In this document: positions 1 to 43,719 of the stretch, in pieces
Layout: each line of letters starts with the position of its first letter
Numbering within the stretch: the first letter of the stretch is position 1
Origin: Armatimonadota bacterium
Lineage (GTDB): Bacteria > Armatimonadota > Armatimonadia > Armatimonadales > Armatimonadaceae
Assembly: GCA_043754515.1 (NCBI GenBank)
Contig: JAYUUO010000098.1
Span: forward strand, 1 to 43,719
Reading direction: 5' to 3'
Length of the DNA stretch: 43,719 nucleotides
Position numbers and translations under genes: made by a program
Notes under the pieces: model-generated
Seen by the model: only the letters and a program-made list of their open reading frames with translations
The model's database searches: none
What the model was told of the DNA's origin: nothing

Positions 1-99
1 CAACCTGTCAGAAGCAAGGAATGGGATTATTACGCAGCCTGCAATCCATCTTCGCGGGATCGGTGATGATGCCAAACTTCGTACCGCCTGAATAGTTAC
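1..99 (+). mobile_element. 3' end of IS66-family element (transposase C-terminus <1..95 plus right terminal repeat)
   Basis: Frame from nt 3 reads TCQKQGMGLLRSLQSIFAGSVMMPNFVPPE* (TAG 93-95), resembling IS66 transposase C-termini; it runs into CTGAATAGTTAC ending at 99, matching the GTAA...TTAC ends of IS66. Confidence 0.75.
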
Positions 100-254
100 C
101 TATAAAGTGGAATTTGCGCCTCTTCATCGGTATGGTGCGACGCGACTGTGGCACCTACCACTTCGCGAACGATATCCTCCTGTGTGATGCCGCTATACAG
201 CGACTGGAACAGATGTGGGCCGTTAAACAGAAGGCGACGGCGGGGGACGATGGT

Positions 255-896
255 ATGGATCAGGAGCGGGAGACGCGCAAGGAGATCAACCTGCGCTTGT
301 GGGTCGCCCGCGACCGCGCGGCACAGCTACTCGACCGCATTGAGGAGACGCCCGGCGTAGGTGACATCCAGAAAAAGGTACTGCGCAAAGTATTGAACGG
401 GGTAAGCCCGACGGCACCCGCGAACAATCAGGTCATCCGCCCCCTGCTCCCGACGAATTTATACGCGGTTTGCGGGGTCGGCGGTGTCAACCGGCTTTTC
501 TGGAGGTATCCGCTGGTATCGGCGGCGGTGCGGTACGAGATTCAAGCCGCGATCGGTTGCCAGGGGACGGATGGCAACCCGTCCGAGACGTGGAATTATC
601 AGGTTGTTACGACGAACAGCGAAACGAGTCACGCGCATCGCGCGGGGGGAACGTTCGAAGTAGCCGCGCGACCAGGCTCGCGGGTTCGGTATCGAGTTCG
701 GGCTATCCTTAACGGTCAGCCAAGCGACTGGAGTAATACGGTGGTGGCATTTTGTGTCGGCGACGACGTGGGCACCCCGCGACACACCCCCGCAGGCAAG
801 AGATCGTTCTGGAGTCAGTTCGTTGAGGTGCAGAGGATGCCGGAGGCGAAGGTACAGTTCGAATGGCAGGGTGCCCCGGACGAAGCGACGGGGTGA
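255..896 (+). CDS. hypothetical protein with fibronectin type III-like C-terminal beta domain
   Basis: ORF 114..896, ATG 255 plausible start; W...Y-E-I...YRVRA...PSDWSNTV pattern resembles FnIII. Confidence 0.55.
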   Translation: MDQERETRKEINLRLWVARDRAAQLLDRIEETPGVGDIQKKVLRKVLNGVSPTAPANNQVIRPLLPTNLYAVCGVGGVNRLFWRYPLVSAAVRYEIQAAIGCQGTDGNPSETWNYQVVTTNSETSHAHRAGGTFEVAARPGSRVRYRVRAILNGQPSDWSNTVVAFCVGDDVGTPRHTPAGKRSFWSQFVEVQRMPEAKVQFEWQGAPDEATG

Positions 897-987
897 GGAA
901 ACGCGGCCATCGGAATGGTGGCATCCGAGAAGGCGGGCCGGATATCCGCCCGCCGGTGTCTCATGTGCTATACTTGACCCGTCCCAT

Positions 988-1668
988 ATGAGGATGCGAA
1001 AGGACGACAGCGACACCGTGTTTGATTCGTATGAGGCGGAGGTGGGGGGGTTAGAAGCGAGGACGTTCGGGAACACCGTGGTGCCCGTCGTTATTGCGCC
1101 AGGTGGCGTCGTTTTTTACGGCAGTTCATCCATGCGGCTCTGGGATACATTGCCGACTGACATCGGGCCGATGACGGGGCAACCGCCGCGTACGCTGGTC
1201 AATCTGGGGTTCGGTGGCTCGACTCTCGCGGCGTGCGCACACTTTTTCGACCGGCTACCCGGACGCTTTTCGCGAAGCGCGCCTCCCCTTCGCTCACTCG
1301 TGTTCTACGCCGGGGAGAACGACCTCGGAGACGGACAAACAGTGGACGCCGTATTCGATTCGTTCGTCTGGCTCCACGCGCTGGTGCGTGATCGCCTCCC
1401 CCGCGTGCCCTTTGCCTTTCTTTCAATCAAGCCGTCACCCGCCCGTCAGCCGGTGATGGCGAACATCCGCGCGGTGAATGCACGGATCAGGGAGAGGATC
1501 ACGGAGCGGCCGGAAAGCGTTTTCGTGGACGTGTACAGCGAGATGGTTGACGCGGCGGGTGCCCCGCTGCCCGAACTCTGGACCAGCGATGGGATACACA
1601 TGAGTCGCGCCGGGTATGAGTGTTGGACCTTGGTGTTGTCCCGCTACAAGGAAACACTGTTCGAGTAG
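988..1668 (+). CDS. GDSL/SGNH family hydrolase
   Basis: Blocks FYGSSS, NLGFGG, YAGEND and DGIH; start ATG 988 or 994; TG-C-TATACT at 966-974 upstream. Confidence 0.85.
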   Translation: MRMRKDDSDTVFDSYEAEVGGLEARTFGNTVVPVVIAPGGVVFYGSSSMRLWDTLPTDIGPMTGQPPRTLVNLGFGGSTLAACAHFFDRLPGRFSRSAPPLRSLVFYAGENDLGDGQTVDAVFDSFVWLHALVRDRLPRVPFAFLSIKPSPARQPVMANIRAVNARIRERITERPESVFVDVYSEMVDAAGAPLPELWTSDGIHMSRAGYECWTLVLSRYKETLFE

Positions 1669-1737
1669 ATATCGTCATAGGGTATTGTGTCTTAGGGAGT
1701 CACTCTTGAAACACCTTCCCGTCCGGAGACAGACGCC

Positions 1738-2466
1738 ATGAACCGCGAATATCACAAGTGGTACAGCCCGCACATCGGTCGGGAGATGGAGTTGCTCGTC
1801 TTCGGCTCGTCTGGGGCGCGGGTGATCGTGTTCCCCACTCGCGACGGTAGGTTCTTCGATTACGAGAACTGGCGCATGGTGGCCGCGATGGAAGACAAGA
1901 TAGAGTCTGGTTGCTTGCAACTTTTTTGCGTGGACTCAGTAGACCGGGAGTCATTGTACGCGGACTGGGCGGTTCCCAGCGACCGGATGAAGCGGCACCT
2001 CGACTACGAAAATTATATTCTGGATGAGGTTGCCCCGTTCTCCGCGCGGCACAATCCGGGGATCACGCTGATTTCGCACGGTTGCAGTCTCGGCGCGTAT
2101 CACGCGATGAATATCGCGCTACGGCATCCGGACAGGTTCGGGAAGGTGGTCGCTCTTTCCGGACGCTATGACCTGACGGAGTCGCTCGGCTCGTTCCGCG
2201 GGTTATTCGACGGACACTACGACGACCTAGTCTACTTCAATAACCCCTCCCACTTCCTTCCCGGCATAAATGACGGGGCGATACTCGAACGGTTGCGGCG
2301 CATGGAGATTATTTTCGCGATCGGGAAGGAGGATACTTTCGTCGGAAACAATAGGGCACTTTCGGAGGCTATGGACGACAAGTGCATCCCGCACACCTTC
2401 GCGGAGTGGGACGGCGAGGCGCACCGCGCCCGCGAATGGCGGCAGATGGTACGCTGTTACCTCTAA
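1738..2466 (+). CDS. alpha/beta-hydrolase esterase family protein
   Basis: GCSLG nucleophile elbow, C-terminal H (GEAH), GGAG SD. Confidence 0.85.
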   Translation: MNREYHKWYSPHIGREMELLVFGSSGARVIVFPTRDGRFFDYENWRMVAAMEDKIESGCLQLFCVDSVDRESLYADWAVPSDRMKRHLDYENYILDEVAPFSARHNPGITLISHGCSLGAYHAMNIALRHPDRFGKVVALSGRYDLTESLGSFRGLFDGHYDDLVYFNNPSHFLPGINDGAILERLRRMEIIFAIGKEDTFVGNNRALSEAMDDKCIPHTFAEWDGEAHRAREWRQMVRCYL

Positions 2467-2497
2467 CAAATGGGCCTCCGCTAGATCGGTGGCGCGA

Positions 2498-3286
2498 TCA
2501 TCGCTCGCGCACGGGGCGCGAACACAGCACTTCGTAGCGGTGCCGCATGGCCCGCCCCGCGAGAAGCACGGGAGTCCCGGAAAAGTGCCAGAACGTATGT
2601 TTCTCTGGATGAAGCGCGTGCCTACTGAGCGGGACGAGGCGGAGCGCAAGCCAGTGGAGGGGAAAGTAGACCACGCCGGTGCGCTCGGTTCCGCTCAGTA
2701 GGCACGCGCGGATCAGTTAGTTGAATGCGACCTGATCACGCCATATCTTCTTGAAAGGGGTGTTCATCTCGAACACCTTCCGCCCGGCGAAGCGGGCGCA
2801 GACCGCCTCCCATTGTTGCATTACGAGCGCGAACCGTGCCCCGGAGAGCAAAAACTGACCAGCATTGATCGGGTGTTTGTACCAGTTCCGCCACTACGTC
2901 AGGGCGTCGAAGTAGAGCGCGTCAATGACACCCATCGTGCAGTACCGGTCGTCCTGCGGAAAGTACATAAATGTGTCGTCGCACGCGAGAAGATCGCTCA
3001 CATCGCGGCATGTCAATATGTCACTGTCCAGGAACAGAACGCGGTCGTAGTCGGAGAACGGAAAATGATGGTAGCAGGTGATACGGATCTTCACCGCCTC
3101 GTTCGAGTCTGGGAGCGGCACCACCCGGTTCGCGACGTCTGGATAATGGAATGGCCGGTCGGAGAAAACTAGCACCTCGCCGGTGAAGTTGCCGAAACGC
3201 CTGAGCGCGTCTATGGACAGGCGCGCGTTGTCGCAATATGCGTCGTCGCCGAACACCGTGTAGTAGACGAGGTTACGTGCTATCAC
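2498..3286 (-). pseudogene. GT-A (GT8-like) glycosyltransferase interrupted by two in-frame stops
   Basis: RVLFLDSD (DxD); the same frame continues past TAG 2894-2896 (INAG, DQVAFN) and TAA 2717-2719 (FWHFSG) to TGA 2498-2500. Confidence 0.75.
2614..2709. repeat. perfect 19-bp inverted repeat with 58-bp spacer
   Basis: GCGCGTGCCTACTGAGCGG (2614-2632) and CCGCTCAGTAGGCACGCGC (2691-2709). Confidence 0.95.
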
Positions 3287-3292
3287 GCCGGG

Positions 3293-4141
3293 CTAGGCAC
3301 CAGTTTCAAACTCGAGCGAGATGTCGAGCGCGGGCGCGGAGTGCGTCAGGGCACCGACCGAGATCAGGTCCACGCCAGTTTTCGCTATCGCCGCGACCGT
3401 TGTCAAATTGACGCCGCCCGATGCTTCCGTCGCCGCGCGTCCGCCGATGATAGCTACCGATTCCACCAGCAATTCGAGCGTCATGTTGTCGAGCAAAATG
3501 ATGTCCGCTTCGGCCTCCACCGCCGCGCGAACCTCATCCGTCGTTTTGCACTCGACCTCGATTTTGAGCGTGTGCCCGACCTCTCGCCGCGCTCGCGCGA
3601 CGGTTTCCGCGACCCCCCCACCCGCCGCCAGGTGATTGTCCTTGATCAGGACGCAGTCGTACAGGCCAAACCGGTGGTTGTAGCCGCCGCCGCACCGCAC
3701 CGCGTACTTTTCCAGTACCCGCAGTCCGGGCGTAGTTTTACGCGTATCGACGATCCGCGCCGTCGTTCCTTCGGCGAGCGCGACGAAGCGGGCGGTTAGC
3801 GTCGCGGTGCCGCACATGCGTTGCAGAATGTTGAGCGCGACCCGCTCCGCCGACAGCATCCCCCGCGCCGGTCCCGTGATCGTAGCAAGAGGCTGACCAC
3901 TCGTAATCCGCTCCCCATCGCTCGCGTGCGGCTCCCAAACGATATGACGATCCACCAAGGAGAAGACGCGGCAGGCGATGGCGAGTCCCGCCAGCACGCC
4001 GTCCGATTTGGCGAGAACGGTGGCACGCGCGATCCGGTCAGCCGGAATCGTGACGGCGGAGGTGATGTCGCCGGTGCCGATGTCCTCGGCGAGGCTACGT
4101 TCTAAAATCGGCTCGTAGCTGAGCGGGAGCGGGTGTTGCAT
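3293..4141 (-). CDS. nadC: nicotinate-nucleotide diphosphorylase (carboxylating)
   Basis: ED.G.GDITS, DTRKTTPG, NHRFGL, LIKDNH, ILLDNM, EASGG, ISVGALTHS motifs. Confidence 0.97.
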   Translation of the reverse strand: MQHPLPLSYEPILERSLAEDIGTGDITSAVTIPADRIARATVLAKSDGVLAGLAIACRVFSLVDRHIVWEPHASDGERITSGQPLATITGPARGMLSAERVALNILQRMCGTATLTARFVALAEGTTARIVDTRKTTPGLRVLEKYAVRCGGGYNHRFGLYDCVLIKDNHLAAGGGVAETVARARREVGHTLKIEVECKTTDEVRAAVEAEADIILLDNMTLELLVESVAIIGGRAATEASGGVNLTTVAAIAKTGVDLISVGALTHSAPALDISLEFETGA

Positions 4142-4170
4142 GAACGCAGTTTACCCCGTAGCATGGCGGT
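4142..4170. promoter_or_regulatory. 29-bp divergent promoter with two back-to-back -10 boxes (probable leaderless starts)
   Basis: Minus: TAAACT (4153-4148) 6 nt before nadC ATG; plus: TAGCAT (4159-4164) 6 nt before rsmE ATG; no SD on either side. Confidence 0.7.
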
Positions 4171-4923
4171 ATGTCATCCGTGCCGCGCTTTTTCGTCCCC
4201 CCCGCCGCAATTGATGGCGACACGGTTACCCTGCCCCCTGACGCCGTGCACCACGCGGTCGGCGTTCTGCGGCTCCGCGAGGGGGAGGCGATCCTCGTCC
4301 ACGACAACACGGGCGACGGGTTCCTCTGTCGTCTCGTTCGGGTGTCGCCCAAGTCGGTGACCGCCGCCATCGAGTCGCGATTCACCGCGCCGACCGAGCC
4401 GCGTACACGCGTCACGGTGGCACAGGTTCTACCGAAGACCACGGAGAAGGTCGAGCAGGTTTTGCAACACGGGACTGAAGTGGGCGCGGACGGCTTTGTT
4501 CTGTTCCAGTCAGAGCGCAGCGTGGCGCGGATGGAACAGAAGGACAAGATCGAGAAGCGCATCGAGCGGTGGCAGGGGATCATCCAGGGCGCGGCGGAGC
4601 AGTCGGGGCGCGGAAGACTCCCCACCGTTCAGTGGGAGCGGCATGTGCCCGATGTCGCGCGGCGCGCCGGGGAGTGGGACGCGGCACTTACCCTGCACGA
4701 GTCGGCTAGCATGCCCCTCCGAGACGCACTGAAAAATAAGCCGTGCGCGGACGCCGTTCGTCTCCTGGTGTTGATCGGCCCCGAAGGCGGGTTCACGCGG
4801 GACGAGGTAGACGCGTTCGCGAGAGCGGGTGCCGTGCCCGTCTCGCTCGGCCCGCGCGTGCTACGCACCGAGACGGCCGCGCTCGTCGCGCTGGCGCAGA
4901 TACTCTACGCGCGCTCCGAATAA
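4171..4923 (+). CDS. rsmE: 16S rRNA m3U1498 methyltransferase
   Basis: H..VLRL, TEVG, AAEQSGR, IGPEGGF, SLGPRVLRTETA. Confidence 0.96.
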   Translation: MSSVPRFFVPPAAIDGDTVTLPPDAVHHAVGVLRLREGEAILVHDNTGDGFLCRLVRVSPKSVTAAIESRFTAPTEPRTRVTVAQVLPKTTEKVEQVLQHGTEVGADGFVLFQSERSVARMEQKDKIEKRIERWQGIIQGAAEQSGRGRLPTVQWERHVPDVARRAGEWDAALTLHESASMPLRDALKNKPCADAVRLLVLIGPEGGFTRDEVDAFARAGAVPVSLGPRVLRTETAALVALAQILYARSE

Positions 4924-4941
4924 AAAATTGGCGCGAACCGC

Positions 4942-4971
4942 TTGTCAGACGGTAGTACCGCGTGTTACAAT
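4942..4971 (+). promoter_or_regulatory. sigma70-type promoter
   Basis: TTGTCA-18-TACAAT with extended -10 TG. Confidence 0.6.
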
Positions 4972-5036
4972 CCCGCATCGGTCTTTTGGTACGTGTGAGG
5001 TAATTCACACGCCTGCCGATTCCCCGAGGAGCGATT

Positions 5037-5465
5037 ATGTCCGAAGAGTCCGAAGAAAGTTTTGTGTTTCGCGACCGCCGCCGCGCCGCCACACCGGAGG
5101 CACTTACGCCGCCCGCCACCGTTCCCGCGCCGATAGCGGAACCCGAAGGCGACGCGTACGATGACGCGCTGATGCCAGAGGAAGAGGGCGCGGAGCAGGG
5201 CGGGGCGCTCCCCGACGTGTATTCCGTGCTGGCACTATTTCTCCAAGAATTGCGGTCTCTGGCCTGGCTCCGGATGGGACTGGTTGCCAACCCTTCGACC
5301 GGACAGATCGAGCGCGACATGGATCAGGCCCGCGTCGCGATTGACACCGTCGCCTTTCTCGGCAGCCAACTCGAACCGGTCGTCGCTCCCGAAGAGCGTC
5401 TGCCCTTGAAGGCGTTAGTGAGTGACTTGCAGATCAACTACGTCGAGCAAAGCAAGCGTGCCTGA
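5037..5465 (+). CDS. DUF1844 domain-containing protein
   Basis: MG...NP..G...D...AR..ID......L..L.. LQ..YV pattern; GAGGAG SD. Confidence 0.8.
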   Translation: MSEESEESFVFRDRRRAATPEALTPPATVPAPIAEPEGDAYDDALMPEEEGAEQGGALPDVYSVLALFLQELRSLAWLRMGLVANPSTGQIERDMDQARVAIDTVAFLGSQLEPVVAPEERLPLKALVSDLQINYVEQSKRA

Positions 5466-5625
5466 TACGGCGACGATTCATAGCATGACACGGGTTGAGA
5501 GCGAGATCTTTGCTCCCCGCGCCGCGCGAGTTTGAGAGTGAGCGAGCCAAGATTTGCAATGTCGCCTGATGAATAAGGGTTCGTTTAGCGGTCGCCTGAA
5601 GCGATCGAGAAGGAGTTAAAAGCGG

Positions 5626-6204
5626 TTGATTAGAACAAGCCTCCCTATACCGCCCGCCGAACAGTTCCGGTTACGGCTCGAACTCGCCGCCCGGCGCACC
5701 CGTCGCGCCCTGGAGCAACGCCGCCGTGATCTGCGCTCCGGTGCCGAAACCGCGCTACGCGTCGCCACGGAAGCCCCGCGCGTGCTCCATGATAACTATC
5801 TGCGCACACGTTGGCAGGATGACTTGAAGCGAGAACGCGCCAGTTTCGACGAATTTTATGGGCATTACGACATGCTGGTTGGATTACTATGCCTCGCCGC
5901 ACATGAGGGTAACAGCGCGAAAATCGAGACGGAGTACAAGGAAAGGCGCGGCTTCTTCGTCGGCCACTATCCCCGGATCAAGCAGTACCTGACGGCACAC
6001 CTCGCCGCCGACGCGAACGACACTCTGCCAACGCTCTTCGGGCGTCGGGCGTGCGACGCGTTCGAGGCGATGTTCGCCCCGCTCAGCGTCGCCGCGCTAC
6101 TCGAAACCGACAACGGACACCTGATCGGCCGGATGATGCGCTCCAACGCTGCGCTGGCGGGATGGGAGAGCGATCTGGAGATGCGCGAAACGACCGCTAG
6201 ATAG
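5626..6204 (+). CDS. hypothetical protein (helical)
   Basis: TTG start after AAGGAG SD; coding-like composition; no recognised motif. Confidence 0.7.
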   Translation: MIRTSLPIPPAEQFRLRLELAARRTRRALEQRRRDLRSGAETALRVATEAPRVLHDNYLRTRWQDDLKRERASFDEFYGHYDMLVGLLCLAAHEGNSAKIETEYKERRGFFVGHYPRIKQYLTAHLAADANDTLPTLFGRRACDAFEAMFAPLSVAALLETDNGHLIGRMMRSNAALAGWESDLEMRETTAR

Positions 6205-6261
6205 GCGGCCGGGTTTGCCCCCCTACCCGATGAGCCTGTATTGCGTGACCGTGGCGGAATC

Positions 6262-6642
6262 CTAAACCGCGACAGTCGCATCTTGCGCCTGCGCCGCCGC
6301 CGCCTGTGCCTCCCCGACGCCTGGGTGCAGCTCGAAGATCTTGATCAGGCGCGTTATCTCGAACGCCCTCTGGACGAACGGCGCGACGCGCACTAGATAG
6401 ATGCCGCCACTGTTTTCCCGTGCCCGCCTTACCGCGTCAACCAGCACGCCCAAAGCCGCCGAATCGAGGTAAGGTACCTCACCCAGATCAAGAATCAGGC
6501 GGAACTCGCCCCGGTCCATCAGACTTTGCAACGCCGCGCGTAGCTCTGGGCATGTGTGCAGATCTATCTCCCCCTTCAGGTGCAAGACGGGCACGTCTTC
6601 ACTTCCGGGGGTCTCGTCAACCGTTATTTCTAATCCCTGCAA
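6262..6642 (-). CDS. STAS-domain anti-sigma factor antagonist (RsbV/SpoIIAA family)
   Basis: GEIDL, LILDL..V.YLDSAALG; TTG start at 6642 after GGAGG. Confidence 0.92.
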   Translation of the reverse strand: MQGLEITVDETPGSEDVPVLHLKGEIDLHTCPELRAALQSLMDRGEFRLILDLGEVPYLDSAALGVLVDAVRRARENSGGIYLVRVAPFVQRAFEITRLIKIFELHPGVGEAQAAAAQAQDATVAV

Positions 6643-6768
6643 ATCGCTCTCCTCCGCTCTCGTACGATGGCGACGCGTCAACGCGGATCGCCGAACCGGG
6701 TCGAAAATCAGTATACCCTATCGCCATTCTTATACCACGTAGTCGCCATGAAACCAACGTTTTAGCGA

Positions 6769-8307
6769 CTAATCCTCCATCGCCTCCGCGAACTTTTCGC
6801 GCGGTGCCCACGCAAGATCCAGATTCCGCGCGGCGAAAGCCTCGTCCAGACGACGGACGGGGGCGACATGAGGGGCGTCCCGTATCACTTGCGGGTTCGT
6901 CGCTGCCTCAACCGCGATGGCTTCGAGCGCGACGATGAACGCGTCCAGCGTCTCCACACTCTCCGTTTCGGTCGGCTCGATCATCAGACACTCGGGGACG
7001 ATGAGCGGGAAGTACATCGTCGGCGGATGGTACCCATAATCGATAATACGCTTGGCGACATCCAGAGCCTTCACGCCATACTTTTTCCAGTCCTTCAGAG
7101 TGAAGACACACTCGTGCATACACGTCCTGTCGTACGCGACCGGCAAGGTGGCACCGATGCGGACTCTCAAATAGTTGGCGTTGAGAACCGCGTTTTCGGA
7201 TATTTGTGCCAGGTTCTCGCGCCCATAGTGGCGGATATAAGCGTAGGCGCGGACCACGGCAAGGAACGCGCCCGCGAACGGTGCCACCTTGCCCACGGAG
7301 AGTGGGCGGTGGTAATCAAGCCCGAAGGTGCCATCTTCGTTCTTCACCGCTTGCGGGACGGGCAGGAACGGCTCCAATATTTTTTTTACGCCGACCGGAC
7401 CCGACCCTGGTCCCCCCCCGCCGTGTGGGACGGAGAACGTCTTGTGCAGATTGACGTGCATCACGTCGAAGCCCATGTCGCCTGGCCGGACGGTGCCGAC
7501 TAGCGCGTTCATGTTCGCCCCGTCTCCGTACATCAGGCCCCCCGCGTCGTGGATCAGTTGGGAGATCTCCAGGATGTCGGTCTCGAACAGGCCCACCGTG
7601 TTCGGGTTGGTGAGCATGAAACCGGCTAGCCCGTCCCGGTGCTTCCCAATCTGGGCGCGCAAGTGATCCATATCAACCAGGCCCCGTGCGTCGGTATCCA
7701 CCGGCACGGTTTTGTAGCCGCACCGCGCGGCGGACGCCGGGTTGGTGCCATGCGCTGCGGTCGGCACGATTACGAATTTGCGGTGGCTCTCGCCCCGGTG
7801 CGCGTGATAGGCGCGGATCAGCATCATGCCGAGCAGTTCGCCGTGCGCGCCCGCCGCCGGATGGAGCGACACCGCGTCCATGCCCAGGATCGCGGACAGG
7901 TTTTTCTGCATCGCATGCAACACCTCCAGCGCGCCCTGTGCCGTGTTCTCGGGCTGGTATGGGTGGATGCGGGCAAATCCGGGCATGTTGACGGCAACGT
8001 CGTTTATCTTTGGATTGTACTTCATGGTACAAGAGCCGAGCGGATAAAAGCCTTTGTCCACACAGTAGTTGAGCGAGGACATCTTGTTGAAATGACGCGT
8101 CACCTCGCCCTCCGTGACTTCGGGGAGGGGTAGATCCGAGCGTAGTGCCACGCCAGGCAACATGTCGCTCAGATTAGTCTCCGGTACGTCGCAGGCGGGC
8201 ATGGCTACGCCGACGCGACCGGGGCGGGAGATCTCAAAAATCGTCGGGAGCAACACGCGGGGCACAGTCGCGGGAACGGCGTTGTCGCTCACGGGCGAAA
8301 CATTCAT
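6769..8307 (-). CDS. gcvPB: glycine dehydrogenase (decarboxylating) subunit 2
   Basis: YPLGSCTMKYNP, AGAHGE, HGTNPASA, LTNPNT, NLHKTF (PLP Lys), PHGGGGPG, IEPTETES; start MNVSP at 8307. Confidence 0.96.
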   Translation of the reverse strand: MNVSPVSDNAVPATVPRVLLPTIFEISRPGRVGVAMPACDVPETNLSDMLPGVALRSDLPLPEVTEGEVTRHFNKMSSLNYCVDKGFYPLGSCTMKYNPKINDVAVNMPGFARIHPYQPENTAQGALEVLHAMQKNLSAILGMDAVSLHPAAGAHGELLGMMLIRAYHAHRGESHRKFVIVPTAAHGTNPASAARCGYKTVPVDTDARGLVDMDHLRAQIGKHRDGLAGFMLTNPNTVGLFETDILEISQLIHDAGGLMYGDGANMNALVGTVRPGDMGFDVMHVNLHKTFSVPHGGGGPGSGPVGVKKILEPFLPVPQAVKNEDGTFGLDYHRPLSVGKVAPFAGAFLAVVRAYAYIRHYGRENLAQISENAVLNANYLRVRIGATLPVAYDRTCMHECVFTLKDWKKYGVKALDVAKRIIDYGYHPPTMYFPLIVPECLMIEPTETESVETLDAFIVALEAIAVEAATNPQVIRDAPHVAPVRRLDEAFAARNLDLAWAPREKFAEAMED

Positions 8308-8407
8308 CAAATGACTGGACTTTCCAATACACAGGGTACTTCTATTATACCGCGCCTGACGGCGTTTCACGCATCGCGGCAGGGGCGGTTCGTGGTACAG
8401 TATTCGC

Positions 8408-9118
8408 ATGGCGGCACCCGTAAAAACTGGAGCGTTGCGCACGTTGGGCCGCGTTTTCACGGCCCTCGGTGTTGCCACCGTGCTAGCGGGCGGGGCGGGT
8501 TTAGTCGTCGCCTCGGCACTCCCCTGGGCGATCTTCACGGTGCTACGGACAGAAATTTCGATTCCCGGCATCGCGCTCGGCTGGGGCGGCGTGACGGCGG
8601 GCCTGGGTATACTCGTGATCGCGCAGTTCGGCTTCGTTCGCCGTTTCGCTTGGTTGGGAATCATGCTCGGGCTACTAGCGGCGTACCTCGGCAACCGCGC
8701 CGGGAATGAAACCGGCAAAGCCGTGGTCGGATGCCTACTCACTGTTCAGCGGCGTCTGTCACCGATCAACTCCCGGCTAGCCCAACTGAATCTACCCCCC
8801 ATCGAGCCAGTCGGGGAGACGGTAGGGTCACGCCGCGATCATGTCGGGCCGGGTCCTGGATATACGGTATGGGCGGGTGCCGTTGTCGCCGGAGGCGCGC
8901 TATTACTTCTTGCGGGTGAGCGTTTGCGGCACACGTGCGGCAACTGTCGGCGGGCATGGTCGGCGCGGCACGGCGAAGCGATCCCTTTCTGCCCATATTG
9001 CGGGGCGCGAACGAGCACGGCGGTTATCTGCGCCCGATGTGCCGCACCGATTCTTCGCGGGGAGCGGTTCTGCGCGGTGTGCGGATCGGGAACTTCCTCC
9101 GCACATCCCTCGATATGA
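8408..9118 (+). CDS. membrane protein with C-terminal double zinc ribbon
   Basis: Several TM segments, four CxxC motifs (CGNC, CPYC, CARC, CAVC); TG-G-TACAGT 6 nt before ATG. Confidence 0.75.
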   Translation: MAAPVKTGALRTLGRVFTALGVATVLAGGAGLVVASALPWAIFTVLRTEISIPGIALGWGGVTAGLGILVIAQFGFVRRFAWLGIMLGLLAAYLGNRAGNETGKAVVGCLLTVQRRLSPINSRLAQLNLPPIEPVGETVGSRRDHVGPGPGYTVWAGAVVAGGALLLLAGERLRHTCGNCRRAWSARHGEAIPFCPYCGARTSTAVICARCAAPILRGERFCAVCGSGTSSAHPSI

Positions 9119-9134
9119 CTACGGAAGTAGTTTC

Positions 9135-10079
9135 ATGAACACAAACAACACGGATCGAAAACAGGCGGGGCGTCGGCGGTTCCTAAAACGGTTCGGCATC
9201 GGGCTTGGTGTCTGCGCCGGGATATACACCGAGGCGCGGTACATCGAGCCGCGCGTGCTCGACGTGTCGCGCCACGTCGCCTACTTGCCCGAGTTACCCC
9301 TCGCGCTCGATGGCCTACTCGTCGCGCACCTATCTGACTTGCACCATGGGCCGATCACGCCGGTGGAGACTATCCGCGACGCCGTCACCGCCGTGGTGGA
9401 GGCAAGCCCCGGCGTCGTGATGCTGACTGGCGATTTCATCCACAACCACATTGAGCAGGCCGCCGATCTAGCGACAATACTCGGGCCACTACATGCCGTG
9501 CCGCTCGGACTATTTGCCTGTCTCGGGAACCACGACTACCGCGACAGAACAGGCGATCTGGTCGCGATGGCGTTACTCAAAAGCGGAATCGCGGTGTTAC
9601 GTAACGAAAGCCACGTCGCCACTTCCGGCCTGTCCGTAGTCGGCATTGAGGATACGACGCGGGGTCTGCCGGACCCGCTACGTGCGCTCGCGGGAGTTCC
9701 GGCAGACGCGGCGTGCGTGTTTCTGACACACAACCCGGTCGGGATTTGGGGTGCAACCCGGCGCAGTTGCCTCGCGCTGTCGGGACATACGCACGGCGGG
9801 CAGGTGCGTATCCCCGGCATGCCGATTCGCCGACCGGTCGGAATGGAAGGTTTTCCCCTGCTCGAAGGCTGGGGCGCGTTCGACCGGGCGCGGCTGTTCA
9901 TCAGTCGCGGCGTTGCCATGATGGGTATTCCGCTCCGGTTCCGGTGTCCCCCGGAAGTCGCGTTGATCACCCTGAAGCGCGGGAACGGGCAGTCCGGCAA
10001 GTCGCCGGACGCCGTCGGTCGCGCCGCCGTCGGCGTGAAGCAGTTCGGTAGGGACGTCATCCACCGCCGCTACTTCTAG
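9135..10079 (+). CDS. calcineurin-like metallophosphoesterase (YkuE-like) with twin-arginine-like leader
   Basis: SDLH, TGDF, GNHD, THNP, SGHTHGGQ; RRRFLK at N-terminus. Confidence 0.93.
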   Translation: MNTNNTDRKQAGRRRFLKRFGIGLGVCAGIYTEARYIEPRVLDVSRHVAYLPELPLALDGLLVAHLSDLHHGPITPVETIRDAVTAVVEASPGVVMLTGDFIHNHIEQAADLATILGPLHAVPLGLFACLGNHDYRDRTGDLVAMALLKSGIAVLRNESHVATSGLSVVGIEDTTRGLPDPLRALAGVPADAACVFLTHNPVGIWGATRRSCLALSGHTHGGQVRIPGMPIRRPVGMEGFPLLEGWGAFDRARLFISRGVAMMGIPLRFRCPPEVALITLKRGNGQSGKSPDAVGRAAVGVKQFGRDVIHRRYF

Positions 10080-10091
10080 ATTCGCGGGTCG

Positions 10092-10751
10092 CTAATCAAA
10101 CGGCAGGAGCGGCGGGGGTAGCACCGCGCCCGCCAGTAGGCACCGGGTGAAATACTCGTCGGTTCCGGCGAAGTCGGCGGGTGCTTCCGGCAGAGGAAAG
10201 AGTGCCGGAGAAACCCACACGGGCGGCGCGGCTATGTTCAGCGCGGCGGCGAGTCCTTTAAGCCGCTCCCCTTCCGCCAGAGTCGCAACATGGAGCGCGA
10301 CCGCGTACGGCACTAGAGGAAGTGATCCCGGTACCAGCACCTCCAGCGACGGGTATTTGCCCGCTCCGTACTCCGCCCAGGTACATTCCTTCTCCGCCGC
10401 ATCGGTTACCGGAATGAAGTCGTCCCGGTGCGCCCAGCGTTTCGTGTTGAAACGCAGGAGTGCCACGCTGGGCATCGCGAGAACAGCAACACGGTCGAAC
10501 GCGATCAGTACATGAGAGTAACCTTTCGTCCGCTTGTCGCGCAACAGGGGCGTGATAGGAACAGGGGAAAGGTGGACGAAATCCGCGAGTCCGAGCCGCG
10601 TCTTGCGCCGGATCGCCGACGGGCGAGGCAGGATCGGGTGTTTATCCCGACCGAGCCGCGCCGCCGAAAAAATCGCGCCCGTCTGGAGCAGGTATGGCAC
10701 GTAGAACAGCGGCGTGACGTGCCATAAACAGATAGTATCGGGTCCGCTCAC
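10092..10751 (-). CDS. DarT-like (DUF4433) ADP-ribosyltransferase family protein
   Basis: LWHVT, G.I.S, RR, DFV....P..PLL and LEVLV..LP parallel DarT YHIT, RR, DYV, PRSPML and AEFLV; GTG start overlaps the upstream TGA (GTGA). Confidence 0.7.
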   Translation of the reverse strand: MSGPDTICLWHVTPLFYVPYLLQTGAIFSAARLGRDKHPILPRPSAIRRKTRLGLADFVHLSPVPITPLLRDKRTKGYSHVLIAFDRVAVLAMPSVALLRFNTKRWAHRDDFIPVTDAAEKECTWAEYGAGKYPSLEVLVPGSLPLVPYAVALHVATLAEGERLKGLAAALNIAAPPVWVSPALFPLPEAPADFAGTDEYFTRCLLAGAVLPPPLLPFD

Positions 10752-11542
10752 GCCTTCGCCGCGTCGTCGCCTACAGTCTGCGCGCGCTCCAGCGGGGCGT
10801 CGAGCAGATCGTCCGGTTCGGGCACCCAAGAGGCAGGCGTGATCGCGTGGTACAGCGCGTGCGGGTGCCCGCCCCGGTACGCCCAGCCCTGGTCGCCGTA
10901 GCTGAAGTGCCAATATTCGCCGGGGTAGTTGGTGATGCCGACCGTCGCGAGCGTGTCCCGGACCAGGAGTCGGCGGGTTCGGGCGACGTCGGTCAGACCT
11001 GGCGCGGCGAACGGGAAGCCGCGCGGGTCTTCCGTTCCGTACGGCGCGGTAACATCCACGACGACCTTGCCCACGTCGGTCAGCACGAGATCGAACGCCG
11101 CGCCCGTGGTGTGCGGCGGCGGGACTTTCTTATCCGTCACGGGGGCCGTGTATCGGTTGACGATACGTCGCATCGTCGTGTCGCTCCACTCCGGGTGCTT
11201 CTCGCGCCACCATTCCCACGCCGCGCGATACATCCGCGTCTGTATATGAGGTGCTCGCCAACCCTCCACGATGGCGAAGCGGTACTCCGGCGGAAGACGC
11301 TCGCTCGCGTCGCGCAGTTTCTCGGCGACCGATTCGCGTAGCAGGGTTTCGTAGCGGTAGCGGAACCGCCCCGGCTCGCGCCGGAGATGGGGACCGATTG
11401 CGAGGTAGTCCATCAGCGGTTCACCGCATTCACGGATCGGGATGAGACGCAGGGCGGTCACCGGCTCCCAAATAGACGGGACACGTTTTGTAACCTTCCC
11501 GATGCCCGTGCCTTCGTTGCTAATTAGAGTCTCGTTTTCCAA
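10748..11542 (-). CDS. D-alanyl-D-alanine dipeptidase (peptidase M15D/VanX-like)
   Basis: EGWR, PPPHTTGAAFDL, EYWHFSYGD; exact start uncertain. Confidence 0.9.
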   Translation of the reverse strand: MENETLISNEGTGIGKVTKRVPSIWEPVTALRLIPIRECGEPLMDYLAIGPHLRREPGRFRYRYETLLRESVAEKLRDASERLPPEYRFAIVEGWRAPHIQTRMYRAAWEWWREKHPEWSDTTMRRIVNRYTAPVTDKKVPPPHTTGAAFDLVLTDVGKVVVDVTAPYGTEDPRGFPFAAPGLTDVARTRRLLVRDTLATVGITNYPGEYWHFSYGDQGWAYRGGHPHALYHAITPASWVPEPDDLLDAPLERAQTVGDDAAKA

Positions 11543-13031
11543 GCCGCAGACCTTTCGGGATCAGTAACCGATCCAGTAACTCGAAGCCGCCCTGCACCAA
11601 TAGCGCGAGTATGGCGGCGGGGATCGCGCCCTGTAGAATCGTCGCGTTGTCGTTGAGCGACAAACCGCTGACGATCGGCTCGCCAAGTCCGCCCGCGCCG
11701 ATGAGTGCCGCGATGGTCGCCGTGCCGACATTGATGATCGCGCTGGTTTTGATCCCCGCCAGGATCGAGCGCGACGCCATCGGGAGGTAGATGCGCGTCA
11801 GCCGCGCCCCCGGCTCCAGGCCCAGCGCGAACGCCGCCTCCCGCAAAGAGGGCGGAATATCGTGCAAGCCGGTAGCGGTGTTGCGCACGATCGGGAGCAG
11901 GCTATACAAAAACAGCGCGACGACGGCGGTGGTCGGGCCGATACCGAGCGACGGCACCAGGAACGCGAACAAGGCGAGCGACGGGATCGTCTGGATGACA
12001 CTGACCACGCCCAGGATGGTTTTCCCGACCGGGCCGGGAAGACTCGCGGCGATCCCGAGAGGCACGCCGACCGCGACCGCGAGCAACAACGAAATACCGA
12101 CCAGAAGCAGATGTTGACCCGTCCAGCGCAATATCTTCAAGGGCACGGACTCCGCGCCCCGCGCCGCCACCGCCCGCGCCCCGTCGCCGAAGTAGGGCGC
12201 GGCGGCTTGCGTGTAGTCCTTCGTCTTCTCCGCTTCGGCATTGAGGCGCGTCATCTTCGCTTCATTGATCGTGCCCTCGAGCTTGCGAAGCGATGTCAGA
12301 ACGGCGGGCGGCGCGTTTAGCCGATAGAGAAACACGGCGCGGTACTGCGGGAAGAAGTGTCGGTCGTCGTTCAGCACCACGAAGTCGTTGACCGCGATCC
12401 CGGCGTCGGTAGAGTAGGCGTCCGTGACGTCAATCTGCCCGGCGATCAGTGCCTTGTATGCGATGCCGTGTTCGATCCCGCGCGGCGTCACCGCTTCCAA
12501 ACCGTACGCCGCGCTGAGCGGCTTCCAGCCGTCCTTGCGCCCGATGAACTCGTTAGAAAGGCTGGCGCGCAGACTCCCGGCGATTTTCCGCAGGTCGCTA
12601 ATCGCGTGAACCCCGCGCTTTTCGGCGTCCGCGCGGCGCATTACGAGGGCGTACGTGTCATCGAACCCGAGGTCGCCGCCCATCCCGATCCCGAGCGGCT
12701 TGAGCGCGGCACGCATCTGCTCCGGCGTCTGCTTCCCCTTCGCCTTCAGTAACTCCTCGCCGATGGTGCCGGTGTACTCCGGGTAGAGCGTGATCGAGCC
12801 GCTCTTCAGGGCTTCCCATAGAATACCGGTCGCGCCAATTCCTTGCTTGTGTTCGGCTTTAATCCCGTCGTTCGCCAGATTTTCGCGCGCGATTTCGCCG
12901 AGCACGTACGACTCCGTAAACTTCTTGGAGCCGATGACAACGGGCGGCGCGGCGGACGAAATCACGGCGGTGAAGCACGAGACGGCGGCAACGCACAGTC
13001 CGCGAAGGAGAGAAGGCTGGAATAGCTTCAA
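11520..13031 (-). CDS. osmoprotectant/quaternary-amine ABC transporter, fused substrate-binding (N) and permease (C) protein
   Basis: Signal peptide, GSK.FTE, YPEYTGT, DAYSTD, FFPQY; QTIPSLAL, EAA..LG loop, IGAGGLG. Confidence 0.93.
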   Translation of the reverse strand: MKLFQPSLLRGLCVAAVSCFTAVISSAAPPVVIGSKKFTESYVLGEIARENLANDGIKAEHKQGIGATGILWEALKSGSITLYPEYTGTIGEELLKAKGKQTPEQMRAALKPLGIGMGGDLGFDDTYALVMRRADAEKRGVHAISDLRKIAGSLRASLSNEFIGRKDGWKPLSAAYGLEAVTPRGIEHGIAYKALIAGQIDVTDAYSTDAGIAVNDFVVLNDDRHFFPQYRAVFLYRLNAPPAVLTSLRKLEGTINEAKMTRLNAEAEKTKDYTQAAAPYFGDGARAVAARGAESVPLKILRWTGQHLLLVGISLLLAVAVGVPLGIAASLPGPVGKTILGVVSVIQTIPSLALFAFLVPSLGIGPTTAVVALFLYSLLPIVRNTATGLHDIPPSLREAAFALGLEPGARLTRIYLPMASRSILAGIKTSAIINVGTATIAALIGAGGLGEPIVSGLSLNDNATILQGAIPAAILALLVQGGFELLDRLLIPKGLRLGKRDSN

Positions 13032-13771
13032 AACGCGGCGAGACTCCGCTGGGCGTGAAGGAACTCGGTAATATATGGGGTCGCGGGGCGGACGCGCAGG
13101 TCGGCCAGTGTCCCCTGCTGCACCACGCGCCCGCTTTGCATCAGGACGATGCGGTCGGCGAGGTAAGCCGCCTCTCCGAGATCGTGAGTGACCAGAACCA
13201 CGGTCTGTTTGAGTTCGGCGCAGATGCGCTTCAGGTCAGTCTGAAGCGCGGCGCGTACCAGCGGGTCGAGCGCGCCGAGCGGTTCGTCGAGGAGCAGGAC
13301 CTCGGGCTTCAGCATCAGGGCGCGCATCAAGCCGACGCGTTGCCGCTGTCCACCCGATAACTGGTCTGGGTAGTGCTTCGTCGCGCCCGCCGGGAACCGG
13401 GTTAGTTCGCACAGTTCCGCGAAGCGTGCGCGGCCCTCCGACCGGGGCACTTTAAGATGGTCGGCGAGTACCAGCACGTTATTCTCGGCGGTCATGTGCG
13501 GAAATAAGCCGCCATCTTGGATCACGTAGCCCATACGGCGACGGAGCATCAAGCCGTTGTCCGCACCAACCACCGCGCCGTCGAAAAGCACCCGTCCACG
13601 CGTCGCCGGAACCGACCCAATGATAAGCCGCAGAATGGTGGTCTTGCCGCAACCGCTCGCGCCGAGGAGCGCGGTCACCTTCCCCGTCTCGAACGCCAGA
13701 TCGGTCGGGTGCAAGGCGGCGGTTGCCCCATAGTCCTTGGACGCGCCCCGCAGTTCGATCAGATCCGACAT
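13028..13771 (-). CDS. ABC transporter ATP-binding protein (OpuA/OsmV-like)
   Basis: GASGCGKT, LSGGQRQR, LLLDEP, VTHD; start MSDL with TATAAT 9 nt upstream. Confidence 0.95.
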   Translation of the reverse strand: MSDLIELRGASKDYGATAALHPTDLAFETGKVTALLGASGCGKTTILRLIIGSVPATRGRVLFDGAVVGADNGLMLRRRMGYVIQDGGLFPHMTAENNVLVLADHLKVPRSEGRARFAELCELTRFPAGATKHYPDQLSGGQRQRVGLMRALMLKPEVLLLDEPLGALDPLVRAALQTDLKRICAELKQTVVLVTHDLGEAAYLADRIVLMQSGRVVQQGTLADLRVRPATPYITEFLHAQRSLAAF

Positions 13772-13934
13772 GTTCCGCACATTATACCTGCTTTCGCCGC
13801 CTCCCCGAAAATAAGCCACTCATTTGAAGGATGTATGTACTAGATCACACTAACCGTTGTAGAACCCGTGTATCATAAAACACGGCATTCAGTATTTAGG
13901 CGTTAATCAATGGCGCGGTAGGACTTTATTCACA

Positions 13935-16900
13935 ATGACATCAACCGGACGGTGGGTAATTGGCGGCGCGTTAACGGCACTCACGGTGACGTTTGCCGTT
14001 GGTATGGCGCGCGTGCAGACGAGGAAACACCCCGGCGCGGGAGGAATAGCGATGGCGGCGACGGCGATAGCGGATGACGGTACCCCGGGACTGCGGTTCC
14101 GGCTCGGGGAGGGCAAGTCCTTGCTCGGTGACGCGGGCGAAGCGGTGCCACTTGGCGAGACGTCCCTCCTCTCCGACTCCGATGCCGACCGGGTGCTGAA
14201 CCGGCTGAAAGCGGTCGGGGTACAGCCGGGCGATACGAAGGACTTCGCCCTGCGCGAGGGTTCGCTCCCGCCCCCGCGTGCCGGGCAGACTATCGCGCTC
14301 GCGTTCCCCCCGCCTGCGACGGAGGGTAGGCCCCCCACCGTGGAGACAGGCGCGCTTCAGGTGCGCCGCGTACAGCCGGAAGGAGACGTGCCGCTCGCCG
14401 ACCGCGTTTCGGTGACATTCTCGCAACCCATGATCGCGGTCACCTCGCAGGAGGAAGCCGCGCAAACCGTTCCCGTTAAGCTAGAGCCGTCGGTTCCAGG
14501 CAAGTGGCGCTGGCTGGGGACGCAGACCCTGATCTTCGACGCTGGTTCCGGCAAGCGGCTCCCGATGGCGACGAGCTACAAGATCAACATCCCCGCCGGA
14601 ACGAAGTCGGCGAACGGTGGCATTCTCGCGGACGCCCGAACTGTGACGTTCCAGACGCCGACGGTTCGGCTCCTCGACCACTACCCGGACGGGAACCAGC
14701 CGCAAGGGCGCGAGCCGCTTATATGGCTCGCGTTCGACCAAAAAGTAGACCCCGATGCGGTACTTCAGACCATCAAAATGCGAGCGGGGACTAAAAAAGT
14801 GGCACTGCGCCGCGCGACCGACGCCGAAGTCGCGAAAGCAAAAGAGCTACACTGGCGCGGAAACACTCTCGCCGAACGGACTGTCGCGTGCAAGCCTGCC
14901 GAACCGCTCCCGACTGGCACTACCATAACGGTCGAGGTCGGACCGGGAACGCCTTCGGCGGAAGGCAACCGCAAGACGGACGCGGAGCAGAACTTTTCCT
15001 TCCAAACCTACGGGCCTCTCCAAATCACTAACACCTACGGCAACGGCAACCCGCCGGGCACGCCGTGGACGATCACCTTCAATAACGGACTCGACGAGGA
15101 AGCATTCGACCCGGCCACTGTGACCATCTCTCCCGCCATTCCTGGCGTCCAGATAACCGCGCAAAGCCAGTCGCTCAGCATCTACGGGGCGACGAAAGGG
15201 CAGACAACTTACACCGTCACGTTGCCCGCCAGCCTGAAGGACATGTTCGGGCAGACGCTCGGCAAGACGGAGAAGAAAACGTTCAAGGTAGGGCCAGCGA
15301 TGCCACAGGTCACCGGACCCGATCAGATGTTCTCCGTCTGCGACCCATCCGCTCCCCCCCGCGCCGTCTTTCGTAGCGTGAATACCCCATCAGTTCGGGT
15401 GCAAATGTACGCCGTCGGCGAGAACGATTGGGCAGGTTGGCTGAAGTATATCAGCCGGGGGCGTCCCGATAAGGGCACACCACCTGGTCGGCTGGTTTCC
15501 GAAACCACGGTCGCCTTGAAGACGGAGACAGACGCCTGGGGCGAAACAAGCGTCCCGCTCGGTGCCGCCCTCAAGAACGGCCATGGGAACGTGATCCTGC
15601 ACTGGGTATCCCCGGTACGCCGGAATAAGTACGAGGAACCGGACCAGGGGGTCATCTGGTTCCAGGCAACAAAGCTAGGATTGATGGCGCAACGCGACGC
15701 TACGGATTTGTACGCCTGGGTGACGGATCTCGCCACCGGGAGACCTGTGAGCGGCGCGGCGGTTGAGTTGATCGGCGGGTCGCAAAAAGGCACCACCGGT
15801 GCCGACGGCTTGATTAAGCTACCGCTCAGCGATACACCCGGAGCTAAACTAGTGGCTCGGCATGGCGACGCCACGGCGTTCCTGCCCGCCACCCAATGGG
15901 TGTACGATGGCAACCAGGGCTGGACGAGACGGGTGCAGAGCGACGCCACGCGCTGGTTTATTTTCGACGACCGAAAGTTGTACCGCCCTGGCGAGACGGC
16001 ACGCGTCAAGGGGTGGATCCGCGTGCAGAAGGCGGGTAAGAACGGCGACCTGGTGATCCCCTCGGAAATGACGAGCGTGGACTGGCACCTATACGACGCA
16101 CGCGGGAACGAAGTCCGGAAGGGTACCGCGCCTGTTAACGCGTGGGCTGGCTTCGACATCGCCCTCGAACTGCCGAAGACAATGAACCTCGGTCAAGCGC
16201 GTCTACAGGTCGCCGGCACCGAGCATTATATCAACGTGCAGGAGTTCCGCCGCCCCGAGTTCGAGGTGTCGGCGAAGAACGAAAGCGCGGGGCCGCACGT
16301 CGTCGCCGACCCGAAGGGCGCGGATCTATCCGTTACGGCGAAGTACTACGCGGGCGGACCGCTCCCGAACACGCCGGTCACCTGGAACGTTTCCGCGTCG
16401 CCAACCTCCTACACGCCGCCCGGACGCGGGGAGTTCACGTTCGGCAAATGGACGCCGTGGTGGGGCGCGATCTATAGAAGTGAAGAAGGCGATGGGATCT
16501 ACTCGCGCTCCAGCCGGTTCAGCCGCGTCGGCGACAATCCCCAGTCCAAGACCTATGCCGGGAAGACGGGCGGGGATGGGACGCACCATCTGCATCTCGA
16601 TTTCGACGCGGTTCACCCGGCGCAACCTTACACGGTCAGCGCGGAGGCGGTGCTTCAGGATGTGAACCGCCAGACCCGCGCCGCGTCCGCATCCCTGATC
16701 GTACACCCGTCGGATCGCTATGTGGGTTTACGGGGCAAGAACCTGTTCGTCGAGAAGGGGCAGAAACTCGCCATCGAGACCATCGTCTGCGACATTGACG
16801 GCAAAACAGACGCGGGGCGCGAGGTTCAGTTCCACGCGGCACGCAAGCAATGGGGTTATGTGAAGGGCCGCTGGCGCGAAAAGGAAGTGGACGTACAGGA

Positions 16901-19900
16901 CTGGACCACGAACTCCGGCAAGGACTCGGTCTCAACCGAATTCACGCCCGGCGAAGGCGGGCAGTGGACGGTGAAGGCGACGGTGCGCGACGACAAGGAG
17001 CGGGTAAACGAGTCGGAACTCACGCTCTGGGTGTCGGGCGGCGACATGGCGCGAAGCAAACAGCGCGGGTTAGGTCAGGAAGCGGCGACGCTGATCCCGA
17101 ACGCGAGGGAGTATAAAGCGGGCGAGACGGCAACGATACTGGTACAGTCGCCGTTCCCCAACGCCGAGGGACTCGCGACTATCGTGCATGACGGGATCGT
17201 GCATATCGAGCACTTCACCATGCGCGGCTCGACCTACTCGCTGAAGGTCCCTATCGCGGAAACGTTCCTCCCCAGGGTCGGCGTACAGGTCGAACTGGTC
17301 GGCGCGGCGGCGCGCACTGGCGATGACGGCAAGGCGATTCCGGGAATCGCGCCGCGCCCCGCGTTCGCGAGCGGGCACCTCGACCTGTCGGTGCCACCGA
17401 CCACAAGGCGATTAACGGTTACCGCCGTCCCTGCCGACGCCGCGCTGTCACCGGGCGGTAGCACTACGGTGACGGTGACAGTTAAAGATGCGAGCGGCAA
17501 GCCGGTCGCGGGTGCGGAAGCAGCGGTAGTGGTCGTGGACGAGTCGGTGCTGGCTCTCGCGGGCTGGAACCTGGGCGATCCGCTGGCGGCGTTCTACTCG
17601 GGGCGCGAGACTAGCGTCGAGACGACACACTTGCGGCAGTTCGTGGTGCTAGAAGACCCGGCTAAGGTGCAAGCACTTGCGTACGGGGCAGCGAGTGCCG
17701 GTGGGGCGCCGGGTGGTCTCATGAGTAAGTCTGCTAAGATGAAAAGTAGTGACTCGTCCCTCCAGATGGATATGGCAGCTCCCGTACCCGCCGCGCCGAT
17801 GATGGCTCGCGCCATAAGTGCCGAGGCAGTCGCTGGCTCTGCGGCCACTCTGGCGCAACAGCCCGACACGCCGATCGCGCTACGCACCAACTTCGACGCG
17901 CTTGCGGAGTTCGCGCCGTCGGTGAAAACCGACGCCGACGGCACTGCCCGCGTGCCGGTGAAGTTACCCGATAACCTGACGCGCTATCGGATCGTGGTGG
18001 TCGCGGTGGCGGGCGCGAAGCAGATCGGGCACGGCGAAGCCGCGCTGACCGCGCGGCTCCCGCTGATGGCCCGCCCGTCCGCGCCGCGCTTCCTTAACTT
18101 CGGCGACAAGTTCGAGTTACCGATCGTGCTACAAAACCAGACCGACGCCGCGATGACCGTAGATGTCGCGGTGCGCGGAACCAACCTCTCGTTCACCAAA
18201 ACGCGCGGACAGCGCGTTACGGTGAAGGCGAACGACCGGATCGAGGTGCGGTTCCCCGCCGAAGCGGTGCTACCCGGAACCGCGCGTTTCCAGGTCGCGG
18301 CGGTATCGGGTGACCGTGCCGACGCCGCCGAACTGTCACTACCGGTATGGACGCCCGCGACCACGGAAGCGTTCGCAACCTACGGAGTGATTGACAAGGG
18401 GGCGATTGTGCAGCCGGTGCGCGCGCCCGGCGAGGTAGTACCGCAGTTCGGCGGGCTGGAAGTGACGACCAGTTCGACCGCGCTTCAGGAACTCACGGAC
18501 GCCATGATCTACCTGCAAAACTACCCGTACGGTTGCGCGGAGCAGATCGCATCGCGCGTACTGGCGACCGCCGCGCTGAAGGATGTCCTAGCGGCATTCA
18601 AAACGGAGGAGATGCCAAAGCCCGAGGCGATGGCGGCGGCGATGGGCCGCGACCTAGCCCGCCTCGCCGAGATGCAGAATGACGACGGCGGATTCGGGTT
18701 CTGGACACGCTACACGAAGCAGTACCCTTACCTCGGCGTTCACGTCGCGCACGCGCTGGTTCGGGCGAAGCAGAAAGGCTTCGCGGTGCCGGACCAGTTA
18801 TATAATCGCTCGATGGACTACCTCAAGAACATCGAAAGCAAGTTCGACAACGATTACCATCCGGCGACACGCCGCATGATCACTGCCTACGCCCTGTATG
18901 TGCGGCACCTGGCGGGCGACACTGATACTGCTAGGGCGCGGAAACTGCTCAAGGAGGACACGCTCGACGGTCTCGGCCCCGAGACGGTCGGGTGGCTCCT
19001 GAACATCCTCGCGGGTGACCCGGTGATGGCACCGGCGCGGACGTGGCTGAACAACAAGGCGACGGAAACAGCGGGCGCGGCGCACTTCACGTTCTCCTAC
19101 CGGGACGATGCCTATCTCGTGCTCGCCTCCGACCGGCGCGCGGACGCCATCGTGCTCGACGCGCTGATCGCGGATCAGCCGAAGAACGATCTGATCCCCA
19201 AACTCGTGCGCGGCTTGCTCGACGGGCGCAAGCGCGGTTCGTGGTCGGGGACGCAGGAGAACACATTCGTTCTGCTCGCGCTGGACCGCTACTTCCGCAC
19301 CTACGAGGGGGTCACGCCCGACTTCGCGGCGCGGCTCTGGCTGGGAGACAAGTTCGCGGGCGAGGGCAAGTTCCAGGGCCGTAGCACAAACCGGGTCGAG
19401 TCGCAAATCCCGATGGCGTACCTCGCGAAGACGTCCGGCACGCAGAACCTGACGATTGACAAGGTCGGCGTGGGACGACTCTATTACCGCGTCGGGATGC
19501 GCTACGCCCCGAAGAGCCTCGACCTGAAGCCCGCTGATTACGGATTCACGGTGAAGCGGGTTTACGAGGCGATTGACAAGCCCGCCGATGTCCGCCATGA
19601 GGCGGACGGCTCGTGGGTGATTCACGCGGGCGCGAAGGTGCGGGTGCGCCTTTCGATGATCGCGACAACGCGCCGTTACCACGTCGCACTGACCGATCCG
19701 CTCCCCGCGGGGTTTGAGGCGGTCAACTCCGAACTGCAAGGGACGGAGAGTACCGCGCGGGACACCCAGGGGACAGGTGACGGCACTAAGTACATTTACA
19801 ACTGGTGGTGGGGTCACTGGTGGGAACACGAGAACCTGCGCGATGAGCGGGTCGAAGCGTTCACGGCCTACCTCTGGGAGGGCGCATACGAGTACGTCTA

Positions 19901-20015
19901 CGTCTGCCGCGCCACGACGCCGGGGCAGTTCGTCGTCCCGCCCGCTAAAGCCGAGGAAATGTACTCGCCGGAGACATTCGGCAGAAGCGGCACGGACAAG
20001 GTGCGGGTAGAGTAG
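13935..20015 (+). CDS. bacterial alpha-2-macroglobulin family protein with N-terminal Ig-like domains
   Basis: DDRKLYRPGE, EFRRPEF, VVDESVL, LPDNLT.YR, thioester YPYGCAEQ, DPLPAGFE, EEMYSPE.FGRS. Confidence 0.95.
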   Translation: MTSTGRWVIGGALTALTVTFAVGMARVQTRKHPGAGGIAMAATAIADDGTPGLRFRLGEGKSLLGDAGEAVPLGETSLLSDSDADRVLNRLKAVGVQPGDTKDFALREGSLPPPRAGQTIALAFPPPATEGRPPTVETGALQVRRVQPEGDVPLADRVSVTFSQPMIAVTSQEEAAQTVPVKLEPSVPGKWRWLGTQTLIFDAGSGKRLPMATSYKINIPAGTKSANGGILADARTVTFQTPTVRLLDHYPDGNQPQGREPLIWLAFDQKVDPDAVLQTIKMRAGTKKVALRRATDAEVAKAKELHWRGNTLAERTVACKPAEPLPTGTTITVEVGPGTPSAEGNRKTDAEQNFSFQTYGPLQITNTYGNGNPPGTPWTITFNNGLDEEAFDPATVTISPAIPGVQITAQSQSLSIYGATKGQTTYTVTLPASLKDMFGQTLGKTEKKTFKVGPAMPQVTGPDQMFSVCDPSAPPRAVFRSVNTPSVRVQMYAVGENDWAGWLKYISRGRPDKGTPPGRLVSETTVALKTETDAWGETSVPLGAALKNGHGNVILHWVSPVRRNKYEEPDQGVIWFQATKLGLMAQRDATDLYAWVTDLATGRPVSGAAVELIGGSQKGTTGADGLIKLPLSDTPGAKLVARHGDATAFLPATQWVYDGNQGWTRRVQSDATRWFIFDDRKLYRPGETARVKGWIRVQKAGKNGDLVIPSEMTSVDWHLYDARGNEVRKGTAPVNAWAGFDIALELPKTMNLGQARLQVAGTEHYINVQEFRRPEFEVSAKNESAGPHVVADPKGADLSVTAKYYAGGPLPNTPVTWNVSASPTSYTPPGRGEFTFGKWTPWWGAIYRSEEGDGIYSRSSRFSRVGDNPQSKTYAGKTGGDGTHHLHLDFDAVHPAQPYTVSAEAVLQDVNRQTRAASASLIVHPSDRYVGLRGKNLFVEKGQKLAIETIVCDIDGKTDAGREVQFHAARKQWGYVKGRWREKEVDVQDWTTNSGKDSVSTEFTPGEGGQWTVKATVRDDKERVNESELTLWVSGGDMARSKQRGLGQEAATLIPNAREYKAGETATILVQSPFPNAEGLATIVHDGIVHIEHFTMRGSTYSLKVPIAETFLPRVGVQVELVGAAARTGDDGKAIPGIAPRPAFASGHLDLSVPPTTRRLTVTAVPADAALSPGGSTTVTVTVKDASGKPVAGAEAAVVVVDESVLALAGWNLGDPLAAFYSGRETSVETTHLRQFVVLEDPAKVQALAYGAASAGGAPGGLMSKSAKMKSSDSSLQMDMAAPVPAAPMMARAISAEAVAGSAATLAQQPDTPIALRTNFDALAEFAPSVKTDADGTARVPVKLPDNLTRYRIVVVAVAGAKQIGHGEAALTARLPLMARPSAPRFLNFGDKFELPIVLQNQTDAAMTVDVAVRGTNLSFTKTRGQRVTVKANDRIEVRFPAEAVLPGTARFQVAAVSGDRADAAELSLPVWTPATTEAFATYGVIDKGAIVQPVRAPGEVVPQFGGLEVTTSSTALQELTDAMIYLQNYPYGCAEQIASRVLATAALKDVLAAFKTEEMPKPEAMAAAMGRDLARLAEMQNDDGGFGFWTRYTKQYPYLGVHVAHALVRAKQKGFAVPDQLYNRSMDYLKNIESKFDNDYHPATRRMITAYALYVRHLAGDTDTARARKLLKEDTLDGLGPETVGWLLNILAGDPVMAPARTWLNNKATETAGAAHFTFSYRDDAYLVLASDRRADAIVLDALIADQPKNDLIPKLVRGLLDGRKRGSWSGTQENTFVLLALDRYFRTYEGVTPDFAARLWLGDKFAGEGKFQGRSTNRVESQIPMAYLAKTSGTQNLTIDKVGVGRLYYRVGMRYAPKSLDLKPADYGFTVKRVYEAIDKPADVRHEADGSWVIHAGAKVRVRLSMIATTRRYHVALTDPLPAGFEAVNSELQGTESTARDTQGTGDGTKYIYNWWWGHWWEHENLRDERVEAFTAYLWEGAYEYVYVCRATTPGQFVVPPAKAEEMYSPETFGRSGTDKVRVE

Positions 20016-20032
20016 CGGGACACATGGTGTTA

Positions 20033-20056
20033 CGCCCTCCGGTGAACCGGAGGGCG
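20033..20056 (+). terminator. GC-rich hairpin downstream of alpha-2-macroglobulin
   Basis: CGCCCTCCGG-TGAA-CCGGAGGGCG; no immediate U-tract. Confidence 0.55.
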
Positions 20057-20115
20057 CGGCACATATCGGCCCTTTTTGGGACGAGCGGATATGATAAGGG
20101 CGAGAAACCCCCTTT

Positions 20116-22073
20116 ATGAAGAGATTCATTTTGGCAGTAGCCAGCTTGATGACCGTGGTGCTCGTGTTGGCGCTCGCACTCGCGTATAAGCCCTGGTTGT
20201 GGAGGATCTGCCCGCACGGCAAGAACCTGGTTGTCCACAACATCCCCCCTATTCCCCGTTCCTTGGAGCGGCGCGTGATGCGCGACGCGGGGGGTTACCA
20301 CCCGGTGTTGCTGGGCTGGCGACCGGGCCACCGGGATTTGCTGGTGAAGGAAAGAATACTCGGAGTGGCACAGGCGCGCGTGTTGCACAGTCCCTTCGCC
20401 AGAGTTGCCCCCCTCACTTTCAGCCCCGACAACGTCAGTTACGCGTCGTTCTCACCTAGGCGCGGTGACTACCTCCTTTTCAGCCGCGATCAGAACGGCG
20501 ACGAGATATTCCAGAAGTACGGCATGAGTGTTCGCACCGGTAAGATAACGCAGTTTACATACGGCAAGACACCAGTTACCAGCGGAAAGTGGTCACACGC
20601 GGGCATTTTCTACGCCTATGGGCAGGGCACGCCAGATCATAAAGGCGTCGTGATCCATATCATGAGCCATACGATGGGGATGTGGAACGACACACCAATG
20701 GTAACGTGTCGGGGCGGTGGGTGGTGGGTCGAGGATTGGGCACCCGGCGACCGTTGGCTTTTGCTCCGCGAACATATATCCGACCGAGAATCGCATCTGT
20801 GGCGGATGGACGCACAGAGTGGGAACCTCACACTGATCGTGGGACGGCAAGACGGACTCATATCCTCGTACGGCGGCGCGAAAGTCAGCAAAGATGGTCG
20901 GGGGATATACATCCTGAGTGACCGGGACACGGACTTCAATCGTCTTGTTTACCTGGATATTGCCACGAAGCGGGAGACGCCGCTTTTCGGCAATGCTCCG
21001 TGGGACATCACGGATTGGGACTGTTCCCCGGACGAGAAGACAATCGCTTATGTCGCGAACGAGGCGAGGCAAGGCGTGTTGCACATCGTCGAGCGCGAAA
21101 CAATGAAGCCGCTCCCGACGCCGAACCTGCCGGTGGGTGTTGTGATAGAAATCACCTGGCGAGAAGACGATCGGGAGATCGCGTTCAGCCTGAGAACGGC
21201 GAGAACAATGGACGACATCTATTCGTGGGATGTCCGGCGACATGTTCTCACGCAGTGGACGCGCAGCCAGGCATTCGGCACTAAAACCACGCCCCCAGCG
21301 GATGTGGAACTGATACATTGGCCTACGTTCGATTCCCAAACGCTTTCCGGCTATCTGTATCGTCCGCCCGCCCGATTCAGCGGCAGGCGTCCGGTGATCA
21401 TTGACATACACGGCGGGCCGGAATCGCAGGCGCGTCCTGGCTACATCGGCGGGATGAATTACTTCGTCAACCAGCGCGGGATCGTGGTCATATCTCCTAA
21501 CATTCGCGGTTCGTCTGGCTACGGCAAGCGGTTTCAAGAGATGGACAATGGGATCGCCCGCGAGGGCGCGTACCGGGACATCGGCACATTGCTCGACTGG
21601 ATCAAGACGCGCCCCGACCTCGACTCATCGCGCGTTCTGATCAAGGGGGCGAGCTACGGTGGGCACATGGCTCTCGTCGCGGCATATCGGTACGGCGACC
21701 GCATCCACGCGACAATTGACGAGGACGGCATGAGCGACCTGAGCACTTTCGAGGCAAGCCTCCCTGCGGACAAGCGGGCCGAGCGCCGCACGGAATACGG
21801 CGACGAGCGTGACCCGAAGATACACGAGTTTATGGAAAGGACGGCACCACTTAACCACGCCGCCGAGATCAAGAAACCGCTCTTCGTAGTTGCCGGGGAG
21901 AACGATCCCAGGTGCCTGTGGAGCAGTCCAGGGCAATAGCGGCGGCGGTCGAAAAGAGTGGAACGCCGGTCTGGACGCTGATCGCCCGCGACGAAGGACA
22001 TGGATTCACGAAGCAACTCAATGTCAACTACAAGTTCCTGGCAGAGATAGAGTTTGTGGAGAAGTATCTGTGA
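20116..22073 (+). pseudogene. S9 prolyl oligopeptidase-family peptidase, frameshifted near C-terminus
   Basis: HGGPE, RGSSGYG, GASYGG, GENDPR; the -1 frame from ~21912 gives VPVEQS...DEGHGF...EKYL* (TGA 22071-22073). Confidence 0.85.
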
Positions 22074-22121
22074 GGATTGTTTCTACTCTGCCTTGGACCC
22101 AATATCGTGTTGGGGTATGTG

Positions 22122-23450
22122 TCAGCGGGCGCAACGAAGGCCGAGGAAGCCCTGGCGATACGTCGGCACATACCAGTTGCGAAAGGCCGAGCGCAGGTTA
22201 GGGGCACCCGTGGCCCAAGAACCGCCGCGACAGACGAAGTGCTTCCCGTCCATTGAGTCTTTGCTATACCCGTCGTAAGGAAAGGCGCGGAATCCGGGGT
22301 ATGGAAGGAACAACGATGCGGTCCATTCCCATACGCCACCCGCCATATCAAGTAGTCCGAGTGCGCTCTTCCCGGCGGGATGGGTGCCGACCGGTGCCGG
22401 ATGGTCGGCTTCCAGACCGAACGCCGCGCGGGTCGCGTCCGGTTCGGCGTCTCCCCATGGATAGACGCGGGTGTCGCCGGTCGCCGGGTCGAACGTCGCG
22501 GCGTACTCCCATTCGGCCTCGGTCGGGAGGCGTTTATTCGCCCAGCGGGCGTAGGCGTTCGCCTCGTACCAGCCGATCCCGCAGACCGGTTCATCGGCGA
22601 CCAGTTCACGCAGTCCGTTTAAGCCGATGGCTTGGAATGTTGCGGCACCGCCCTTCGCGCCGGTTGCGTGCCAGTACTCGGGGTGCGTAACCGCGCTCTC
22701 CTGGCACCAACGCCAGCCGCCATCGCACCACAACTCGGGCCGGCGGTAGCCGCCTCCAGCGATGAAGGCGAGCCAATCGGCATTTGTTACGGGCGTTTCG
22801 TCCATCTCGAACGGCAACACGGTAACCAGATGCGGGTCATGCTCGTTGTCGTAGCCGTGCGGGTCCGGCGAACCCATGCGAAACGTGCCGCCAGGAAGCG
22901 CGATCATCCGAACGGGCGTAGTAGCAACGGCCCGACGCGTGCTGACGGGCTTCACAGGGGGAGCCTTGCCTGTGATGCTCGACTTTCGGAGCAGTTGGCG
23001 CAACTCCGAAATCGTCTCCTGATGCTGGTACTCGTGCCGGAGCGCGAACTCCCAAGCATAGCCGTCCGCGAGGAGCGGGTCTGAATTCGAGAGATCTGCC
23101 GTGGCGAGAGCGGCGAGCGTAAGTTCGCGGGTGCGATTCAGGTACGCGATAAGTCCCGCGCGCCCCGGTAAGCGGGTCCGGTTTTCCTTGTCGTTCTCCG
23201 ACACGTTCGCGAACAGGAAGCCGAGCGCGTCGTCGGGCGAGGGGTGGCCAAGTGCCTTTTCGCAAGCCCAATAAACTTCCGTGCGCCCGATGTGACCGAA
23301 GTGCCAGCCGATAGGGCTGTAAAAATCGTGGACGCGCAGGGGCAATTGAGCGTCCGTCACGGTCTCGAGTAGCCGGAAGGTTCGTGCGCGCACACTTTCG
23401 AGCGACGTTATCAGGACACGTCGCCTTTCCGACGCGGCGTCCGAAGCCAT
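22122..23450 (-). CDS. egtB: ergothioneine biosynthesis sulfoxide synthase (DinB_2 + FGE-sulfatase domains)
   Basis: SPIGWHFGH, HEYQHQE iron ligands, RLPTEAEWE, PYDGYS, FRNWY; TGATG overlap with egtD. Confidence 0.9.
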   Translation of the reverse strand: MASDAASERRRVLITSLESVRARTFRLLETVTDAQLPLRVHDFYSPIGWHFGHIGRTEVYWACEKALGHPSPDDALGFLFANVSENDKENRTRLPGRAGLIAYLNRTRELTLAALATADLSNSDPLLADGYAWEFALRHEYQHQETISELRQLLRKSSITGKAPPVKPVSTRRAVATTPVRMIALPGGTFRMGSPDPHGYDNEHDPHLVTVLPFEMDETPVTNADWLAFIAGGGYRRPELWCDGGWRWCQESAVTHPEYWHATGAKGGAATFQAIGLNGLRELVADEPVCGIGWYEANAYARWANKRLPTEAEWEYAATFDPATGDTRVYPWGDAEPDATRAAFGLEADHPAPVGTHPAGKSALGLLDMAGGVWEWTASLFLPYPGFRAFPYDGYSKDSMDGKHFVCRGGSWATGAPNLRSAFRNWYVPTYRQGFLGLRCAR

Positions 23451-24451
23451 CAGAAACTCGCCCTTCCGGGGGCGGGACGGAGTAGCGCGAGCGTAAACCA
23501 TTCGTCCGCGTCGCTCCATCGGTGTTCGACACACAGTCCCGCCGTCGCGCTTAGATCGCCGAACGACCCGGGCGTATATTTATGGCTGTTCTCGGTGTGT
23601 ATCCTCTCACCCGCCGCGAACGCGTACTGCTTATCGCCGATTCGCACTTCCTGCGCCGTGTCGCTGACGAGCCACATCTCGATGCGTGAACGCTCCTGGA
23701 TGAACGGGGCGGCGTGTGTCCACCGGTCGGTATCGAAGTCGGCACCGAGTTCGCGATTGATTCGCGACAGCAGATTCTTGTTGAACGCGGCGGTCACCCC
23801 GGCGGAGTCGTTGTAAGCGGCGTGGAGAGCACGGACGTCTTTAACCCGGTCCAGGCCGACGAGTAGTCGGTCAGCCGGGCGCATTTGGAGCCGCAGATTG
23901 TGTAGCAATGAGATCGCGTCATCAAACTCGAAGTTGCCTATGTTGCCGCCGAGGAACACGAAGAGTCGTGGCGCGTCCGGCTCAGGTAGGGAGCGCAACC
24001 CCTCGCGGTATTCGGCAGCGATGGCGAGGATGGATAGACACGGGTATGTCTCCAGAAGGGCCCGCGCTGACTGCTCCAGAAACGCGCCGGAAATGTCGAT
24101 CGGGATGTACTGGAGCGTTCGCTGGCGGCGGAGTGCCGCATCAATCAACAAACGCGTCTTGCTCGAACTGCCGCTCCCGAGTTCGATCAGCACCAGCGAC
24201 CGCGCACCCGTCGCGGCGAGGATCTCATCCGCGTGCTTAGCGAGGATCGTCCTCTCGGTGCGCGTCGCGTAGTACTCGGGCAGGTCGCATATCTTCTCGA
24301 AAAGGGCGGAACCCGCCTCGTCATAGAAAAAGCGGCACGGCAGGTGCTTCCGCGTGGCGGAAAGCCCGATCGCGACCGCCTCCGCCAACGTCTCCCCATT
24401 CGCCGAGGCGGGAGCGGTTATCATATTCAGATCGGAGGAGTTCACGGGCAC
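23450..24451 (-). CDS. egtD: L-histidine N-alpha-methyltransferase
   Basis: K.LP..FFYD..GS.LF..IC..PEYY.TR, ELGSG, AYND..GVTAAFN.N, RIEM, IHTENSHKY. Confidence 0.95.
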   Translation of the reverse strand: MPVNSSDLNMITAPASANGETLAEAVAIGLSATRKHLPCRFFYDEAGSALFEKICDLPEYYATRTERTILAKHADEILAATGARSLVLIELGSGSSSKTRLLIDAALRRQRTLQYIPIDISGAFLEQSARALLETYPCLSILAIAAEYREGLRSLPEPDAPRLFVFLGGNIGNFEFDDAISLLHNLRLQMRPADRLLVGLDRVKDVRALHAAYNDSAGVTAAFNKNLLSRINRELGADFDTDRWTHAAPFIQERSRIEMWLVSDTAQEVRIGDKQYAFAAGERIHTENSHKYTPGSFGDLSATAGLCVEHRWSDADEWFTLALLRPAPGRASF

Positions 24452-24573
24452 GCGTATCCTTTTCTTCTTAACACGATGACAGTTAGAGTCTGAACCTCAC
24501 GGGAGAACACCCGCGAGCGGTAAGTGAATGACCAACGACGGCGGCGGAAAGTTCGCACAAGAGGAAAAGTGTT

Positions 24574-25068
24574 CTACCAACCACCAGTACCCGGCTCGCC
24601 CTTGAACGGCCCGACGATAGCATCCGTGATCCAGCCGCCATAAAAGTCGCCCGCCTGCGCCCGAACCGGCTCGTCGTCCACGAAGCAGGTGTCCATTTTG
24701 CCGGGGTAAAATGCGATAGCGTCCCGGATCGGCGCGAACGCCGGACCGGGTTGCGGATAATACCAGGCGGCGGGCGACACCGTCCGGTCGCCGACGGTGA
24801 GCGCGTAATAGCGGGCACTACCCTTGAACTCGCAGTGCGTGGTAACGCTCAGCGGCGCGAGTAGCTCCATGTGCACATCGGCGGGCGGAATATAGTAGAC
24901 GGGTGGATGGCTCGTTTCGAGAACCCGATAGGCGTTCGTCGAGTCGGCTATCGTTTCGCCGTTGAACACGACGCGAACACGGCGCGTCGTCGGCTCGCAA
25001 CGCGGGGGGCGTGGGTAGTCCCAGACCGATTCCTGGCCGGGTCCCGGCGTGACACGTACGACGCTCAT
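24574..25068 (-). CDS. DUF427 domain-containing protein
   Basis: ESVWDYPRPP, ETSHPPVYY, CEFKG.A.Y, FYGGWIT...GPFKG; ATGA overlap with upstream gene. Confidence 0.9.
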   Translation of the reverse strand: MSVVRVTPGPGQESVWDYPRPPRCEPTTRRVRVVFNGETIADSTNAYRVLETSHPPVYYIPPADVHMELLAPLSVTTHCEFKGSARYYALTVGDRTVSPAAWYYPQPGPAFAPIRDAIAFYPGKMDTCFVDDEPVRAQAGDFYGGWITDAIVGPFKGEPGTGGW

Positions 25069-25322
25069 ACGTGCTCCTGATCCACATAGCACCAACGCCA
25101 GTCCTCGCCCGGTTCCGCCGAGCGCATGACGGGATGGCTGGTGTGATGAAAATACGCGGTAGCGTGCTTGTTCTTGGACGAGTCGCAACAGGCGACATGT
25201 CCGCAGATCAGGCACTGGCGCAGGTGAACCCACGTATCGCCAGTTTTAATGCAGTCCTCGCAAACGCGCCCAGGTGCCGGAACCGCGTGTAATTGATTCA
25301 AATGCGTGCAATCTGTAGCCAT
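25065..25322 (-). CDS. UBP-type zinc finger protein
   Basis: CTHL, CEDC, WVHLR.CL.CGHV.CCDSS, HAT, W.WCYVD; GGAGG SD. Confidence 0.9.
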   Translation of the reverse strand: MATDCTHLNQLHAVPAPGRVCEDCIKTGDTWVHLRQCLICGHVACCDSSKNKHATAYFHHTSHPVMRSAEPGEDWRWCYVDQEHV

Positions 25323-25425
25323 CAGTTTTGCGCTTATCGCCTCCGTATCTAGTCTACCCCAACCGAGCGGCGATACGTGGCTGTGATGTTGACATATGAA
25401 GGCGGATGTTCGCGGGTGCCCTCGC

Positions 25426-27801
25426 TCAGTGTCGGCAGACGACGGGCGGGGTATTGAGCCGCCCGCATTCGCTCGCGATTTCGGCGGCGGTTAGCGATCC
25501 CGGACGCATCTCGATGTGGTAACGGAACTCGTACAAGCCGCCGACATAGCGCGGGAAATTCGTTTCCCATTTATTGTTCGTCAGCCACGAGTAGAGAGTG
25601 CCGGTCGGCTCGCGCGTGGTCGTGTATCTCCACAGGTTCAGCCCCCCGATGTGGACGAGCGGGACATCGGGCGTCGCCAACACGACGGCGAGTTCGGGCG
25701 CGATCAACGCCGCGCCTTCCTGAACCGAGTAGTAGTCACAACAGGTTCCCGGCAACTGATCAACACCCGGTCGCATCGCGGCTCCCTGCCGGTCCAGATG
25801 CCACGCGCCGCCGTCAAGAGCGAACGGGAAAGCGGCATACAACCCCTCCGGATCGGCGACATCATGCTTATGTAGCTGGAGCGTGAGTTCGATGCGCGGC
25901 AGGTCACGGAAGAGCCGTAAGATGATTCGATAGCGCGACGTTCCCGCGACTTCGTAGTCAAGCGACAACTCCGAGTACAACGCGCCGCCCGAATGCGGTT
26001 GGACGCGGACGCACTTGCCGTGATGAATCTCGCCGACGGGGATGATGCGCGGTGCCATCAAGAACCCGGCGGCGTCGCTACGGTTCGCGCCGGGGAATAT
26101 CTGGTAGACTGGCGCGCCCAGACCGTGCTCCGATTCTTGCGCAAGCGTCTCTACCCCATGAACGAGATCGAGTAGCGAGTAGATGCCCCGCCCCCGCGAC
26201 CAGGACAGGCGATAGAAAGCGTTCTCGTAAGACGCGGTTTGTGCCGGGTCATCACTCGCCTTCGCGACCGGCGCATCGTCAGCCGGGACCGGCCTTGGCT
26301 CGATGGCGAAGTCGCGCCGCTCGCCCGCCTCTAGCGTCACGAGCACCGCGATCAGCGAGCCGCGCGGCGCGGGTTCAACCTGGTGCGGGTATACATTGCC
26401 CTCCCGGTCGGTCACCCTAAACCCGGACGCGAGCACGGGCTGCTCCCAAGAGTCCACCGGCAGGTATGCGACATCGGCGTGTAGCGCGTTTGTGGCGTTG
26501 ATCACGGTGTAGGTCAGCGGGCGGCGGGCGGAGAACTCACCCTCCCCTAGCCGACGTAGCACCGCGTCGGACGCGGCTCCGATTAGGGTGTCGGCTTCCG
26601 CCGTGAACGCAGACTTGCGCAGAAATACCTGCTGTGTCAGGAGCGAACCGCTATCGGTACGCGAGTGACCGTAGGTGTGTTCCGCCGCGACCAGCAGGGA
26701 GCGCGTTATCCGCCCCCGCTCGGCGTCCCTGACCACTTTACCGAGGGGATCTAGTCTTTCCAGCATCCGCTTCGTGCGCTGGGCCTGGCGGAATATCCGG
26801 GTTTCCCGCGGCGCGGACGCTTCGCCGTCGGACCACCAATCGGGCCAATCCCCGCCGAAAGTCGGAATCGTGGTAACGGCTGTTTTAAGGTAGTCAGCAA
26901 ACTCGCTCAAGGTCGCCGTTTGGATCAGAACTTCGTGGCCGTGTTTGGCGTTCCACTCGGCTAGCAAGGAACAATACTGATCTGTCGGCGGGCTGTTGTC
27001 CGTGTAAAGGCCAGACCCCATCACCGGCAGAAGCCGGTGTTCGTAGCCGCTTTCCTCCAGCCCCGCGATCATCGGGAATATCTTGCGTTCGGCGAGTGTG
27101 ATGTCCTGAACGTCCACAAACTGATTCGTGCTGTCCGCGTAGACGCCAGGGATACCAGGGTTCTGGTCGGGCGTGTAACCACCCATGAGGCCGAGTAGGT
27201 TAGCCTTGTGGTAGGGGAGTCCGCTCCAGACCAAAATCTTCTGGCCGCGCGGCGACCGCCAGTAGAACGGCACCAGCGGCTTTCCGAAGGGGAAGCCGCC
27301 GTGGTGGGGGTTGATGTTGGTGCAAAGAAACGTCACCCCGGCGTCAATGAGCGAGTCGGCCATTCCCCAGGGCATCCCGTTGATGTCGCAACTCATCGCG
27401 ACATCGAGCGGTACGCCGTGTTCGTGGGCGAACCGCTCGGCAGGTCGCAGGCTGTCCCGCAGGTGCCCCGCGTCCGGCAGTTCCGTGGAATGCAGGTAGA
27501 GCGCGGAGAGTTCCAGAGTGCCCTCGCGCAACGCGCGGACGAACTGATCCTTCTGCGACGCGCTGGCGGAACTCAGGAACTGTTCGACCGCCCAGTACCC
27601 CTCGCAGGTGAACTTGAAGCGGGTTTCTGGTGAACGAGCCGCCTGTTCCGGTGCGACGGCGAGCGTGACCGCCTGCTCAAGGAACTGGCGGTGGTAGTCG
27701 GTGATAGTTTCCTGCCGGTGTGTAAAGCCGATATCAATGTGCGAGTGCTGGATGACGAAGATGCGCCAGGGCGCGGTGTCCTTACTAGTTTTATCGTTCA
27801 T
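25426..27801 (-). CDS. glycoside hydrolase, GH38-like (alpha-mannosidase fold)
   Basis: HSHIDIGF metal motif, DING nucleophile region, DN, W.DWW.DG, EHT, NNKWETNF; no signal peptide. Confidence 0.8.
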   Translation of the reverse strand: MNDKTSKDTAPWRIFVIQHSHIDIGFTHRQETITDYHRQFLEQAVTLAVAPEQAARSPETRFKFTCEGYWAVEQFLSSASASQKDQFVRALREGTLELSALYLHSTELPDAGHLRDSLRPAERFAHEHGVPLDVAMSCDINGMPWGMADSLIDAGVTFLCTNINPHHGGFPFGKPLVPFYWRSPRGQKILVWSGLPYHKANLLGLMGGYTPDQNPGIPGVYADSTNQFVDVQDITLAERKIFPMIAGLEESGYEHRLLPVMGSGLYTDNSPPTDQYCSLLAEWNAKHGHEVLIQTATLSEFADYLKTAVTTIPTFGGDWPDWWSDGEASAPRETRIFRQAQRTKRMLERLDPLGKVVRDAERGRITRSLLVAAEHTYGHSRTDSGSLLTQQVFLRKSAFTAEADTLIGAASDAVLRRLGEGEFSARRPLTYTVINATNALHADVAYLPVDSWEQPVLASGFRVTDREGNVYPHQVEPAPRGSLIAVLVTLEAGERRDFAIEPRPVPADDAPVAKASDDPAQTASYENAFYRLSWSRGRGIYSLLDLVHGVETLAQESEHGLGAPVYQIFPGANRSDAAGFLMAPRIIPVGEIHHGKCVRVQPHSGGALYSELSLDYEVAGTSRYRIILRLFRDLPRIELTLQLHKHDVADPEGLYAAFPFALDGGAWHLDRQGAAMRPGVDQLPGTCCDYYSVQEGAALIAPELAVVLATPDVPLVHIGGLNLWRYTTTREPTGTLYSWLTNNKWETNFPRYVGGLYEFRYHIEMRPGSLTAAEIASECGRLNTPPVVCRH

Positions 27802-27825
27802 GATGGGTGGTTGGAGTCGGCGAAA

Positions 27826-30150
27826 TCATGGGTGCTCGGCACTCGCGAGAAGCGCGGCGATGAACACGAGCGGCGAATTATAGTAGATCGCGTTCTCGTT
27901 CGACACCCAGTCCGTGTCCACGTCCCGGTAACATTTGGCCGGGAACCGCGAATACACGCCCGCGTCGAACTTGTTCGGACCACCCGGCGTGTAGCCTTTC
28001 GGTATCGCCCCGAGGCCGCTGTTCGTCCAGCTGTTCGAGTAGATGTGGCGCACCGAGTTCGCGCCGTAGCCGCTGACATAGGAGAACCGGAGCGGGTTCT
28101 CACCGAGTATGTAGTTCATCATCCCGCGCGCCTCGCGGAGTGGTGGCCTCTTGTTGTCGGCAAGGACGCGGTCCCCCACCGCGAGCATCAGGACACTCCC
28201 CATGGCGTTCACATTAGACCCCCAGAAGTAGCCGCCCGGTTGGGTGAAGTTTGTCCACGTGTACCTGGCATAAAGCGCGAGTTGCGCCTCACTCCACCCC
28301 CTGAACTTGCCGCGCATCCACTGCACCGTCTTGGGGCGCGGGTTCGCCGCCTTCCCGTAGGCGAGGCAGCCGAGTAATGACAGGTCATCCCCGTAGCCGG
28401 TCGAGAAAGTCTCGTCCCACCGCTTCGCGTGCGACTCGATGTGCGAAGCGAAGTAGTCGCTATAGGTCGCGTCTCCGGTCGCGCGGTACAACTCAGCGGC
28501 TGCCCAAACCCTGTTGTCGGAGTCATCCGGGTCGGCCCCCGTCATGCCGGTTGCTATTATATTGTCGGGGTGCGCCACCAGGTACCGCCACCCTTTCGTG
28601 GCGGCGGCCAGAGAGCGCACGGCGAACGCAGGGTCGGCCTTCTTATAGAGTGCTGAGGCATGCGCGAGGATCGCTACCGCATTCGCCGTTGAGGCGGTCG
28701 GGCGGACGTGACCGGCCTCGCCGACCTTGTCATAAATATAACGCGCCTGCTTATCCTTATCTGGAGTTACATTCGCGTTATTGGGCCATACCTTCTGGTA
28801 GAAGCCACCCGAGGATACGTCCTGCATCTTGAGTACCCAGTCGAGTTCGTAACGGATCTCGTCCAGAAGGTCGGGGACGCCGTTCCCCGACTCGGGAATA
28901 TTGAGCGTTCCGTCCCCGAACTGCGCCGGGTACATCTCGTATGCCCACATCAGATCGCTCACCGCTCCGGCACACATCGAGACGTATTTGCCGTAATCCC
29001 CCGCGTCATACCAGCCGCCGGAAACGTCCCGTTTGGGGCCGTTCGGATCGGACTGGAACGCGAGCGCGGCGTCCTGTGGGTGCCCGACGCCGCGCGTGAA
29101 CTTCCCGGCGTGCGCCGCGTCGAGTGCCATGCCGCTACGCTGGTAGTAGTAGTACCGCGCCGCATCCCTGACAAGCGGCTCGTACAGGCCAGTTCCGACG
29201 GCGAACGGCAAGGAGTCGCCCACGCCGCCGACCGAGACGATGTACTTGCCCGGCGTCGTGAGCGCGCCGAACTCCGCCGACAAAATCTTCTCGCCGGAAA
29301 GTTCCGTGTCGTCCTCTATCACCAGGGTGAGCTTGCCGTTAAACACCGGCTTACCCGTCTTAGCGTTCTTGACAATGAACGGCGTCCCGGCGTCCGCGCG
29401 TAGCTCCTCGGCAAAACCGGAGACCAGGGCGCGCTTCGGCGCGTCCGGGGCAAAGCCGACCTGATTCACCTTGACTGGCGGTGCGGCGAGTTCCAGGTCG
29501 GGCGAGGTGATGCGGAGGTCTGTCAGATATACCGTGCCGAGCGCGCCGCCTACGACACTCTTGAAGTTCACCGTCTGCAACTTCTCGGCGCGGAAGGGGC
29601 TTCCCGCCGCGATGAGGTCGGAGATGGGTACGTGTACCACCTGCCAGTCGCCGGTAACGGTGAACGCGGAACCGGCAGATGCGGACGCCGATTCGTGCCC
29701 GTTCATGTCGCTCAAGCCTACCGCCAGCTTTTCCCCACCCCGCGCCCCCTTGATGGCGAAGCTGACAACTCCGTGAGCCATGTATTGCGTCAGGTCGCTG
29801 TTGTGCCACCAGTCGCGGGCGATCTTCACCGTCCAGTTGCCGCCCGCGCTCCCGCCGCTCTGGATCCGAATTGCCGGTTTATCCTCGTACTTCTCCGACG
29901 CGTCTAAGGGGACGCCGCCGTTCTGCAGATCGAGTGTCGCCCCGCCGGCGGCGGTCGCGGCCTGGCCGGCCAACTTCCCGTCGAAGAGCACGATGTCGCC
30001 CAGGCGGCGGTAGTCGGACATCCCGCTCACGGCGGACGCGCCCGGGGCGACGACACTGGCACTGATTGGGAGAAGGCCAGCCGACTTACAAGACGCGGCA
30101 CCGAGCAACGCGGACAGTCCGCAGAACAACGGGAGGGGGAATTTTTTCAT
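27826..30150 (-). CDS. secreted GH9 endoglucanase with N-terminal CBM-like and Ig (CelD_N) domains
   Basis: Signal peptide (possible lipobox AASC), VNQVGF, YYQRSG, GGWYDAGDY, LGENP, NENAIYYN. Confidence 0.93.
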   Translation of the reverse strand: MKKFPLPLFCGLSALLGAASCKSAGLLPISASVVAPGASAVSGMSDYRRLGDIVLFDGKLAGQAATAAGGATLDLQNGGVPLDASEKYEDKPAIRIQSGGSAGGNWTVKIARDWWHNSDLTQYMAHGVVSFAIKGARGGEKLAVGLSDMNGHESASASAGSAFTVTGDWQVVHVPISDLIAAGSPFRAEKLQTVNFKSVVGGALGTVYLTDLRITSPDLELAAPPVKVNQVGFAPDAPKRALVSGFAEELRADAGTPFIVKNAKTGKPVFNGKLTLVIEDDTELSGEKILSAEFGALTTPGKYIVSVGGVGDSLPFAVGTGLYEPLVRDAARYYYYQRSGMALDAAHAGKFTRGVGHPQDAALAFQSDPNGPKRDVSGGWYDAGDYGKYVSMCAGAVSDLMWAYEMYPAQFGDGTLNIPESGNGVPDLLDEIRYELDWVLKMQDVSSGGFYQKVWPNNANVTPDKDKQARYIYDKVGEAGHVRPTASTANAVAILAHASALYKKADPAFAVRSLAAATKGWRYLVAHPDNIIATGMTGADPDDSDNRVWAAAELYRATGDATYSDYFASHIESHAKRWDETFSTGYGDDLSLLGCLAYGKAANPRPKTVQWMRGKFRGWSEAQLALYARYTWTNFTQPGGYFWGSNVNAMGSVLMLAVGDRVLADNKRPPLREARGMMNYILGENPLRFSYVSGYGANSVRHIYSNSWTNSGLGAIPKGYTPGGPNKFDAGVYSRFPAKCYRDVDTDWVSNENAIYYNSPLVFIAALLASAEHP

Positions 30151-30159
30151 GAAGGAGTC

Positions 30160-30882
30160 TTAAATACTGGGAGACATATATTTCGGGGCGGGCGCGTTCG
30201 CGGCGGGTGCCCGTCTGGGTGCCGACTCGGGCCGCGCTGACGGAGCGGACACCTTGCCAACGGCTTCGCCCGGCGCGAGCAGACGAACGGTGCCAACGTA
30301 GAACGTGCCCTGCGTCCCGGCATTCGACATCTGAACCCAGACCCCGCCGAGATCGGGCTTATCCACGGCTTTGAGCGTGGCGAGTGGCAACACCGAGGTG
30401 GTCCACTGTTTCGCCTTCAGCGCGGGTAGCGGCACCAAAACCCAGGGGGTATTCGGATGCGCAGTGTCACGCCCTTTGATCATCCCGACGGAGACGATCT
30501 GACCTCCATCCGCCCCACCGTTCAGTGTGACTAGGAGACGATCATACTGTTTCGTAGGCATGGGCAGGTGTGATAGGTAGACGGACTGGAAGGGGTCCGC
30601 CTCGACCCGGATCGCGGACTTCGCGCCCGGCTCCAGAGTATCAGCGGCAGACTCGTGCTTTTTGGTCCAACTCCAGTCCTCCCAGCCATTTTGAAGACCG
30701 TCCCTATAGAGCAACAGCCCCCGGTCCGAGCGTGCCGAAGCGGCGACCGGGGGCAGAGGGCCACTCGCCTGAGCCACGGCGGTGTAGTCATCCGAATGCG
30801 CACGACCAAAGGCAACGTATGCCGCTATACCGACAGTGGCGAGCATGACGACAAACCCGGCAGGTTTCAGTATGATTTTCAT
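30160..30882 (-). CDS. membrane-anchored carbohydrate-binding-module-like protein
   Basis: N-terminal hydrophobic helix, LY.DGL.NGW.DWSW beta-sandwich pattern, Pro/Ala tail; start 30882 or 30897. Confidence 0.6.
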   Translation of the reverse strand: MKIILKPAGFVVMLATVGIAAYVAFGRAHSDDYTAVAQASGPLPPVAASARSDRGLLLYRDGLQNGWEDWSWTKKHESAADTLEPGAKSAIRVEADPFQSVYLSHLPMPTKQYDRLLVTLNGGADGGQIVSVGMIKGRDTAHPNTPWVLVPLPALKAKQWTTSVLPLATLKAVDKPDLGGVWVQMSNAGTQGTFYVGTVRLLAPGEAVGKVSAPSARPESAPRRAPAANAPAPKYMSPSI

Positions 30883-31082
30883 AGAGTTCGCTCTCAAAGA
30901 GACCGAGTGTTCAGCCTCAAAAAAACAACGTTCTTACAGGTAACTGTCGTCTTCAGCACTCATTAAGGTGTCGTCACGAGTTGGAATACATGCTTGAAAT
31001 AATTCATCACTCTGTAAGGATATTATACACGAAGTTGTACACAAGCACCGGGGGATCAAGTCACCATGCCCGCGAAGGCACA

Positions 31083-31358
31083 TCATTTTTTACCTGACTG
31101 AGGTGCCTGAGCTTTCATCTTATCGGCGTAAACTTTTCCGAAAGCCTCCCCCCCTGCAACCCCTTTTTGCGTCACATCCTTGGCCTCCGGGGGGGAATTC
31201 GCCGGGAGACCAACCGGGGTACCAGGGGCGGGTTTCGCGCCGCTAGTAGGGTCTTGTATTTTTTCGCCGCACCCCGCAAGCAGGGGAACGATAATCGCTG
31301 TTATAAACATGACAGAAACGATACGGCTTGGTGTAGACCGTGCACTGTACCCAACCAT
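31083..31358 (-). CDS. small lipoprotein
   Basis: Lipobox LAGC, Pro-rich linker, AAGGAG SD. Confidence 0.8.
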   Translation of the reverse strand: MVGYSARSTPSRIVSVMFITAIIVPLLAGCGEKIQDPTSGAKPAPGTPVGLPANSPPEAKDVTQKGVAGGEAFGKVYADKMKAQAPQSGKK

Positions 31359-31397
31359 AATTTACTTCTCCTTGAACACACTTCGTAGACGGGGGAT

Positions 31398-31450
31398 GGT
31401 CGGCGCGGTTGAAATCCGCGCCGACCGACAGATGACGACGTTGTCGTCAT
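31398..31450 (-). terminator. tandem hairpins after the DUF1559 gene
   Basis: ATGACGAC-GTT-GTCGTCAT (31432-31450) and GGTCGGCGCGG-TTGAAAT-CCGCGCCGACC (31398-31426). Confidence 0.6.
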
Positions 31451-31455
31451 TTGAC

Positions 31456-32355
31456 CTAGCTCGAGTAGTACCAGGTTGGGAACTGATCGTTCGGGAACGC
31501 CCCCGCCGCAACATCAGAGGGAATGATGTTCTTAATGAATACGTTTTTGAGCCAGTTTATACCCCCCCGTGGCACGGCCTTGGCGTGACCATCAAGGTAC
31601 AGGAAGTTCGACATTCCGCTGTGCCGATAACGTGGCATCTGGTTGCAAGCCTCCCAATCCGTGCGACCCGAAGTAATTGGGAAGTCGCAGTCGCCATAAT
31701 GGCCGCCCTCACCTTTACTCGCTAAAGAATAGGCATGAAGTGGGTCAGTTCCGGTGTAGAGCGCGGAGTCGGTCCAGTACCAGCGCGTCGGGCACCAGAA
31801 CGCGTAACCCCACCCATCATAATTAACACTCCCGCTTCCATTCTGACCGCCCTCTATCACACCAATCGTATTTGAGGGAGAATCAACCTCTGCCATTCCG
31901 TGAACACCATACGGATAGTAGTCGGTCGGGTGAGTGGCATCGGCGGGCTGAGGATAAGGAAACACGTCGGTTCTGACCTTGTACTGGCTCAGTTGCTCGG
32001 TCGCCGGGAACGACGGGCAATTGTACACGCCGCCGCTGTAGTTGTTGGCCTCACCCGTCTTAGTATTCACATCGCGCTTGTTGCCATTCTTGAAGTAGGG
32101 ATAGACGAGTGCCGTCCATTCTACGCCGTCCGTGCGGAATCCCATGCAGTACGTCTCATCGTAATCCTGAACATACTGCATCTGGGCAAGCCCGATTTCC
32201 TTCATGTTGGAAAGGCATGTGGCCTGCCGCGCCTTCTCACGAGCTTGCGCGAAAACGGGGAACAGGATCGCAGCTAAAATCGCGATGATTGCGATTACCA
32301 CGAGTAGTTCGATCAGCGTGAACGCGGACCGGCGGTTGTTGATTGTACGATTCAT
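31456..32355 (-). CDS. prepilin-type N-terminal cleavage/methylation, DUF1559, H-X9-DG domain protein
   Basis: [44 protein letters not shown], and [13 protein letters not shown]. Confidence 0.95.
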
Positions 32356-32458
32356 CGTTGTTATATGCCTTTCATAGCAAATACGCCTACCAGTTAACTT
32401 CACCGTTCAGTCGGCGCGAACACCGGCTGTCGTTATCCTCTCGAAGCGCAGGACATCA

Positions 32459-33478
32459 TCAACTGGCGGGGGCGGGGCCCGTGGAACCACGCTCCACCAG
32501 TTGCGGCGCGAACAGGAACGATTCGCCCACCGTGTCCTTCTCCTCAATGCGAGCGATCAGGATCTGTGTCGCTCGCTTCCCTATCTCCCATAGCGGTTGT
32601 CTAACCGTCGTGAGCATCGGTCGGGTCTGTTGCGCGGTCGGGTAATCGTCGAACCCGATCACCGACAACTCGCCTGGAATCTCAACATTTCTCTCGAGTG
32701 CTACTTGTATCGCCAACACCGCCAGGTCGTCGTTACCCGCGAAAAGCGCGGTCGGCGGTTCCGGCAGGTCCAGTAGTGCATTCACAGCGGCAGCGACGTC
32801 TACCTCTTGAAACGAATCGCCCACGATATACTCCGCCCGCACAGGGACACCGGACCGCTCCAGCTCGCCGACAAACGCGTCGCGCCGCTCGAATACCGAG
32901 TGCTGGTTTCGGATGCCCATCAGGTGCGCAATCCGGGTGTGACCAAGCCCGAGCAGATGGCGGGCGACGAGCCTCGCCCCGGCGGCGTTGTCCGTGTCAA
33001 CGTAAGGAACGCCTTCAACGGCGGTCGGCGTCGAAACGACCACGATAGGCAAATCCAGCGCACGAAGCCCGCTCACAATATCCGACCCGATCGGCGGCGC
33101 GACCACCAGCGTTCCGTCCGTCTGGCTACTCTGCACCTGCGACGCCGACACATCCGCCGATTCCCAGGGGCGGGTGTGGACATGTATGTCATAACCCCGC
33201 GCCGACGACTCATAGAACACCCCGCTCAAAACGCCGACCGCGTAGTGGTTTGTAACGATAGCCGATTCGATACCCGGCATCAAGACGCCCAAACTAAAGC
33301 AACGGCGGTGTACCAACCCTCGTGCCATCGCGTCCGGGTGGTAATTCATTCGTCGCGCCACTTCGCGGACACGGCGGCGGGTCTCGGGGTTCACCGACCG
33401 CGTGCTGTTATTCATGACGAAAGAGACTGTGGTTATAGATACCCCACTCTCTCTCGCGACATCTCGGATTGTTGTCAT
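32459..33478 (-). CDS. LacI family transcriptional regulator
   Basis: TIRDVARESGVS..TVS.V.N HTH, AR.L hinge, SVIGFDD, LTTVRQP. Confidence 0.96.
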   Translation of the reverse strand: MTTIRDVARESGVSITTVSFVMNNSTRSVNPETRRRVREVARRMNYHPDAMARGLVHRRCFSLGVLMPGIESAIVTNHYAVGVLSGVFYESSARGYDIHVHTRPWESADVSASQVQSSQTDGTLVVAPPIGSDIVSGLRALDLPIVVVSTPTAVEGVPYVDTDNAAGARLVARHLLGLGHTRIAHLMGIRNQHSVFERRDAFVGELERSGVPVRAEYIVGDSFQEVDVAAAVNALLDLPEPPTALFAGNDDLAVLAIQVALERNVEIPGELSVIGFDDYPTAQQTRPMLTTVRQPLWEIGKRATQILIARIEEKDTVGESFLFAPQLVERGSTGPAPAS

Positions 33479-33504
33479 CTTTGCTTCTTCGCCACTCAAG
33501 TTGC

Positions 33505-33557
33505 GCAAAACGTTTTGCACGCGTAACCTATATATAGCAAAACGTTTTTACTGTCAA
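33505..33557 (-). promoter_or_regulatory. lacI promoter with two LacI-type operators
   Basis: Perfect palindrome GCAAAACGTTTTGC (33505-33518), imperfect copy GCAAAACGTTTTTA (33537-33550), minus-strand TTGACA at 33557-33552. Confidence 0.8.
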
Positions 33558-33653
33558 GGCTCTTTGCAAAATATTATTCGTTCCACCTTGCGAGGTGTAT
33601 ATGAAGGGGTCTCAGACGTGACACGGAACCCAATGCAGGAGTAAAGATCCGCC

Positions 33654-33682
33654 TTGACAGGAATAGTGGCTCGTGTTACAAT
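33654..33682 (+). promoter_or_regulatory. sigma70-type promoter
   Basis: TTGACA-17-TACAAT with extended -10 TG. Confidence 0.8.
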
Positions 33683-33743
33683 TTTACGAACAACTTTTTT
33701 TGGCAAAGTTATTTTCCAAACCGAGTGTATGGAGGATCGGTGT

Positions 33744-36218
33744 ATGACGAACTACGACGCAGAGCGTGCAGGCGATACGAGGGGGAGTGATGGGACCGAA
33801 CACCAAGACGCGGAGGCGAACCCGAGCGCAGTGGCTCTGCCGCTTCGGGTCGGCGCGGGGAATCTCCCGACCCGACCCGGCGCGCGGAGGCTATTAACGG
33901 ACAGCGATAAGCACGCGACGCGACCCGCAAGCAAGAAGCGCGGCTGGTCGAGCCTAGTCTGGCTATGTATTGTGGTGGGGATCTGCGCCGGTTCCGTCGC
34001 GATGGAGTGCGCGGCGCACATCCTCGCCAGAGTCTATGCGGATCCGCTCCCCCACTCCGGCTACTTCGCCGCGTACATCCTCGCGATAGCCGCACCGATT
34101 TTAGTGCATCGCGTCCTCCATCACCCGGCGCGGACTACGCTCTCGACAGGCTACGCGGTCACGGCGAACGCCTTCTCGCTCCTGATGGCGGGCATGATGT
34201 CACTCGCCCTGCTTCCTACCTCGCCCTTCGCCGTGATCCTGTGCGCGTTCTTCGGGTTCGGCTTGCTCGGGCTGTCCTCCTACTTCCTGCTCGCGCTCTC
34301 GATCTACCAGGCCACCCGACTGCGCGCCCTGATCCGCGAAACCGGCGTCCGTCCCGGACGTACCGCCGTCTGGAGCGCGGGTGCGACGGTCGGCGCGACC
34401 GCGCTGGTGCTGTTCATCCACCCGCTTGTCGCCGGAACGCTCCTGACGCAAGCCCTGCGGCGCGGCATTTCCCCCCGAGAAGAGCGGACGGCGGCGACCC
34501 GGTTGCACGCGCTGGGCGGTGAAAATGCCGTACTGATGCTCTGCTACCGAACGCAATTACCTCTCTGGGAAGCGGCGGGCGTGGTGCTTTCGGGGGGCGC
34601 GAGCGAGACGGGTGTCCGTGACAGCTGGCTCCGGTGGGGCGGCGACATTCGCACGGATGACCCGTCGGTGAAACAAGCGCGGCGACTTTACTTCCTGATG
34701 ACCGGCGAATCGTTCGGCAAGGCCCCCGTGCCGTGGACTATCGCAAACAAGCACCCCCAGACATGGATCACGGACATGGCGCAAGAGGACGTCGGCGGGA
34801 CCCGAGTCGGCAGAAACGCGACGGGACTGTCCCTCCGCGAGAAGACGGGAACAGTCACACCAGATACGGCCAGCGGCACCGGCGAGTGCGACCTTTCACT
34901 CACCTTCGCGAACGAGTCAGGCACCGCGAACGAGGCACGCGCCGAGATCTTACTCCCTCCCGGCGCGGTACCGGACGGCGTCTGGCTGTGGATCAACGGA
35001 ACCCGGCACGCCGCCGCGTTCGGCCCCCAGACTACAGTACGCAGGGTGTACCAGAAGGTAGCTGTGGTTCAGCGACGCGACCCCCTACTAGTGACGATGC
35101 CAATACCCGGCAAACTGCTTCTTCAGTGCTTCCCGATCCCCGCACACGGCACGATGCGTGTTCGGCTGGCACTTACGATGCCGCTGTCGCCGGACGCGAA
35201 CGACCACCAGGAACTAACCTACGCGCTACCCGCCTGGGGGGCGACTAACTTTACCGGCGCGGGCAGACTCGCAGACGCCCTAATGACTCGTGACGTTGCG
35301 ACCGGCAAGCCCCCAACACTCCCATTGAAACTGCCGATCGGAGTCGCCTGGGACACGCGGGCGGTGGCACGAGTGCCCGTACATCTGTTGATCGCCTTCG
35401 ACGCGTCAGCGGGAATGCGCACGGCGTTTGGGGCGCGGGAGCGGGACGCACTACGGTCCGCCGTTCGCGAGTTGCCGGAAGGCTCAACCGTGCGGTACGC
35501 CGCGACGGACGGCCCGCTCCAGAGCGACGATACGGGACTTCTCCGATTTAACGCGGGGCGCGACAACGTCCCATCGCTGGAGCGCGAAGCGCGGGACGAA
35601 CTCGCGGGCGACGCCGTGTTGCTTTATCTACACGCGGGAACGCCCGAGTCGGTAAGCGATCCCGCGCCGCTCGTTGAAGCTATCAAGCGGCTTCCACCGA
35701 CGGTCAACAGCCGCCCACGATTTGTCTCGCTCCTGCTTGCACCTGACGCGCCCGACACGATTGGCGACCGTGTCGCTATGCAACAAAGTGCCCGATCAGT
35801 AAGCGTCGCGCAGTACCGCGACGTGTCGGAGGCGATCCGGGCGACAGTGGCGGGGATTGCGCGGGGGGAAGATTCCCCTTCACTCGCCACACAGGGTACC
35901 CCCGCGGCTTGTCGGCTACGCGGTTATCGCGACGCACTCGCAGTCTGGTACCGGGCCAACAACTTCGGGTCGGAGGCACTCGAGGCGGCGCGGAACGCGG
36001 CACGGGCACGCCTGGTAACGCCCCTCTCCGGCGCGGTGGTGCTCGACACAGCCGACGCGTACAAGGAGAACGGTCTCGAAGCACCCGCCGACGCCGATAA
36101 GACAAAGAAACCGGACACCACTCTTGTCACGCCGGAGCCGGGCACCTGGCTCTTACTGCTCCTAAGCGTCGCGGCATGGCTACTTAGCACGCGGGTACAC
36201 CGAACGCGGGTGGCGTGA
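33744..36218 (+). CDS. polytopic membrane protein with VIT domain, degenerate vWA-like region and C-terminal PEP-CTERM sorting signal
   Basis: GGAGG SD; several N-terminal TM helices; EAR.EI.LPPG...LWING, RRDPLLV, CFPIP; LIAFDASAGM; TPEPGTWLLLLL + basic tail. Confidence 0.8.
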   Translation: MTNYDAERAGDTRGSDGTEHQDAEANPSAVALPLRVGAGNLPTRPGARRLLTDSDKHATRPASKKRGWSSLVWLCIVVGICAGSVAMECAAHILARVYADPLPHSGYFAAYILAIAAPILVHRVLHHPARTTLSTGYAVTANAFSLLMAGMMSLALLPTSPFAVILCAFFGFGLLGLSSYFLLALSIYQATRLRALIRETGVRPGRTAVWSAGATVGATALVLFIHPLVAGTLLTQALRRGISPREERTAATRLHALGGENAVLMLCYRTQLPLWEAAGVVLSGGASETGVRDSWLRWGGDIRTDDPSVKQARRLYFLMTGESFGKAPVPWTIANKHPQTWITDMAQEDVGGTRVGRNATGLSLREKTGTVTPDTASGTGECDLSLTFANESGTANEARAEILLPPGAVPDGVWLWINGTRHAAAFGPQTTVRRVYQKVAVVQRRDPLLVTMPIPGKLLLQCFPIPAHGTMRVRLALTMPLSPDANDHQELTYALPAWGATNFTGAGRLADALMTRDVATGKPPTLPLKLPIGVAWDTRAVARVPVHLLIAFDASAGMRTAFGARERDALRSAVRELPEGSTVRYAATDGPLQSDDTGLLRFNAGRDNVPSLEREARDELAGDAVLLYLHAGTPESVSDPAPLVEAIKRLPPTVNSRPRFVSLLLAPDAPDTIGDRVAMQQSARSVSVAQYRDVSEAIRATVAGIARGEDSPSLATQGTPAACRLRGYRDALAVWYRANNFGSEALEAARNAARARLVTPLSGAVVLDTADAYKENGLEAPADADKTKKPDTTLVTPEPGTWLLLLLSVAAWLLSTRVHRTRVA

Positions 36219-36296
36219 CGCGGGTCTTCAGACCGCCCACGCGAATACGGGCGGTCGAGAAGTTTGTGGTATAACTACACTAAGGAATGTATCGTC

Positions 36297-36974
36297 ATGG
36301 ATTTACCGGATTTCGAGACCGTGTTCGGAACGGCGGCGCACCGTCTGCGGGGTGTTTCCTCTTGGGATCATGTCGCGCTACTCGGCAAGGAAAACCTGGG
36401 GCGGCTACTGGATCTTTCGCGCGAGTCGGTGCTACGGCTCGTGGCGGAGGGAGGATCACGCGACGCCGCGCGGGATGTAAAGCGCGCGATTGACTTCCTC
36501 GCCGGTACGGCGGACGGATCGGCGAGAAAGCCCCTCCTTCCCCGCTTACGCATCCGGAGTTTCCGCGAAGGCCAGGCTGTGTACCTCTACATGGGCGATT
36601 CGGGGGGCGCGATCAAGCCCGCTTCCTGGGTCCCCGCCACCATCACGCGCGTGGAGAAGAGCCACAGGGCGGACTGGAACGACGGCTCCGCGAACGCGGG
36701 TTATTTCTGGCGTTGGACGGCGGTCGCAACGCTGCCCCTGTTTCCAGGGCAGGATTTCGTGCGATTTTCGACCAGTGAGCCGCGCGTTCTGCCCGCGCCG
36801 GATCTGGACTACATTCAAGGCGCGGCAGACAACGACCCGGTTTTTCGCGTCATGTTTTGTGAGAACGCCTGGCGGACGTGGGAGCCGCTCTGGTGCCTCG
36901 AGCGCGGGGCGAGCGGATCAGGCGGGGCGATGGATATGGGTTCGTGGCTGGCCGAATCGGCCCCCGCCACCTGA
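36297..36974 (+). CDS. hypothetical protein
   Basis: AAGGA SD before ATG 36297; coding-like, Trp-rich; no recognised family. Confidence 0.65.
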   Translation: MDLPDFETVFGTAAHRLRGVSSWDHVALLGKENLGRLLDLSRESVLRLVAEGGSRDAARDVKRAIDFLAGTADGSARKPLLPRLRIRSFREGQAVYLYMGDSGGAIKPASWVPATITRVEKSHRADWNDGSANAGYFWRWTAVATLPLFPGQDFVRFSTSEPRVLPAPDLDYIQGAADNDPVFRVMFCENAWRTWEPLWCLERGASGSGGAMDMGSWLAESAPAT

Positions 36975-37190
36975 TTCACCGGGGCCGACCCGGATTTACG
37001 TGGGACGGTTCGCCTCCGTCGGGCGGCGAGATGTGACGCGGGTAAGCCCGTCTCGGAACACCTCCTAGATGCTGGGGAGCGCGACGCGGTCCCGGCGCGG
37101 CCCGTGTTCTCGGCGTCCTCCATCCCCACCAGTCGGCGGCGCGATTCGGGTACGACCCATTTCATACCGCGATATTATGACGGCGTGGTA

Positions 37191-37219
37191 TTGACGGGAT
37201 CGTAATACTATGGTAGCGT
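37191..37219 (+). promoter_or_regulatory. sigma70-type promoter
   Basis: TTGACG-17-TAGCGT with extended -10 TG. Confidence 0.5.
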
Positions 37220-37310
37220 GGGTTGCTGTTAATCCGGCCTGAAAGAAGCCGGAGCGAACTTTGCGGGACGACGGACAACACGTCGGTTTCCTATTTTACC
37301 TCCAGGTTAG

Positions 37311-37568
37311 ATGCGAGCTAATTCAATGAGACAGGTCATCGCGGTACATCCCACGCGCCGCTACATGTCGCTTTTGTTCGGCATGATTATTGTGCCATGT
37401 TTGCTCGCTGGTTGTGGCAACACGACGAGCGAGAAGTCACCCGCATCCCTCCCAGTGGTGCAGCCTCCGTCGGGGCAGACCAGCGCGGAGATGGGGGAGA
37501 AGTATCGTAAGGCTATGAGTAGCTCTAGATCGCACATACCCGGCTCGGCATCGCCGACCAAGAAGTAG
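37311..37568 (+). CDS. small lipoprotein (similar to 31083..31358)
   Basis: IIVPCLLAGCG lipobox, Pro/Ser-rich; upstream promoter. Confidence 0.7.
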   Translation: MRANSMRQVIAVHPTRRYMSLLFGMIIVPCLLAGCGNTTSEKSPASLPVVQPPSGQTSAEMGEKYRKAMSSSRSHIPGSASPTKK

Positions 37569-37903
37569 ATTTTTATCTGCTCATTCGGTAGAGACAAGTG
37601 CCTCAAGCAAGACCCGAGTTGGCTAGATCGGAGCGGGGCGAAGACCGAACTTGCGCTGATCGGCTTCGGGGTGTTCCCCGCGTCGTATCGCCGCGACATG
37701 AGCAACCCGCCCGAGCGGACCCTACGGCGACTTGCTATCCGTCGACCAAGGGCGGCAACGGCAACCCGGACAGCCCAACTCGTGGCGAGGAACTTCAGGG
37801 GGCCGGGCGGCCGTTTCCTGATCCTCGGCGGATACCCACCCCGGAATGGCAAGGAGACGGGGCCGCTCTCTATTCGCCAACCTGGGGTCGCGTATTCCCC
37901 ACG

Positions 37904-39196
37904 TCATGCGTCGGTGGGTTTCTCCCGCACCCGTCCCAGAAGTACCGCCCCCGCGACCAGATACACCACCGTGGAAAGCATCGCAGCACGCCATCCGAAG
38001 CCGTGACCGTGTTGCTTATTCAGCAGGTCGGCGACGATGCCGAACGCGGGCGCGATGACTTGCGGAACAGTCATGCACACATGCCAGATCGCCATGTACT
38101 TAGCCGTACCGCCCTTCGGTAGCAGGTTACACGCCATGGCCCAGTCCACGGCGGAGAACACGCCCCAGCCGATTCCGAACACCGCGGCGAGGATTAGCAC
38201 CCATGTCAGACTCGTCGCGAAGCAGAACACCGTGGTGGCCACGGCTAAGATGGCGCACGCGATGTAGATGAGCGACTTCTTGCTCACGGTGTCGGCGAAT
38301 TTCCCGGCGACGAGGGTTCCGATTAGTGCCGCGCCGGTAACCGCCAGCAGTACTTCGCCCAGGTTTTTGTCGCCTTGGGACGCGGGGCCGATAGTATCTT
38401 TCAGGTAGTAGAGAATGAATGACGTGACGGTGGAGTACGATAGGTTGATGAGGAAGCGCGAGTAGAGTAGCCCGTAGAAGTCCGGGTTTTCCCGCGTCTG
38501 CCAGTCTTTGAGCGTTGCCAGTGCTTGTCCTATCGTTTTTCGCTCGGATATATCGGCGGGCCTGTCGGGAACCTGTGTCACCGTTACCGCGAGACCCGCC
38601 AGCAGTAGCGCGGTGATGAGGTACACGACGCCGGGTATGCCGAGAGGCTTGAGTAGTAAGATCATCGCCACCGCGCCGCCGAGTTGCCCGAACAGGTTCG
38701 CCGTTCCCATGTAGGCGGATGCCAGCCCGTGCCGCGAAGCCGGTACGTTGTCGGGGATTAGTGCCTGATAGGGGCCGGTTGCGGCGTTCAGTAGCAGTTG
38801 TATCCCGAAGAACGACGCCATTAGCGCGGGGAAGTTGCCGACCGAGACGAACACGATGTTGCATAGGGCGCACCCCACGGTTCCCCAGAAGATGAACGGG
38901 TGACGACGCCCCCATTTTGCCGCGCACGCGTCGGAAAGCGGCCCGATGCCGAGTTGAATCAGAGTCGTCGCGACCGCCCCGAACATCGAGATGTAGAAAA
39001 GATATGTCCCTTTGTGGGCACTCCCCACGATCTCCTCGACCCGTGCTGGGAGGAAGTTCGTCAGCATCGCCGTCCAAAACATGTTGATCGGGAACCAGAA
39101 CAGCGACAAAGCGAGAAGCGACCCGAAAGTAATTTTGCCTTTGTAGACGGCGTCGGGGCTATCGGAGACGTCTGTATCGGCGGGTGCTACGTGCAT
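37904..39196 (-). CDS. MFS transporter
   Basis: About 12 TM segments, G.LSD....WGRRHPF, GKFAD..SKK. Confidence 0.92.
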   Translation of the reverse strand: MHVAPADTDVSDSPDAVYKGKITFGSLLALSLFWFPINMFWTAMLTNFLPARVEEIVGSAHKGTYLFYISMFGAVATTLIQLGIGPLSDACAAKWGRRHPFIFWGTVGCALCNIVFVSVGNFPALMASFFGIQLLLNAATGPYQALIPDNVPASRHGLASAYMGTANLFGQLGGAVAMILLLKPLGIPGVVYLITALLLAGLAVTVTQVPDRPADISERKTIGQALATLKDWQTRENPDFYGLLYSRFLINLSYSTVTSFILYYLKDTIGPASQGDKNLGEVLLAVTGAALIGTLVAGKFADTVSKKSLIYIACAILAVATTVFCFATSLTWVLILAAVFGIGWGVFSAVDWAMACNLLPKGGTAKYMAIWHVCMTVPQVIAPAFGIVADLLNKQHGHGFGWRAAMLSTVVYLVAGAVLLGRVREKPTDA

Positions 39197-39216
39197 GAAG
39201 AAACCTCTCGCCCGAG

Positions 39217-39834
39217 TTAGATGACCGGCGTTAGCAGATCGGTGATCTTAATGAGTGCTCCCGGCGTGGATTCGGGAGCGACGGTCTGTGTTTCGGCGAG
39301 TGTGTTGCGGCTCGCCCACGTCCCCGCGTCCGCGTCGGGTGTTCGGAACACGGTCAACGTACGCGCCGGTAGGTCAATCACCCAGTATTCGGCGACCCCG
39401 GCTTCGGCGTATAGTTTTACTTTGTCGCCCAGATCATACCCCTGCGTCGTGTCGCACACCTCAATGATGAGCAACAAATCATTCGCCGGGGGCGCGCCCT
39501 GATAGACCGCCTCGCGCAACACGAACACGTCCGGTTCCGGGCGATTCCGCACGCGGTCACCTTGCCACACTTCCACCGTGGCCTGGCAACGCACCGTGCG
39601 TCGCGGGAACACACCCAGTAGGTAAGCGAAACACTCTGACATAGTGATACTGTGCGGCGAGTTTTGCCTCATCTTGCTAATAATCCTCCCGCCGATGAGT
39701 TCGAACCGGCCTTCGATAAGCCCCGACTCTTCTAGGAAATCCAGCATGGCGCGGGTGAAAAGTAGCTCGCCGGGCTGGGAAGGCTCTATGACCAACTTCT
39801 CCGTCGGGAACGGCGTATCCATTTTTACTGCCAT
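39217..39834 (-). CDS. Uma2 (DUF820) family endonuclease-like protein
   Basis: ELIGG.I, PEPD, LIIEV, K..LYAEAGV.EYWVID. Confidence 0.9.
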   Translation of the reverse strand: MAVKMDTPFPTEKLVIEPSQPGELLFTRAMLDFLEESGLIEGRFELIGGRIISKMRQNSPHSITMSECFAYLLGVFPRRTVRCQATVEVWQGDRVRNRPEPDVFVLREAVYQGAPPANDLLLIIEVCDTTQGYDLGDKVKLYAEAGVAEYWVIDLPARTLTVFRTPDADAGTWASRNTLAETQTVAPESTPGALIKITDLLTPVI

Positions 39835-39850
39835 CACGTTCTTCCTTTCG

Positions 39851-41683
39851 TCACTCGTCACCGCCGCCGCGTAACGCGGCGACTTCGTTCGCGTACTTCG
39901 CTAGCACGATCTTGCGCTTGATCTTAAGCGTCGGGGTTAGTTCGCCGCCGTCCACGCTGAAGGTCGCGTTCAGGAGCACGATCTTTTTCACGCGTTCGTA
40001 GTCCGCCAACTGGTCCTTCGACAACGCGTCAATCACGCCTTTAACGTGTTTGACGACTTGCGGCGCGGCGACCAGTTCGTCGTCCGAGGCGAACGTCAAG
40101 TTTTCGCCGTTTGCCCACTCCTTCAGTTTATCCCGGTTCGGTACCACCAGCGCGGTGACGACGTTCTGTTTGTCGCCGATAAGCACGATCTCAGTGATCA
40201 GATGCGACTGTTTCAAGAGTTGCTCAATGGGTTGCGGCGCGACATTCTTGCCGTTCGCGAGCACGATAATGTCTTTCTTGCGGTCGGTGATCTTCAGATA
40301 GCCGTCGGCGTCCAGCGTCCCGATGTCGCCCGTGTGGAGCCAGCCCTCCGCGTCAATCATCTCCGCCGTCGCGACATCGTTGCGCCAGTAGCCGCGCATC
40401 ACGTTCGTGCCCCGGTAACAGATCTCACCGTCAGGCGCGATCTTGACCTCGCCGTGCGGCACGACGGTTCCGACCGTGCCATGCCGAATATGCCGGTTCG
40501 GGTTGATCGCGATCACCGGCGACGCCTCTGTCATGCCATATCCTTCAATGATCGGCAACCCGAACGCCTCAAAGAACCGGGCGGTTGGCACGCCGAGTGC
40601 CGCCCCGCCCGCGACGAAGAAGCGCATTGCGCCCCCGAACCGCTCCCGTATGGGGGCATAAACCAGCTTATCGAAGGCGAGATGCTTGGCCCAGGCGACC
40701 GGGCCCGCATGACCAGTCGCGCGTTTATTGTCCGCGTATTCCTCACCGGCTTTGATCGCGTCCGCGAAACCCTTCTGTTTGAGGTCCGGCTCCTTCTCCA
40801 TCGCGCCCTGGATGCGCTCGGCGAACGACTCATAGACGCGCGGCACGCAGACCATGATCGTGGGCTTGTTCACCCGCATGTCCTCTAAGAGCGTACGAAC
40901 GCCCTCCGAGTAGCCGATGGTGGCACCGACCGCTAGCGGCAGGTAGTAGCCCGTGGTGCGCTCGAAAACGTGGCACAGCGGCAGGAACGAGAGGAACGTG
41001 TCCGTGTCTGTTATGGCCTCGCCCTGCCGCTCGAAATGTTCTAGCGACATGAATACGTTCGCGGCAAAGTTTCGGTGCGTCAACATCGCGCCCTTCGGGT
41101 CGCCCGTCGTGCCCGAGGTGTAGACCAGCGACGCCAACTCATCCGGCGCGACGCCCTGCCACGCCCGCGCGAACTCCGCGCCGATCGGAGCCTCGTTTCC
41201 GCGCTCGATCAACGCCTCTAAGGTCATCGCCTTGGTGTCTTCGGGAACCTTCGCCGGGTCCATCACGACCAGTGTGTGAACATTCGGCAGGCTAGCGTGT
41301 GCTTCCACAACCTTCGCCAGCTGCTTCGCGTCCTCGACAACGACTAGTTTCGCCGCGCTGTTGCGCACGATGTAGGCGACCTGGGGTGACGGCAGACTGG
41401 GGTAGATCGGGACGACAACGCCGCCGAGGTGCAACACCGCAAGGTCCATCACCGCCCATTCCAGCCGGTTCTCCGAGAGCAATGCCACGTGATCCCCTTT
41501 GCGAATGCCCAGCGCGGCGAGACCCGACGCCACCGTCTCCACCCGACGCGCCAGTTCCCCAAACGTAATCTCGTGCCATTCCTTCGCGATTCGGTGTCGT
41601 ATCACCGTCTTCGTGCCGAACCGCGCCACAGTGTTCTGAAAAAGTCGCGGAAGCGTTTCCGCGGTGCCGATCATATCACTCAT
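39851..41683 (-). CDS. long-chain fatty acid--CoA ligase (AMP-dependent synthetase)
   Basis: YTSGTTGDPKG, LPLCHVFER, EGYGMTE, HTGD, DRKKD, ELTPTLK; AAGGA SD. Confidence 0.95.
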   Translation of the reverse strand: MSDMIGTAETLPRLFQNTVARFGTKTVIRHRIAKEWHEITFGELARRVETVASGLAALGIRKGDHVALLSENRLEWAVMDLAVLHLGGVVVPIYPSLPSPQVAYIVRNSAAKLVVVEDAKQLAKVVEAHASLPNVHTLVVMDPAKVPEDTKAMTLEALIERGNEAPIGAEFARAWQGVAPDELASLVYTSGTTGDPKGAMLTHRNFAANVFMSLEHFERQGEAITDTDTFLSFLPLCHVFERTTGYYLPLAVGATIGYSEGVRTLLEDMRVNKPTIMVCVPRVYESFAERIQGAMEKEPDLKQKGFADAIKAGEEYADNKRATGHAGPVAWAKHLAFDKLVYAPIRERFGGAMRFFVAGGAALGVPTARFFEAFGLPIIEGYGMTEASPVIAINPNRHIRHGTVGTVVPHGEVKIAPDGEICYRGTNVMRGYWRNDVATAEMIDAEGWLHTGDIGTLDADGYLKITDRKKDIIVLANGKNVAPQPIEQLLKQSHLITEIVLIGDKQNVVTALVVPNRDKLKEWANGENLTFASDDELVAAPQVVKHVKGVIDALSKDQLADYERVKKIVLLNATFSVDGGELTPTLKIKRKIVLAKYANEVAALRGGGDE

Positions 41684-41745
41684 AAAAATATTTCCTTGCC
41701 GAGTAGGGAATGTGGGCAACCATGCCTCGCACCCTCCCCAGTACG

Positions 41746-41946
41746 TTAGCGGACCCGCTTGCAAATCCCTGCAAACAGATACATACAAGCGATCACCACT
41801 ACAGCGAGCGTGGCCATCGTGATCAAACTTGCGGTCACGATATCCATGCACTGTGCGCCGCACGCGTCTACCGTAGCCCCCGTTGAAGTCATGTCATTCA
41901 CTGATTTTGTCCCTTCCGGAGCGGTAGTCACCCGCGCCACGTCCAT
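41746..41946 (-). CDS. small single-TM protein
   Basis: GAGG SD and TAAAAT upstream; C-terminal hydrophobic helix followed by KRVR. Confidence 0.5.
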   Translation of the reverse strand: MDVARVTTAPEGTKSVNDMTSTGATVDACGAQCMDIVTASLITMATLAVVVIACMYLFAGICKRVR

Positions 41947-42073
41947 CGAATATCCTCACCGATGAGATCATTTTAGGGGAAGGTGAGCGAATCGTCCTGA
42001 TGCGCTCGCCCTGTTTATAGCCAGGTCTCAGTCCTACGGGCGGTAGGACGTAGAGTGAGTGGCGTCCCACTAA

Positions 42074-43408
42074 TCAGACTGGAGGACGTACCGTGGCGAG
42101 CTGGGTGGGAGGCACCTGACGGAGCCGCCAGAGGAGGAGTGCTATCAATCCCATGTTGGCGAACGGTAACACCGCCATGGATGGATCCCAAATCAGCAGG
42201 TGCAATGTCTGTGGAAGGTGTAGCACGTTGCGGTAGTCGTAGTTCAGCACGAGGAACTGGTTCCACGCCGAGGACAGCGCGACAGCGCACCAGAGCACGA
42301 GCGGTATTGGCACCCCCGCCCAGCGTACCGTTCCGCTTGCGGACGCCGTCAACCCGACACAGAGGGTCAGGAGGGCGGCGGCGGGCACCCCGTACCGCTC
42401 GTGCATTTGTGTACAGAGCAAGTAGAACGCCCAGACGCTCGCCGAGGCGGCGAGTGGCAACACGAACGGCGACGCGACGGCACGCCTCCAGAGCAGGGCG
42501 AGGATGGCCGCCATTGCGCCCACGAACAGCGCGATGCCCAGCATCCGCTCGGTGACGGGGACGCCGCGCAGAATGCGCCCGGTGTCATGGTTGACGTCCG
42601 GGAAGCGTTTGCCAGTCGCCCGCGCGTCTGCGACAGTGACCAGCATCCAGATACTCGCTGCGCTAACGGTGCGGTTGGGGTATCGGCCGACAGAGGTGAC
42701 ATACGTTCCGACCCACCGCCGTCCCGTGCCAGCCACGATATAGGGCGCGGCGAGTGCCGTAACCACGGCGAGTGCCGCCCCCGCTCCAGCGGCTAGTCCG
42801 CGCGGGCGCAGGGTTCGTACGGCGTAGAGCAGTAAGGCGGGCGCGATGATGATCGCCTGCAACTTGACCGACAGCGCGAACCCGAACCAGACGCCCGCGT
42901 GGATCGGTCGGCGGTTCATCAGCGCGAGCGTCGCGCCGACCATTCCGAGGCACAGGATCGTGTCAATCTGCCCCCACAGCACGCCGTTGACCAGCAGTGC
43001 CGGACAAAGTGCGTACAGGAGCGCGGCGCGGCGGGCGACCCGGCCGTTCCCCGGCACCACGCGGCGTAGCCCCTTGTAGACGAGTGGTATCCCGATCAGG
43101 TGTGCCACCATGCCCGGCAGTTTGAACAGATAGACCGTGAGCATATCGTCCGCGCTCCAGCCGAACGAAAGGCGCACCCGCTCCAAAATCGTCAGGAGGT
43201 AAGGCCAGACCGCCGGATAGTCGCACGTCGGACGGTCGCGGTAAATCAGCCAGGGCGACGTGCCGTGCGAGCCACTCGCCCAGGCGATCCAGTAGGTGAA
43301 AAGGTCGAACGGGTGGAAAATTGTCGGGAGTAGGCACAGATTCAGCACAAGGGCGAGGGCGAACGTGACCCCAACGGGCGGGGCGGGTAGCGGGTAGCGG
43401 CGGGTCAC
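42074..43408 (-). CDS. GT-C fold membrane glycosyltransferase (GT87/DUF2029, PIG-M-like)
   Basis: DYP, KLP, WGQID, K.Q, MHERY; polytopic; GTG start 6 nt after TACTAT. Confidence 0.8.
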   Translation of the reverse strand: MTRRYPLPAPPVGVTFALALVLNLCLLPTIFHPFDLFTYWIAWASGSHGTSPWLIYRDRPTCDYPAVWPYLLTILERVRLSFGWSADDMLTVYLFKLPGMVAHLIGIPLVYKGLRRVVPGNGRVARRAALLYALCPALLVNGVLWGQIDTILCLGMVGATLALMNRRPIHAGVWFGFALSVKLQAIIIAPALLLYAVRTLRPRGLAAGAGAALAVVTALAAPYIVAGTGRRWVGTYVTSVGRYPNRTVSAASIWMLVTVADARATGKRFPDVNHDTGRILRGVPVTERMLGIALFVGAMAAILALLWRRAVASPFVLPLAASASVWAFYLLCTQMHERYGVPAAALLTLCVGLTASASGTVRWAGVPIPLVLWCAVALSSAWNQFLVLNYDYRNVLHLPQTLHLLIWDPSMAVLPFANMGLIALLLWRLRQVPPTQLATVRPPV

Positions 43409-43523
43409 GCGCCTATAGTACCCCCGCGTCGGCACTCCCGGCAACGGGCGTATCGCGTGCGGGGAACGGCGACATGTGGAGATGTCACCACCACACGCAG
43501 GTGACGGGTACGGGTGTAAGTCA

Positions 43524-43719
43524 ACCCGAATCTTGAGTTGGTTTAGTGGCTCAACAGCCCCGCATGGCAAAAGTTGCGATGAAGCACTTTGAGTTTAACA
43601 CCATTCCACAAACCGTGGAAACACCGCGAATACACCCGATCAACAAATCGGTCGTGCAACTGGCTAAAGGTTGTCGCGATTCGCTCGCGCAAACGGTTAA
43701 TCAATGCCCCTTTCTCTTC
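43524..43719 (-). mobile_element. 3' end of IS982-family element (transposase C-terminus 43543..>43719 plus terminal repeat)
   Basis: Minus frame reads ...RERIATTFSQLHDRFVDRVYSRCFHGLWNGVKLKVLHRN...*; the element end reads ACCCGAATC from 43524, matching the ACCC termini of IS982. Confidence 0.75.

Follow-up and report, generated by a model that had tools for sequence, protein, structure and literature searches.

We found that the order Armatimonadales holds a single-copy, vertically kept gene whose product is predicted from a structural model to have a DarT-type ADP-ribosyltransferase (ART) fold, and that this family and a sister clade together form a third DarT branch. The query gene lies at 10092-10751 on the minus strand of the window (the whole stretch of DNA analysed, 43,719 nucleotides) and encodes 219 amino acids; it was assigned as DarT-fold ART-like from its model (pLDDT 92), structure search and profile comparison. 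Its GTG start codon overlaps the TGA of an M15 D-Ala-D-Ala dipeptidase-like gene as GTGA, and 12 bp (10080-10091) separate its stop from that of a convergent metallophosphoesterase gene, a layout that the first-pass annotation had described correctly. The ORF finder also offered a longer start, TTG at 10913; the GTG was preferred because full-length homologues are mostly 213-228 aa long and the alignment begins at residue ~5-9. The dipeptidase-like gene (10748-11542, minus strand; PF01427, E 5e-12; start codon uncertain) is joined on the same strand by a gene for an OpuAC-type binding protein fused with a permease (11520-13031; PF04069 and PF00528) and by an ABC transporter ATPase gene (13028-13771; PF00005), all of them local neighbours only. 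The convergent gene (9135-10079, plus strand; YaeI/LpxG-like) bounds the downstream side and is not conserved beside the ART in other loci. A promoter and terminator scan stayed at chance level.

The family assignment was carried mainly by structure. The best eight Foldseek rows with the query model were all DarT, as were the top 10 of 10 matches in an ESM Atlas search (score 0.94), and in the VIA structure comparison the DarT chains scored Z 14.5-16.5 (rmsd 2.5-3.5 over 165-176 residues), followed by a row at Z 7.4. Tpt1/KptA were the next structural neighbours, at Z 5.4-7.1 over 83-106 residues only. Thus, the DarT-type ART that had been read from sequence motifs was recovered as a DarT fold by structure prediction. 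The family profile matched DarT2-type proteins (probability 97.9, E 6e-13) and, weakly, DarT1 (probability 7.2). PF14487 matched 24/34 family members weakly; at its gathering score of 22.5 bits the query had no match, and an orthologue (G040) scored 27.8. The query sequence had no match in Pfam, PADLOC or NCBIfam, and a PDB sequence search with two family profiles returned no DarT. The sister family aligned to the Armatimonadales ART with an hhalign probability of 99.7 (E 1e-25), and their joint branch was supported by 100/100 in an LG+G4 tree (41 rows) and by 98 in a quick mixture tree (84 rows). The two groups were sisters in the former; in the latter the sister clade, which sits on a long branch, fell within the Armatimonadales group, a nesting that was only weakly supported. 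A literature search, mainly of freely accessible main texts, returned no description of this DarT branch or of a link between DarT and PurZ.

The match to the DarT chains covers residues 1-188 of the model (10188-10751, minus strand), and residue equivalences were taken from profile alignments, not superposed coordinates, with a register uncertain by 1-2 residues at 69-73 and 102-104. On this basis, H11 (codon 10719-10721; this and the following codons are on the minus strand) and T13 occupy the NAD-ribose His/Thr place of DarT, R49 (10605-10607) aligns to the catalytic Arg (R51/R52), and E137 (10341-10343) takes the place of the catalytic Glu (E160/E152). The LEVLV and RR motifs already noticed in the protein correspond to residues 136-140 and 48-49, so that the catalytic Glu and Arg are retained. 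Invariant in 34/34 family members were H11, R43, R49, H60, L69, D72, K73, H80, N102, K104, W106, E137 and C204, with T13 kept in 31/34. The sister family is without the R49 column; E137 is kept there and in 30/31 genome copies, and one relative (L023) has Ala at this position. The nicotinamide pocket, in contrast to DarT, is altered: by profile alignment only, Met78/Met71 is replaced by L69 (10545-10547) or L70, and the nicotinamide-stacking aromatic (Tyr71 or Phe18/Phe72) is not kept, with S62 (10566-10568) and V/T/A12 among the substituted places, so that all three known aromatic places are changed. In the available text of two reports, this methionine and the aromatics are described as important in DarT1/DarT2 (PMC11543638; PMC9967889), and exchange of DarT1 Met71 for Ala as abolishing activity (PMC11543638); a Leu at this place may thus indicate a dead or a redirected enzyme. 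The Asn19/Asn23 place holds Tyr or His, and S62 corresponds to Ser63 of DarT1 in the profile alignment. The base-locking His119/Asn104 place falls on N102 (10446-10448) or K104, both invariant, and the alignments disagree on which is equivalent. A reading of N102 as a mark of DarT1-type guanine specificity was rejected, since the DarT2-type structure 7yk3 also has Asn at the base-reading place.

The C-terminal extension postulated earlier is present at residues ~189-219 (10092-10187, minus strand) and conserved; it comprises a helix at 195-207 with Y200 and C204, followed by PPPxLPFD, and the helix and the FD are common to the sister family. Mimicry of an SSB tail by LPFD, the host SSB ending in DDPFAE, would be a weak lead only, because the Pro varies and the sister family ends in FDRV.

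The ART was present, as a single-copy gene, in 57/63 Armatimonadales genomes and in 0/348 genomes of the phylum outside the order; in one genus with small genomes (g6) it was missing, partial or divergent (2/7). The gene is under purifying selection (median dN/dS ~0.28; 134 of 465 pairs were usable), its GC content is at or above that of its flanks (median +0.03, 26 loci), and its tree separates the two host families. No family match was found in phage records, viral contigs or plasmids, the plasmids having been searched with the sister query. These results support the domestication suggested by the first-pass annotation. The neighbourhoods consist of housekeeping genes, including topA, from which the ART diverges in 5/34 loci, and thymidine kinase; it lies behind an ABC-F ATPase gene in 22/34 loci, and no neighbour is common to loci across the whole order.

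2-Aminoadenine (Z) is an unusual DNA base, and the neighbours of the sister ART resemble genes that make it. In 37/44 loci with at least 1 kb downstream, the sister ART belongs to a mobile cassette that also encodes NMP kinases and a PurZ-type synthetase, an association absent from the first-pass annotation. Gaps of -4 to 23 nt, measured at 15 loci, point to translational coupling between these genes, and the sister ART co-varies with its kinase/PurZ-type partners (Mantel rho 0.66, 0/2000 permutations, 21 loci). Ser stands at the PurA Asp13 place in 32/32 synthetase motifs, which the available text of PMC12884076 gives as the PurZ signature. The sister clade is located in defence islands, and the GC content of the sister ART gene lies below that of its flanks (-0.057, 18 loci). 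Beside the Armatimonadales ART, kinase/PurZ-type genes were found in 0/35 loci, and a search for such partners in 53 genomes of the order gave housekeeping PurA (51) or nothing (2).

We proposed, at somewhat short of an even chance, that the ART is a domesticated, gated NAD-dependent nucleic-acid ADP-ribosyltransferase that leaves ordinary host DNA nearly untouched and responds only to a substrate or signal that phage infection or DNA/nucleotide stress brings about. As in DarT, H11/T13, R49 and E137 would serve NAD binding and catalysis of the transfer. Basal activity would be kept low by the rebuilt nicotinamide pocket, in which Ser replaces Tyr71, Leu replaces Met78/Met71 and the Phe18 and Phe72 places are without an aromatic, and the packed C-terminal extension may act as a further brake. 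Stray marks would be cleared in trans by general hydrolases. The ancestral gate might have been tied to an unusual purine nucleotide, because a PurZ-type synthetase and kinases, in place of DarG, accompany the sister clade; however, this gate may not carry over to Armatimonadales, which are without such partners and are separated from the sister by its long branch. A phage trigger in this order is doubtful, because near-core single-copy retention among housekeeping genes is unlike that of phage-defence genes.

A partnership with the osmoprotectant-type transporter/dipeptidase operon, as annotated earlier, or a decaying remnant, is barely credible. The GTGA overlap makes co-translation plausible in the query genome, but these neighbours occur in 1/35 loci, being absent beside the ART in the 34 others, even in the same-genus G270 and G386, and G361 and G381 keep the ABC permease and dipeptidase genes without the ART, which is held elsewhere; the link is incidental. 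Nor is the gene a remnant, because of its dN/dS of 0.28 and its retention across the order. That the ART is a normal toxic DarT whose antitoxin is encoded at another place in the genome is very unlikely. The adjacent antitoxin reported as missing was indeed missing, and no homologue was paired with darG: DarG2 macrodomain, DarG1, YbiA-NADAR or ARH genes lay beside the ART in 0/35 loci, compared with 25/25 control canonical DarT loci (24 macrodomain, one DarG1). Small ORFs flanking the ART in Capsulimonadaceae were rejected as antitoxins, being membrane-type and lineage-limited. In trans, general macrodomains occurred in 46/48 carriers and NADAR in 36/48 carriers and 0/5 non-carriers, the five belonging to one genus; genome G000 has a lone DarG2-type macrodomain, and non-DarT NADARs can, in the available text of PMC11543638, strip guanine-ADP-ribose. 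Against such an antitoxin, 12/48 carriers had no NADAR match, including the near-complete G166, G121 and G316, DarG2-type macrodomains were found in only 6/53 genomes (E<1e-50), and G079 (95% complete) had neither a Macro nor a NADAR match.

That the third branch reads Z, modifying it in DNA or in Z-type nucleotides, is quite improbable. The PurZ-type enzyme and kinases of the sister cassette would make a Z nucleotide as a mark on invading DNA or as an activator of the ART, and in Armatimonadales the ART alone would act as an antitoxin-free weapon or sensor for Z from an invading Z-genome phage, harmless without antitoxin because uninfected host DNA would hold no Z. The coupling and co-variation of the sister genes, the synthetase Ser signature and the match of S62 to Ser63 are consistent with this, as is the purine N2 amine being the DarT1 target (PMC11543638, available text). 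However, the Asn at the base-reading place does not discriminate, the family profile lies nearer DarT2-type than DarT1, the sister does not share D72, and a rare phage type hardly explains core retention. A DarT with little or no catalysis left, retained as a regulator that binds NAD, nucleotides or ssDNA, has an equally small chance: it would fit the altered methionine and aromatic places, the Tyr/His at Asn19/Asn23 and the Ala in one relative, but not the invariance of H11, R49 and E137 or the Glu kept in nearly all genome copies and in the sister. A constitutive, low-rate modifier of RNA ends, free nucleotides or a replication/repair protein, with a role nearer Tpt1/KptA or chromosomal DarTG growth control than defence, is unlikely, yet it agrees with the near-core distribution, ameliorated GC, housekeeping neighbourhoods, Tpt1/KptA structural similarity and eraser-rich genome G000 (four macrodomains, two NADAR, about seven ARH). 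The partial Tpt1 matches fall far below DarT, and the want of an order-wide neighbour and the sister's defence islands argue against it.

Every DarT in the surveyed literature was paired with a hydrolase antitoxin, because these enzymes poison their own DNA. An antitoxin-free branch that is near-core across an order, with a sister accompanied by PurZ-type nucleotide enzymes, offers direct tests of how such a DNA-modifying toxin has been tamed and of whether 2-aminoadenine DNA is sensed or attacked by bacteria. If the DNA ART is gated by a base or a signal, it would also be a labelling tool; a dead or plain housekeeping enzyme would still be an unannotated core gene family overlooked by Pfam.

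Compared with DarT2 of DarTG2 (thymidine ssDNA ART; PF14487; PDB 7omv-7on0, 7yk3, 7omu), the fold of the query ART is alike over residues 1-188 (Z 14.6-16.5), with the H13/T15, R51 and E160 places and an S/T-P-hydrophobic-L motif kept; however, identity is 12-20%, Tyr71, Met78 and Asn19 are changed to Ser, Leu and Tyr/His, a 30-residue C-terminal extension is added, DarG is absent, and the gene is near-core on a separate branch (100/100), whereas DarT2 is patchy (PF14487 in 25/201 phylum genomes). DarT1 of DarTG1 (guanine-N2 ssDNA ART; PDB 8baq; NADAR antitoxin) is also alike in fold (Z 14.5) and shares the H17/T19, Ser63, Glu152 and probably Asn104 places; unlike it, the query ART lacks Phe18, Met71 and Phe72, matches its profile weakly and has no DarG1 nearby or in G000. 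The Asp54 place is uncertain, with Lys in the query and Asp in 16/34 members. DarTG systems in general (types 1 and 2, DarHTG) have an adjacent macrodomain, NADAR or ARH and are patchy, mobile or in defence islands, unlike the antitoxin-free ART loci (0/35) retained as single copies among housekeeping genes in 57/63 genomes. The DarHTG/DarG3 variant likewise places DarT in a non-canonical setting, but in the available text of PMC13069673 it still comes with a helicase and an ARH-like antitoxin; the query ART has no ARH nearby. Kongming (reported dITP signalling; bioRxiv 10.1101/2024.12.20.629578) and phage PurZ/PurZ0 offer an analogy for the sister cassette only, as a base-modifying enzyme with kinases and an NAD-using effector; the enzymes differ, and the query genome has no such cassette. 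Like the RNA 2'-phosphotransferase Tpt1/KptA, the ART would be a housekeeping ART-fold enzyme without antitoxin, but the full two-domain phosphotransferase architecture is absent and DarT fits far better.

The window ADP-ribosyltransferase (ART) gene (10092-10751, minus strand) encodes 219 aa from a GTG start. The layout described in the first-pass annotation was borne out: the GTG overlaps the stop codon (TGA) of a gene resembling M15 dipeptidases, and the ART stop lies 12 bp from a convergent metallophosphoesterase gene; upstream lie a fused OpuAC binding protein/permease and an ABC ATPase. The protein itself had no match in Pfam, PADLOC or NCBIfam, and a weak PF14487 match was observed in 24 of 34 family members, with one orthologue above the cut-off. 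Its 35 homologues were nearly all of 213-228 aa, and 33 were aligned with the query (alignment A1), two fragments being excluded. Profile comparison of this family with 21 canonical DarTs gave a probability of 97.9, and Foldseek with the predicted model (pLDDT 92, pTM 0.89) returned DarT in all of the top eight rows (E 3e-8 to 1e-4, TM 0.56-0.61), with which the ESM Atlas concurred. By VIA-align, seven DarT entries scored Z 14.5-16.5 and the next entry 7.4; thus, the DarT-type fold proposed earlier is supported for the predicted model. The DarT structures covered model residues 1-188, so that residues 189-219 constitute an extension.

Key DarT residues, as given in PMC11543638 and PMC9967889, were mapped onto the query through tool alignments to PDB chains, with uncertain register at 69-73 and 102-104. 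H11, T13, R49 and E137 were kept, and the putative catalytic Glu (E137) and Arg (R49) thus appear retained, as first annotated. Tyr71 is replaced by Ser62 (like DarT1 Ser63), Met78/Met71 by Leu, Phe18 by V/T/A and Asn19 by Y/H. Family-specific invariants (34/34) were R43, H60, D72, K73, H80, N102, K104, W106 and C204. N102 was rejected as a mark of guanine specificity, because M. tuberculosis DarT2 also has Asn there and the DarT1 profile was matched only weakly (probability 7.2). One orthologue (L023:6001-6639) has Ala (GCC) at the catalytic Glu, which is GAA in two close relatives; either the allele is truly inactive or the assembly is wrong at this codon.

No antitoxin adjoined the ART gene, as originally noted, and pairing of homologues with darG was not observed. 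Pfam analysis of 124 of 125 picked ART neighbours revealed no macrodomain, NADAR or ARH, and six-frame searches using probes for macrodomain, YbiA-type NADAR, DarG1 and ARH gave zero matches in 35 stretches, namely the window and 34 loci, of which 31 extend more than 1 kb to either side of the gene. In contrast, all 25 canonical DarT loci of the same phylum, used as controls without the query orthologue L145, had one: an independent DarG probe matched 23, and a macrodomain profile built partly from these loci matched 24, the last having DarG1. Six DarG1 proteins behind DarT1 (L147-L149, L151-L153) all carry Q-x-[S/D/N]-[L/I/F]-F at or near the C-terminus, which we take to resemble a sliding-clamp-binding motif and which might recruit the eraser to replication forks.

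Among the genome loci, 34 of 35 belonged to the query family and the 35th to a sister family. The query family was matched in 48 of 401 phylum genomes, all within two families of one order, and in 0 of 348 outside it; by kinship, the assembly that contains the window groups with these genomes. Within the order it occurred in 57 of 63 genomes, in single copy apart from contig breaks and one frameshift; five of the six genomes without it form one small-genome genus. The tree parted the ARTs by the two host families, and the median dN/dS was 0.28 (134 of 465 pairs with dS 0.02-1.5; L028, L029, L031 and L033, partial or frameshifted, excluded). These results indicated a maintained, vertically kept gene and spoke against a remnant. 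All query-family loci but one were labelled Armatimonadota; that one (L024, labelled Janthinobacterium lividum) has the gene order of Capsulimonadaceae, nests among them, and is probably mis-binned.

A sensitive search revealed the sister family, comprising 252 proteins of ~240 aa, of which those with names came from Proteobacteria and Poribacteria. The family matched A1 with a probability of 99.7, shares PLHY, K-x-x-x-G-[YF]-x-H, N, E and a terminal helix-FD with the query family, and has an Atlas model that resembles DarT (TM 0.63-0.65). In the more careful tree (41 rows) the two families came out as sisters (98/90 and 100/99), together apart from DarT1 and DarT2 (100/100); in a quick mixture tree (84 rows) the sister family was nested, with weak support, inside the query group. 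In 50 of 77 loci (for example L092:6001-8958), and in 37 of the 44 that have 1 kb or more of downstream sequence, the sister ART is followed by an optional NMP kinase (~190 aa) and an NMP-kinase/PurZ-type fusion (~560 aa) resembling adenylosuccinate synthetase. The synthetase has Ser at the place of PurA Asp13 (32/32 motifs), the PurZ signature according to PMC12884076, and Asp at the nucleotide-specificity place; it scored 193-197 on NCBIfam PurZ, below the cut-off of 300, and better on archaeal-type PurA. Across 21 loci selected because they contain both, ART and synthetase co-vary with rho 0.66; the GC of both is below that of the flanks, and the cassette is mobile. One NADAR and no macrodomain were found near the sister ART in the 77 loci. 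Its neighbours include Kiwa (L076), SIR2-short pAgo with NADAR and a type IV restriction enzyme (L078), Schlafen (L073), DUF3644 (L066, L070) and HEPN-nucleotidyltransferase (L077). In the 53 Armatimonadales genomes tested, housekeeping PurA was the only synthetase matched, and no PurZ-type partner was present.

This third DarT branch occurs twice without DarG, in one case beside nucleotide-modifying enzymes and in the other as a near-core gene on its own. Both settings would be explained most simply by an enzyme that leaves ordinary DNA alone unless gated. We tentatively favour, at somewhat under an even chance, a gated nucleic-acid ART, for which we infer all of the chemistry; ungated, it would not attack ordinary DNA. 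The core-like distribution speaks against a plain role in defence; it is also the chief fact left without explanation. A housekeeping modifier is a possible but unlikely alternative. A reader specific for 2-aminoadenine (Z) is rather improbable. A catalytically dead binder seems equally improbable.

Neutralization of a toxin in trans is less probable still. The suggested genome search showed that erasers are common among ART carriers (general macrodomains in 46/48, NADAR in 36/48), but none strictly tracks the ART gene: the five non-carriers, all of one genus, had macrodomains in three and NADAR in none, and DarG2-type macrodomains occurred in trans in 6 of 53 genomes. One such stand-alone macrodomain (L037:1426-1902, contig C213 of genome G000), with an NFPTK motif, lies in a genome without DarT by PF14487, and sequences matching it strongly occur in 6 of 53 genomes of the order. 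At C122:11500-12470 and C244:4327-5212, G000 also has a second NADAR, which has an in-frame TAG and by eye runs into a cytidine-deaminase-like stretch, and one broken ARH gene; its ARH genes number about seven.

Finally, an operon partner or remnant is very improbable. The proposed coupling to the transporter/dipeptidase operon did not hold: dipeptidase, OpuAC and phosphoesterase adjoin the ART in the window only (1/35 loci), and G361 and G381 keep OpuAC-permease and dipeptidase without an ART in 1.5 kb downstream, their ARTs lying on other contigs. Elsewhere, the ART is divergent from topA (5/34: L003, L005, L008, L014, L031) or behind an ABC-F ATPase (22/34); the link is incidental. Thymidine kinase lies downstream of the ART in L004 and L006, and housekeeping purA 3-6 kb from it in three genomes of one genus (G026, G184, G226). 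The fused OpuAC-permease transporter of the window (11520-13771) lies 8 kb from egtB/egtD-like genes (22122-24451; PF03781+PF12867, PF10017), and ergothioneine or hercynine may be its cargo, as for EgtUV. A 2026-aa bacterial alpha-2-macroglobulin gene (13935-20015) is divergent from the transporter operon.

No account of a query-family ART was found in the main texts searched; supplements may list such proteins as DUF4433. The query ART resembles DarT in predicted fold and aligned catalytic residues; unlike DarTG, it has no antitoxin neighbour, is not mobile and, by alignment, does not keep the Met/aromatic residues.
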